NCBI RefSeq assembly: GCF_009834535.1
Contig: NC_045696.1
Location: forward strand, 24,554,001-24,618,000
Reading direction: 5' to 3'
Origin: Camelus ferus
Taxonomy: Eukaryota
Length of the DNA: 64,000 nt
The notes below the pieces were generated by a model. The model had not been told where the DNA came from. It made no database searches and saw nothing but the letters and a program-made list of their open reading frames with translations. How positions within the stretch are numbered: position 1 is the first letter of the stretch; each line of letters begins with the position of its first letter. Positions 1 through 64,000 of the stretch are shown piece after piece. A program made the position numbers and the translations under genes.

Positions 1-950
1 AAAGAAAACCAATTCAGGACACGGCAATAGTTTCAATGAGAGAAAATTAAACTAGGGTGGTAACAATGGGAATAGATAAAAAAGAAACAGATTCAAGACA
101 CATTTTAGAGAATAGCCCAAACTCAGTTAAGGAATAAATATAAGTAAACAAAGGAGAGGTAAATGGCAAAGGTGGACTGTGCAGCAGGGTAAATAAAGAT
201 GATGTTCTTCATCTTGAGTTTAAGAAGACCAGATGAGAATCGTGTTGGGGCAGGGGTGGTGTTCAGAAGCCAGTCTGATCATGTTTACACATCGTTTTAA
301 GTAGGTAGTTGGATATGTGAGTCTGAATCTCTGAAGAAAGCCCTAGAGAAATAAATTGGGAATCATCTAAATATAAATGGTATTAAAAGCCGTGTGTGTG
401 CACGTGTGCATGTGTGTGCGTGCACGTGTGTGTGTGTGTGTGTGTGTGTAGATGAGGAAAAAAATGATGGTAATATTAGATGAGAACTCAGAGTTAGTTC
501 TAAAGGAATTTAAGCATTTAATTTGAGAGAAAAGGAGGTATCAGCATGTAAGAGAGAAAGAACAACCAAAAAAGGTGAAAAGAAAACCAGGAACATGATG
601 TCACAGAAGCCAAGAAAAGAGTTTCCTAAAGGTCATCATGGTCAATATTGCTAAATATCAAGTAGTAAAGGAGTCTGAGGATGGTTCACTGGACCACAAA
701 AGCAATTTAAATGGAAAGGTAGAGACAAAAATTGATTGATGAGTACATGAGGTGGGTTGAAAGGACAAGAAACTTAAAAGATTAAATTAAAAGAAACAAA
801 CACAGTTAACATTTTGTGAGAATCATGCCTGGGAAAGGAGTAGAAAGAGTGGTTAATAAAAGATAGTGAATTAAAGATAGATGAGATCAGAGCATGTTTG
901 AAGGCTACTGGGAAAAGTCCTTTAAGGGAAGATGATCAAAATTCAGTAAG
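1..950 (-). mobile_element. Degenerate LINE-2 fragment(s), interrupted by a TG microsatellite
   Basis: Purine-rich decayed sequence with L2-like segments such as gtaggtagttggatatgtgagtctgaa and tgatgtcacagaagccaag; recognised from memory of L2. Confidence 0.55.
392..449. repeat. Imperfect (TG)n microsatellite
   Basis: gtgtgtgtgcacgtgtgcatgtgtgtgcgtgcacgtgtgtgtgtgtgtg... seen directly. Confidence 0.95.
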
Positions 951-974
951 GAGGGAAGATGAATAAACTTGTAA

Positions 975-1580
975 ATCAAGTTCTGTCACTCCCCTGATTA
1001 GAATAAACTACATATTCCTCAGCCTGCTCTATAAAAGCCTCCTTGAAAACTCCTAGTTAAATCTCTGGCCTAATCTCATGCCACTCTTCCATTCTTTCTC
1101 TTCCCTGGGCATTCACTAAGAATTCTTCCAGGAATTCTAGCTTCAGAACTTTTTACAGGCTGAATCCCCTTCCTTCTGCTATTTTCCTGGCTGACTCATC
1201 TCTGTCATTCAAGTCTTAGTTGAAATGTTCTTTCTGACGATCCAGTGGACCAAAAACCATCTCCAAATTTTCACATGTCTGGTTCTTTCTTGTCATTCAA
1301 GCTTCAGTTTCAGTATCCTCAGTGAAGCCCCTCTTGATCACCAAATGTAAATTAGTAACACTCTCATCCCCACTCCATCACCCTGTTCATTCTTAGTACA
1401 GTACTTCTTATGCCACATTTTCTTGTTTATGTACTTGTTTATATGTTTATGGTATGTCGCTTCTCTCTGGAATGTAGACAATGAAAGCAGGGAGCTCATC
1501 TTACTTGCTCAACACCATATTCCCAGAATGTGGGATAGTGCTTGGCACACAGTAGGTGCTCAATAAAAGTCTGTTGATTG
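975..1580 (+). mobile_element. LINE-2 3' end
   Basis: Ends in the typical L2 tail gtgcttggcacacagtaggtgctcaataaa...tgttgattg. Confidence 0.8.
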
Positions 1581-3956
1581 GTCAAATGGTAAGTTTAATT
1601 TACATGTCAGTTTTCTTTATTTTATTTTTTTCTCTTTTATTTATATAGGTCAGTTTTCTTAGAAAATGTCTAGAAATTAAAAGGCACATTATTAAAAATT
1701 TTAATCAAATTCAGTACAAGTATACAGGTAACAGATTAGGGGATAGTAGTAAATAACATTATTATTTTAAAATATTATAGAAGATTTCTTTTTAATAGAT
1801 AATCTTAATGATTCTATATCTCTTATAATAATGTTAACTCTAACTTTCATCTGTCAGGTGTATACGACCTAATAGTAAGAAAAGGTTTTTTCAGAAGTTC
1901 TTTGCTATTAGAAAGTAGTCAATCTAATATAAACAATTCACTATGGACAATCCATTTGGTAGATAAAACATACGTTTGAAATCAAAAGTGTATTTACATT
2001 CTGCAAACATTGATTAAGTCATGCACTATCTGAGGCATATAGGATTCAAAAATGAGTAAAATGCAACAGACCGATCTCACTAATAATTCAAAGGTAAGTG
2101 AGTGAATAAAGACACAAAAGTTAACAATACTGTGCTTTAAAGAGGCTATCATAGTATGAACAAAATAATGAGGCGTCAGTTTGTTTTTACACCTCTGGGC
2201 CACGAGACCTCACTCATCTGAATTTAGGCACTCAAACGCTTCCATTCCTCCTAGGGGCAAATTGTTAATAAGAAGTTCAGTTACCCTGGTGTCTAACACC
2301 TTTCCCCAAGTCAAATGAAAGTCTTTTTCACAAAGAAGGGGGAGACAGAAGGTTATTTCTGATGCCAGTGTTTCAATGGAGAAATTAAGCTTTGCCTGTA
2401 AGAGACAGAGGTTGCCATAAGAAAAGCAGCACAATAACAAAAAATACTGTGCTCAATGCTTGTGCAATGCCAGCTCATTATTTCTGGAAGGGGCTAAAGA
2501 TTAGAAAATGACTTTTCCTGAGTTGCAACAGGCCTGTAACTGAGTAACTCGGAAAGGACTGAAAAGGAATACCAGGAAAAATAATACAAAAATAAATAGC
2601 AGTAGAAATTGTGTTGAGCTGAGCATGACCTTTGGAAAGAGAAGGAAGATTTTGCATATCTAAGAAAATCTCATCACAGTCCTCTCTGAAAGATTAAAAT
2701 GATTTCAATATTTTTCCATTTATTTAATGCAAACAGGTATAGCTTGTTCTGACAAAATGTCACATTTCCTACTCAGGTACTATTATGTGGAGACAGAACA
2801 TCAAGTTGATATTGGTTGTTCAAAGTCATTCTTAAAGACAAAGAATAAGAACTAAATATAATAATTGGAAATGTTTGCATTATGTTTTTCTTCCAAACAT
2901 TTCTTTGGGCTTATAGTCTCTGTCAAAGATCAGAAACACTGTTATAAATACGTCTCATTCAAACATTAATATGGAAGCAAATCATTCACCTTTTGAAAAT
3001 TGCAGTATCTACTTAGATGTCATTTATCAGAACGAGGCAGAAGCAGGTGGAGAAATACTTCTGAATCCTGAGCTTTCTGGATGAAAAAGAACTATTCCTC
3101 TATGTATTACTTCTCATCTTGTTAATACAACAGAATACAACTATTTTACCAATTAGCATAACATTTAACACATAAAGTGTTAATTTCCAAAATATTTTGA
3201 AATATTCTTTAAGAAAGCTATCTTAACAATAACAATTAAAAGCAGTATAAATACAAGTTTGTCAACATTAAGCTACTGGGAAATAATTCTCTATCTTCCA
3301 AAAGAACTTTGAGTCATTAATGTAATGCTAATTTTTTATCGATATTTTTTGCCACAATATATACTTATATACTAAAACATAATATAGAATGCTGTGGCTG
3401 TGTTTTGCTTTTCTCAATGTGTATCTTCAAGAAAGAAAGAGCCTATTCAAGGAAAAGTATATTATTGGAAAAATGTTTTACTTGAAATAAAATGCTGTTT
3501 TACCAGAAATTTCCAAAAGGAAAATGAAGAAAATCTGAATTCTACTTTTTCTTGAACACCATCAGTCTATTCCAACACACGCAAGTAGCAACTTTAAATT
3601 TCTTGTTTCATCTATGTTACGCTGCAAGGAGACTTGTTCCTTTCCACTATTTCACAGTGAGCAGGAGTGCCTCATTTATAGATGGCTCTGGATTCAATCC
3701 ACTTTGCTGCATTTTGAAGTAAAAAGAAAAAAACTTGGTTAAAATATGCTCTGCTTTAGTGTGCCTGGCCAGCTGTAATGTATTTTCCAAGTACTGAACC
3801 CCAAAAGAGCAGTGTGCTTTCAAGTTACTGTTTAAATTGTCTCAGGCTGCAAGTTAAGGTCATGTTAATTTTCCTACATTTATGATCTTGACACATTTTA
3901 TATTTAACCTTTTGTGGAGAATAATTTGTCCTCACCCTGAGTTGTGTTTGTGCTAG

Positions 3957-4084
3957 ACCATGAAGCCAGGTGGTGACCCAGCTGGAATCCACGGGGACAT
4001 TAAAGAGACTACAGAAGCTGGTCTGGACCAAGAAAGCCAGGGTGCCGAGTCTGAATGAGATGAAACCCACGTTAACGAATCTCC
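3957..4084 (+). CDS. SAMSN1: Putative upstream coding exon A of a long SAMSN1 isoform (SASH1-like); start may instead be 3970
   Basis: Acceptor gtttgtgctag at 3955-3956, donor C|GTAAGT at 4085. Frame 3970-4084 reads VVTQLESTGTLKRLQKLVWTKKARVPSLNEMKPTLTNL plus 1 nt, resembling SASH1 [28 protein letters not shown] (recalled). The phase-1 end matches the phase-1 start of the exon at 5261. Confidence 0.7.
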
Positions 4085-5260
4085 GTAAGTAAGAACTCAA
4101 TGAGCTGATAAAATGTTTTGAGGAAGAGTTGGTGTAGCATATATTAATGAAGGACATTTTAATAAGACCCTAAAATAATCATTGCCAAGTAATTTGTGAA
4201 ACAACTATCAGTAGACTGTTCCTGAATTTCACCTTACATCCCTGCCCTACCCCGTTTCTCCTTTGCCTCAGAACCAGACTCAGGGGTAGAGTAAGAGAAA
4301 GCTGTGGGTGAAGCTCAGCAAGAGAATGAGGGTCAGATTTCCCACTGTTCTCAGCCTGTGGCCATAGAAAACAGTGTAATTCAGTTGTGATGTGAGTGCA
4401 GGTAATTGGCATGTCGTGACATGCAACTTTGATTTTCATTTATTTACTTACAAGAATGCCCTGTTAATCATAAACTTTGTTTACATCAGCTAAATATTTG
4501 AACTTAAATGGATTCAGTGATATGGTACAATTTACTGTGGGTCATATATATTTCTATTTTCTGTAATGGTTTTATATATTACTGGAAATTTCATCAGATC
4601 CTTCACTGCATGCAAATATACATCTCACTAATCAACTTCATAGTACTGAAGATAAACCTTTTTCTTTTGTTTTCTCAGCCTTATTCTTATCTTTCCAAAA
4701 TATTTCCCTATGAGAGCCACTACATGCATAAATCTTTTTGCAGACTGATGTTAAAATAGAGAATTTAAGGATACCAAAAGTATTTCAGGAAATCTCTACT
4801 GAGATTTCATCCTGCTAAGTAAGGTAAAGATTTGACTTGCTTCTGATGCTTTCTTATACACATGACCTCAAAAAATTCAAAATATTCAAGAATAGAAACA
4901 CACCATATTCTTATAACATGTGGGGAATTTTTTTTAAATTTGTATTTCTTCTTAAATATCTTTCAGTACACTATTTGCATGTGGCTCCCAGTCATTTCAG
5001 TCAAACTGACTTTATCATTACATATGCTTCCAAAATTTTTAGGTGAATCTGTTTTTACAAAACAGATCACTTAATAAACTAAGAACTTACTCTTTAAAGA
5101 AATGTTGTTGTAAATTATTTTGTGAAAGTATACGATCTCCTGGTTTATCCTGTGATGTTCACTCATTTCTATTATGTAAGAAGAATTATAATATTTATAA
5201 TTTCTACATATGCAAAATTATTGGACTGACTTATCTCAACTTATTTTCTACATCATTCAG

Positions 5261-5613
5261 AAGATGAAGATGAAACATTGATTTCCTGTATGAAATTAGT
5301 CAAATCCCAAGAAAAGAAAGCTAATAATATTAGCCAAAAGAGTACAGAAGAAAGGGAGATTAGATTGGATTCTATTTCTGCACCACTGGTTAGATCCAGT
5401 ACTTCAACTGGATGCAGCTTGGCAGAAATGTTATCTCACAACGAAGGTGAAGTTCATATGTGGAACAGCTGGAAGCAGTTTCCAGAAAACCCGCTGTGGG
5501 CATATGTTGATTTCCAAATTGACCAAGTTGGAGCCTGGGACCCCTGTTTCCACTGCTGTCACCACACACGTCTCAAGTCGTCTTGTACAGATACAGATCT
5601 CCCACATTCATGG
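5261..5613 (+). CDS. SAMSN1: Upstream alternative coding exon B of SAMSN1 (long isoform)
   Basis: Branch-like ctgac at 5226, pyrimidine tract and cag acceptor at 5258-5260, donor TGG|GTAAGT at 5614. Open frame DEDETLISCMKLVK...REIRLDSISAPLVRSST...FPENPLW...HTRLKSSCTDTDLPHSW resembles the recalled alternative N-terminus of human SAMSN1 (MEIRLD...LLHSW). Ends in phase 0, compatible with exon 2. Confidence 0.85.
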
Positions 5614-5939
5614 GTAAGTTCTTAACTACGGAAATGTATCGTCTTATCTGGATGTTTGTACTAGCAAGAAGGAAACAGGTAACAGATGTGCTAATCAGTC
5701 AAATTTATCAGTTTTAGGAAAGTTACCAGAGCTAGAGATGTCTTTCTAAAAAGCGATGCAGCTCTCGTGATTTCTGCTATCATGTTACTATTGCATGTGT
5801 TCCTTTGCGTTCAGGTAAACTACTGTATAAGATTTTCCAGGGATTTCTTTTTAATTAAAGGAAGATAGTGCATGTTGATTCAGGTCAAGATGTGCATTGA
5901 ATTGTCTAAATTATTTCTGTTGTCTTGAAGTTTCACTGA

Positions 5940-6175
5940 CAAATAATAGCTAATTTAAATGAGCATTTTCTTTGTGCATGCTATTCTTCTACGCACTTTA
6001 CATGTATTATTATTTAAATCTCACAACACCCTAAAGGAAGGGAGTGTTATCTTAATAGTAATTCCGCTCTGTTTTACAATTGAGAAAAATGAGGTGCAAA
6101 AAAGTAACAGGTACAATGTTACAGATCTAGCGAGAAGTAGAGCCAAGATCTAGAACCTAGACAGCCTTATGCTAG
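5940..6175 (-). mobile_element. MIR SINE
   Basis: aataatagctaat...atttaaatctcacaacacccta...ttttacaattgagaaaaatgaggtgca, the MIR core in reverse orientation. Confidence 0.8.
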
Positions 6176-6237
6176 GGATCCTGATTTTAGCTGATACATT
6201 ATAGTGTTTCCCATACACTAAGCTAGGCTCTAAGGCT

Positions 6238-6440
6238 ACATGGCATGAGAGAAAGAGCATGGATCTAGAGTAGTTAGAGAAATTTGGGTTTGAATCCAAG
6301 TTCTGCTACTTGTTTAGCTCGAGCAAATTATCAAAACCTTTTAATCTTGCTTTTCTCCATTGTAAAAATGAAAATAGTAACGTTAAACTTGTGAGGTAAT
6401 TGGAAAATTAAAATTAAATAACACAAAGATACTAGCATTC
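6238..6440 (+). mobile_element. MIR SINE
   Basis: gaaagagcatggatctagag...tgggtttgaatccaagttctgctact...ttctccattgtaaaaatgaaaatagtaac. Confidence 0.75.
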
Positions 6441-7054
6441 AAGAGTATCTATTTTGTTCTCAACTTGATCATAAGTGACTTAAGTACCTTATGCAAATCA
6501 CCTAAGTGCATTTATTTCTCTACAGTTCATGATCATTTGGGTTTGCAGCGGATGAACAGAACTGCTCTGTTTTTCCAGGAACCCTACTCTATACCATTTT
6601 GCTCTAAGAATCAGCCTCTCATTAGACAGAGGCTGTAATTCATGGTACTTCAGAGATCTCTGAAGAGGTTTATCCTCTTTTGGAGTCCTTTTCACCTGTT
6701 AAGATTTGTGTATTGAGTTAGGTCTTTGCAGACTAGCGCTAAAGTAATCTGTGTTCAGAGTACCACATTAAATATTACAGGTGTATAGTAGCAGACTTAG
6801 AACTGATGAAACTGCCCAACATTAATCATTTTTAGGAACATCTCTCCCACTTCCTTAGTCTTCATCTTTTCTTTTGGGGCTGCTGCACTGTGCAGCCTTC
6901 TTGGGGCAGTTTCTTAGAGAGCAGCTGGTAATATAATTAGGAACTACTTCTGAAGACCCCCCGACAGCTTCAGAATCAGGGTCAAGAATGATGACAACTT
7001 GGCAAGTGGCAAAACTTGTACATAAGAATCTAAACACAAACATTCAGAGCCTCT

Positions 7055-7640
7055 TTCGAGAATCAAATGTGGACTCCCCAACCTGGCGTTTCTGAATTTC
7101 AGCAGTCTGGCCTCCATCTAACTTTTCAGCTTTGTCTACTAGTTCTTCCTTATAGATTTCCTATGCTGGCCTGCCAAACTGAATGATTTGCTATCCCTAA
7201 CGACTGTCTTGCGCTGCCTCTCTTTGTATCGTTTTATGTATTGGCCTCTGCCTGGTATTTATTCTTACCTTTAAAATCATTACCCTATCTCTTAGGGCTC
7301 AGGTCAAATACTTTGTCCTCTAGAAAGTCTTCCTGGGTCATGCCAGACAGAAATAATCTCCCCTTCGTTTGAACTTCTAGATGACTTAAGGGCATTATTT
7401 TTTCATTATATATGCATCAAACATATAGGCATCACTGTGACTGTGTGCCAGTACAGTATTAGGCACTGGGGACACAGAGCTAAACAGTACACACACTGCT
7501 CCTGTCTGCATGGAGCTTACCATACTCCACCCTGCAGTGGCATGAGTTAGGCATTAGTTTATTTTCTATAAGCAATTTATCTTTGTATCCTCCGTGGTTA
7601 TGGTCATTCAATAAATATTTGAGTATCATTTGCTGACTGA
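7055..7640. mobile_element. LINE-2 fragments in both orientations
   Basis: L2-like segments tcctctagaaagtcttcctgg, tgtgtgccagtacagtattaggcactggggacacag and tail cattcaataaatatttgag...tgactgaat. Confidence 0.55.
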
Positions 7641-8642
7641 ATGGGGTTTTAGAAACCAATGGACTTTGTTACCATAGATCAAGATGAAATTTTTCTTCTC
7701 ATTCTTCTAGCTGTTCCTATATCAACATAGCTGTACATAAATTCAGTTATTATGTGTATGTGTTTGTGGATGTGTCGACTTAGGTATATACACATAGTAA
7801 TGTTTTTCTCTTTTATTTGGGTAGTTTTGTCTATTTTAGTTTATAGGAAATTATTAAGTGAGTTTTATCTGCAGAAGGTCAAGTATCTGCAGAATGCTCA
7901 GTATTTCAGATGATAATATTCAGCATTTGTGACAAGAAAACCTCTGTGGATTTAGAGAGAGGATTCAAGAACATGTTAGAGTTAAATTGGTTTGGTAAAC
8001 TTAATGAGAACATTTACACTTAGGGATTTGAGACAGAGTGAAAGAAGTTGGATGAGTGCAAATTATTATTTTTATATTCTACACATATATTCTATAATAA
8101 TAGCATGTAAAATGCCCAGTTTCATTTTAGCATAGCTGGTATTTTTTTTTTTTTCTGTAGTAATTGCAGGGCTATTATTTGGTTATACTTTAACTTTCAT
8201 TCTAGGGAAGATACAGAAGGCTGGGGGAAAAGATGTCTTCTCAAATAACTGTTACTATAATGACATTGTCAGTGGTGACATTCTGCAATTTTAAAGGGTG
8301 AAAGTGCGACCAGATTTTTTTCTAAATGTACAAGCATACGCAGATATGTTGGAGCTAGGTCTGAACCCCACATGTTAGGGGAAATGAAACCAATCCACAA
8401 ACACACCAGTTTCCCGATGTCAGAAATTTCAGCAATAGTAGATTCCAGTGTCTTTGATTCTATTATCAAATTAGAGTTTCAAGGTAGCCTGAAACGGACT
8501 TGTCTTCCAGTCTTTATTCACCCTGATACAACTCCCTGCTCGCACAACTCAGGTTCACACTCTCAGAGCTGGTTCTTACAGAGCTGGGTTTAATGCCAGC
8601 TCTGACATTACTAGCAGCGTTAGACTGGGCAAACTCCTTATC

Positions 8643-8730
8643 CTATTTATTTGATATTTATTTGTTTATTGAAGTATAGTCAGTTACAGTGTGCCAATTT
8701 CTGGTGTACAGCACAATGTCCTAGCCATGC
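8643..8730 (-). mobile_element. Short 3'-terminal LINE-1 fragment, apparently within a MIR
   Basis: T-rich tail then tgaagtatagtcagttacagtgtgccaatttctggtgtacagcacaatgtcc; approximate reverse complement of the element at ~29700-29770. Confidence 0.75.
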
Positions 8731-10390
8731 ACTCCTTACCCGCTTTAATGCACAAATTCCAGTTCTGTATTGGTTTCAGGTCCTACTTACTTCTTTTCCT
8801 CTGAATGATTCTTTGCATACTGAAAACACCCATTTGTAAAACAAAGCTATTGATGTTTACCATGCAAAGGTTGCTGGAAGATTAAATGAAACGGTGTCAG
8901 TCCTCAGTTGACAGTAGGTAATATTTATACCAAAATTAAAGAGTCCAGAGGCTTATTCTGGGCTTGGGAAGAACCAACATTTTACTCAGCTGAGACACCA
9001 TAAACAAACTGAATCCAGACAGAGAAATGTATTACTTGTGAAGGACTCTTCCCAGAAGTCAACAAGGGCAGAATGAGATACACACAGGTGTTTAATGTGC
9101 AGTTTAGCTGTTCGTGAGGTCTGTGGGATCTGGGGAGTGGGGAAAAATATGTGATTATAGAATTGATATAAATTGAGAAAGGCAAAAGATGAGATTTATG
9201 AAAGTGTATGCTCCACAAGAGAAATGTGAGAGGAAAACTACTTAAGGGCGCCAGTCTTTCCTAATATCCGAGTTGAGTGGCGTTGAGAGGAAATTTCAGA
9301 TACATCTTAAGAAAGGTAATAGTGGAAGCAACCAAAAATAATATTTGAAGCCAAGTGTTTACAATCAATTTACAAGAAGAGTGATTGAAGGGTACTTACG
9401 AAATCCTGCATGCTAAGAACTTGAAACATTTTATCAAAAAGGAAAGTTAGCCATAGGCTTGGTTGGGAATCAGGGCAAGAAAAAGTAAAGTTTGTGTGTC
9501 ATAAGGAAGATAAGCCCTTCCTTTAATATATTAAAATAGTAGCTAATATATTTTTAAAATCTGGGATACTTCTTCATATCTATAAAAAAAGATAAAAAAT
9601 TATTTTTATAATATTAAGAAATGGAAGTAATCTTAAGAAAGGGAACAAGCATCCCTTTCTCCCTTCAAATATCTAAAATATTTTGAACTCTATTTTATAA
9701 AAATAGTGTGACATGTTTAAAAGTGACAGTAACGAACACCCTTTCAGGAAGAAAGAAAAGTCAAAGTCCTGAAAGAACAAAGCAGAAAACTGTGTATAGA
9801 AGAATTCAAATGCAGTATGGATAGAAAAATAATAATGAGAAACCAAGTTACATAAAAATCAAAGAAAAGTGAGTGAAGTTTATACATAAAATCTCAAAGT
9901 GAGAAAATAAACAAAGCTGTATTTAAACATCTTAAGAAACCTAAGAAGAGATGAGCGGAGTGGAGCCGGACGGTTACTGGAGTCCTGCATGAACCCGCCA
10001 ACACCGCACCAGAAGAGAAAGTGGGGAGGGCGGAAGGTTTCTTTACAGGACTGTTTCAGTCAGAGGAACAGGATGTGTGCTAATGCTAACCAGGAAACAA
10101 GGAACAACGATTTTACAGTCAATCTTTCAGTTCAAAAGCAGAGTACTGGACGCTCTCATTATGGTCATAGGACGAGCTCTCGGGCTGCACAGCCGCACTG
10201 CTGAGTGGTTTCAGAGTTTTCATACTTTCCCCCAGGAACTGCGGAACCGCGGTGGGGGTGGGGGGTGACAACGCCAGAAGAAGCTCTTTGTGCTTGTCTT
10301 CTACTTTGTCTTTCTGTTCTCAGCCTTGGAAATCTCACCCAGTCTTTCTGACCCTGGGCTACCTCCTTCAGTCAACATGACGCATTATTG

Positions 10391-10453
10391 CCAGATTAAT
10401 CTACCAGATTAATTTACTTCACTAATCTACCTGATTAATGCTACCTGTATAAT
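10391..10453. repeat. Degenerate ~13-bp tandem repeat (about 5 units)
   Basis: ccagattaatcta ccagattaattta cttcactaatcta cctgattaatgcta cctgtataat. Confidence 0.8.
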
Positions 10454-13400
10454 GATTCTGAAGCTCAAACCCAATAATGTTACTGCCCACCCCCCTTACA
10501 AACCTCTAAGTATCTCCCCAACACCTACAGGGTCCAAAGCAAACTTATTCACCTAATCTGCCTTCTAACTAGATCCCCACTGTCCTCTTTCACCTGCACA
10601 CTCTGCTTTAAGCAAAATGATACCTTCCTTTTGGCAAACACAGTGCATTTTTTTCCCATCTTCATGACTTTGTTTTTTTCTGTTTTCTCATTTGTCTTCC
10701 TTTCTTTTCTACCTATTTGATAAATAGTATGGAAGATTAAATACATATATGAATGAGTAAGAATTCACGGTGCACACTCTAAAGGAAAAAAATATATATA
10801 TGTGCAAAGGAAAGGGGATTAAGAAGACCAGTAAAGAGAGTAAGGAGGCACGTGGTTCAGAAAAAATGCAAAATTAATTTCATAGGCTCTATTATCATTT
10901 TCTTTGTACGTTAGTGATGTTACACTCCCGCCAAAAAGCTTTTGTGGTCCCATTGATGGGATATTTTTACTGGCCCAGTGAATGAGACATACTAAGAAGA
11001 CTACTCACATATCCACCCAGAGGAAGACAAGCTATGAACCATCAGTGCATAATTCCTCTTAGTTTAAGCCCTTGTGTTCAACTCTCATAGCCAAAGCTAT
11101 TTGTTACAAAAGCTTTAAACTTTTATCTGCTTACGTTAGAATTACGGTGGCATGGACAGAGAACAAGTTTTAATGAATGGATGTGGACAACTTGTGAAAA
11201 GTAAGGCCGAGTAAATGATAATCTGGACTGACAGAGTCAAAAGGAAAAAATAGGAAAATGTGACAGAAGAGTACCAAAAGATATTTATACATAGCGCTGA
11301 AATTAATAAACTTGAGAATTAAGATTCTAAAAATAATTTTAAGATTCTAAATGAACAAGGACAAACAATTAATTATGAGTATTTGACATGACATATTTTT
11401 AATTACAGCCAATATAATGTTTGATGGGAGGAGGATTAACATTTACCCAAGAAGAATTTAAAAATAGGAGATGCTGCAACAGCTTTTTCATTCGTTCATT
11501 TATTTATTCATCCATTCATTCTCTCATAAGCAAACTCATGCCAAGTGCCTCTTGAGCCACATAGCCCAAGGGTGTGTATGTGGGAGGGTGAGCAATCCAC
11601 CATTTCCCACTTATAATGAGAGTTCAGGGGGTCTTGCTTAAAAAAAAAAAAAGGAAAAACAAATAATCACAACCCTCAGTATAAAAATTCACTATGATGG
11701 GAAACATGTTGCAGTAGTTGTATATAAAATAATCATGAAAAAGATCTGGCCAGATATACAAACACATCCACATTAAAAAAGAGAGCTTATAGAATAAATG
11801 CTTAAATCATGAGATATTATAACAGTGCAGGATACCTGGTTTCTGGAAATTATTTAGGTTGAGTTTGAGGAGAGTAAATTGTAAGTGTTTATGAATTCTT
11901 TAAATGTCTTTTTAAATAAAATCTTGTATAATAAATATAAAGATAAAATGAGAAAATGTAACTGCTCTGTAAGTGTGAAGTATTATTCTAGAAGTCCAGG
12001 ATAAGTAGAGATACTATTAAATTAGGCTTTCGAAGCAGAGCAATGTAGAATGCATATAAGTCTAATTATTTGGGTTCACATTTGGCTTTTCCCAGTTACA
12101 CAAACCTCCCAAATATCAGTGAAAATAACAGACCTGTGATCTAGTTCCAGAGCTGTCATAGAAACCAAGAACCCCTCTCCTTCATGAACTGCCTTAAGAG
12201 TTTTGCCCTATTTCTTTGTTTTGTTGTTGTTGTTTTCCACTTGTGCTTGTTTACTCAAGTGCATCAAATTAAGGAGAAAGTTGAATGGATACCCCCCACA
12301 ATAAAATCTTTCTAAAGTCATCATAAAATATTTGTAATTTAGAATAGCTCTTGTGATAATGATCATAGGACCCACGAGCATCAATTTTAACTATATTTTG
12401 GCTTCTACAAGAAGGTTGAAATTTGTTTCAATGGGTTCTCAAATAGAAGAAGGAAGACAACAAATGTCAACCTGAAGGGGACCTGATGATGCTCGCTGAC
12501 TACAGGAGATCTCAAGCTCCTTTGTACTTACAGCCTAACTCTTTTGCATGGTTCAGCAGAACCAGAGTTGGACATTGGTCTTCAGGAGGAGAGAGGATTG
12601 AATGTTAGAACATTTTATATAATGACCCTTGGAGAACACTCCAAGTGTTGGTAGAATTTCTTTTGTGGCAGAGAAATAAGTTCACAATTCAAATGTTGCT
12701 GAGCAAGCTAAAGACAAAGTCATATTTTGAGTGTGCAGCACTGTGTGTCGGAAGCTGTGTTATACATCAAAGGAGCACAGGTTGGAGCCAGGAGAGACAC
12801 TTGTGAGCACAACTCTGTCGCTTACTAGGATCTCTCTGGGTCACGATGCTTAATCTCCATGGTCCTCTACCTCCTCATCTTTAGAAAGAGGGAGATCAAT
12901 GGTTTTTGAGGCTCCATTTATCTTCTATATTTCGGGCTATGAGGGCACACCAAGGAAGATAAATCCTATGTGCAGCAAGAGATTAGTACATAAAGATTTC
13001 CTTTCAGCTTTTTCTAAGCAGCTCTTTTCTCACTCTTCAGATGACCACTGTTGACCTTCCTTCTTTTTTTTTTTTTTTTTTTTAACATAAGCTATTTTAG
13101 GTTTGGGGTTTTTATTTTTTGTTTTTAGTTTTCCTGACCCACTGCACTTCCTCCATCCTGGCTACTTCTCTCTTCCTCATGTTCTGAACCAGCAGCTATA
13201 TATGAACATAGACTTCACTTGGGATACAGCCAAGTTTTCCTGGCTATGAAAACTTCTGCATGAACCAAAATGTCTATATTTCCATTCTCAGGAACTAAGA
13301 AGGCTTCTGCCACTCAAAAATAACTACTTAAAAAAATCCTTTTGAATCCCATTTCAGAGGACAAAATCTTGCTTTGACAAATGAGCAGGTGAAATTTAAG

Positions 13401-13494
13401 TAAGTTTGTAGGGGGCGGGCAGAATAATCAGGGGCTATGCAGTGTAAAGAGTGCCAGGTTGGAGTGAGACACTCTTTCTTGCCACCATCACCAA

Positions 13495-13495
<1 letters not shown>

Positions 13496-13527
<32 letters not shown>
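13496..13527. repeat. (CA)n microsatellite
   Basis: Perfect CA run seen directly. Confidence 0.97.
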
Positions 13528-13528
<1 letters not shown>

Positions 13529-13589
13529 CGTGCCATCGTGGATGGTTCATACTTTTGAGATCTTGTCCTGAGCATGCAGACATGTTGAT

Positions 13590-14450
13590 ATAATGACAAT
13601 CATGGCCTCCACTGACTTAGCAGTTGACTATATTTCAGGCGCTTTTATATATGCTATCTTTGTGTTATGACTCAGTTAGGTGGTATTATCATCCTCATTT
13701 TAGTGATAAAAATATGAAGCTCAGAAAGGTTAAATCATTTATGCAATGTAATTGTAGGTTAAAGAACTGGATTTTAAGCCCAAATCTATAAGAGTCCAAA
13801 GTTTTCCTGCAAAGGTCATGCCTTTGTAACTTTTGAGAGTAGGCTCATAATTATCTATGCTTTCTCATCAGTAAAAATACATTATTTCCTAACTTGCAGT
13901 ACAAAATGAAATGATGCCTGTAAATGTGCCAGTTCAAGATAAGGGCTTAATTGCTTAACAAATAGAGTCCCTGCCTTCAAAGTGCAATATAACTTTTCTC
14001 ACATTTCATTTTATACTGGCGCTATGAACCAGGCAAAACATTGCTACCAACTCACAGATGGAGAAGTTAAGGCACATGAATATTAAGTGAATTTCCTGAG
14101 GTCCCACAGCAGATGATGGCAGAGATGGCACTGAACATAACTCCTAACTCTTAGTCCAGACTTCCTATCACTCAGCTGTCTTTAAATTTTTCAGCAGAAA
14201 GATCAATAAACATGGTCACAAACAGGAGCCATTACATGGTGAAAACTGAGTGTTGGAGCCAAAGAAGCCTGGTCTGGAACCATAGCTTCACTGCTTACTG
14301 ACTGTGTGACTGCTGAGTTACCTGATTTCTCTGAGTTTCAGTTTCTTATCTATTACCAGACATAAGGAAGATTTCCTTGTGGAGTTCTTAGAAGAATTGG
14401 CTGTAAAGTGTTTAACCATACCTGACACCCAACTGGGACTAGATGAAGAT
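13590..14450. mobile_element. Cluster of MIR SINE fragments
   Basis: MIR-core motifs attatcatcctcattttagtgataaaaatatgaagctcagaaaggttaa, acagatggagaagttaaggcac and ctctgagtttcagtttcttatct. Confidence 0.7.
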
Positions 14451-15362
14451 GAACCACTATTTTTAGTGGCAATTATTACTATTTAATTACAATTTATAAA
14501 TACGTGTTTATAACCATTTACCCTTTGTTCAGTGAAAAACAGCATTCTGTCTATGGTATATCAGGTATTGCCCTGGGCTGTGGGGCCACAAAGATGACCA
14601 AGACTCACACCTGATGTTGGAGTCTCACCATCAATAATTCTCAGCAATTTCCTATTGTATGAGATAATATTGCAGTAAATGTACATTTACTAGTTTTCAC
14701 TAATTTTTAAGATTTTAAATAGAATTTGCTCAGTTTTCTCCCAGGAGATAAGAAAGCCAGAACTGCCTGGTTCAAGTGTACACAGTTTGGTTAGGGTGTG
14801 ACTCTGCTTTTAGCTTCCTGGAGGTGCCCTAGTGACCGCATAATTATGAACCTCTGAGGCATGTGGACAAAAAGAAGGTGGGGCTCAGGGTGCAAGTCCT
14901 GAGCTCACCACTGCCCTTTACTGACTTCCCAAATTATCACCATATTAGCATTGTCTTACATATGCAAAACAATTTCAGCTTTTTAAAACTTCTCTCATAT
15001 ATTTTGTTACAGCCATATCACATATGCATGTCATATTTTATTTCAGATATAACTCTCAGGCATAACACACCTTTTTCATAAGACAATGAAAAATGAAAGA
15101 CAGAAATTCATGTCCCTTCTCCTTCCTGGGAAGTTGTAAAGCAACTGGTTGAATTCACTCTTAAAACCCTTATGAATATTCAGCATAAGATCTTTATGCA
15201 TCTCATGGTTCCCAACTATTAAATACAGCCATACTGATGAATAATTAGAGTAGAAATATGGCCTTTCTGCAGTTCACCTCAAGCCTAACCCAAAATGAAG
15301 CCCACATTCTCACCCACTGAAAGGGATTTTTAGCCAGGGCACAAAATAGACGAAAGTCAGGA

Positions 15363-16015
15363 ACTCATTTATTTATTTGCTCAACAATTTGTTTATCACG
15401 GTGCCAGATAAGGAAGATAAAATGAGGAGCAGAACAAACACTGTGAGCCTCATAGGTCAATGAGAGACAGAAACAGAAATAACCACACAAATAAAAAAAG
15501 AAATGTTAACTCTGACGAGAGCTGTAAGGGCCCCCTAGTTCTATGGAGATATGATAGATTTATCTATGATAGGTAGACTTGATCTAGCTAAGGAGTCAGG
15601 AAACACTTTCAGGGGTAGCGATGAGTGAGTTTAAATCTGATGTAAACAACAGTTGTTAAGTAGCCAAAACTAGGGAGAACGAGAAGGTGGTCATAATGGC
15701 TGGGAGGGAAAGCAAGGAGACGTGGTACAAGGTAAGGCTGAGGCAGGATCAGACCCCTTATGACCTAAGTGATGCTAAGTTTTGTTGGTCATCTCTCAAA
15801 AAGCAATGGGAAGCTATGCAAGGAGCGTTTTTAGGCCAACAGCGTGGGGGTTTGCTTCTTGTTTGTTGAGGGTGTGAGATACATGCTTAGGATTTTTTTT
15901 TTTTTTTTTTTTTTTTGAGAAGATTGCTTTCCATACAGCGACGAGAATTAACTGCAAGGGGAAAATGGACACAAGATGATGGCGACTTGAACTAGGGTGG
16001 TAGAAAGAGGAAGAG
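15363..16015 (-). mobile_element. LINE-2 fragment (contains poly-T at 15893-15917)
   Basis: Starts ctcatttatttatttgctcaacaa (reverse L2 tail) and includes gatggcgacttgaactagggtggtag. Confidence 0.65.
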
Positions 16016-17533
16016 ATGAAAAGTTCTCAGACTCATACACATTTCTCCAGAAAGTAATTCAGTTTTGAAAGTCATCTTTTGTGACGCAAACCGAAAACCC
16101 CTTTCACTTTAGGACATATGGTCACAGATGACAGCAGAGAAGTGATACAATGACATGACTGCCCATTCCAAATCTGTCCTTTAATTTGTAAAACTTAGAA
16201 GCTCAGAGCCCCCACAATGGCTTAATGGAATCATTATCAATGGATAAGGAAATGGCATCCATTTGCCTCCCCTGATTCCACTTGGACATAGGCCATTGTT
16301 TCTACAAAGAGTGGCTTGGAGCCATGGCAAGGTTTCAAAGGAAATCGGCCTTTCAGAGGGGCATGTGAATAGATAATGCATATTGCCACCGTAAAATCTC
16401 TAATGAATATTAAGGGTGGCTTTCATTTGTGGTGATTGAAATGAACTCATAAATTCTCTCTCTAGGATGCGGGAATTTTTTCCTCCCTGTGGAGAGATTT
16501 AATGGATTTGTGGCATTCTGAATGATTTGGCAAGAAATCAGAGGTACCTGGGCAGTCACCCGCAAAGGGCACTCAGTTTCTCGCATGTGATAGTCGCCAC
16601 CACAAAATATTTTCTGTATGAACCCAGAATGATTGATGCAATCCACCGTAAGTCATGACAAGGTGTCAACTGAAAAAAACGGGAAAAAGAAGTGGTTAAA
16701 AACACTGCAGCTTTAAAAACAAATTTGACTTTTAGAAAAGGGTTATTTCCTTTTAGAAAAAAGTGAGATCTGCCACCTGCAAGAAATTTAGATTAGTTGT
16801 TTGTGGCAAGGGCCAACATATTTTGAGGCCACTGAGCGCTCCTACTGCTCTCTGTACGGAGTAGATTAAACTGTTCCCACACAGTGATAAATATATCGCA
16901 AAGAGTCATAACAAGGATACAGTAAGTTGTGCAGTTAATGGTACAATTTCCAGTTAAAACAATATTCTTAGGGTTGCTTTCGCCCGTTCCCATTTTATGC
17001 ATGCTATTTTTTGATAAGTTAATTTGTCACATTTGCAGAATCAATATCTTTCAAAGCTTTATAAGGGTGAGAATTAAAGGCAAGAGTTCTAGGGATTTTT
17101 GCTAGCTGTGTGGGCCTGGCTTAGCCGAACACAAAAGTGCAAAAATAATCTATGAAAACAGCAGATGAGGATTAACATTAAAAATGTCATCAGCTCTAAA
17201 TTTTCTGTACATATGGGAGGAAAATAGGGAAATAACCCAAAGCAGCAATTACCAAAAGGCATTCAGTTTTATGATGGAGCGTGGCAGAGGATCTCTTTTC
17301 AGAGAAAATAACTTTTTTTAGAGCTCTTTAATGCTAGACTTTGAATTCTCGAAGTAAGAAGAGATCCAGGTAATTTTGTTCTGTTGGAGGAGGTATTCCT
17401 CTGTGGAATGAATCCGTGGTCCTGCTCTCTTATCTCATGAGTTAGACATTATGAAAGAAGTTAATCCAAATGTCCTGCATTCTGTTTATATGAAGAAATT
17501 ATGACTATAATTTAAGACACTGGATTCCTTTCT

Positions 17534-17630
17534 TTTTCTTTCTTTTTTTTAAATAGAGGTACTGGGGCTTGAACCCAGGACCTCATGCAGGCTAAGCATG
17601 TGCTCCACACTGAGCTATACCCCCCACCCC
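17534..17630 (-). mobile_element. tRNA-derived SINE, Vic-1-like (camelid)
   Basis: Reverse strand reads ggggtggggggtatagctcagtgtggagcacatgcttagcctgcatgaggtcctgggttcaagccccagtacctctatttaaaaaaa: Pol III A box, B box and A-rich tail. Confidence 0.85.
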
Positions 17631-17689
17631 TGTCTGCAGATTCCTTTCTGACATGGGATAACAAAGCTGGGTTCAGTAGGGATATTCTT

Positions 17690-17850
17690 CTGATATTTTT
17701 CATGAACCAATTGTATCAGAATAATCTAAGGTATCTGTTGCTAAAGTCTGCCTACTTAAGATTCACCGAGTCAGAATTTCTAGGATGAAAATTCTTTCAC
17801 AAGCTCCTTAAATGATATTTTTATGTTCGCCAAAGTTTGAGAATCACCTC
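17690..17850. mobile_element. MER5-type hAT MITE
   Basis: tgtatcagaataatct...gagtcagaatttctagg...caaagtttgagaatcac. Confidence 0.65.
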
Positions 17851-19704
17851 TGAATTGAAGGAAACAATTCATTCTTCCCTGATTTTTCAGTTTCTTCTTG
17901 ATCAATCCAGGAAGTCTTTTTGAGAAGCTGTCATACGTGTATCACTTTCACAAGTTATTTACTCTAATAATCACAACAGTCCCAAAAAGTAGATAATTCA
18001 ATTTTCCAAATGAGGTAATAGTGCTCTGAAGACTGAGGAAGTTGTCCAAGCCGTGCTTCAGAGCCAAGCTGGGATTTCAAAGTCTTCCAAATCCCGTTCC
18101 TGTAAGATAGTCAAGTCACTTAGGGACCTCACACTGAGAGCACAGAAAAAGACTGCACTGGGGAGCCCCTGGGAATTCTCAGTGCTCAGTGCCCGCATGA
18201 TCAGCCTGTATGAAAGTGTGCAGAACCTCTAATGGGTGTAGCTGACATTCCCCCAGAGACAGCTTTGTGCTTTCCAAACTGACCTGGTTGAAACTCCCAT
18301 CGGAGAGTGTTTGGGACTTTTGATAAATCAGAGTAGAAAAATCCCCAGACAAAGGGTATAACAAACAGCTCCACCACTTACATATCTTCTTTTTACAAAA
18401 TGCTTTTGAATATAAATAACTCTTATGATTATAACATAACTTATTTTCTTTAGTAATTTTCAAAATAGAGTCTGATTTTCTTAAGGGCGGTCATTGTTTT
18501 GTTCTTTTGAGGTTAACATCCAACCATTTTCCTGACTCATTTGTGCAACTTTCCCCAATTTATGGGTGACTTTGTTATTTTCTATGCCCTCATTTTGAAA
18601 CTGTGCCTTCTGCCAACTTCTCCTTAGTGTGGATGTTTCAGTGCCTTCCTTAGTGTGGCTAAAGAACACTCTGCCAACATTTCTGTATGATCTAAGGCCC
18701 CTAACACGGCATTCTACCCAATCGCTGAGGAGCAAAACGCATCCTCTCTGTTAGAGGGTCAAAGAAAAATGTCCAGTTTTGCTAATTACGCAACCTATTT
18801 ACTTTAGTAAGAGTCTGCAATATCATTTGGTCACAATCTTTAAATCCTAAGATGTTTGAAGCAAGTTGATAGGTTGAGGTGGTACATATGTGTATGTGTG
18901 TGTGTGTTTGTGTATGTGTTTCTTTGCATCAGATAACACTAAACTAACTCTTTAAAAAGAAATATGTGAAGATTTCATCTAGTTCACCATAGCTAACGTT
19001 TCTCTGCCTTTATCTTTATCCTAAGCCAGTTTTTAAGTGGCATTATATAGAGGTAGCATATTTTTGTTTTCCTTAATGTTGCTTTAGATGTCAGAATAGG
19101 TTTGGGAAATGAAAATCATTGGTGTTAAATGTTAGCAAAGCTGATAATTTTCAAATATTTATGTTAAAAGACTTTTTGAACCTGAGTACTTAGCTTCTGT
19201 AATGTGCTCTTCCTGACAGTCTGTAACACTTGGATATCCTTATTCACCACAATTAGTAAATTTGAGGCCTGTATTTATTGTGCCTTAACTCAGTTCAGAC
19301 GAAAGTGGAAAAAAAAATCTCCCTTGACTAAAATACAGCTGAGTTTAAATTCAGCTAAAGAAACCACAGCACAAATGTGGTTACTGCCAAAGAGTTGCCA
19401 GGTAACATTCTGACCTTTGTATCTGCAAACTGTTAGAAAGGTGAGCTTACGTCGCTACCAGTAATAAAACCAGAACTAACTAGAAGTTCAGCCTGCAGAT
19501 ATGGAACTGGAAGTGTTCCTTCTACTGTCTGGGTTTATGCCCCCTCCTCACCCCACTGTCAAGCAGACAGTACATTGACTTGCTTTTTGAAATGAAACTT
19601 ATCAACCAATCACCAATATTTATTAAACACCTAGTAGCCACAGAAAATGTTTGTATTTTTAGTGTGGCTAGCATTGCACTCACTATGATGTTTAGAAGTT
19701 TATG

Positions 19705-19912
19705 CAGCATAGTATAAGGGAAAGGCCATTAGATTTTAAAAGAAATCCTGAGTTTGAATTTGGAATCCAGGGCATACACAGTTACATTCCTGTCTGATCC
19801 CTAGTTGCTTCTTCTGTATTGTGGGAAAAATAAAGCCTTTGTCCCAAACTTATTGTTGGGATGGTAAGAGATATGTTATGTACAAGTGCTTAGCACTCTG
19901 CCTGACATATAG
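19705..19912 (+). mobile_element. MIR SINE
   Basis: gcagcatagtataagggaaaggcc...cctgagtttgaat...aagtgcttagcactctgcctgacatatag. Confidence 0.65.
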
Positions 19913-20604
19913 ATGGTGGCCAAGAACCCCAAGAACCAATGTTAAAAGGAAACAGATACATTTTTAGAAAACCATACCGTCAAACCAACGTGGCAATTAC
20001 AAATTCTGGTATAAAATGAAGCTGTTGAACACACTGACTTGCTTTTGAACTTTACTACGAACTCTAAACTTTTCAGTATGGCTCCCAGTGTAAATGCTAA
20101 TTTTATTGATAGAGGATGAATATTTGAAAATTTTTCATTTTTCAGGAATTCTGTATGATAGACACAAATCAAAACTTGTTTTCTTCTCAGTTTTATATGC
20201 TCTCTGCTGTGTCCCTTCTGTTTTTCACCTCATCACTTCTGCTCAATCTCAGTTATTTCTCTAGTCCCTTTTCCATCCCTTCAAAGCCTGCACACTGTCT
20301 GGTAAGTATGCCCTTGCTACAACTTCTCCTCCCAAGCTGATATTTCAGTTACCCTTCTCTGCTCTCAATTTCCTTCTCTAATTGCTCCTGAAATATATGG
20401 TCTTAGGAGGAAGTAGCAGTGTTGTGAGGCCTTGGAAAAGAATTACAAAACAAAAAGTGAAAAAAGGAAAAAGATCAGAAGAAAAGATGGTAGCCCATTC
20501 TTTAGCTATAAAATCAAGGGTAATATGTAGAGCTGACTGCTAAAGAAAGGAGTGGAGTTGCTTTTGGCTTGTAGTTTCCTCTCTTCATTTGCCCGTGTGG
20601 CATG

Positions 20605-20780
20605 GTGGAATCAGACAGGCCTGAGTTCAGTTCCTATTTGCTAGCTTTTTGACTTTAGGTGAGCTAGCTGTTTCATGCCTCAGTTTCTTCTTTGCAAAAT
20701 AGGAGATGTTAACACTTTATACAGTTGTTAAGACAATTGAGATGCAGTGATCTATAATAAGGTATCAATAAATATTTGCT
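20605..20780 (+). mobile_element. MIR SINE
   Basis: ggaatcagacaggcctgagttcag...tgcctcagtttcttctttgcaaaataggagat. Confidence 0.7.
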
Positions 20781-22849
20781 CATTTACCTCTTCTAAAAAA
20801 TCTCTCCCTCTCTTATCTCTATTCTTCTTATTTTCTATTCTCTAGTTTAATAGTGAACTAGACTGAATATATGAGTATGGGAAATGTTGGCTTTTTAACT
20901 ATAAACTATATCCATGTAACTCTTCTTTCAAGTCAATATTTTGAAGGCAGCTAAGTGCCTCTCTTAGATTATCTGATTTGAAATCAGTTGCAAGGGTTCA
21001 GAACTAGCCATCTTCTTTCTAAAGCCCAGATAGTATATGCAATTTAGAAATTCTTTTAAATGGAGATAATTTCTAATGCTAGGCACATAGTCGGAACTAA
21101 AATATGATGTTTGGAGGAAGGAGTGAAAAAAATGGATGAATGCCCGTGGAGAAGTATACTTACTGCAGCCACCCCATGTAGACAGAGGGTATTTTTTGGT
21201 TTACTTTTTTTTTGCTACTGCTCTCAATTGTGCCTGTATCACTTGTTCAGTCTTCTCCTCCATAGGTGCTTCCACTACTACAGATCCTGATACACATGTC
21301 AATCACAAAGGGATAAGGCACTCCTCCATTAATATCCTTTGTTCACAACTCCTCCCAAATAACTTGTATCTGTTCTTTCCTTAGAGAAAATGTGGTTTTC
21401 AGGGTAAGAAACTGCTATACAATACTGATTAAGGCCTCCAACCTTTCTAAAATGTCATTTGTAGGAACCACTAATACAGGACCCCTGTTGTTTGTGTACC
21501 CAAGATTTAATCACCATGGAAGAAGGTCACATGACAACAGTTTAGCACTACATTTTCACAACAAATGACAAAAGAAGAGATCGAATACTGCCCTTAGCTG
21601 TTTCCTACATCAAAACTCTTCATCTCTCGGAGCCTTAACTTTCCCAAGTGAATTTAATGATTTTACATATCAGTGTCCAAGACATCTGAATACTGATTTG
21701 TGTACACAGGTTTTTTTGTTTATTTAGGAAGAGTCTTAATTTAATAATCTCCCTGATTTTTAAATTTATTATACTGTATACATCATGTTTTTTTAAAAAA
21801 GGAAGTGATATTAAATTGCTTCTTCAATGTAATACAATTTAAAACATGTAATTTACATTTTTGGTTATGTCATATAATTAATATTCTTGTAATAGTGTCA
21901 GTTATGGTATTCAGTAAATATAGTAAAGCTACATGGAGATGTGCTTTATATTCATTAAGTTATTTACTCATACGTGTAAGCACGACATGCTGTGTCTCAG
22001 GAGGTTACGAGGAAATTGCAGGCTGTGAATCAGAATGCCTTAACAGCGCTTCCCGGTTTGCTAGTGAATTCTGTCACTTTAGTAAAGATAAATCACTTGT
22101 AAAGTATGTGTACATTTATGTTGCTTGAAACACTGTAAACATACTCAAGACTTCTGTATTTCTTTTAGGACCTATTTAAACTATTCAAGATTAGAAACAG
22201 CTAAAGAGTATATAGCCTTAGAGGTATAAGTGTCATAGGTTTGAATGCCAGCTACCCCAACTGGGACTGAGTCATTTGTGTGCATCAAAGCTGCCAATTA
22301 TCCCAGTTTATGACACTTCTAGGAAATACCCCTAACAGAAGTAACAGCTGTATTCCAGCATCCTTGGTATTGGTCTTAGTGACAGTATGTTTCTTAAGTT
22401 TTTTACTTGCACAGGAATAGACATTTAAGATGTGGATGTAAAAGAGTTTCCCCAAGAAAGATAAAGAGCAAGGAAAACAATTCTAGGAACTCCAATGGCT
22501 TGACACTGGAAAATTAATTCTATTCATTTCATGGTTATAAGATTTTTAACCAGATTTTTAAATCAATATCAACGTCATTTTAAATGTCGATATTATAGTA
22601 TTGGTATGTTTAATTGTGACATTCCCATCGCTAAACAAGGCAATTTAGCAGGACTGAATTTCAAAGTATGTCCCTTTCTTTATCCAGGTAATGTTATGCA
22701 GACAGGAGAACTCTAATATAATGTTTTGAACCACAGTGAAAGAAGAAGGAGGGTGACCTTTCTCCATCCTTTTTGTTTGTTTCATAGATGAGGAGCTATT
22801 GAGGAACTATAGTGATCAACAAGCTTTGGACATTTTGCAAATTCTCACC

Positions 22850-23952
22850 GTTCCCATCTCTAACCTATGCTCCACATTTTAGCCAGAGCCTTTCATCTAA
22901 CATACAAATCTGGTCGTGTTGCTCTCTTGCTTTGACAACAGTTCTTTAATATTTCCCATCCCATACAAATATATAATCTCAGTATATTCAAATCTACACT
23001 ATTTAACATGGTGTCTAAAGTACACTGGGTGGCTTAAAACAACAGATATTTATTATCTTACAGTTCTAGAGGCTAGAAGTCGAAAATCAAGGTGTTGGCA
23101 GGGCCTTGATGTCTCAGAAGGCTTTAGTGGAGGATTCTTCCTCGCGTCTTCCAGCTTCTGGCAGCTTCAGGTGTTCCATGGCTTGCGGCAGCGTAACTCT
23201 AATTTCTGCTTCCATCTTCACATGGCTATCCTCTCCCTATGAGTTTCTACATAGTCTTTCCTCTGTGCACGTGTGTGTCCAAATTCCCTCTTGTTTTAAG
23301 ACACCAGTCACGTCGGAATAAGGGCTCACCCTACTCCAGGGTGATCTCACCTTCACTAATTTTGCCTGCGACACCCTATTTGCAAAGAAGGTTACATTCT
23401 GAGATACTGGCGAATAGGACCTCAACACATCTTTTTGGAGGGATATAATTAAACCCATAAGATGTGGCCTCCAAACCCTTCATAGTCTGGCCTTAAACCA
23501 TTTACCAGCCCCGTCATCTGTCTTTCTCCTTATTTGCCATACCCACCTGTTGTAGGGCATTACTCTTTGCTCCCAGACCTTACCAAACACTCTCATGCCT
23601 CAGATCCTACCATATACTCTTCTCATTGCTGGGATATCCCTGCCTTTTCCCTTGTCTGCCTGCCAAATTCCTATTTGGCTCGTTTTTATCTCAAGCACTA
23701 TTTCCTCAGTAAAAATTTTCCTTATTTCTTCAGACAAATTAGCACTTGGCCCTCTCTTCTTTCCCTGCTCATGCAGCTTGGATGGATACAGAACCCATTA
23801 CACTGGATTCTCATTGTCTATTGGTCTGTCTGTCTTCCCACTAAACTGTAAACTCTTAGAAGGCAGTGCCCATGCCTTTCCATCTTTGGACACCCGGCAG
23901 CATGCCAGGCCCACAGTAGATATTCAATACATATTTGTTAAACAAATAAAAT
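22850..23952 (+). mobile_element. LINE-2 3' portion, interrupted by an MLT1 LTR
   Basis: ccccactaaactgtaaactcttagaaggcag...cacagtagatattcaatacatatttgttaaacaaataaa, the L2 tail. Confidence 0.75.
23010..23462. mobile_element. MLT1 (ERVL-MaLR) solo LTR
   Basis: ctgggtggcttaaaacaacagatatttatt...cagttctagaggctagaagtc...atcaaggtgttggcaggg...ggttacattctgagatactgg...ataattaaacccataa. Confidence 0.85.
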
Positions 23953-24965
23953 AAGGCCAATCTTTCATTTCTTGGAATATGAAAAGAATGATGAGAGGAG
24001 CCAAGAAGCAGTATTTCACACCTGTGGGAATTCAAGTCCCACTCAGTCTTCTCTACGTCTCCTTGACAGAGGGATTCTCCCTCACCTGTGCTGGACAGTG
24101 AGTCACAGAAAGGCCTTAAAGCACGTTTAGGCTTCCCAAGCTTGTTGTGGCCAGAGGTGTGATGGCTTAAGCCTAGCAACAAACTTCTACAGTTTCCAAA
24201 TTGGTACCTTCTCAAGGTGATACTGAATGGATTCTATTCACCTGCTGATTGTCAGCAGAGGAGATGACCTTTGCTGGCTGAAATAAAGAAGTTGGCTGTG
24301 CGTGAACCTCATGACATACTTACTGACTGCACTAAGAGCTAGGGAAAAAATACATATTTTTCCCCTAAGTATTTATCATCTCATAGGGAAAGTTTCTTTT
24401 CTCTTTCAAAGGAAAAGTGTTAGTTTCCTAAAATACCATTACCACAAAGATGAGTTAATAAGTTTAAGTCATGCTGTAATATTTAGAGAATTATAGGGCC
24501 AGTGTTTTAGTGGAAATGGGACCAATATAACTTCTTTCAGTAGGTAAGCAGACATTTCACATCAATGAATGCTTTGCAGGAATGCTCACAGGCTCAGAAT
24601 TAGAAGTCCTAGAATCAGGAGGTGAGTTGACAGAAGAGGAAATTCAGTTTCCCACATGCATAAAAGCAGGATAAGTACTTCACAGGAAAGCTTTAGGGTA
24701 AAAAGTTACATTAAAAGCTGTTCAGCCTTGGGAAAGAATGTTATATAAATCGATAATAGATCATTATCATCATTAGGAAGGTATGTTGACATATCTCATA
24801 GATTTCTCCATAAAGGAGAAAGAATTTTTTGAAAGTGGTTTATAGTCTGTGTGTTTCAAAATTTTTGCAAGATTTTGTTTTTGATAATGTCTAGTTAAAC
24901 ATGTATTCTGCCTGCCATAATCTCTTTTGGTTTTGAGCGGTATGAATTCTGAGATTTGAGGGTCC

Positions 24966-25101
24966 CAATCATTAAAATCAGAAATAAAAAGGAAGTTACA
25001 ACCAATCCCACAGAAATACAAAGGATCATTACAGGCTACGATGAGCAACTATACACCAATAAAATGGACAACCTAGAAGAAATGGACAGATTCTTAGAAA
25101 G
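24966..25101 (+). mobile_element. Isolated internal LINE-1 ORF2 fragment
   Basis: Translates KIRNKKEVTTNPTEIQRIITGYDEQLYTNKMDNLEEMDRFLE, typical of L1 ORF2p between the endonuclease and RT domains. Confidence 0.9.
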
Positions 25102-25159
25102 GATCCTGGTACTTGCTAATCAAAGGAAATAGCCTAAATTTTGCAAACTTATAGAGTTG

Positions 25160-25545
25160 AATGATTCATCCATTCAATAAACACTTCCTGAGCCTCTCTG
25201 TGCCAAGAGCTATGCTAGTGCTAACAACAGGCTGGGCCAATGTCTTCTAGTAACCAAAACAAACAGACAAATAAAAGCAGTAAAAACAATCAAGCCTATG
25301 TGTACTTAGCTGGAGAAGGCTCTCTGTGGAGGTGACATGGAGGCTGATGCCTTAAGGATGACAAAGGGCCAGTCATGTGAAAAGTGAAGGGAAGAACACT
25401 TCAAATGAAAGAGAGGGCTTGACCAAAACCCAAGACAGAAAAGAACTGAACGGTGTCCAAGCACAGAGACAAGACCAGCATGACTGAATCAGAGAAAGAA
25501 AAGGAGGAGAGTGGCACACGCAGGCAAAGGCCAGAGATGTTCATG
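25160..25545 (-). mobile_element. LINE-2 fragment
   Basis: attcatccattcaataaacacttcctgagcctctctgtgccaag...gaaggctctctgtggaggtgacat. Confidence 0.7.
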
Positions 25546-25859
25546 GGAAGGAGTGCGGGGTTGGTTTTACATGAATGCTTATCACCAAACCTAAGTGAAA
25601 GCAGAACTGAATTCTTCTGTAGAAATTTCCCCCGGTTGGTGGCTAGGGAGAAACAGTATATTCAAATATCATTATAGCATGTGACAATGAAAGAACACCA
25701 GGTTAAACTAGTCACGACATACGTACAGGCTTTGGAAATCAAAGGCTGAACGTGTTACCACGAAGATGGGTCACACTGTGACCACAACCTAGAATAAAAG
25801 TGGGGCTTGAAAGCCTAGTCATCTCATGCTTTCCTACCTTTGTATTTGAAGGAGAGGAT

Positions 25860-26050
25860 GAAATTAGCATTTGCTAACACCTTTTCTGTGTCAGGAATTT
25901 TACATATATCGTTTGATTTAATTCCAACAAAATCTCAGGAGGAAATATTAATTTCCCCTTTTACCAATGAGGAAATTGAAAGTTGGAGAGGCCAAATGTT
26001 GGGCTTGGGTTTATACAGTTTGACTGAACTCAAACCTACGTCAGTCCTCC
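25860..26050 (-). mobile_element. MIR SINE
   Basis: ttttacatatatcgtttgatttaattccaacaaaatctcagg...ccccttttaccaatgaggaaattga. Confidence 0.7.
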
Positions 26051-26687
26051 AAAGTCCACAGGTTCTCATCACATCACAGGGCCTCCAAGGATCAGTGACA
26101 TGGGGAAATGTGAGCCCCAAGTCAGGCTTGCTCAGCGGAGGACTAGTAACCAGAGTGTATCACTGAGGCAGGGCTCCTTCAGGGGGCTGGAATCCCCTGC
26201 CTTTGAAAATAAAACAGGGAATCCTATTTCTCTCCAAATAGATGTTACGTTTCAATTAATCAAATAGTTTCTTTTGAGCTGCTGGGCACAGATTTAACTT
26301 GGCTATTTAGTTCCCTATACTACTTGGTTGACAAAGGAAAACAAACTTTTTTTTCATTTCTCACAAACACAGATGCAAAAGTTATGGAAAGTTTTCTTAT
26401 TCAAGAAAATAGAATTGAGTTGTGGGTAACATACTTGTAAAATCCCGTAAACGAGTACTTGGTTTCTCCCTTCCCAGAAATGACAAATACAGATGCTTTA
26501 AAGTGAGAATGCAGGAGGGTTTCTGAGGATCTGAGCCTCGCTGTGGCTTCACACTTTGTGTGGAAACCTCAGTTTGTGTGTGTTGGGTTGCGGAGGGCAA
26601 TGTGGACCTATTTACAACATACTCAGCCTCCTAAGTTCTTCCGTTACTCTTTGTATTAAAAGGTAAAGATGGAATTCCACCTAAATG

Positions 26688-26783
26688 AACACATACATAC
26701 ATACATACACAAACACACATGAATATATACATATAAATATATACACATATATGCATATATATGTGATGTGTGTGTATATATAC
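26688..26783. repeat. Low-complexity (TA/CA/TG)n tract
   Basis: acatacatacatacatacac...atatatacacatatatgcatatatatgtg. Confidence 0.8.
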
Positions 26784-27296
26784 AACAATGTGAAATTTGA
26801 TTTTGCTATGGTAGACATTTTTACATTAAAAACATCCACCACAACTATATTCTATTCTTTTGTAATTAAACTGATACACAATTAAAGAATTTCACCTTAT
26901 AGTCAAAGTTGAAGGGATGAAGGTCACATTAGGGGGTCTGGCTCTGCAGTTATTCTCTCTTACAGCTTCACAGTGTTAGCATGGTTTCAAATGTTAAGGT
27001 CTGAATACTAATCTGGCCACTCTTCAATCTGCTATAAATGTTTCTGATGAGTGAAGGTAGAAAAGAAATAGAAAGAATTTTTTATTTCCTGTTTAAGAAT
27101 AGCTTTCTGAGGAAAGGAAACTCATATATATCTTTCCAGGAATATTTTATTAATTATATGTGTCTTCATTAGACAAAGACAGGAAGTCATGGTCTATTGG
27201 TCAGTGTAGTCTACCTTCCTCTTGTGCTTCTGGGGAAAGAAGTATAAATTAAGCAGGGGATTCTTTTATAGCTTTAGAAGTATTTTAAAGCCTACA

Positions 27297-29193
27297 TTTT
27301 TTAATTGAAAGATTCTTTAAATTCTATAGTTTACAGTTTTCAAAAGTTTCATATCCATAATTTCATAACAACCTTTTTAATCCCCCTATTTTTATATTGC
27401 CCCTTCCCTTTTCCCTCTCCCCACTGGTAACCACTAGTTTATTCTCTGTATCTGTGAATCTGCTTCTTTCTTGTTATATTCACTAGTTTGTTGTGTGTTT
27501 TTAGATTGCACATATAAGTGATATCATACAGTATTTGTCTTTCTCTATCTGATTTATTTCACTTTGCATCATGCCCTCCAAATCTGCCCTTGCTGCTGCA
27601 AATGGAAAATTTTCATTCTTTTTATGGCTGAGTAATATTCCATTGGTATATATACCACATCTTTAGGCATTCATCTGTTGATGGACACTTAGGTTGCTTC
27701 CATACCTTGGTGATTGTAAATAATGCTGTTATGAACACTGGGGTACATATATCTTTTCAAATCAGTTTTTTTCCCCATATATATACCCAGGAATGGAATT
27801 GCTGGGACATACTTTAGTTTTTTGAGAAACTTCCACACTGTTTTCCACAGTGACTACATCAATTTACATTACCATCAACAGTATACAAGGGTTCCTTTTT
27901 TTTCATATCCTTGCCAACCTTTGTTATTTGTGTTCTTTTTCATGATAGCCATTCTGACAGGTGTGAAAATCTCACTGTGATTTTGACTTGCATTTCCGTG
28001 ATCATTAGTTATGTTGAGCATCTTTTCATGTGCCTATTGGCCATCCACATTTCTACTTTGGAAAAATGTCTATTCAGTTCTTCTGCCCATTTTTTAATCT
28101 TTTTTTTTATATTGAGTTGTATGAGCTGTTTATAAATTTTGGATATTAACCCCTTATAGGTCATATCAATTGCAAATACCTTCTCCCATTCAGTAGGTTG
28201 TCTTTTCATTTTGTTGATGTTTTCCTTTGCATGTTCAAAAGTTTTTAAGGTCCCATTTGTTTATTCTTGCTTTTGTTTTCTTTACTGTAGGAGATGGATC
28301 CAAAAAATATTGCTATGATTTATGTCAAAGAGTGTTTTGCCTGTGTTTTCCTCTAGGAGTTATATGGTTTCTGGTCTTACATTTAGGTCTTTATCCATTT
28401 TGAGTTTATTTTTGTATATGGTGTTAGAAAACATTCTAATTTCATTCTTTTACAAGCAGCTGTCCAGTTTTCCCAGCACCGCTTATTGAGGAGACTGCCT
28501 TTTCTCCATTGTATATTCTTGTCCCCTTTGTTGAAGATTAATTGACAATAAGTGTGTGGGTTTATCTCTAGCCTCTCTATTTTGATCCATTGACATATGT
28601 GTTTGTTTTGTGCCAGTACCATCCTATTTTTATTACTGTAGCTTTGTAGTACAGTCTGAAGCCAGGGAGTGTGATTCTTCCAGCTCTGCTCTTCTTTCTC
28701 AAGATTGTTTTGGCTATTTGGGGTCTTTTGTGTTTCCATACAAATGTTTTCATTATTCATTCCAGTTCTGTGAAAAATACCATTGGTATTTTCATAGAGA
28801 TTGCATTGAATCGTGCCTTGGGTAGTATGGTCATTTTAATTATATTAATTCTTCCAATCCAAGAACACAGTATGCCTTACCATCTGTTTGCGTTGTCTTC
28901 AATTTCTTTCATAAGTGTCTTATAGTTTTCTGAGTATGGGTCTTTTACCTCCATAGGTAGGTTTATTCCTAGGTATTTTATCCTTTTTGATGTGATGGTA
29001 AATGGGATTGTTTCCTTAATTTTTCTTTCTTATAGTTCATTTTTAGTGTATGGAAATGCAACAGATTTCTGTTTATTAATTTTGTATTCTGCAATTTTAC
29101 CAAATTCATTGATGAGCTCTAGTAGTTTTCTGGTGGTATCTTTAGGATTTTCTATGTATAGTATCATGCCATCTGCACACAGTGACAGTTTTA
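27297..29193 (-). mobile_element. 5'-truncated LINE-1 (3' UTR plus ORF2 C-terminal part), degenerate
   Basis: Minus-strand ORF pieces [13 protein letters not shown]...[12 protein letters not shown] and [34 protein letters not shown] are L1 ORF2p; stops and frameshifts present. Confidence 0.95.
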
Positions 29194-29607
29194 TCTAGGA
29201 AGACATAAATTTCAAATGTGTGAGTGTTTATAACTACAGGTATGGTGTATGAACTTAAATGCTCAAAATAAATCAGTTGATAAATTTGTTGGGGGCATTA
29301 ATTTGGGATATATTACAGAGAACCAACCAAAAAAAAATAAATAAATAAAAGAGAGGTAATTACGAACTCCAAAAATGAACAACAAAGGAAACACAAGGCA
29401 CTAAATACAATTTGACTTATCCATGAACAATATTTATAAAATAATAACTAATGACTTAACTAAATAATTATAAGGGATTTGGGGGGTGAAAAGAGTACAA
29501 AATCCTCAAGGACAAAAAAAGGAAATCAATAGAAAGGATAAATTTGGAAGTTTGAGATTTGCAAATGTTAGTCATTGTACATAAAAGTAGATTAAAGAAT
29601 CCCAAAT

Positions 29608-29772
29608 TTCTTCTGTATAGCACAGGGAACTATATTCACTATCTTGTAATAACCTTTAATAAAAAAAGAATATGAAAATGAATTATATATGTATATGCAT
29701 GACTGGGACATTGTGCTGTATACCAGTAATTGACACATTGTAACTGGCTATACTTCAATTAAAAAAAAAGAA
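29608..29772 (+). mobile_element. Short 3'-terminal LINE-1 fragment with poly-A
   Basis: ctgtatagcacagggaactatattcactatcttgtaataacc...ttgtaactggctatacttcaattaaaaaaaaa. Confidence 0.85.
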
Positions 29773-30584
29773 AGTATGGGCCTATCATGTAGAAAAATGA
29801 ATCTAATCAATGAGAAAAATAGTTTTAGTATTGGAGGGCTAAAAAAAAAATTGAAATAGGAAGTCTGGGAATAGAAAAGGATATGATAGGGAGATTCTGT
29901 TTTTTAAATTTTTAGGGTAAGAAGCATAATTTTTACAAAATAGTGAAATGATTTAGAAGTGTAAAAGGAAAACATATTATAGAAATGTAAAAATTATGAC
30001 CATAATTTGGATGTGACATTTGAGGCAAGCAAAAACTGGTAGGGTTAAAAGTCAAAGGTTAAGAGAATAATAAATACTTTTTAGAAACAAAAATTGGGGA
30101 GCTATAGCTCCATATCAAAGAAGAAATAGATATGCTTATGGTAGTAACTTTAGAGATAGTAATTCATAAATGGGTACTTTATCAACAGCCATCAGCAGGG
30201 AACTTCGGATCCTAGGGAATTTCGTAACGTGGACAAGTCTAATCTGAGCTCCTATTCTGATTTCTGTAAGTGTGAAATTAGAGAAAATGATTTTAAAGAT
30301 AGCATTGTGGGGCTCTTGACTCTTCTTAGAGTCACAACAAGGTAGCTTGGGTTGGAGAAGGAAACTGAAGTGGTAGCAGGTTTGTCCATGAGGTACAGAC
30401 TCAATTAAAGAAGAGGGTTCTAGATTGGTTGCACATTTAGTGGTTTCCAATTTTCATACACACTTAATGAACTTAATGATTTAACCAGTAACTCAGCATT
30501 ATCCTCTCCCCAGCCCTTACCATTGCTGACCTCAGCCTCCAAATAAATCACTCCCATTTTATGTCAGTTCTTTAAGCATAACTA

Positions 30585-30815
30585 TGATACAGAGCGATAT
30601 TTATGAGCTGAGATTTGGGATTGACTCCACCACTTCCTAGCTGTACAACTGGACACATTACCTAACCTCACCTGAAAGTTGTTTGAGGATGATAATGTTA
30701 GGATAAGCTCTTGGAGATTTTTTGAAGATTACATGGGAAATATGTATAAAGCACATAGCACAATACCAGGCATATAATAAGCACTCAAAAATGAGAGTCA
30801 TCATTATTATTATTA
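30585..30815 (+). mobile_element. MIR SINE
   Basis: ctccaccacttcctagctgt...gtataaagcacatagcacaataccaggcatataataagcactcaa. Confidence 0.7.
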
Positions 30816-33800
30816 ACTTTGAGAATAAGATTACTTCATGAATATTAAACTTTTAATCATAAGCATATTAAATTTTATTTTATCATTACTTATTGTAGCA
30901 ACCACTTATAAAGTTATTATTGAAATAATCTGAATAATTTGCATATATTTTAAACTTAATCAGATTTCTCTAATTGTTTTAGTCACTGATGAACTGGTAC
31001 TCCTCATTTTTTGGTTACTAAGTCTTCTCATATTGTTTTCAAACATCTTGCCATGCATAGATGTAATCTAAGATGTTCTTTGTCTCTTTCAAACAGTTTC
31101 TTCCTGTATGATTCTCTAGGCTCACCATTCATCTTAGACCACTTGTCCTTTTTATTTATTTTAATTCTCTATTTCCTCTACAAAAAAAAGATAATGAGAT
31201 GATGCGTTACATTCACTCTTTAGAAATTTAAAATAAGAAATAATGTCAAAGGACCAGGTTCTCTCCCAAGAGGCTACCCAAGATATCTAGGGTCTGACCA
31301 GCAGCTCTCCTCTCTCAGAAGCATAATGTTTTGAGAACCCTAGGGATGGGTCCTTTTTAGGATACACACTAATTAACCACCATGGCATTAAAAAAATTTA
31401 TAGTGAGAACCAGCAATAGCAGGGTTCCAGGCTTAGGCCTACCCAAGAAGCCCAATTGTGATTAGAATGTTACTCACAAAGCTGAAAATCAAAATAAAGA
31501 GAAGTAAGTAGTTAGACAATGTTGTTTACTGAAATCCAGCTAAAATTGTTTCAAGCATCTGTCTCCACATGATAGATTGATTATCTTGTCAGGAGAATTA
31601 AGATACTCAAAGTTCACTGAAGCTCTCTTTTTTGAACCCAGTAGCTTAAGTGGATACTATCAATATTTGCCTCTGTTGCTCTCCTTTTTCTGTGGGAAGC
31701 AAAATGTATTCAGATCCCCCATTTCCCACCACAACTTTTCTAAGTGTTTTGGGAATCACCCCTATCACTGTTAATGAATGTGTGAGAACTCTGCAATAAC
31801 ACTCCGGCAAGGGACCATATCACAGTAAGAAGCTGATCAGTGAAATGTTAATTTCTTACGTAGACTTGATACAGCTTCCTGGAAGAACTTGATATAGGTT
31901 CCTTGTGGTAGATATGCTCAATTTCAGCCCTTGTTTGTAAAAACAAACTTCAGTAGCTCCCATCTTCTTCATATTCCCTGTCAGTAGGATCAGAATTCTC
32001 TCTTTGCCCAATCTTCTCTAAATTTGAGCTCCTCACTCCCGAAAGCAGGTCACTGAGCAAAGCAGAAAAGAAATTGCGAGGCTTTTCAATTAGTAAGACA
32101 CAAGAAGGGATTTCAAGAGCTTGAGGAAGGGGGCGGTTCCCTTACAGAAAAGGATTGGTAAGTAGGGATTCCAGAGACAGAGAATGGGTAAATGACTTCA
32201 GAGGGCTAGGAAAAGTAAGAGATTCATAGCAAAGCCACCATCTCCCCATTTCCTTCACTCTACCATAGGCTTGGAGGAATATACATCCCGCTATTTCTCT
32301 GTAAACACTCAAATCTAAATAAGGAGGTATTTTATCCAGCATATAGTGAGAATAAGCTAGCCATCTAGAGGAGGGCACACAACCGATATGTTACCTATGG
32401 CTTTTTGGCTTCGAAACTACCATCTGAATTACTAAGTAAACTTCATCTGATCCCAGTGTATATTTGCTTCAAGAAATCTGCAGTAGGATTAGGATTATTC
32501 CAGAAAGCCATAAGTAGGCAAAAGCACAGCACCCCAAATGGACTTCCTTTTATAGATTTCCCTTCCCCATTCTATAGAGAGAAGCCTGCTCTGAGGGGTT
32601 GGAAAGAAGAGAGGAATTATCAAGGTTAATTTACTTTTAGATTGACTCCTTCTTTTCTTTAAGTGACTAAATTTTGTAGATCTGAAAGGCATATATCCAT
32701 TTTTTCCTATAAGATTATTAGTCTATCTTACATTAAATGCTAATTTCAGAATTTTACTCTGTCACAATTGTAATTCCCTTATCTTTCAAGTTCTTGGAAA
32801 GTGACTTCTTGTCATCTTCTTTCAAAGTGCATGTGAGGCATAGTCAGCAATGTTTCAGGTTATAGTTACTGAAACACCTGTTGGTCATGGTTGCTCCAGT
32901 AATACACAGAGGCAGGAGATGTACTGTGACCCAGTTCATATGTTAAGAGGTGTAAATATTGGCAATGTTGGGATTCTAGTTTCATTTCTAAAGATTTGGT
33001 TTGAAAATCCCCCATCCTTTGAACAAATGTGTCTTGAAATAAATTAAAGTATAGACTAGGTTTAACCCAAGCATTACTATCTAAATTTATTCTTGAACTT
33101 GATGGCAGGAAGCAAAGAGATATAGATGCAGGTCATCATGTAATCCAGGTATCTGAATTAAAGACATCAGGTAGCGTTTTCTCACACCTATACTTTTTTG
33201 ATACCTACAATTTGAACTTCATTATTCATGTTGTAGCAATCTTCCAATAAATACTTATTGGGCTGCTGAAACCACTCTTTGATGTCACGTTTTACTTTCT
33301 CAGAAAACACACCCCAATAGCTGTCATTTGTTTGCAATATCTAAATGTTGACTTACCCACTATGACGCAGAAGTTGTAACCAATACATATGCCACAAAGC
33401 CCCACGTTTTTCACCCCGCCTGGGTTAAGACTATTAAGGTTATGTGTGAAAACGAAACACCGAGACTGCTCTTTTGCAATTTTCCTGTTTCAGAACACGT
33501 CTTAAGCAACATATGGCTTAGTGGTACCATCATGATAGGGAATTTGTGTGCTCAGTACAGACTCTACCTCAGCCCTGTTTTATATACCTTTGACTCTTGA
33601 ATTTGATGGATCACTCTGGTTCTCTCATCAAATATCTTGATGGTCTCCGAATTCCACAAAATAGGAAATAATTGTTCAAAATATTTGCTACTGTGTCACC
33701 TGAGATTTTTGGTGGACCAAGGAGTTTAAAAAAGATTGTAATAGGACCTCAAATGTCCTATCTGTCTTTTAATCTCCAGAAAATATTTTCCTTGAATAAA

Positions 33801-35559
33801 AGAGAAGGTTAGAAAATTGCTTCTCTCATCAGTATTTCTGAAGGAAAAAAAAATCCAGGTTCAAACTGCTTGAGTGTTAACACTTTTTAAAACTGCATAT
33901 AGTCCAACTCTGGTCGCCATGAATGTGAGTGTTCTCTATTCTTTAGTTAGCATTGTAGAAATATAATCTGTAGCAAACATCATCCCAAACATAAGTATTT
34001 GAAATTCTCTGCCTCTTTAAGATCCATGAACATTTCTTGACATAAAACATTACGTAAATAAGTACAGTCTTTATTGGTATTTCCTTTTATTCTCACCAAC
34101 ACATGAACGTGTAGTAAGGGCATTATCACGCCCAGGTTATTGACTAAACTCCACAACTGAGTTAAACTTCTATTCACAGATGAAGGAAAGGGGGCACAGA
34201 GGTTGCAAATCCTTCAGTTAAGAAATATATTTTTTCATGACTTTCAATCACTGAAGAAATGAAAAAAAATTTTTACTTAGACCACTGCCTTAACTTAAGC
34301 CCAAACAGAAAGTTCGAAAGAAAGTGTACTTCTAGGGAATTATCCACCCTCAAAGTTCTAAGGTTTTTCAATGTTACCCTTTGTGTCATTATTTTGAAAA
34401 TATCAGCCTAATAATTCTTAAAAATATAATTCTGCTCTTAATATCTAGTAGAAGAAACATAGTCACCATAATCTTGACAAGCGTATTTCTTTAATGATGC
34501 TACAGAATATAAACAATTTTTTTAGCTAGTCAAGAGACTTGATATATTGTCAGACAGCACACAGCAGACACTCAATTTAATATTTGTTAAATGAATTAGT
34601 GAAATTTGAACATTAGAACTGAGCCTCAGGGAGGAGAGGCTTACAGGTAGGAGGGAAGACTGAGAAATACAGTCAGGTGATTTGTTACCTAGAAGAGCTG
34701 CTCATTAAGAATGTGACACCACTGCTTTTCAACCCAGGGGCTTTATAAACAAAATCTAGGTTGATTTCCTTAACAAGCCAGTTTTAATAGAAGTGGAGTT
34801 TCAGATATTTTGCAAGTGTCCCTTTGGTAAGTCCCTAGTTAACAAGAAAGCTCGAACTCCTTGCTTTTACTTCATGGGTGTTTTGATTTTGACATTATAG
34901 TAAAAATGTTAAACCCTTTAGTTTGATGGGGAAAGTCTTTCTAAACAATATTAGCTCTTTTCCAGGACTTGGGATGCGTCATTTGAAGGTACCATTGATC
35001 CACTGGATCATCACTCTGTTAGTACTTATCAGCATATGGCAATGAAGTTTGTAGCAGAAAGACATCTGGTTAATTGAAGAGTCTGTTTAACTGATTTCCA
35101 TATTAATCGGGACTTTATAACATAGTCATGTGTCTAAAAAGTAACAATATGCATAATCATTTACTTTTGGAGTCACATTCCTATTTATATGAATTTCATC
35201 CATACTCTATTTTTAAATGTGCATGCATGCTTAAATAGGATTATTGTTGGTTAAAGTCTAGTTTATTTCCTCTTCTAATAAAGTTTACATGGAAATGTAA
35301 AATTGACTACTCTGAGTATGTTCTTCATTTTTCTAAAACTTAAGCTCACATCTCAAGTTTTATTTCATTTATTGGCTTAGATGTTTTCTTCCCTTTTCCC
35401 AAAGAAAGTGTTACAGATTTTTATATTTGTATAAACCAAAAAAAAAGTTTTATTTTAAAATCCTCACGGCCCTTATGCTAATTGCAGTCATGTCAAAGTG
35501 TGGGATTTAGGAATCTACCTCTTAGGATATAGCAGGAACAGAACATTAAAGAGTTACGA

Positions 35560-35763
35560 GGGAACTACTGTACAAAAAGAAAAAAAAAACCCCAAACTTC
35601 ACACATGTAGATGTGAAGTCATATCCGGACCAAAAGAGGAAGTGGCAGGTTACTGGGCTCAAACTTATCTGTGGCTGCACATCATAGACAGCATACTGCT
35701 GCCTGCCGTCGTCGTTTCTGTAACAACAGAAAGTGCTCCTGCTTGGAGTAGTCTCAATTCAAA
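35560..35763 (+). promoter_or_regulatory. SAMSN1: Promoter and 5' UTR of the short (haematopoietic) SAMSN1 isoform
   Basis: Immediately upstream of the ATG. PU.1/ETS consensus AAAAGAGGAAGTG at 35632-35644, GATA site CTTATCT at 35664-35670, E-box CACATG at 35602-35607; no TATA box or CpG island; TSS cannot be determined. Confidence 0.7.
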
Positions 35764-35820
35764 ATGCTGAAGAGAAAGCCATCCAATGTTTCAGAGAAGG
35801 AGAAACATCAAAAACCAAAG
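35764..35820 (+). CDS. SAMSN1: SAMSN1 (HACS1/SLy2) exon 1 coding part
   Basis: ATG in context AAAATGC; encodes MLKRKPSNVSEKEKHQKPK, matching the recalled human SAMSN1 N-terminus; donor AAG|GTAAGG at 35821; phase 0. Confidence 0.96.
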
Positions 35821-35868
35821 GTAAGGTAATTTCATACACAGTCAAACAAAACCAAACTATTTAATAGA

Positions 35869-35870
<2 letters not shown>

Positions 35871-35914
<44 letters not shown>

Positions 35915-35920
35915 ACACAC
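35871..35920. repeat. (CA)n microsatellite near the start of intron 1
   Basis: About 25 CA units with one CT interruption. Confidence 0.97.
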
Positions 35921-38663
35921 GTACTGTTCTAATATGTCAGGCACAATTCGACCATAGGGCTGACTGCCTAGTGGCAAGTATGGAAAAAATTGAACTGCAA
36001 GGTTACGTGTTAAATAATACCTGACAATTACTGTCTCTGTAAATTTATCTTATAGAGCAGACTTGATTATTTACATCTGTAACCAAACTTTGAGCTCATA
36101 TCATCAGCTTTAGGGAAATCAATTTGGTGGTCTCTGCTTGAAAGGCTGATATTATGAAATCCTTGTATACATTTTTAATAACTATAAAGTTGTTTATGTC
36201 TAACAACCTACCAAATGCATTTTATCTCTTAAATTCTCAGCTATTTATAATACATTTCACTATGAGAAGGCTGTAAAATTGAGATGTTTTGATTAAATTT
36301 TTTTTAATTTTTTCAAACTAAAATATGATAACTTGTTGTAGAGGTTATTTTTCCTACTCTCTCTCTCTCTCGCTTGAATTAACACCATTACTAGAGAGAG
36401 GATTGGGTTGTGTTTTGAGAAGCATCAAGACCCCATATATTTATAGATTTGTCAATCTGTTTTATTTAGAGCTGTTATTCTATTCTTTGTCTTGAAAATA
36501 ATTACTACTTAAAAAATAGGGTATGAGATAACAAAGTTTAGATTCTATTGTAGAATTTTAAATTAGTTTCATTAATAACATAAAAGAAAATATCTATGAA
36601 ATACTGGTATCAGAGAATTTTTCCAAAATTTGTACATTTTTAAAGTTTCTTAGGTAAATAACATTTTATATCTGCTTGTCAATAAATGACGAGTAAGTCC
36701 AGATGTCTTTTTAGAGGACTGATTATCTATTATTGGTTTTTATTTGCTTGGCACCCATTCCAAGAGAAAGGAGTTGGGAACTGATTGTGAAATTTTGAAT
36801 TGTTGTGGCATTGAACAATGGCCAATATTTTATAACTCTTTGCAAGATACTACACAACCTCTCTGAAGGAAACTAAAAATAAATCATGTCTAATCTTTGG
36901 AAACTAAGAATAAATGATTTGTAATATTAATTCTTTCTGATACAAAGATCTGATAAAGGACAGCCAAGCATCTCTAGTTAAAAATACAGCTGGATAATGC
37001 ATCATGATTTCTACCTCTTTCCCTAATATAATAAAAAGTCAAGGTAACAGTTCCCAAAGAGTACAACAAAGTTTTCAAAGGCATCACTTACCTTTCTATT
37101 TAAGATTAATTTTACACAAAGTTTGCTTGGTTAAATGCAACCAATAGTGAGTTGACAATAGTAGGTTTCAGGGAGAGCACAAAATATGAAGCAGTGGTTC
37201 TCCTCCAAGTATTTAAAATTTAGAGTACCTCATAAGAACTGCATATATTGTGATCTACCATCATACTAATGTCATTGAACTACTTTCAAAATGACACTTT
37301 AGTCTATAATCATCACTTGCCTTGACTGCAGGAACTATTGTAATACAAGTGGAGTAATGTTCACCTTATTGACTTACTCATAAAAGTAAAAATATATTTG
37401 ATAAAGTATGCATCTGGGAATAAAATATATCACAGAAAATAGTCACATTGGAAACATTAATTTTTGTTGTGAATAAATTCCCATTTTCTTTAGATGGATG
37501 GCTTCATAATACATGAATTTAAAGAGATATGTGGATGTATATGTACAAGTGTGCTTTTCATACTTTCCAGATCTTCCAAATCCTTTCCTTTTAATATGAA
37601 GATAATATTTTCCAATTATTCGAATTATGTCTTAGAAACAACTTTGCTTTAATTCACTTTTACTGGGTAGTTATCTTTGTGTATTTTATAGAGAAAGAAC
37701 CAAATCCCTAAGAGATGGCATTGATGGATGTCACGATGATTCCTACAAATAAATGGCTAGTAGAATGAGGACTGCAAATCCTTTCATCCACTAGAAGGGA
37801 ACACAGGGCCTGTGTCTAGAAAGACACAGTAGAACCATCGAGAAATCAGTCTGAAATACAGGGAATCACTGTCTACACTGACTAACTACCTACCAGACAG
37901 TTGTTCACACCTCTGACCCAGAAACATACACTTCTGTGTATGTTTCACTCTTTCAGAATTTCTGAGAGAGTTTTTTTAACTGTAAGTACTAAAGTAGGTA
38001 AAAAGCAACAACTTTAAAAATGAGGGAAACATTATTTAATGTGCAGTTCATGTTAACTCCTATGAGTTGTAGTTCAGGTGACCTAATACGCAATTCAAAT
38101 GGTGAATGCATATTATACCTAACATTGCTCCTCAAATGAAAATTATGAAACTGTTCATTTGAAAAGGAAATATATAGAGAAGGACTTCGCTATTAGTTTT
38201 TTAAAAATATGTACTACTGTTGTGAGAAGGTTAAAAACATTCATGGATATAAAATGTAGCAATGGATTTTATGAGTCTACATACAAAATAATTGATTATT
38301 TTCTTATATTCACAAGACTGATCAATAAACATGTACATAAATGAAAAATATAAATCAAAACACACATTAAAATACAGTTTTACCCTCAATAATTTATTCA
38401 TATGTCTTCTGTTTTTCCATTTTTGCTATCAGTTCTTTCCTTCAAATAGCTCATAAATAGGACAAATAGCATTCATATGTATTATAAGAGGTTCATACTG
38501 TAGGTTAAGAAGAAGTGACCAGAGATACTCCATACGGGAAACTTATAATTTGTGTTTCAGAACTCTCTATGGGGTATGGGTAAAATCCAAATTAAGAAAG
38601 AAATTTGATAAATAAGGGTTAAGTATTCTACATTTAGATTAGTCAATCAAATATAGCTTTGCT

Positions 38664-38745
38664 GGAGGCAGGGGTAGAAGTTAGTGGTAGAATGCATGCT
38701 TAGCAAGATCCTGGGTTCAATCCCTAGTACCTCCATTTAAAAACA
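38664..38745 (+). mobile_element. tRNA-derived SINE, Vic-1-like, with target-site duplication
   Basis: tagtggtagaatgcatgcttagca...tcctgggttcaatccctagtacctccatttaaaaa; flanked by atagctttgct at 38653-38663 and 38746-38756. Confidence 0.85.
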
Positions 38746-40974
38746 ATAGCTTTGCTTAACATACTTGCAAGGTACTGTACTTTCCTTCTTGAAGTTTGTT
38801 TTTACCTTCTCATCACTAGTGTCCATTACTGATAGTGATTTTTAAAAATATTTAAGCATATCTAGGATTCAGAATTCAGCAGATATGATCTTATTACACT
38901 CTATTAAATGCCTAAATTATAGAACATAATTTTCCTTAACTCTTTTCCAACTAAAATGTTTCTGTTTTCTATATTTACTGTGAGATTACATACCAGTGAC
39001 TATGTTTAGAGCTTTCTGTACACTAATCTATTAATATTTGTAACAATTCTGTGAGAGAACAACTCTTATTTAGCATTATAGACGAGAAGGCATAGAGAAG
39101 GTTAGTTAACTTGAGCTGACATAGTTAGATGAAAAATAAAACTATGTAGTGTGAGATACATATGTCATTTTCCAGTACTCCTGTTCTTAATTACCATGCT
39201 GCAATTACAAGCATAGGGACTGTAGATATTATTTCCATTTCTGTCTTAATTTCCAGCTAAATTTTAAGGAAACCAGAAGAACATATCTTTAAGAGCATCT
39301 GTAAGTTGGAAAGAAATTTAGAGGTCCTCCATTCCTGTCTCTGATTAAATGAAAGAATTCCACCTACAAAATCCTCTAGGTGTCCACCCAAGCTTCAACA
39401 CTTACAGTTGTAAAACAACAATAAGAATAACTTTCTTAGTATTCAAATGTTCAAACTTCAAAAAAAAATCATGACTTAGTATTGAGATAAGTGTAAGCAT
39501 GTATCTCCCTCCTGCACCTAGCATAACACCTTTAATGCAGTAGGCTCTTAATAAATATTTGTAAAGTGAAAGGAGTTTCTTAATTATACTGTATATAACC
39601 TGGTTCAAGTATGAATACTGACCAATACTATGTATTTTCATCATTCTTGGTAGCGAACTTGTTAGTGTATACATAAGAAAGTTTGTATGCATGTGTGTAA
39701 ATACAACTATAATTCATTTTTAAGTTTTATTTTAAGAAGAACTCCAATAAAGCGAATGTTGCATAAGAATCCCTAGAGAGGCCTATTGTTAAGTAACAAG
39801 TACACCTTTGTTCCAGGTCAGGGAATACGGTAGAAATTTTGAAAACAGAAAAGGAACAGACCTTACAAACGAAGGTCTGCAACTGTAATTAGAACAGGTC
39901 AGCCTTTATTGGGCAGGGATTCATCATCTGTGTTAATAAATTTTAACTGAGGTATTTCTTTGAGTAAAGGAGATTCAAATACCACCGTTATTTTAAAGGG
40001 AAACATTGGAATAATGGCAGTTCTGGAAATAGCTTTTTTTTTAAAACCATTTTTTAAAATCTAAAGTGCATACTAAATGAGACACCATTAGTGTCACAGA
40101 TGCTAATTTTCACTAGCAATGACTGAAGTGGAATTCTTTCCCATTTGCATTTGATCCTAGCAATGATGAGAGGTGATGAGTTGATTATGAGCTGTTTTCA
40201 CTGCACTGCCCGCTGTGCAAATTTATGCTCCTAGACAAGGATGACACATAGTTGTGGCATTAAAGAGCTTTCTTCATTGCTTTTTCTATCAAGACTGTTA
40301 AGATACATTTTTAACTCTTGTCTCACCAGGTATAAGAAAATAGAAGTAGTGTTTCTATGAAGTGGTGCTTCCATTAGGCCAAGTGCTTGCACAAGGGGCT
40401 TATGGCATTCCCCCCCTTCCCACTCTCTAATTTATAGAAAAGGAAAGAAGTCCTGTAGATGTGAAATATTTTGCTCAAGATATCATAGCTAGCCAAAAAA
40501 AAAAAAAAATTTGAATTAGGATTATATGGGACAGCTTTTCTTCTAAACCTGTGGGGTTCCCCCTGCTACTTCCTTCTGCTTCTTTGTCTGAGGTACAATT
40601 TTAAGACTTTAATTTACGTGAATTCAGTTGAATGTTTTCAGTTTTCAAACAAAATGACCCCAAGTTAGAAGTATAATATACAATGTAGGTACTATTTTAA
40701 ATCCATTTTTCCCATTAAAAAAATGGTGGGTGTAACTAAATGTTTATTTTTACTTTTGGTTATTACCCACCGTGCATCTAAAAAAATCTCTCAAAAGGTT
40801 CTCTTCACTTATGTATTTAGTCAGTATTAATGTCATATTTGTTTTCCAAGAAGTATTTAAAGGAAATACTTAAAAACTTAAAACCAAGTAAGGTAAGTTA
40901 GAAGGAAATGGAGCATAGACCATGGTAAAAAGTATCACAGGGCCACCAAGGATTGAGTTGAATGTGGATCTAGA

Positions 40975-41278
40975 TACTTGCTGTGGTCCTACAGACTAGC
41001 AGCGTTGGCATTCCAGGAGTTTGTTGGAAATGCAGATTCTCTGGCCTACCTTAGGCTTATTAAATCAGAATATACATTGCAGTGAGATACCCAGGAGTTC
41101 TGTGAGCACTTTAAAGTTTGGAAATGATGTCTACATTGATGGTTCTCAACCTAGGCTGCACATTTGAATTACTGAAGAGCTTTAAGAAATACTGATGATT
41201 GGGTTCCATCTTCAAATATTCTGATTTACCTAATATAGAATGTGCGCCAGGATCAAGAATTCTAAAGTTTCCCAATCT
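40975..41278. mobile_element. Two adjacent MER5-type hAT MITEs
   Basis: gagtttgttggaaatgcagattctctggcc...aaatcagaat...aaagtttgga, then tggttctcaacctaggctgcacatttgaattactgaagagcttta. Confidence 0.75.
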
Positions 41279-41324
41279 GGAGATATTTTTTCTTTCTACT
41301 AGTCTCTTCAAAAGACTTAGAAAT

Positions 41325-42005
41325 TAATTCATTCATTCTTCAAAGCAACAAATATCTATTGAGTGCTCCCTATGGACAAAATACACCATATGCTGGGAAT
41401 ACAGTGATGAATAAAACATCCCTACCCTTACAGGATTTACATTTACTGGGGATGACAGACAATAAACAAGATGAATATGTTAAATACATAGTACGCTCAG
41501 TAACGATAAATGCTAAGAGAAGGAAGAGTATGACAAACACGGGGCCAGGGAAGACTTGGTGAGAATGAGACATTTGAAAAAGGACCTGAAGGAAATGAAG
41601 AGCTGGCCATGAGACTGGTTGAGGAAATCTGACTCGAGGCAGAGGGAAGAGTAAGATCAAAAGCCTTGAGGTGGGAGTGTCCCTGGTGTGTCTGAGAAAC
41701 AACAGATCAGAGTACACAAGGGAAGAGCGGTCACAAAGAGTCAGATGATAGAGGGCCTTCTAGGTCATTATGAGGATTTGATCTAGTATTAAAAGATTTT
41801 GAGAAGGGAAGAAAAGGATCTGGCTTACATTTTGGTGGATTTGTTCTGGCTTTTGTGTTTCAAATACACTGAAGAAACTGAGGGAGGAAGCAGGGACGTG
41901 AGACCCATTAGGAAGTTATTACAGAAACTGGGAAAGAGATAATGGTGACTCAGACAAGGGGAGTGGTAGGTTAGAGGTTGAGAAGATGTTGAATTTGGGA
42001 TCTGT
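41325..42005 (-). mobile_element. LINE-2 3' portion
   Basis: attcattcattc...aacaaatatctattgagtgctccctatg...tgctgggaatacagtgatgaataaaaca. Confidence 0.85.
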
Positions 42006-43023
42006 TAGCATATGTCATATACATCTCCATGTGTAAAAAAGAAACCTACCCCATGGGCCTTAAAGGTGGTAAACAGAAAGGCTGACACTGCCCTGCACAG
42101 TTCTTGCTTCCAGCTGCTGCTCATACTTCAATAAATGCCCTCATTCCTCTGTTCACAACCACCAGAAACTTACCCCCATATTGATGTGCCACTTCCCAAT
42201 ATTTTCTACTTCTTTCTTTAAAATACAATTTTCTATTGGATTTAATTTTCATTTCTAGAGCACCTCAAATCAGAATAAACTAATAATTTGCTTATTTCAC
42301 CTTGTTTAATTGTTTGAAAGAGTTAAATAATTTTAGCTTTGAAAAATTATCTTCAAAGTATTTTCAGCCTTCCCATTTTACAGAACATGAATCTGTAATC
42401 AAGTTTTATTTTAAGCAATTAGCAAAAGGTTTGGGATCAAACAGACTTGCTATATTTGAAAAAAGCACAGTGCCAAGATGATATATATAGAAAGTTCAGG
42501 AGACAAATGGTTGAGAGAAATGATGGATGTATAAGGAAGTTTATGGAAATCTGAATACTATATCCTAAAGAAAAGTATAAAGTCACTACCTTGACTACCA
42601 ATGCACTGGATTTGTTAAAAATCAATTTAATGAGACATTTATCTCTTTAGTCTTTCTTTGCCTTGCTTTGGAGATAAATGGTTTCATTATCCCTGCAGAT
42701 TTTTTTTTTAATAATGGAATGAAGTCCATACTCTTCATATCTAAGTTTCCAAATTTAGCATTCCCAAACTGATCCATTTCTCTTCTTTTCTAATGTTAAG
42801 GACTTAGGTGAACTTTTAGAAACAAGACATTGATAATTAGCTTCTTAGTAGATAACAAAAGTGTCCTCCATTAAGAACTGATTAATAAGGATAGAAGAGG
42901 GTTTTAAGCTGTCTCTGGTGGTAGACAAAGTGATTCCTTACACATAGAAAGCCATTTGTCAACACAGCTGGCTATGTCACCTTTCTCCCCTTATATAAAG
43001 AAACTTTGGAAATTTTCACCTAG

Positions 43024-43310
43024 TCTGTGTTAATTTTCTAGGGTTTCCATAACAAAATACCCTCGTCTGGGTGGCTTAGAGAATAGAAATTTATTTGCTT
43101 ACAGCTCTGGAGGTTGGAAGTCCAAGATCAAGGTGCAGCAGGGTAGGTTTCCTCTGAGAGTCAAAAGGGAAGGATCTGTTCCAGGCTTCCCTCTGTGACT
43201 TGCAGGTGGCCACCACTTGCTGACTCTTAAGTTGGTTGTCTCTTGGTGCCAACTGAGAGCAGCACCCCTGGTGTCTCTCTTTGTGTATCCAAGTCTCATC
43301 TTTCAGTGGA
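43024..43310. mobile_element. MLT1 LTR fragment
   Basis: cataacaaaatacc...ctgggtggcttag...agaaatttatt...cagctctggaggttggaagtccaagatcaaggtg. Confidence 0.8.
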
Positions 43311-46300
43311 TCTGACCACTCTCCTGCTTTCCTATTTGTGCTTCCTTTAGCTAGAATTTCTATGCCCAGTTTTTCCAACTCAGGAACTTATATCTATCTT
43401 TTAATAACTTGCTGGACTCTCTCTCCCTCAAGAAAGCTTCCACCAGTTAGCCCAAGGCATTGCATTAGAGGTCATTCTGGCAGAGCAGTAGGGAACATGA
43501 ACTAAAGTCTTCTAGACTTGAGTTTGAGGTCGCATTTTGATACTACCTAACCACGAGACGTTGAACATCTTATTAAACATTTTTTGAGTTACAGTGTGCT
43601 TATTTGAAGAAGGAGATATGTTAAAGCACGTCACATAGCACTGATGTGAGAAGTTAATTACCATGTGTAAATTTTCTAGCACATAGTACATGTTTGATTA
43701 ATAATCTCTCCTTTTCTATTTTAATAGTACTTGTTCCACACCTCTATCGTTTCTTTTACCATAATTTATTCGAATATGATCTTCCAACTAAAGTTACCGT
43801 CAAGAATAGGGGATATATCTTATTCATATTTGTATCACTGCAATTTTTGTAGGGGGGCAAGGGGTCCTGAACTCTTAACTTTCAGATTCCATGTGATTTC
43901 TATTCACTTTGGCTACCACCAAAAACATTTATAATATGGAACATAGTAGTTTCCCAATATATACACAATACTCGGGTAATGACTAATGGATAATTTTAGT
44001 CATCTAAAGAAGTCCTCTACTCTAAGACATAGTTTGTAAATGGGTCACTGATAAAGATCCAGGCAACACCCACATAAAACCAGGTAATCATTCCTAGAAT
44101 CAGAATGTAATGAGACAAAACAGTAATCAAAAATTGTAATGTAATCTGTCTGAAGGAAAAAAAAGCATCTGCAAAGAGTGCTGCTTTTCAGGGACCTTAA
44201 AAAAGAGTGGGAGAGCAGAAATTTGCCACTGAGTCTGCAGAACAATCCATATTAGCAGAAGCAAAGATTCCATTAGGCTCAGCAATCTTGCTCACTTAGG
44301 TGAGCTATATACTTCAGGCTATTATAGCTCTGTGTCTCTAGCCCTTAATACAACCTAATCCACCTTTCTGTGACTCTACTGTACTATTCAAACAAACTTC
44401 CAACAACGATTTTGTGTCCTCTGTCTCAAGGGGAGACAATTCTTCGATCAGTCAACAAGAATATGCATTCTTCTTGGCAGTTGAATTCTCATACCTAATC
44501 AATACTTGATATTGTCATTTTGGGTATCTAATCAGTTTAGTGTATGAGTCAGTTCCCCCTCGAGTTGTTTATTTCTGCAAGCTTGAGAAATGAAGTTCCT
44601 TCGCCTGTCAAAATGAGGGCCTGACATTAGACATGGGGACCTGACCAAGGAACTAGCTTCTTAGAATGACTGGCCTGAGTTGCCAACTGGCCCCACCTTT
44701 TCTCTGCTATACATAAAATAAATACAGTTACGTACTGAAGTTTCTTTTTTATGTTTTTCATAATTTTAACAATTTAAATTCCTGAAATAAGATTGAAGGC
44801 AGATTTATCTTATATCAATGTCATAATACATAGTGATATGACATTAGTATGGATATCAGGTTAAAATTTTTTCTGAACATTTCACATGGTTCTAGCTATA
44901 CAACTTAGATTTTTTAAATTAAGAGTAAAAAAAATTCATTATATAAATTGTGTAATACTTATGGGTATATATTCTTTATATTGTTAGTTATTATACAGCC
45001 AGCCATTCATCATTTCTAAATTAGGCCATCTACAAATTTCAAATCATGATTATAAAAATCTAACTATAATTATTTATCAATTTTAAAGTAGTCATTACCA
45101 ATGAAACAAAGGCTTATAATTTTAAAAATAAAATTCCTTCAAAGATAAATGTTCTTTTATTATCAAACATATATTGTAGGTTTAGGAATTATCAAGAACT
45201 GAGTTCATTTCTACCACTACTATTACATTTCAACACCACTATTAACCCCTCAGCAGACTAGAATATTTATATAGCCAAATCCAAAAGGAAAATAAATGTA
45301 ATTGACAATGAAGAAGTTATAGGACACAAACATCTCTTCCAATTATCCTAGCATGAATTTACACCTATTTTTTTTCTACCTATTCTTTCCTTGTTTGGGA
45401 TTACATACAGTATATTTGCCCCACATAAACATGTCTGTTCTTACTAAGAAAAAAACGTTTAAATTCTTAAGCATAGTGTCAGTGGGTGCTGCCTGAGATG
45501 GGAATGTTTATAAGCTTTATGATATTAACTGCAGCACTCAACCTCAGGTGGCATAAAGCATGCAAAAAAGAACTTTCTGTCAGTTTTATTATTTCTAAAA
45601 AGGTTCCCCTTGAAGCAGAAGAGTGACCTTGCTCTGCTGAGCTGACATATGCCACTGGATTAATGGTTGAACTCTGTTGGAGGGAAGCTCACGGAAACAT
45701 TACAACTCCAGAAGCTGGGATGGCGGTGACCATTAATCAGGGGGACCAAAATCATGCATCAAACACACTCATTTAAAAGTAGTAAAAATGACTTAAAAAA
45801 AACTTTTTGAGAATTAGCTTATTGTTTGTCATTACTTGTGTTCAAGGAGATCACTGCATGACTAAAATATCCCTTGGGGAGAACTTTAGAAAGGTTATTA
45901 TGTACCCAGAAGATAAGTGAATGTGGTGGACATTTAAGACTACTGGAGGTAAAGGAGTTTTTGTTCCAGAGAATTTGATGGAAGAGTTTATTAAATGGAT
46001 TCTATTTTCCCAACTTAATTTTCACTCCTCCATTTAACTAATGATTTCAAAGCAATGGGTACTATAAATGTTTGCCTCTTTGTAATGATTTGACTTGATT
46101 TAAAAAAACTGAATTAATTGGATTTAATAGTAGAAACAGTTGACTAGTAAACTTGTTAAAAAAATGTTAAGAACCTAAAGTTTTAATTAACACATTTAAC
46201 TATTAAGTATGTTTAAAAGTATCTTAACAGACTTAAAAGTACTGTACATTCTTTTATCATGTGTTAGCTAATAAAAAATTTTCAAGGTTTTTTCTCTCTC

Positions 46301-47494
46301 TAGTTACTGAAAAGGAAAAAAAAGCTTAAGTCTAAAACCGTGAAAGAGAATGTTCAGTTTAGTTTATCTGATAAAAAGTTATTCTTGCTTTTTAAAAATC
46401 TCTTTGATAATAAAAATGAATACACAATTTCTCTTTTATATTTTTATAGCTTGTAAATGCTTACCATCTTTAGATTGGGTATTTCTAAACAGACCCTCAG
46501 TCAATAACTACACAATCTCTTAGAGTAAATAATTTTTGAATACAGTTAAGCTAATTCAAATTGTATTGATTTCAGCTAATTTCATGTTCAAAATCTGTGA
46601 TCATTTTAATGTACCTTTCTTTAGACTATCAAAAATACAGGTATAGACATATGCATTCAAAATGCCTTTCATGTACTAAGTAGTTAGTACAAATAAGGAT
46701 TTTTAAATGGATGAATACAAACTTCCAAGTTGACATTTTGTATACATTAGTAATTTATGTGTGTAAATATAACCTGCTTTTAGGAATTGCTTCTATATTT
46801 ATAAGCCATTCATTTGAGTAAGGTTCTATTTAGGGCTTATCAATTGAAGTTATTTGATGGCACCAATAAAGCACAAATTCCTCCAGGATAGATCCTTGTC
46901 TTATTCATATGAACAGCCCTGACCTCAGGCACAAAGTTTAGCCATAGAAGCCACTTAGTATATTTACATTAAATTACATAATGTAAAACCTTATGGTCTT
47001 TAATTAAACATCAGCAAATCATTTGCTTGACTATAATGTTACTAAGTTATAATTTGCTATTGTATAACTGTGAAATGTATGGTTTTTGTCATTTAACTTG
47101 AAGAGAAATGTGTGGAATTTGTCATCAGCTATGGTTTTCCCAATACTCCCAACTGTGGGATTTTCTCCATAGGTCCTACATCACTTAAGATCAGGAGCAG
47201 TCAATGCGTGCTAAAATGGTAAGGTATCAGCACGTGGTCTCATAGAGAAGGTAGGACTGGATCCTGCCCTTGAAGAATGGGCCAGATTTGAGGAGGAGGA
47301 AGAAAAGAGGAAGAACATCCCTTTAGAGAAAAACAGCATGAGCAACAGCTTAGAAACATAAGTGAGTGTGTCCATACTGGTCAGCAAGAAGCGTCAGAAG
47401 TTCTCCTTAATCAGATTGACCAGCATTACCTGATGCCACGGAGAACTGTGAATGTGCATGCAGCATGCTAAGTTTGGGCTTTATTTTGTCAACT

Positions 47495-47635
47495 AAGGAA
47501 GAGCCACTTAAACTCTCTGAGCTTCGGTTTTCCTCATCTGTAAACTGGAGAAATCAGTACCTACCTCAGAGAAGGGTTGTATTTGTTTAATGAAATAATT
47601 ATAGATAAATCACTTGGCACAGAGCCAGCCCTCAG
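47495..47635 (+). mobile_element. MIR SINE inside an L2-like region
   Basis: cacttaaactctctgagcttcggttttcctcatctgtaaactggaga, the MIR core. Confidence 0.8.
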
Positions 47636-50371
47636 TGGCCATCATAACAATGTGGAGCAAACTTTACATTTTGAGAAAAAGAACAAAATGATGAGAACTG
47701 GCTTAAGGAAACTAGTCCAGTGGTGTGATTTTTAGATGATCAGAGAGGCAAGGATTTGAGAACTAAGGAGATGAAAGTTACTGCATTGACAAGGGAATGG
47801 GGTTATAGCACATATTTGAGTAGCAGTAATGAAAATAACTGCCTACAACAGATATTTGGGGAGAAAATGAGCAAATGTGGAGGGTGAAAGAATGCATGTG
47901 TGGTATATTGCATTTTGCATTATGTGTCCAAACTCCTCAAAGACAGCAGTGAGCAAACAGGTTTCCAACAGTGTAGGTGGAAGGTTCAGAGGGCAGATTT
48001 AAAACAGATCGTCAGGGGTAAGTAAGAGGACATAAGCAGAGAGAGACTTGTTGGCACATCTGCCTTCCAGCCTGAAGGCAGGCAGAGAAGCCACTATAAA
48101 CTAGAGCAGCTATAAAAGTGGGTTCCCTTTGGAGATTCTTGAAGATTTCAAGGAAGGATGTTGGTATAATGAAACAATTCCAGGAGCATCAAGAGGGACC
48201 ATTTAGTGTACTTGTTTATGGGTTTAGTAGATAGAAGAAGAGGGAAGGAATAGAAAGTGTGCTGTAACAAAAATATAGGAGTCAATAAGTCAAGTAGAAG
48301 TTTTACAGTAGGAAAAACAAGAAGCTAAGCCGTTCAAAGTAGCCTGATCACAGTCCCATTTTTTAAAGTTTGGCATTTCCTCTTTATTTGTAAGAGTAGG
48401 TTATATCAGTGACTGAACTTTTGTTGCACTATGCTATTTATCTGAAAAAACATATTTAAAACACATCAATATTATTTATTTTAAGAATCCCTTTCAATTA
48501 AAATAGAATATCTTAATTTCAATTCAGTTCCTAAAAGTGCAGCAGATTTACAGTCTCTGGATGCAATGGAAATCATGAGATACAGTATTAAATCATGCAG
48601 AGGTGCAGTTGAGAATTCTAAATATTTGAGTCTTTTTCACTCATAAAACTTGTTTTGTTACATTAAATAGGCTGATATAAATAACCACTTTTACAGGCAT
48701 GGATCATACTGCATTGTTGTTTTTGGTGGGTTTTTTTTTGTTTTTTTTTTCCAGTTCTGGTTTCTTTCCTGTAGGTGATCTTCTTTTAGGTAGTTTCAAC
48801 TTGCAGAAAACATCTCTGGGTGCATCAACTTGTGAAAGCAAAGCTTTAGCATGGAAATTTTGACACAGCCTTAAAACACTACAGTGGAGTCAGAATCAGC
48901 ACTTCCTTTAGGTGTTTTGCAGTTGAGAGGAAGATACTGAACCAGAGAGATCATGCAGACTAACTTTTGTTCTATGAGTTCAGATGTGCATTAAAAATAT
49001 TTAGAGCACTGATACGCATTTGAGCACTGAGTTGCCTTTACCCAAGGTTAAAGTGTTAGTGTTGAGGGCTATGTCTTACAGCTCTGGCTGTCTTTCAGAC
49101 TTCAGCCCTCTGACGCCCCATACAACTGTCTTCCATTGGCACCTCATGATACTGTAATTATTTGACACTGAGGCAATACTAACAGATTATTTTAAGTGAG
49201 TTAAATTTGTTTCACACACTTCAAAAGATCCCAACACCTGAGTTAGTTAGAACGATTAAATCCTCGAATGCCTTTGGATAAAGCCTGACAAGCTTATTGA
49301 GATTTAGCATATCACTATTATAGAATATTCATCTGAGCATGTGCTGAAACAATTTCAAATTTCAAGAACTTATTACCAAAGAACGTTCTATGTGCAATAT
49401 TTAGATGATGTGAGAACTCACTGGCACAGTGTGTGTAATTTTTAATTTGCCAGTAGATTTCAAAATACTGCGGATGTCTGACTCACATATGCAAATTTTT
49501 TCTTTGAAATAGACTGTGAAACTTTTCCACCAGTGTCTTACCCAAATATTAAGTCATGCTGGAGATACCAGAAGTTGAGGAGTGGTTAAAAAATGAAAAT
49601 AAGGTCCAAGACTTTTGGGTTTTGTCAGAAGGTTGCTTTTCATTCCCAAAAAGAGATTCTCTAATTCTTCTTCATGTCGATAAATGTAGGATGATCATTG
49701 TTTTAAGAAACCTATTCAGTTCTATTCTTTCTATCAAGCTAACTTTACATACTTCCCGTCCCACTCAGATAGCAAGTTTCTTTGAAAATAGAAGACAAGA
49801 TCAAATTTTGCAATGAAATGGCATAGTGGAGAGTACAGTCAGGGTGGAGAATTGAAAAAAAAAAAAGAATTTTTCTTTTTTGCAAGTATTGGTTCCTGTA
49901 AGTTTCCTCACTGAGAAGGACAATATGATTTCTAAGAACCTTGATAGCTTTATATAATGAAGTGACATTCTGTAGTAATTAGAATTGTTATGCAAAACTA
50001 GAGAAGAAATGTGACCAACAAAAAGATGAATCTGTTCTTAAGTTCCTTATATTATTCGTTGCATTGCATAGGGACACACATACTGCAAATGAGTTCAAAC
50101 ATCACAAATGACACTTATCCAGCACTATTATTGTGAAAGCCAAGTAGACTATGTAGAAGCAGGTAATCTGCACCATGTAATCACAGATAGTCTTCAAAAC
50201 GTATCCAGTGACATACATTTATATCAGAATGTTAGTTGTACTAAAATAAATTTAGAAAGCAGAACTATTTTCTCCTTAAATATGTCCATACCTCTAAACA
50301 ACTATGAAATAGACAATATTAATGCTATATTTACAAATTGGTTCCTTAGAAAGTTATACAACTATTAACTC

Positions 50372-50473
50372 TTTTTTTTTTTAAGACTGTTTTTTTTTAG
50401 AGCAGTTTTAGGTTCACAGCAAAATTGAGAGGAAGGTACAGAGTTTTCCCATATACCCTCCACCCTTACCCAT
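50372..50473 (-). mobile_element. ~100-bp 3'-terminal L1 (L1MA/MB-type) insertion with TSD
   Basis: tttttttagagcagttttaggttcacagcaaaattgagaggaaggtacagag; flanked by tattaactcttt at 50363-50374 and 50474-50485. Confidence 0.85.
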
Positions 50474-51026
50474 TATTAACTCTTTGTAAGTTATTTTTTA
50501 GCTTTTGTATACATATGTTTGGTTCTTGTTAACCCAACATTTTATTATGAAAAATTTCAAACATGTGTGAAAGTAGAGTATTACAATCTACCCCATACAT
50601 CTATTACCCAAGTAATCATTAAATAACAGCCAGTCACGTTTCTTAATGTCCACATACTTGCTCTTCCTCACTACATTCTTTTGAACTACAAATGAAAAAT
50701 AACAATACTTCTCAATATCATCAAATTGCTTTAAAATTTTCCTAAGTTGTCTACTGGATGTTTTTGTTACAGTGGTTTATTTGATCTGTAGCTAAACAGA
50801 TCGATGGACTGTACAGTATGTGGTTGATACAACTCTTATAGGTTCTTAATTTATACTTTCCATCTCCTTTCTATTTCTTTCTATTGATCAGTTGAAAAAA
50901 ACAGGTTATTTGTCCTGTAGATTTTTTTGTTCTCTAAATTTTTCTGATTGACTTCATCTTTTTGATGTCATTTAACATGTTCCTCTGTCTCTGTAATTTT
51001 TTATAATCTGGTAGTTAGATACAGAG

Positions 51027-52873
51027 TTTTTTTTCTGAGTTTGTTTTTGAAGTACAGTTGATCTACAACACTATGTTAATTACTGGAGCACAACATAATG
51101 ATTTCATATTTCTATATATTTCCAAATGGTCAATATGATAAGTATAGCTAGTTACCATTTGTCACCATACAAAGATACTATATTATTATTGACTACAGTC
51201 CCCACACTGCACATTTCATACTCACGAATCATTTATTTGTTAACTGTAAGTCTGTACCTCTTAATCATCCTCACCTATTTCCCTCTCCCTGCCCCCTGGC
51301 AACCACCTGTTTGTTGTCTGTATTACGACTGTTTCTGTTTTGTTGTTTGTTTGTTTGTTTGTTTTAGATTCCACATATAAGTGAAATCGTACAGTATTTG
51401 TCCTTCTCTGTCTGACTTATTTCAGTTAATAAAATATCCTCTAGGTTCATCCATGTTGTCACAAATGGCAAGATTTCATTCTTTTTTATTCCACTGTGTA
51501 TATACACATCTTCTTTATTCATTCATCTATGGATGTGCACTTCAGTTGCTTCCATATCTTGGTTATTGTGAACAATGCTGCAATGAACTAAGGGGTGCAT
51601 ATATACTTTTGAATTAGTGTTTTTGTTTTCTCTGTATAAAAAACAGGAATGAAATTGCTGGATTGCATGGTAGTTTTATTTTTTAATTTTTTTGAAGAAA
51701 CTCCATTCTGTTTTCCACAGTGGCTACACCAGTTTACATTCCCACTAACAGTACACAATTTCTCCAAATTTTTGCCAACACTTGTTATTTGTTGCCTTTT
51801 TGATAACAGTCATTTGACAGGTATGAGTTGATATCTCATTGTGGTTTTGATGATTAGTGATGTTGAGCATTTTTTCATATACCTGTTGGCCATCTGTATA
51901 TCTTCTTTGGAAAAATATCTACTCAGGTCCTCTGCCCACTTTTTAATTAGGTTGTTTTTTTCTGATGCTGAGTTGTATGAGTTTATTGTATATTTCTAAC
52001 ATTAATCTCTTTTCAGCTATATCATTGGAAAATATCTTCTTCCATTTAGTAGGCAGATTTTTCTCATTTTGTTGATAATTTCCTTTGCTGTGCAAGAGCT
52101 TTTTAGTTTGGTGTAGTCCCATTTATTTATTTTTGCTTTTGTTTCCCTTGCCTGAAGAGACAATCCTCCAAAAAATGTTGCTAAGTTCAGTGTCAAAGAA
52201 CATACTGCCTATGATTTCTGCCAGGAGTTTTATGGTATCAGGTCTTACATTTAAGCCTTTAATACATTTTGAGTTTATTTTTGCACGTGGTGTGAGAAAG
52301 TAATCCAGCTTGATTCTTTGGTATGTAGCTTTCGGGTATTCCAACACCATTTATTGAAGAAGCTGTCTTTTCTCCACTGTATATTCTTGCTTCCTTTGCT
52401 GGAGATTGACCATATACACATGGGTATATTTCTGAGCTGTCTATTCTGTTCCATTGATCTATGTGTCTGTTTTTGTGTCTGTACCATACTATTTTGATTA
52501 CTGTCGCTTTATACTACAGTTTGGAATCAGGGTGAGTAATAATTTCAGCTTTGTTCTTTTTTCTCAAGATTGTTTTGGCTATTCTAGGTCTTTTGTGTTT
52601 CTATACAAATTTTAGAATTAGTTGTTCTAGTTATGTAAAAAAAAATGCCTTTGGTATTCTGATAGGGATTGCATTGAATCTACAGATTGCCTTGGGTAGT
52701 ATGGTCATTTTAACAATATTAATTCTTCCAATCCATGAGCACAGTATAGCTTCCCATTTGTTAGTGTCATCTTCAATTTCTTTCATGAGTGACTTAGTCT
52801 TCTGAGTACATATCTTTACTTAGTTAGATTTATTCCTAGGTATTTTATTCTTTTTAATGCAATTATAAATGGG
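51027..52873 (-). mobile_element. 5'-truncated LINE-1 (3' UTR plus ORF2 C-terminal part), probably nested in an older L1M fragment (~50540-53580)
   Basis: Minus-strand peptides [16 protein letters not shown] and [30 protein letters not shown] are L1 ORF2p; similar to the copy at 27.3-29.2 kb. Confidence 0.93.
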
Positions 52874-55800
52874 TTAAAATGTGTCTATTTTTTTGGTCCT
52901 TTGAACAATAAATTACTGTTTCTTTTTTGATTGCTTAAAATAATTCTTCTTTCTAAGCCACCAATTCAATACGAAATTAGATGCATTATTTTTATTTGGA
53001 ATTGTTAGGGATTGCTTTCATTTTTATTTAATTTAGTTTATAAATATTTTTAGAAGTTATGTGGTTTTAAAGTCAAATCTACAAAACAAGGTCTATTCAG
53101 AGAAGTCTGTTTTCTCTTATGTCCCTTTCACTTTGCTTATTTTACCCCATTTCTCTAAGAAGAAAAACATGTATCTGCCTGTTTTGAGACACACATGTAT
53201 TTCCACCCTTAGATAAATGGCAGCCTATTGTGTACATTTTTCTCTACTTGGCTTTTTTTATTTACACTTTATCCGGGAGATCATTCCATGGCATTATAAA
53301 GAGATATATTTCACTTTTTTACAGATGTAGACATCTCTATTGTCTGAATTTACCATATATTATTCAATCTGTTTTCTCTGGATCAATGTTGGGGTTTACA
53401 GCTGTTCAATAATACAAAAGATTTACAACAAACATGAATGTATAAATCAATTTAGATTTAGTGTATCTCTGATATAGATGTCTAGAAATGGAATTTTTGG
53501 GTCAAAGGGCAAATACATGTAATTTTGCTGGTTTTGTCAAATTACCTTCCACATGTGTTGTGCCATTTTACAAACACATTTGACTGCACAAGGGAAGACT
53601 ATAGGTTTATATGAAATATCGTTAAAGAGTAAATATGATCTAATGTCAACAAAAACAAAGAATTATCTAAAATATGAATTGCATTTTTATTTAAGATACT
53701 TTTTTGCTGTTAGTTATTTGTTTATATAATAGTTCTTTCTTGATGGGAGCTCTGTCACAAAATGATATTGCTAAATCTAATCCATTACAATTATACAGCG
53801 GAAAATTATCAATATTCAAACACATTCTCACTTACAAAGGACGTCCTATCATCAATAAAACCAACTTATCTCCACATGATTCACCTTTTCATTAGAAACT
53901 TAATGAGTCGAAATTACACATTTGTTCATTGTCCATACCTCATAATAGACATTAGCCCTTTTTCATCATAAGCCATAACCTATATATTATGAAACCATTT
54001 CAGAAAGTCACTAACTTTTTGACTAGAGAATAATGAAATTTTAAAATCATATTTTAACTACTTAGATTTGCTTCTTAAGGGTGTCTTAGCACAGACTGAT
54101 ATTCTACTCCTCTGGCTTAAAGCTGTTGAGTGATTTGTAATGAGATGACTGACAAAACCCAAAGTAATAGTCTTGAAAACCACTACTCCTAAATCTGCTT
54201 CTCTTTATTGATACAATGAGGAGAGAATTAATTTTAAAAGGTGATGACTATTGATTACTTAATGGCAGAAGATAGTGTAGAGAAATGCTGAAGTGAGCCT
54301 ATTCTCTGCCCTCCTGGACAACATGACCCATTATCCAGTGGTGGAAATCATGCTGTAACCCTCATTAATATTTAGCAGGCAGGACATAGGCTGGTGGTAG
54401 TCTACAAAATTGCCCTAGGCATAACTCCAAAAGGGCATAAGAATGTTTGAAGGATATAAAAGAGTAACAGATTTCCCTGTGTTCAGATTGTTTATAAGCA
54501 GGACAAGAAAACACTCAATTCCCTTTTGTGATCTCCGGGCAACGATGGCCAGGTGGAAACACCTACTAGGCAAGTTGAAGTGATTAATGCTCTGGGAAAT
54601 CACTCTAGGTTAGTGAGCCCTGTATAAGGACACTGTATTTTCCAAAGTGGTTCTCAATTTCAGTCCTTTTTCTTTCCTCTTGCCTCAAGTTTAAGGGCTT
54701 TTTCCGCAGGGGTAGAAAGTCAGCAAAAGGTGTTAATTGTGTCTAACACAGCCACCATCCTTGGGGCGACGTTCTGTATCACACTGTCTATCAAGCTAAC
54801 CCCTTGTCACATGTCAGGATCTTTTTATTTCAGCTCATTTAAAAGGGAAACAAGAAGTTTTAAAGATAGCTAGTAGGGAGACACGAGGATAAGAATGCTT
54901 GTAAGGACTAAAAGAGCTTTTGAAGCCACTTGAACTAAAATGGTCTCTGACTGTTGAAAAGACCATACAGAGTTTTATAGATTACTGACTCCCATTTTCA
55001 GCTTTTCAGACTACTAAGTTCTTTTTCAGTATCACCAGCTTATTTTGAAAATATTATAGGTTTGAAATAAGATAAAGTTCTTACAATAGAAAATATTCTT
55101 GGGATTTATGGGTACAGAAAGTCCATAATGTCTGATATCCACCATCCTGAATGGTATATAAAATTAAACAGTGAGAAAATATCAATTTTTTTGACTCAAC
55201 TACTCTAAAGATTTTGAAAACGAAAACTACTCTAAAGATTTAGGAGAATCATTTACTTTGTGGTATGTGAGGAATTGTTTATAATTACCTGGCTAGAATG
55301 AGTTACATACAAATAAAAATTTAGCTTTGTAGGCAAAAAGTATCCAAGAGAACAAGTCTTCTACTACCATATTAAGCTTTCTCTCAAAACCAGTGAATGA
55401 AATTGACCCAGAGGTCTCATTGTAATTCCATGTTAAATGTGGAAAAAAATCAGTTTTACTTTCAACCTTAGACTGTGAATGCCTAAATGCTCTTTTCCGT
55501 TTATTAATAGGTCTGTGTATATGCCTCGTCTTTCTGACATCTAGTAGAGAGGTTCATATTATCAAGAGTTACCAACAGAAAATGCATTGGCGGTCATTTT
55601 TGGTTTTTTGACAAATATGATCTTTATGAGACACAATGGTGGATCTACTCAAATGCCTGTTTTTGTTTGTTTGTTTTGCTGTTGTTATTTATTAGTTGGT
55701 TGGTTGCTTAGTAATATATGCCATTCCCAAGAACAAAAGTAACACTATAAATTAAAAATAATTTAATAGATTTTTCTCCAAGGTGCTTAACATGATAACA

Positions 55801-56011
55801 AACAGATGAAGACATTTTATGAACTGTAAATATTATGTTAATAATAGTTATACCTTCAGTGCCTTTAGAGATTTCAGAGAGAAGAGCTTTTTTAATCCTG
55901 AATTTGCAAGAGACTGATGCTTATTGAATCATAATCTAATATGTTTAGCAGTTTTATCAGTGAAAGTCACAAATTCTAAATTTCCTTTCTTTTTTCTTTC
56001 CCATTTTATAG

Positions 56012-56083
56012 CGCAGCAGCAGTTTTGGGAATTTTGATCGTTTTCGGAGTAATTCCACATCAAAACCAGATGACCCAACTGGG
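56012..56083 (+). CDS. SAMSN1: SAMSN1 exon 2
   Basis: Strong pyrimidine tract and tag acceptor (AG at 56010-56011); 72 nt encoding RSSSFGNFDRFRSNSTSKPDDPTG; donor GGG|GTTGGT; phase 0/0. Confidence 0.96.
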
Positions 56084-56601
56084 GTTGGTATTTCATTCCA
56101 TTTTTATGAATGTTATACAAATACATTATGAAAAATTATGAAGTCAATATCATTTTTCCATAGTACAGTAAGAAAAAGGAAGATATTTTAAAATCATAGC
56201 ATTGCATATATTTTTGTGATCAGTGAATAATTATTTAATGCCTAGTATGATGATGCTGGGCATTAAGAGTAAAAAGCTACCTAAGAAGCCTAACTGACAT
56301 TTGGGAAGGCAGAACATCAGCTTGAGAAGAGAGTTGCATTTTAAAGTAACAGATGATCCCAAATTTTCTGAGCATTTCCACTATAAAACAATATATACAT
56401 TAAATTTCATGTAAGTTGTAACTGCTTTATTTTAGGAAGTGATTAAATGGCTTAACTGTCCATTTGTTAAGGAGAGCATAGGCTGCTGAATTGCACTCTC
56501 ACGTCTGTACACTTTGAAATGTCTCAATGGTGACCATTACATATACATTTGCAAACCATTTTAAATGTAGCTTAAGAAAAGCTCCCCATAAAATTAAATT
56601 T

Positions 56602-56790
56602 TCATCACCATCATCATCATCATAGCTACATTTAATTGAGCACTTACCAGGAAGGCAGCACAACACTAAATACTTTACCTACCTAAAAGTAGGAACTATC
56701 GTTATTTTTATTTCACCATTGTAGAAATATGTTTGAGAAGACTACTTCTATATTATACTGGTAATAAATGACAAAGTCAGAATGCAACAT
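56602..56790 (-). mobile_element. MIR fragment with (CAT)n at its end
   Basis: catcaccatcatcatcatcatagctacatttaattgagcacttacc. Confidence 0.6.
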
Positions 56791-58514
56791 CTTGTCCGAA
56801 GTTTGCTATTCAATGATACTATCTCATAAACCACCAGCCAGCTGTGATAAGGGATTAATAAAAGGTATAACAACTAATAAAATAGTAGAGGGGAGGGATA
56901 TATACTGAGAAAAGTGAAAATATGTGTTTATCATTGAACCTGATTCAGCGACCTTACATGTGATACTTTTGTTTTTGATCACTAGGTTTTAGATCTTATG
57001 CACTTCTTAATTATTTATTCTAAATATTGTGTCTTTATTTTTTGTTTTTATAATGAATTCCTTTTATTGTATCTTATTTCTCAGAACACTTTTCAAATTC
57101 CTATATACATGCATCTATCTATAATATCTTTAAATATTTTTATATTTCAGAAATGGATATTCTAGACAAAAAAGGTAGAAAGAAAATGACATCTATTATT
57201 ACTTTATGAATACCTCCATTAGTACATATGTATGCATGTGTGTATACTATATCCCTTTTTATATACATATATCACATATATCTCCTTTTATCCATCTATA
57301 TATTTATGTCCACATGAACTTGTGGATAAACTTGTATACATACATGGATATACACAGATAAACTTCGTGGATAGTTATATAATCTATCAACATTTACATA
57401 ATTATAAATAATACAATGTAATATATGTATATAAAGAGTGAGAAGCCCAATATAATTTTATTTTCAGTTAGCATATTGTATGAACCTTCAACTTTCCATA
57501 ATCAAACATAGATATATTCTACTGTTATTTAGTTTATAATTCTAATGTTAACCTACAAAAGTTGCTCAGGCTCACTCAGATTCATCGATGAGTAAAGGTG
57601 GCCTAGCAATCTGAGAAAGCATGTAGTGAACCTGATTAAGTAGTTCACACATTTTCAGCACATCAAAATTCATTCAACAAATATGTATTGAGAATCTACT
57701 GTATAACAGGATTTCCCTTAGCCACTCACAAAGTACTATTACAAAACAAGTGAAAATCCTTACTTCATGAAGCTTGGAGTTGAGGGAGAGACATCTTAAA
57801 ATAACAACAAAGACAAAATATAAACAAACATCTAAATAAAATGGTGATTCAGGCTATGAAAGAGAACAGCGTAGAAAAATGTTAAAACTAAAATGTGTTG
57901 AAATAGTTTCTTAAAAGCTTCTATAAAAAAAGATAGAAAAATCTGAAATTAAAAATATTTGTGGTACTTTTTTTTGAAGCTTAGGTGATGATAAGTTAAC
58001 ATAGATAGTAATAAAATAATTTCTTGTTTATTTTAGTTTGTAATTTTACAATGAAGAGAAAAGTTAGAGGAAAGAGAGAAGAAAAAGCTTAACTCTAAAA
58101 TTTTAAAGTGATTCTAAGTTATATTTTATTCAGGGCTTTTGAATTAAGCAAAGAATCTTTGCCTTTATAACCTTGAATGCAGAAATTAATAAAGTGCAAT
58201 GAGGGCTTAAATTGGCTGTCCATTCATATTTATCATAGGCAATTTGAGGTAAGATATGAAGCAAAACATAATATTGATTAATAATGATGTTAACTGTGTG
58301 GTCAAACCCTCATATTAAAATATTCAAATTCACTAAAGAGAAGTTTCCCATGATTTTTTATATTCAGGGAATGACTGACAACCTACCTATTGGGAATGGT
58401 GGGTGGTGCAAGACAAGATGACCTTCAGAGTTCTTTTCTTGCAAATCTGGGATATTAAGGCTATGTAACACAAATATGTCCTGAAAAAAAAAATTCCAAA
58501 GTTCTACATGAGCA

Positions 58515-59250
58515 GGTTTGTTTATTCAAAAAATACTGAAGGTCAGTTATATTCCTGGAAGTATTCTAGACACTCAGAATGAATAAAACAGATAAAGTCT
58601 ATAGTCTCTTATGGAGCATTCATCATAGTGGGAGATGCAGGCAGTAAAATAAAATGAACAAACAAATATATTATTGGGTAATGCTAAGTGCTTAGAAGAA
58701 GAATAAATCAGGGTAAACGTAAAAGGACTATGGACAAGTGTGGGCTATTTTAAATGGGGTGATCAATCAGATAATTTCTCTCCTATTACTTGGTGTGTAA
58801 GTAGAAACCCGGATGAATGAAGGAAGACATTTGTGGATATCTAGGGGAAGCCAGTGGCAAAAACAAGTATAAACCTTGATGAGAACATAAAAGAGACAGC
58901 AAGGGGACTATTATGACAACACTTAGTCGCAGCTGTTTTCAAACTTTAGCATGTATCAGAATCAGTTGGAGAGTTTGTTAAAACACTAACTGTCCCCCAG
59001 TGATTCCGACGCTGCCAGCCTTGGGACTGCGTTTTGAGAACCACTGCTATGTACAGTGAGCAAGAAAAATGCGAGAAGCAGTTAGGAATGAGGTGTTGAG
59101 TACATTTTTATTTCATCCACACTGTATATAATGTAATGTATATTACAGTTTAATATGTATTATAATAATGTCACATTATTTTATGTTGTTATAGAGTCTT
59201 GTGGGCTGTGAACTTTGTTTTATTCTGAGATAGAGAAGAAGCCATTGGTT
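58515..59250 (-). mobile_element. LINE-2 fragment containing an internally deleted MER5A (~58930-59047)
   Basis: L2-like tttattcaaaaaatactgaagg...; MER5 termini cagctgttttcaaacttt and ttttgagaaccactg. Confidence 0.65.
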
Positions 59251-59939
59251 TAACAAGATTCTTAATTAGCACAAGTCAGAAGCAGTCTAAATAGGTATTT
59301 CATTAGCATAGTATGTGGAACAGGTAAAGACTTCTGTACTAATGGCTGAACTAGTTCATAATTAATATTGCTTGAGAATGTTGAAAATGTGCATGTATTC
59401 ATCACCTGTAAGAGCAAAGAACTGCAGTTTCTCTGTGAATTTAATTAACTCCAAACTTCTTAAAAAATAGCCATGACCATCTCAATTTCTATAAAAAGCA
59501 AGAGGATATTGTCATGCACATTCAGCATGGATAGATGTTACAGCCTTCCTAAAGCCTCTGATAAAATATCTCTCATGTAAGTGGACATAATCACTCATTA
59601 TGTCTAGTATTTAATTCTATTTTGTCCATCTCAAAAAATAGGAAGGACTAAAGTGATTCTACTATACAGCTATAAAAACAGCTTAAATTCTTTTTAATAA
59701 TTTCAACTGTGAAGCTCACGACGTTCAGCATCACAAGTTTCACATTCTGAGTTTGTAACAGAGGTAACTAGGCCTAGACAACTTTAAAAATATGTATTAT
59801 GTCCAGATAGCTTGAAATTTTGGAGGCTGCTGCACAGAATGTATAGGAAGCCCACCAATTTGCAATCTCCTAACAATGCTTTCAGATCAATGCTTTTCAT
59901 TGCTTTACTATTTTGTCTTTTGTAAACAATTCTGATTAG

Positions 59940-60089
59940 GTACATGAAGGGGAACCTATAAATGAAAGTGGAGAACAAAACAAAACTTCAAATAATGGAA
60001 GGGGCTTAGGTAAAAAAATGAGAGCTATTTCCTGGACAATGAAGAAAAAAACGGGTAAAAAATACATTAAAGCCCTCTCTGAGGAAAAG
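59940..60089 (+). CDS. SAMSN1: SAMSN1 exon 3 (SLY region, basic NLS-like segment)
   Basis: Acceptor tgattag; 150 nt encoding VHEGEPINESGEQNKTSNNGRGLGKKMRAISWTMKKKTGKKYIKALSEEK; donor AAG|GTAAGT at 60090; phase 0/0. Confidence 0.97.
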
Positions 60090-60309
60090 GTAAGTGTACT
60101 CTGTTAATCGCCTGTATTTTCCTATTAATTTTTGATTAAAATATTCAATAAGTTCTTCTTCTAGATATGGAAGTACTTGGTGGTTTATGAAGGACTTCAG
60201 ACTATTTCCTTCATCAATATTTGTGTGCAGAAGTTGGATGGAAGAAAGTATTATTACTCACATTTTAATACAGGAAACAGGCTCAGAAATATCACATTTG
60301 TCATTTCTG

Positions 60310-61322
60310 TTATAACATTAGTACTGCAATTCTTTTTATTGTCAAATGACATTCCACTTTACAGATAAGTCTCATTTTATTTACCCTTTCATCAGTTGAT
60401 AAACATTTGGGTTGTTTCCACAGTGGGACTGCTATAAATGATGCTGCTATGAAAATTTGTGTGCAAGTTTCTATGTGGAAATTTTCTTTCACTTCTCTTG
60501 GGTATATGGTGACAGTCTGATACTCTGAGAAACTGAAAAACTATTTCCCAAAGCAGGTGCATCATTTTGCATTCCCACTAGCAATGCGTGAGAGTTCCAC
60601 TTTCTCCACATGCTTGTCAGCACGTGTTATTGCCTGTCTTTTTGACGCAGGCCAGCATAATCGGTGTGGATTCTCATTATAATTTGATTTGCACTTCCCT
60701 GATGATGAATGATGTTGAGAATCTTTTCATGTGCTTATTAGTTATTTGTATATCTTCTTGTGAAAAGTGTTTATTCATATCTTTTACCTGCTTTTAAATT
60801 GGGTTGTCTTTTTATTGCTGACATTTAAGCCTTTTAAAAAAATATATTATGGATACTGGCCTTTATGAGATATATGATTTGTAATATGATATATTTTATC
60901 CCATTCATGGATTGTATGTTCACTTTCTTGATGGTATCACAGCAAAAATGATTGTAATTTTGATGTAGTTCAATTTATTTTTTCTTCCATCAGTTGTGCT
61001 TTTAGTATTGTATTTAAGGAACCATTGCTTAATCTAAGGTTACAAAGATCTACTTCTATGTTTTCTTCTAAGAGTTTTATAGTTTTAGCTCTTAAATTTT
61101 GGTGTATTATCCATGAACTTTCTATAGGGTGTGTGATAGGAGTCCAACTTCATTCTTTGAATATCAATATTCAGTTGTTCCAACACTACTTGTTGAAAAG
61201 ACAATTATTTCGCCATTGTCTTGGCATCTTTGTTGAAAATCAACTGATCATAAACATATGGTCATAAATATATGGACTTATGGACTCTCAATTTTATTCC
61301 ATTGTTCTATATGTTTTATATC
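60310..61322 (-). mobile_element. Old LINE-1 (L1M-type) fragment
   Basis: Minus-strand peptide TCTQIFIAASFIAVPLWKQPKCLSTDE; ttgcattcccactagcaatgcgtgagagttcc typical of the L1 ORF2 3' end. Confidence 0.85.
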
Positions 61323-61329
61323 TACTCTC

Positions 61330-63238
61330 TTATTAACCCTCCTGGGTCCTTCTGCCCCAGTACTCTATTAAAACAGTTCTCACAATCAGTATTAGCCTCT
61401 ATGTTGCCAAATCTAATGGTCACTTTTATTTGTTCTTACATGACTTTTCAGCTGTATTTGACACAATTGATGATTTCATTAGATATGAAACATTCTCTTT
61501 TCTTGGTTTCTCTGGGCATTCTTCTCTTTCCTTCTTTCTCATAGTTTCCTTTCTTGGCTCTGCTTTCTTTCTTCTCCTTCTAAATATTGAGTCTTCCTGA
61601 GGGTTGTTCCAAGATGTTCTACCTAGTCTAGTCTCTCTTCCTAAGAGGTCTCATCCAGTATTGTGACTTTGTTTTCCACAATTACATGTCTAGCTATGAT
61701 CTCTTTACATATCTGTTAGACTTATATAACCAACTGCTTATTTGATATTATCACTTAGGTGTACAATAGATATCTAGAACCTAATATATCTAAAACTGAA
61801 TTGTTGATTCTCTATGTTCTACAAAAAAAAGTTTGTTTCTTGTCCAGTCTTCCAAGTAGAAATAGATAACACTCTCATAACTGTAGATGCTGGAAATAAA
61901 GGAAGGAAGGAAAGAGAGAAAGAAGAAAGCCTATGAATTCAAAATTCCTTCTTCTCACTTTTTACAACAATCCATCAGCATATCCCCTTGTTTTTAACCC
62001 CAAAGTATATCTAAAACCCCTAACTTCTCCATGTAAATTATTCTTGCTTTAGACTAAGTAACCAACCCCTTTTGCCTAGATTACCTAATGGTTTCCTTTC
62101 TTCCACTCTTTACTCTGTAAAAGCCATTCTCCACATGAAAGCCAGAAAGATCTTTGAAAAGTCAAATTCAGAACACAACACTTCCTTGGTTAAAATTTTA
62201 CAGTACCTCACAATGTATTCCCTTACCATGAGATGTTCATTCCAGTCCTGAAAAGTAGACCCCAAGAAGGGAGTAGTAACGCCAAAGTTTTATGGGGGGA
62301 AATGCCTGTGAAGGATAAAGAAGAGAAAGAAAAAATGAGCAAGGAAATCCTTCAGACTACAATGCAAGTGTGACATTTATAAAAGGAGAGGAAGAAAGAA
62401 GGAGGATCATTCAAGTCTCAGACTTCAACACTGTTCTGAGAAAGCTTTGGCTAGATTGATGGGAAGTCCTTGAACAAAAGTTTTCCATTAGAGAAACTGC
62501 ACATCCCACCAGAATGGATGCAAATGGTATCCCCACTGTTTCAGTCATGGAACATGGCTTCCATACAAACACAGTGGTTGATATAGAGGGGCAGCAGTTG
62601 GGGCTGTCAACAAAGAAGGGTCCTGCAGCAAGAGATCTTAGTGCACATTTCGATGGTCCCACAAGTGGCCTATAAAACCTTCCTGATCTGCCTCCAGTCT
62701 GCCTCTCTGAGCTGATATCGTAATACTCTCCTTGCTCCCACTCAGCTCCAGTTACGCTGATCTTGTTTTCCCCTGCATAACCCAAGCTAGTTATGAGTTT
62801 AATCATTTTGTTTTTGCTGTTTCTTTTGCTTGGAAAACTATCTCCAGATCATATGTTACATCTTCTTATCATTCAAATCAATAATTCAGAGCATGTATAA
62901 TCTTACAGAGGAGATCTTTGGGGCTGTTTTCCCTAAACCAGCTAACCTTCCTACAACCCTAATCTCAGTAGTTAATCCTCTCATACTACCCAGTTTTATT
63001 TCCTTCGTAGCACTCATAATTCTCTGAAACTGTTTTGCTCATTTTGTTTACACAAATCTCCCCAAATACTACAAACATACACACACATGCCCTAACATAC
63101 TAAAATGTACCTCATTAGAGGTAGGACCCTGTTATCTTGTTTACTATGGTATCCCCAGTTTCCAAGACAATGCCAAGTACTTAAAAGCTGTTCTATAAGC
63201 TTGTGTTGAATGACTGAACAGATGAATAAAGGAATGGA
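61330..63238 (+). mobile_element. Long degenerate LINE-2, interrupted by an LTR
   Basis: tgttgccaaatctaatggtcactt...cagctgtatttgacacaattga...; tail tgttgaatgactgaacagatgaataaa. Confidence 0.75.
62225..62662. mobile_element. MLT1-like LTR
   Basis: gggaaatgcctgtgaaggataaag...cttcagactacaatgcaagtgtgaca...tgttctgagaaagctttggctagattgatgggaagtcc resembles old MLT1 LTRs (recall). Confidence 0.6.
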
Positions 63239-64000
63239 AAAAGCAGAGACTCAAACTGAGTGTATATCATATGTATATTCTGAGGTTGTATTGATGTTTA
63301 GAAATGCTCAAAAATAGGAATATTGAATTACATTTTGATGAATATTAAGAAATTCATGGGTTTTGTTCAAACTATCTAAATATGGAAAACATGTGAGATG
63401 TTTTCAAGCAGATGTAATTTCTTTTGAAATTGTCTGTCTTTCCTAATTTTATGCAAGATTTGCTTTTCACTTGACTAGGTGGCAAGCACCGTATGAGATT
63501 TGTAAAGCTTCTTAGATAAGCTTTGCTTTAGAATTGCAAAGTGTGCATGTTTTATTCATATCTAGTGATCTGGTAGGGTGCAAATAACTGACATGAAGCA
63601 ACTATGTGGAGTTTAAACTTGTAATATCATATCTCAAAGGATTAGTAATGGTGGTAAATACATGATAAGGACAGCATGAAGAAATAAAAGTGATTTAAAA
63701 GATAAAGCACAGATGTTAACAAATTTAACATTTCTGATTAAATGGTCTTGATATGGTATTTATCCCAATTACAAAAATGAACTGTTATAATTTCAGTTAA
63801 ATTCCATAATGTGGAATGTCCCATCTAAAGGATTTTTCCAAGTATATCATAAAATGTTTTGCTATAAGTTGAACTAAAGATTAATGACACTCGTATTTTA
63901 TGCTGATGTATTCCTAAGTATTTTATTGCTAAAATATGTCTTGTTTGTTAAATCAATGCACACAGAAAAAGTCTCAAGGAAATCAGTTCTTTGCACTTAA

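Follow-up and report, generated by a model that had tools for sequence, protein, structure and literature searches.

An ancient coding exon of long SAMSN1 at a camel locus, and the probable remote kinship of its protein extension with SASH1

The segment at the start of the window (the whole stretch of 64,000 nucleotides of Camelus ferus DNA analysed here) that we call exon A is a real and very old coding exon, belonging to a long isoform of SAMSN1 that is already in public gene catalogues. A sequence-only reading of the window had proposed a hidden, SASH1-like coding exon of an N-terminally extended SAMSN1. Orthologous long models from sharks to mammals bear out the conserved coding exon; the word 'hidden' has to be dropped, since the exon is already present in the curated human records NP_001382786.1 and NP_001382787.1 and in the camel record XP_045376767.1. 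The exon borders, the orthologous models and one RNA junction are direct evidence. Taken as a whole, the best explanation, and one that we consider likely to be right, is that long SAMSN1, of ~670 aa, has in exon A an ordinary internal coding exon, conserved across jawed vertebrates.

In the proposed mechanism transcription would begin at a promoter upstream of the window, and the upstream exons of the transcript would be spliced to exon A in phase 0; exon A would be joined to the next exon (exon B) and this to exon 2, passing over the canonical first exon. The short protein of 373 aa would come from an internal first exon at 35.8 kb. The ~315-aa extension of the long form would be disordered and derived from an ancestral N-terminal region in common with SASH1, with exon A giving its one conserved basic amphipathic helix, and the long form would be a SASH1-like scaffold bearing additional N-terminal motifs on the same SPIDER-SH3-SAM core.

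Exon structure and the doubled base in the assembly

The window holds the 5′ part of SAMSN1, with 96-100% identity to Camelus proteins, and of the genomic exons common to the long and short forms it carries the first two only. In the SAMSN1 proteins P0001 and P0014 the SPIDER (PF12485), SH3 and SAM domains all score above the curated cut-off, which places these proteins in the SLy/SASH1 adaptor family. Pfam assigns the exon-A peptide to no family and gives exon B just a chance match (E 0.059). Minus-strand frames at 28383-28835 and ~52030-52135 read like what we take to be LINE-1 ORF2 remnants. Coordinates of the features are collected in Table 1.

Table 1. Features of the SAMSN1 locus, in positions of the window
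Feature	Position	Strand	Evidence
Second doubled site, T and A side by side, intronic	3792..3793	+	X1 lacks 3792 (T), X2 lacks 3793 (A)
3′ splice site region of exon A, ending in TAG, 10/17 pyrimidines	3926..3956	+	sequence
Exon A, internal coding exon of long SAMSN1	3957..4084	+	protein models; RNA junction at 3′ end
Doubled site, C and T side by side, shifting the frame	3982..3983	+	base 3982 absent in 2/2 DNA runs; Val in Bactrian camel, Ala in dromedary
Conserved core GTLKRLQKLVWTKKAR (GTLKRLQKLV), predicted basic amphipathic helix, putative counterpart of SASH1 KRLHKLV/NLS1	3994..4041	+	column conservation, predicted structure, profiles
Phase-1 intron, GT..AG, 1176 nt	4085..5260	+	sequence; skipped by one RNA contig of X18
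Exon B, 353 nt, phase 1 in, phase 0 out	5261..5613	+	sequence, protein models, X18 RNA pieces
First coding exon of the canonical short isoform (MLKRKPSNVSEKEKHQKPK), within an intron of the long form	35764..35820	+	19/19 identical to protein P0249
Exon 2, common to both forms (RSSSFG..., start of SPIDER region)	56012..56083	+	sequence, protein models
Exon 3, common to both forms	59940..60089	+	sequence, protein models

Exon A is entered in phase 0 and left in phase 1, and measures 128 nt in the window or 127 nt without the extra base treated below. With a slash marking the splice, its acceptor reads TAG/ACC at 3956/3957 and its donor CTCC/GTAAGT, the GTAAGT lying at 4085-4090. The join to exon B is in frame through a split codon (C+AA = Gln), reading QDEDETLIS, and the phase-0 end of exon B fits exon 2 in the reading W/RSSSFG. 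The sequence-only reading had given this donor, the phase-1 end, the Gln join to 5261 and the in-frame step to exon 2, and all of these follow from the sequence. Its open frame stands from 3964 onward and fails from the acceptor, where TGA at 3961-3963 falls four bases into the exon; its first residues, 'QL', are a product of the extra base at 3982/3983. Orthologues differ there, reading TMKPGGDPVES in the Bactrian camel and TMKPGGDPAEP in the dromedary, and the frame that they use at the acceptor (TMKPGGDP) meets TGA at 4056-4058 in the window. Among alternative acceptors, 3920 and 3942 retain the stop and 3966 gives the wrong phase; the candidates 3970 and 3982 restore phase 0 but are weak, with 7 and 6 pyrimidines of 17.

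Read evidence came from four of 24 listed sequencing runs, compared over 3400-6400: two DNA runs (X1 and X2) and two RNA-type runs (X17 and X18). The runs were used as Logan contigs, which lose rare alleles, and the window may or may not derive from one of the two DNA runs. The junction 4084>5261, which had been named as a check on exon A, is present in one contig of X18, an RNA-Seq run and one of the two RNA-type runs, with the GT..AG intron of 1176 nt removed; it is in no contig of the two DNA runs. The contig is 151 nt long at depth 2, with 26 nt on its short side. X18 also has exon B pieces at 5261-5385 and 5452-5602, as well as intronic pieces, including one at 3794-3931 upstream of the acceptor, which may be DNA or unspliced RNA. 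X17 has intronic pieces only and is uninformative for splicing. The single X18 contig supports the junction; it is thin evidence, mute on level, tissue range and the 5′ partner of exon A.

Each of the DNA runs spans the whole of 3400-6400 in a single contig, and without base 3982, which both lack, the reading becomes PVES, as in the Bactrian model, in an exon of 127 nt. An open frame from the exon-A acceptor is absent from the window as written, and present in both DNA runs and in both camel models. At this site the Bactrian model has a Val codon and the dromedary model an Ala codon (the latter deduced from the protein only). Given the dromedary Ala, the C and T of the window look like two alleles of a single site set in tandem, and 3982/3983 are most likely both alleles of a Val/Ala polymorphism. 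A like doubling at 3792/3793 is resolved one way by each DNA run, and the loose end of an X18 piece fits the X2 allele there. Because base 3982 is missing in both DNA runs and the doubling recurs at 3792/3793, we read the frameshift of the window as, very probably, an assembly artefact at a polymorphic site. No RNA contig of X17 or X18 covers the acceptor at 3957 or base 3982.

The other explanation is that the extra base is a real loss-of-function allele of the animal or its lineage, the long isoform being broken here or rescued through the AG at 3970 or 3982. The window itself does carry the shift, and these two AG sites would give back phase 0, yet their pyrimidine content makes them poor acceptors. 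Six mammalian models lack exon A, and the wild-camel catalogue has the upstream exons as a separate partial protein of 80 aa, each of which could reflect relaxed constraint or merely broken assemblies; two Met codons kept by most relatives are also gone in camels. Set against these points are the absence of the base from both DNA runs, the repeated doubling pattern and the in-frame Bactrian and dromedary models, and we regard a real lesion as very unlikely.

With an assembly artefact as the preferred reading, exon A is a clean example of a tandem-allele error that fakes a gene break. Polymorphic sites seem to be written as one-base insertions at 3792-3793 and 3982-3983, and also at 6364; other frameshifts in this Camelus ferus genome may share the artefact.

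The long isoform across vertebrates and its alternative starts

When the 40-aa exon-A peptide was used as query, 16 of 22 candidates matched at E<=0.01, the best being 97% identical. Thirteen of the 16 are named SAMSN1 at their source and the rest are unnamed or hypothetical; most are long SAMSN1 models, 577-738 aa in length. A query of residues 1-316 of the marmoset long form gave 90 matches among 864 candidates, whose named sources are placental mammals, marsupials, platypus, birds, crocodilians, turtles, lizards, amphibians, one teleost and two sharks. Human isoforms 6 (NP_001382786.1, 669 aa) and 7 (NP_001382787.1, 701 aa), where the NP_ prefix denotes a curated record, contain the exon in frame, as does the Bactrian camel model XP_045376767.1 (669 aa). 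In the annotated long isoforms the exon-A peptide is followed by QDEDE, and the reading continues across exon B to RSSSFG. Nothing in the window matches residues 1-155 of the camel and human long forms, and tblastn with the upstream exons of the long form, which encode MNLFCFSL...SYQ, found nothing in 1-3956; at least several exons therefore lie upstream, as the sequence-only reading had expected.

Among 132 SAMSN1-side proteins the exon-A core pattern occurs in 86; 11 have exon B without the pattern, and the 35 others are short or partial. Two of the 11 are core variants, three start later and six skip exon A. Mean column conservation over 65 sequences is 0.88 in the core (residues 73-90 of P0001), 0.64 in exon B and 0.54 in the upstream part. 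Two models splice an upstream exon straight to RSSSFG, so exons A and B together form a phase-0 module.

The skipping models (P0024-P0027, P0036 and P0039) are from two hyenas, two seals, a jackal and a sac-winged bat, and five of them also lack part of the preceding segment; this is either lineage-specific decay or an artefact of the models. Elsewhere in the extension, the N-terminus MNLFCFSLEGSMDSLYEP is nearly invariant from sharks to human, and the N-terminal 18 residues are the best conserved of the extension, with no Pfam family. The motif SMDSLY occurs twice in long SAMSN1 (residues 11-16 and ~421-426 of P0014), at the N-terminus and in the SPIDER region.

Translation of the short isoform starts at the ATG of MLKRKP at 35764, 31.8 kb from exon A, in agreement with the distance of ~32 kb given before. 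In primates exon B contains the start of a 441-aa isoform, presumably the one encoded by the transcript SAMSN1-001 (ENST00000285670); that Met (MEIRL, ~5353-5358) is Arg in camels. Camels have also lost the Met of ESMGT, with Thr (ACG) at 3991-3993; their ATG at 3960 (A at -3) is absent in the other mammals aligned. With one Met gained and two lost, a transcript started at exon A would use another start in camels than in human. A stretch at 54553-54618, just 5′ of exon 2, matches 16 of 22 residues of an alternative first exon of a squirrel-monkey SAMSN1 model, the Met position being Val.

Human and mouse SAMSN1 have two promoters, upstream and downstream, according to the available text of PMC4198825. 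This published downstream promoter, together with the short form's own downstream first exon, upholds the earlier proposal that the short protein comes from an internal promoter. The forward primer given there for the upstream promoter fits the C>T-converted sequence of the window perfectly at 3926 (0 of 26 mismatches; 4 at the next best site), and the reverse primer fits best at 4293 with 6 of 27. As the forward primer matches the exon A acceptor, the exon has been under study as a promoter since 2014 (PMC4198825, available text). The downstream-promoter primers given in that text have no clear site in the window (7 of 30 and 6 of 25 mismatches at best).

Exon A might then be, in mammals, mainly a first exon at the 'upstream promoter', leading to a 441-aa or slightly longer protein, with the full 670-aa form rare. 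The two promoters and the position of the forward primer speak for this, as do the commonness of 441-aa models and the X18 piece at 3794-3931, which lies 5′ of the acceptor, although that piece may equally be DNA or unspliced RNA. However, human and camel share a conserved acceptor region, exon A continues the frame of conserved upstream exons in species from sharks to human, and the Met of the 441-aa form is missing in camels; furthermore, every myeloma line tested showed high methylation of the upstream promoter, in the available account of PMC4198825. A mainly first-exon role appears unlikely to us. Promoter use and internal-exon use of exon A are not mutually exclusive, and we keep the internal coding exon as the preferred reading.

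Relation to SASH1

The SASH1 set contained 120 proteins, mostly teleost with a few from birds and none mammalian, and its members are close relatives, not independent samples. The KRLHKL motif was known before the profile tests were done. BLASTP of a bird long SAMSN1 against bird SASH1 gives an alignment from residue 64 across the core, including ESMGTLKRLQKLV. A profile of the SAMSN1 extension was made from 65 sequences, cut before RxSFG, and compared with 114 distinct SASH1 N-terminal pieces and 720 shuffled or reversed decoys. On the SASH1 pieces it reached 25.8 bits (median 11.4), with the best domain on KRLHKL in 113 of the 114, against a decoy maximum of 7.2. The exon-A profile alone reached 10.5 bits (median 4.1; decoy maximum 6.4), and on full-length SASH1 its best match was at KRLHKL in 120 of 120 proteins, with a best off-motif score of -1.0. 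Using hhalign, an upstream block of 38 columns scored 45.1 (probability 78.5; maximum of 40 decoys, 20.9) and the exon-A block of 19 columns scored 32.4 (probability 44.1; maximum of 40 decoys, 16.9).

Single N-terminal pairs of SAMSN1 and SASH1 were compared with 300 shuffles each. The score was reached 0 times for a bird and for an unnamed protein and once for a shark, so that the bird and shark pairs are significant; pairs with P0281, camel and human were not significant, with 21, 76 and 100 of 300 shuffles reaching the score. A possible third block, P0281 305-332 versus SASH1 P0105 297-324, is likewise not significant alone (21/300 shuffles). A three-sequence profile searched against 1.84 billion proteins gave 42 matches, none of them SASH1-like, the last (P0288) being an unrelated repeat protein.

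The spacing of KRL and RxSFG is 145 residues in the SAMSN1 of both camel and human, as it is in one bird SASH1; a bird SAMSN1 has 153 and bowfin SASH1 has 159. SASH1 isoforms break just before SREQS (extra segment in 67/120, none in 53/120) and just after SHG; these break points correspond to where exon A begins and exon B ends, so that two of three borders agree. Pike SASH1 reads EDIGTFRRLHKLV, intermediate between the SAMSN1 and SASH1 forms.

Against common descent one may set convergence, with a short basic helix arising twice and the SAMSN1 extension of separate origin. This would account for the mammalian pairs, which are not significant, for the whole-library search without SASH1 and for the absence of any profile match of exon B to SASH1, and basic low-complexity stretches do raise scores, with a bias of 7-12 bits in the top alignments. 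It fits less well with two separate collinear blocks above decoys, with equal spacing to the common core and agreeing isoform break points, with the intermediate pike sequence and with the paralogy of the two genes over SPIDER-SH3-SAM, and we consider it improbable. Collinear blocks above decoys, taken with the paralogous cores, make common descent likely but remote: to judge from the alignments, the ~315-aa extension of SAMSN1 and the N-terminal region of SASH1 probably go back to a common ancestral region. Of the SASH1-like extension first proposed, what stands is the alignment of the core with SASH1 KRLHKLV; the likeness is confined to two or three short blocks, and mammalian pairs on their own do not reach significance.

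Taking this common origin further, we lean slightly towards an ancestral SAMSN1 product that was a SASH1-like scaffold of ~670 aa, present from sharks to human, whose disordered extension shares SASH1 motifs, including a counterpart of NLS1; the 373-aa immune protein would be a derived form made from an internal promoter.

Two side observations concern the same region. The 3′ end of exon B (5580-5613; SSCTDxDL, RSATDxDL in relatives) resembles SASH1 RSLTDGEM just before SPIDER, and this is the possible third block given above. Most fish and bird SASH1 models (P0098-P0215) begin with an extra SAM domain, and some are named SAMD5 in UniRef, which suggests that SAMD5 serves as a first exon of SASH1 in these animals.

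The core helix and comparison with known systems

AlphaFold2, run with an alignment of 26 sequences, gives a disordered extension in which the sole helix of residues 1-307 is 169-179 (TLKRLQKLVWT), at pLDDT ~50. In the predicted helix the leucines lie on one face, with basic residues around them. Motifs that fold on binding are typically built in this way, and on this model the exon-A helix is somewhat more probably than otherwise a short docking or targeting motif of that kind.

A classical bipartite nuclear localization signal has two basic residues, 10 spacer residues and at least three basic residues among the next five. The last five of 17 residues hold three basic ones in SASH1 (mean 3.0) and a mean of 0.4 in SAMSN1 (65 sequences). 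SAMSN1 keeps KR and the hydrophobic pattern, with KK closer to KR, and across the 65 sequences its core does not show the classical pattern; with the second basic cluster out of register, it is not a classical bipartite signal. The bird SASH1 segment that contains KRLHKL maps to ~258-261 onward (by offset from the SPIDER and SH3 borders, an indirect placement), and NLS1 of SASH1 is residues 259-275 in Table 3 of the available part of PMC13467429. Mutation of NLS1 or NLS2 stops import of an N-terminal SASH1 fragment, according to the accessible text of PMC6251370. By analogy with the matching NLS1, nuclear import is the leading specific candidate for the exon-A helix, though a tentative one. 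In order of preference, the model thus puts a docking helix first and a variant import signal second.

We take AF165138.7 to be an old name of the SAMSN1 upstream exons, and records called 'putative uncharacterized protein ENSP00000383407' cluster with SAMSN1, in line with this. AF165138.7 is listed as a separate human gene near SAMSN1 in the available part of PMC3262805. SAMSN1 is presented as a protein of 373 aa in the searchable papers, among them a 2026 review (PMC13467429, in the part available) whose Figure 2 legend calls an extended N-terminal region a distinguishing feature of SASH1, and the word 'isoform' is not used in the available text of PMC7666139. We found no description of the long SAMSN1 isoform or its SASH1 likeness in the searchable literature, which mostly excludes subscription papers (e.g. 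Jaufmann et al. 2021) and supplements; the SASH1 link seems to be absent from searchable papers. As the exon and the isoform are already in curated catalogues, their discovery value is low, and what may be new is the reading of long SAMSN1 as SASH1-related, not the exon itself. If that reading is true, an extension held to be unique to SASH1 is a family feature, and SAMSN1 work in brain, tumours and knock-out mice may have confused two differently targeted proteins. Should the long form be made as protein, its conserved motif could be put to the test as a guide to the N-terminal part of SASH1, which is uncharacterised, and there would be cause to ask again which SAMSN1 form disease studies had measured or deleted.

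Compared with known long models, the gene in the window has the same exon and the same junctions (NL/QDEDE and SW/RSSSFG) as human isoforms 6 and 7 and camel XP_045376767.1 and XP_031313730.2, the Bactrian and human isoform 6 proteins being of equal length, 669 aa; it differs from the human and camel long models by the one additional base at 3982/3983. Compared with SAMSN1-001 (ENST00000285670) as studied by Noll et al. 2014, the 'upstream promoter' amplicon falls on exon A, and the available text of PMC4198825 regards as a promoter the locus that we describe as an internal coding exon.

Compared with SASH1, SAMSN1 is alike in the KRLxKLV helix motif, which lies ~145 residues before RxSFG and follows an acidic stretch, in the upstream K-S-I-x-K-S-x-S-E ... 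W-Q block and in the SPIDER-SH3-SAM core. Identity between the two is low outside the short blocks. SAMSN1 lacks an RRVRKK cluster in register and a recognisable SDEERIQLMMM segment, both found in SASH1, as well as the second SAM domain and long C-terminal linker of SASH1, and it has its own start, MNLFCFSLEGSMDSLYEP.
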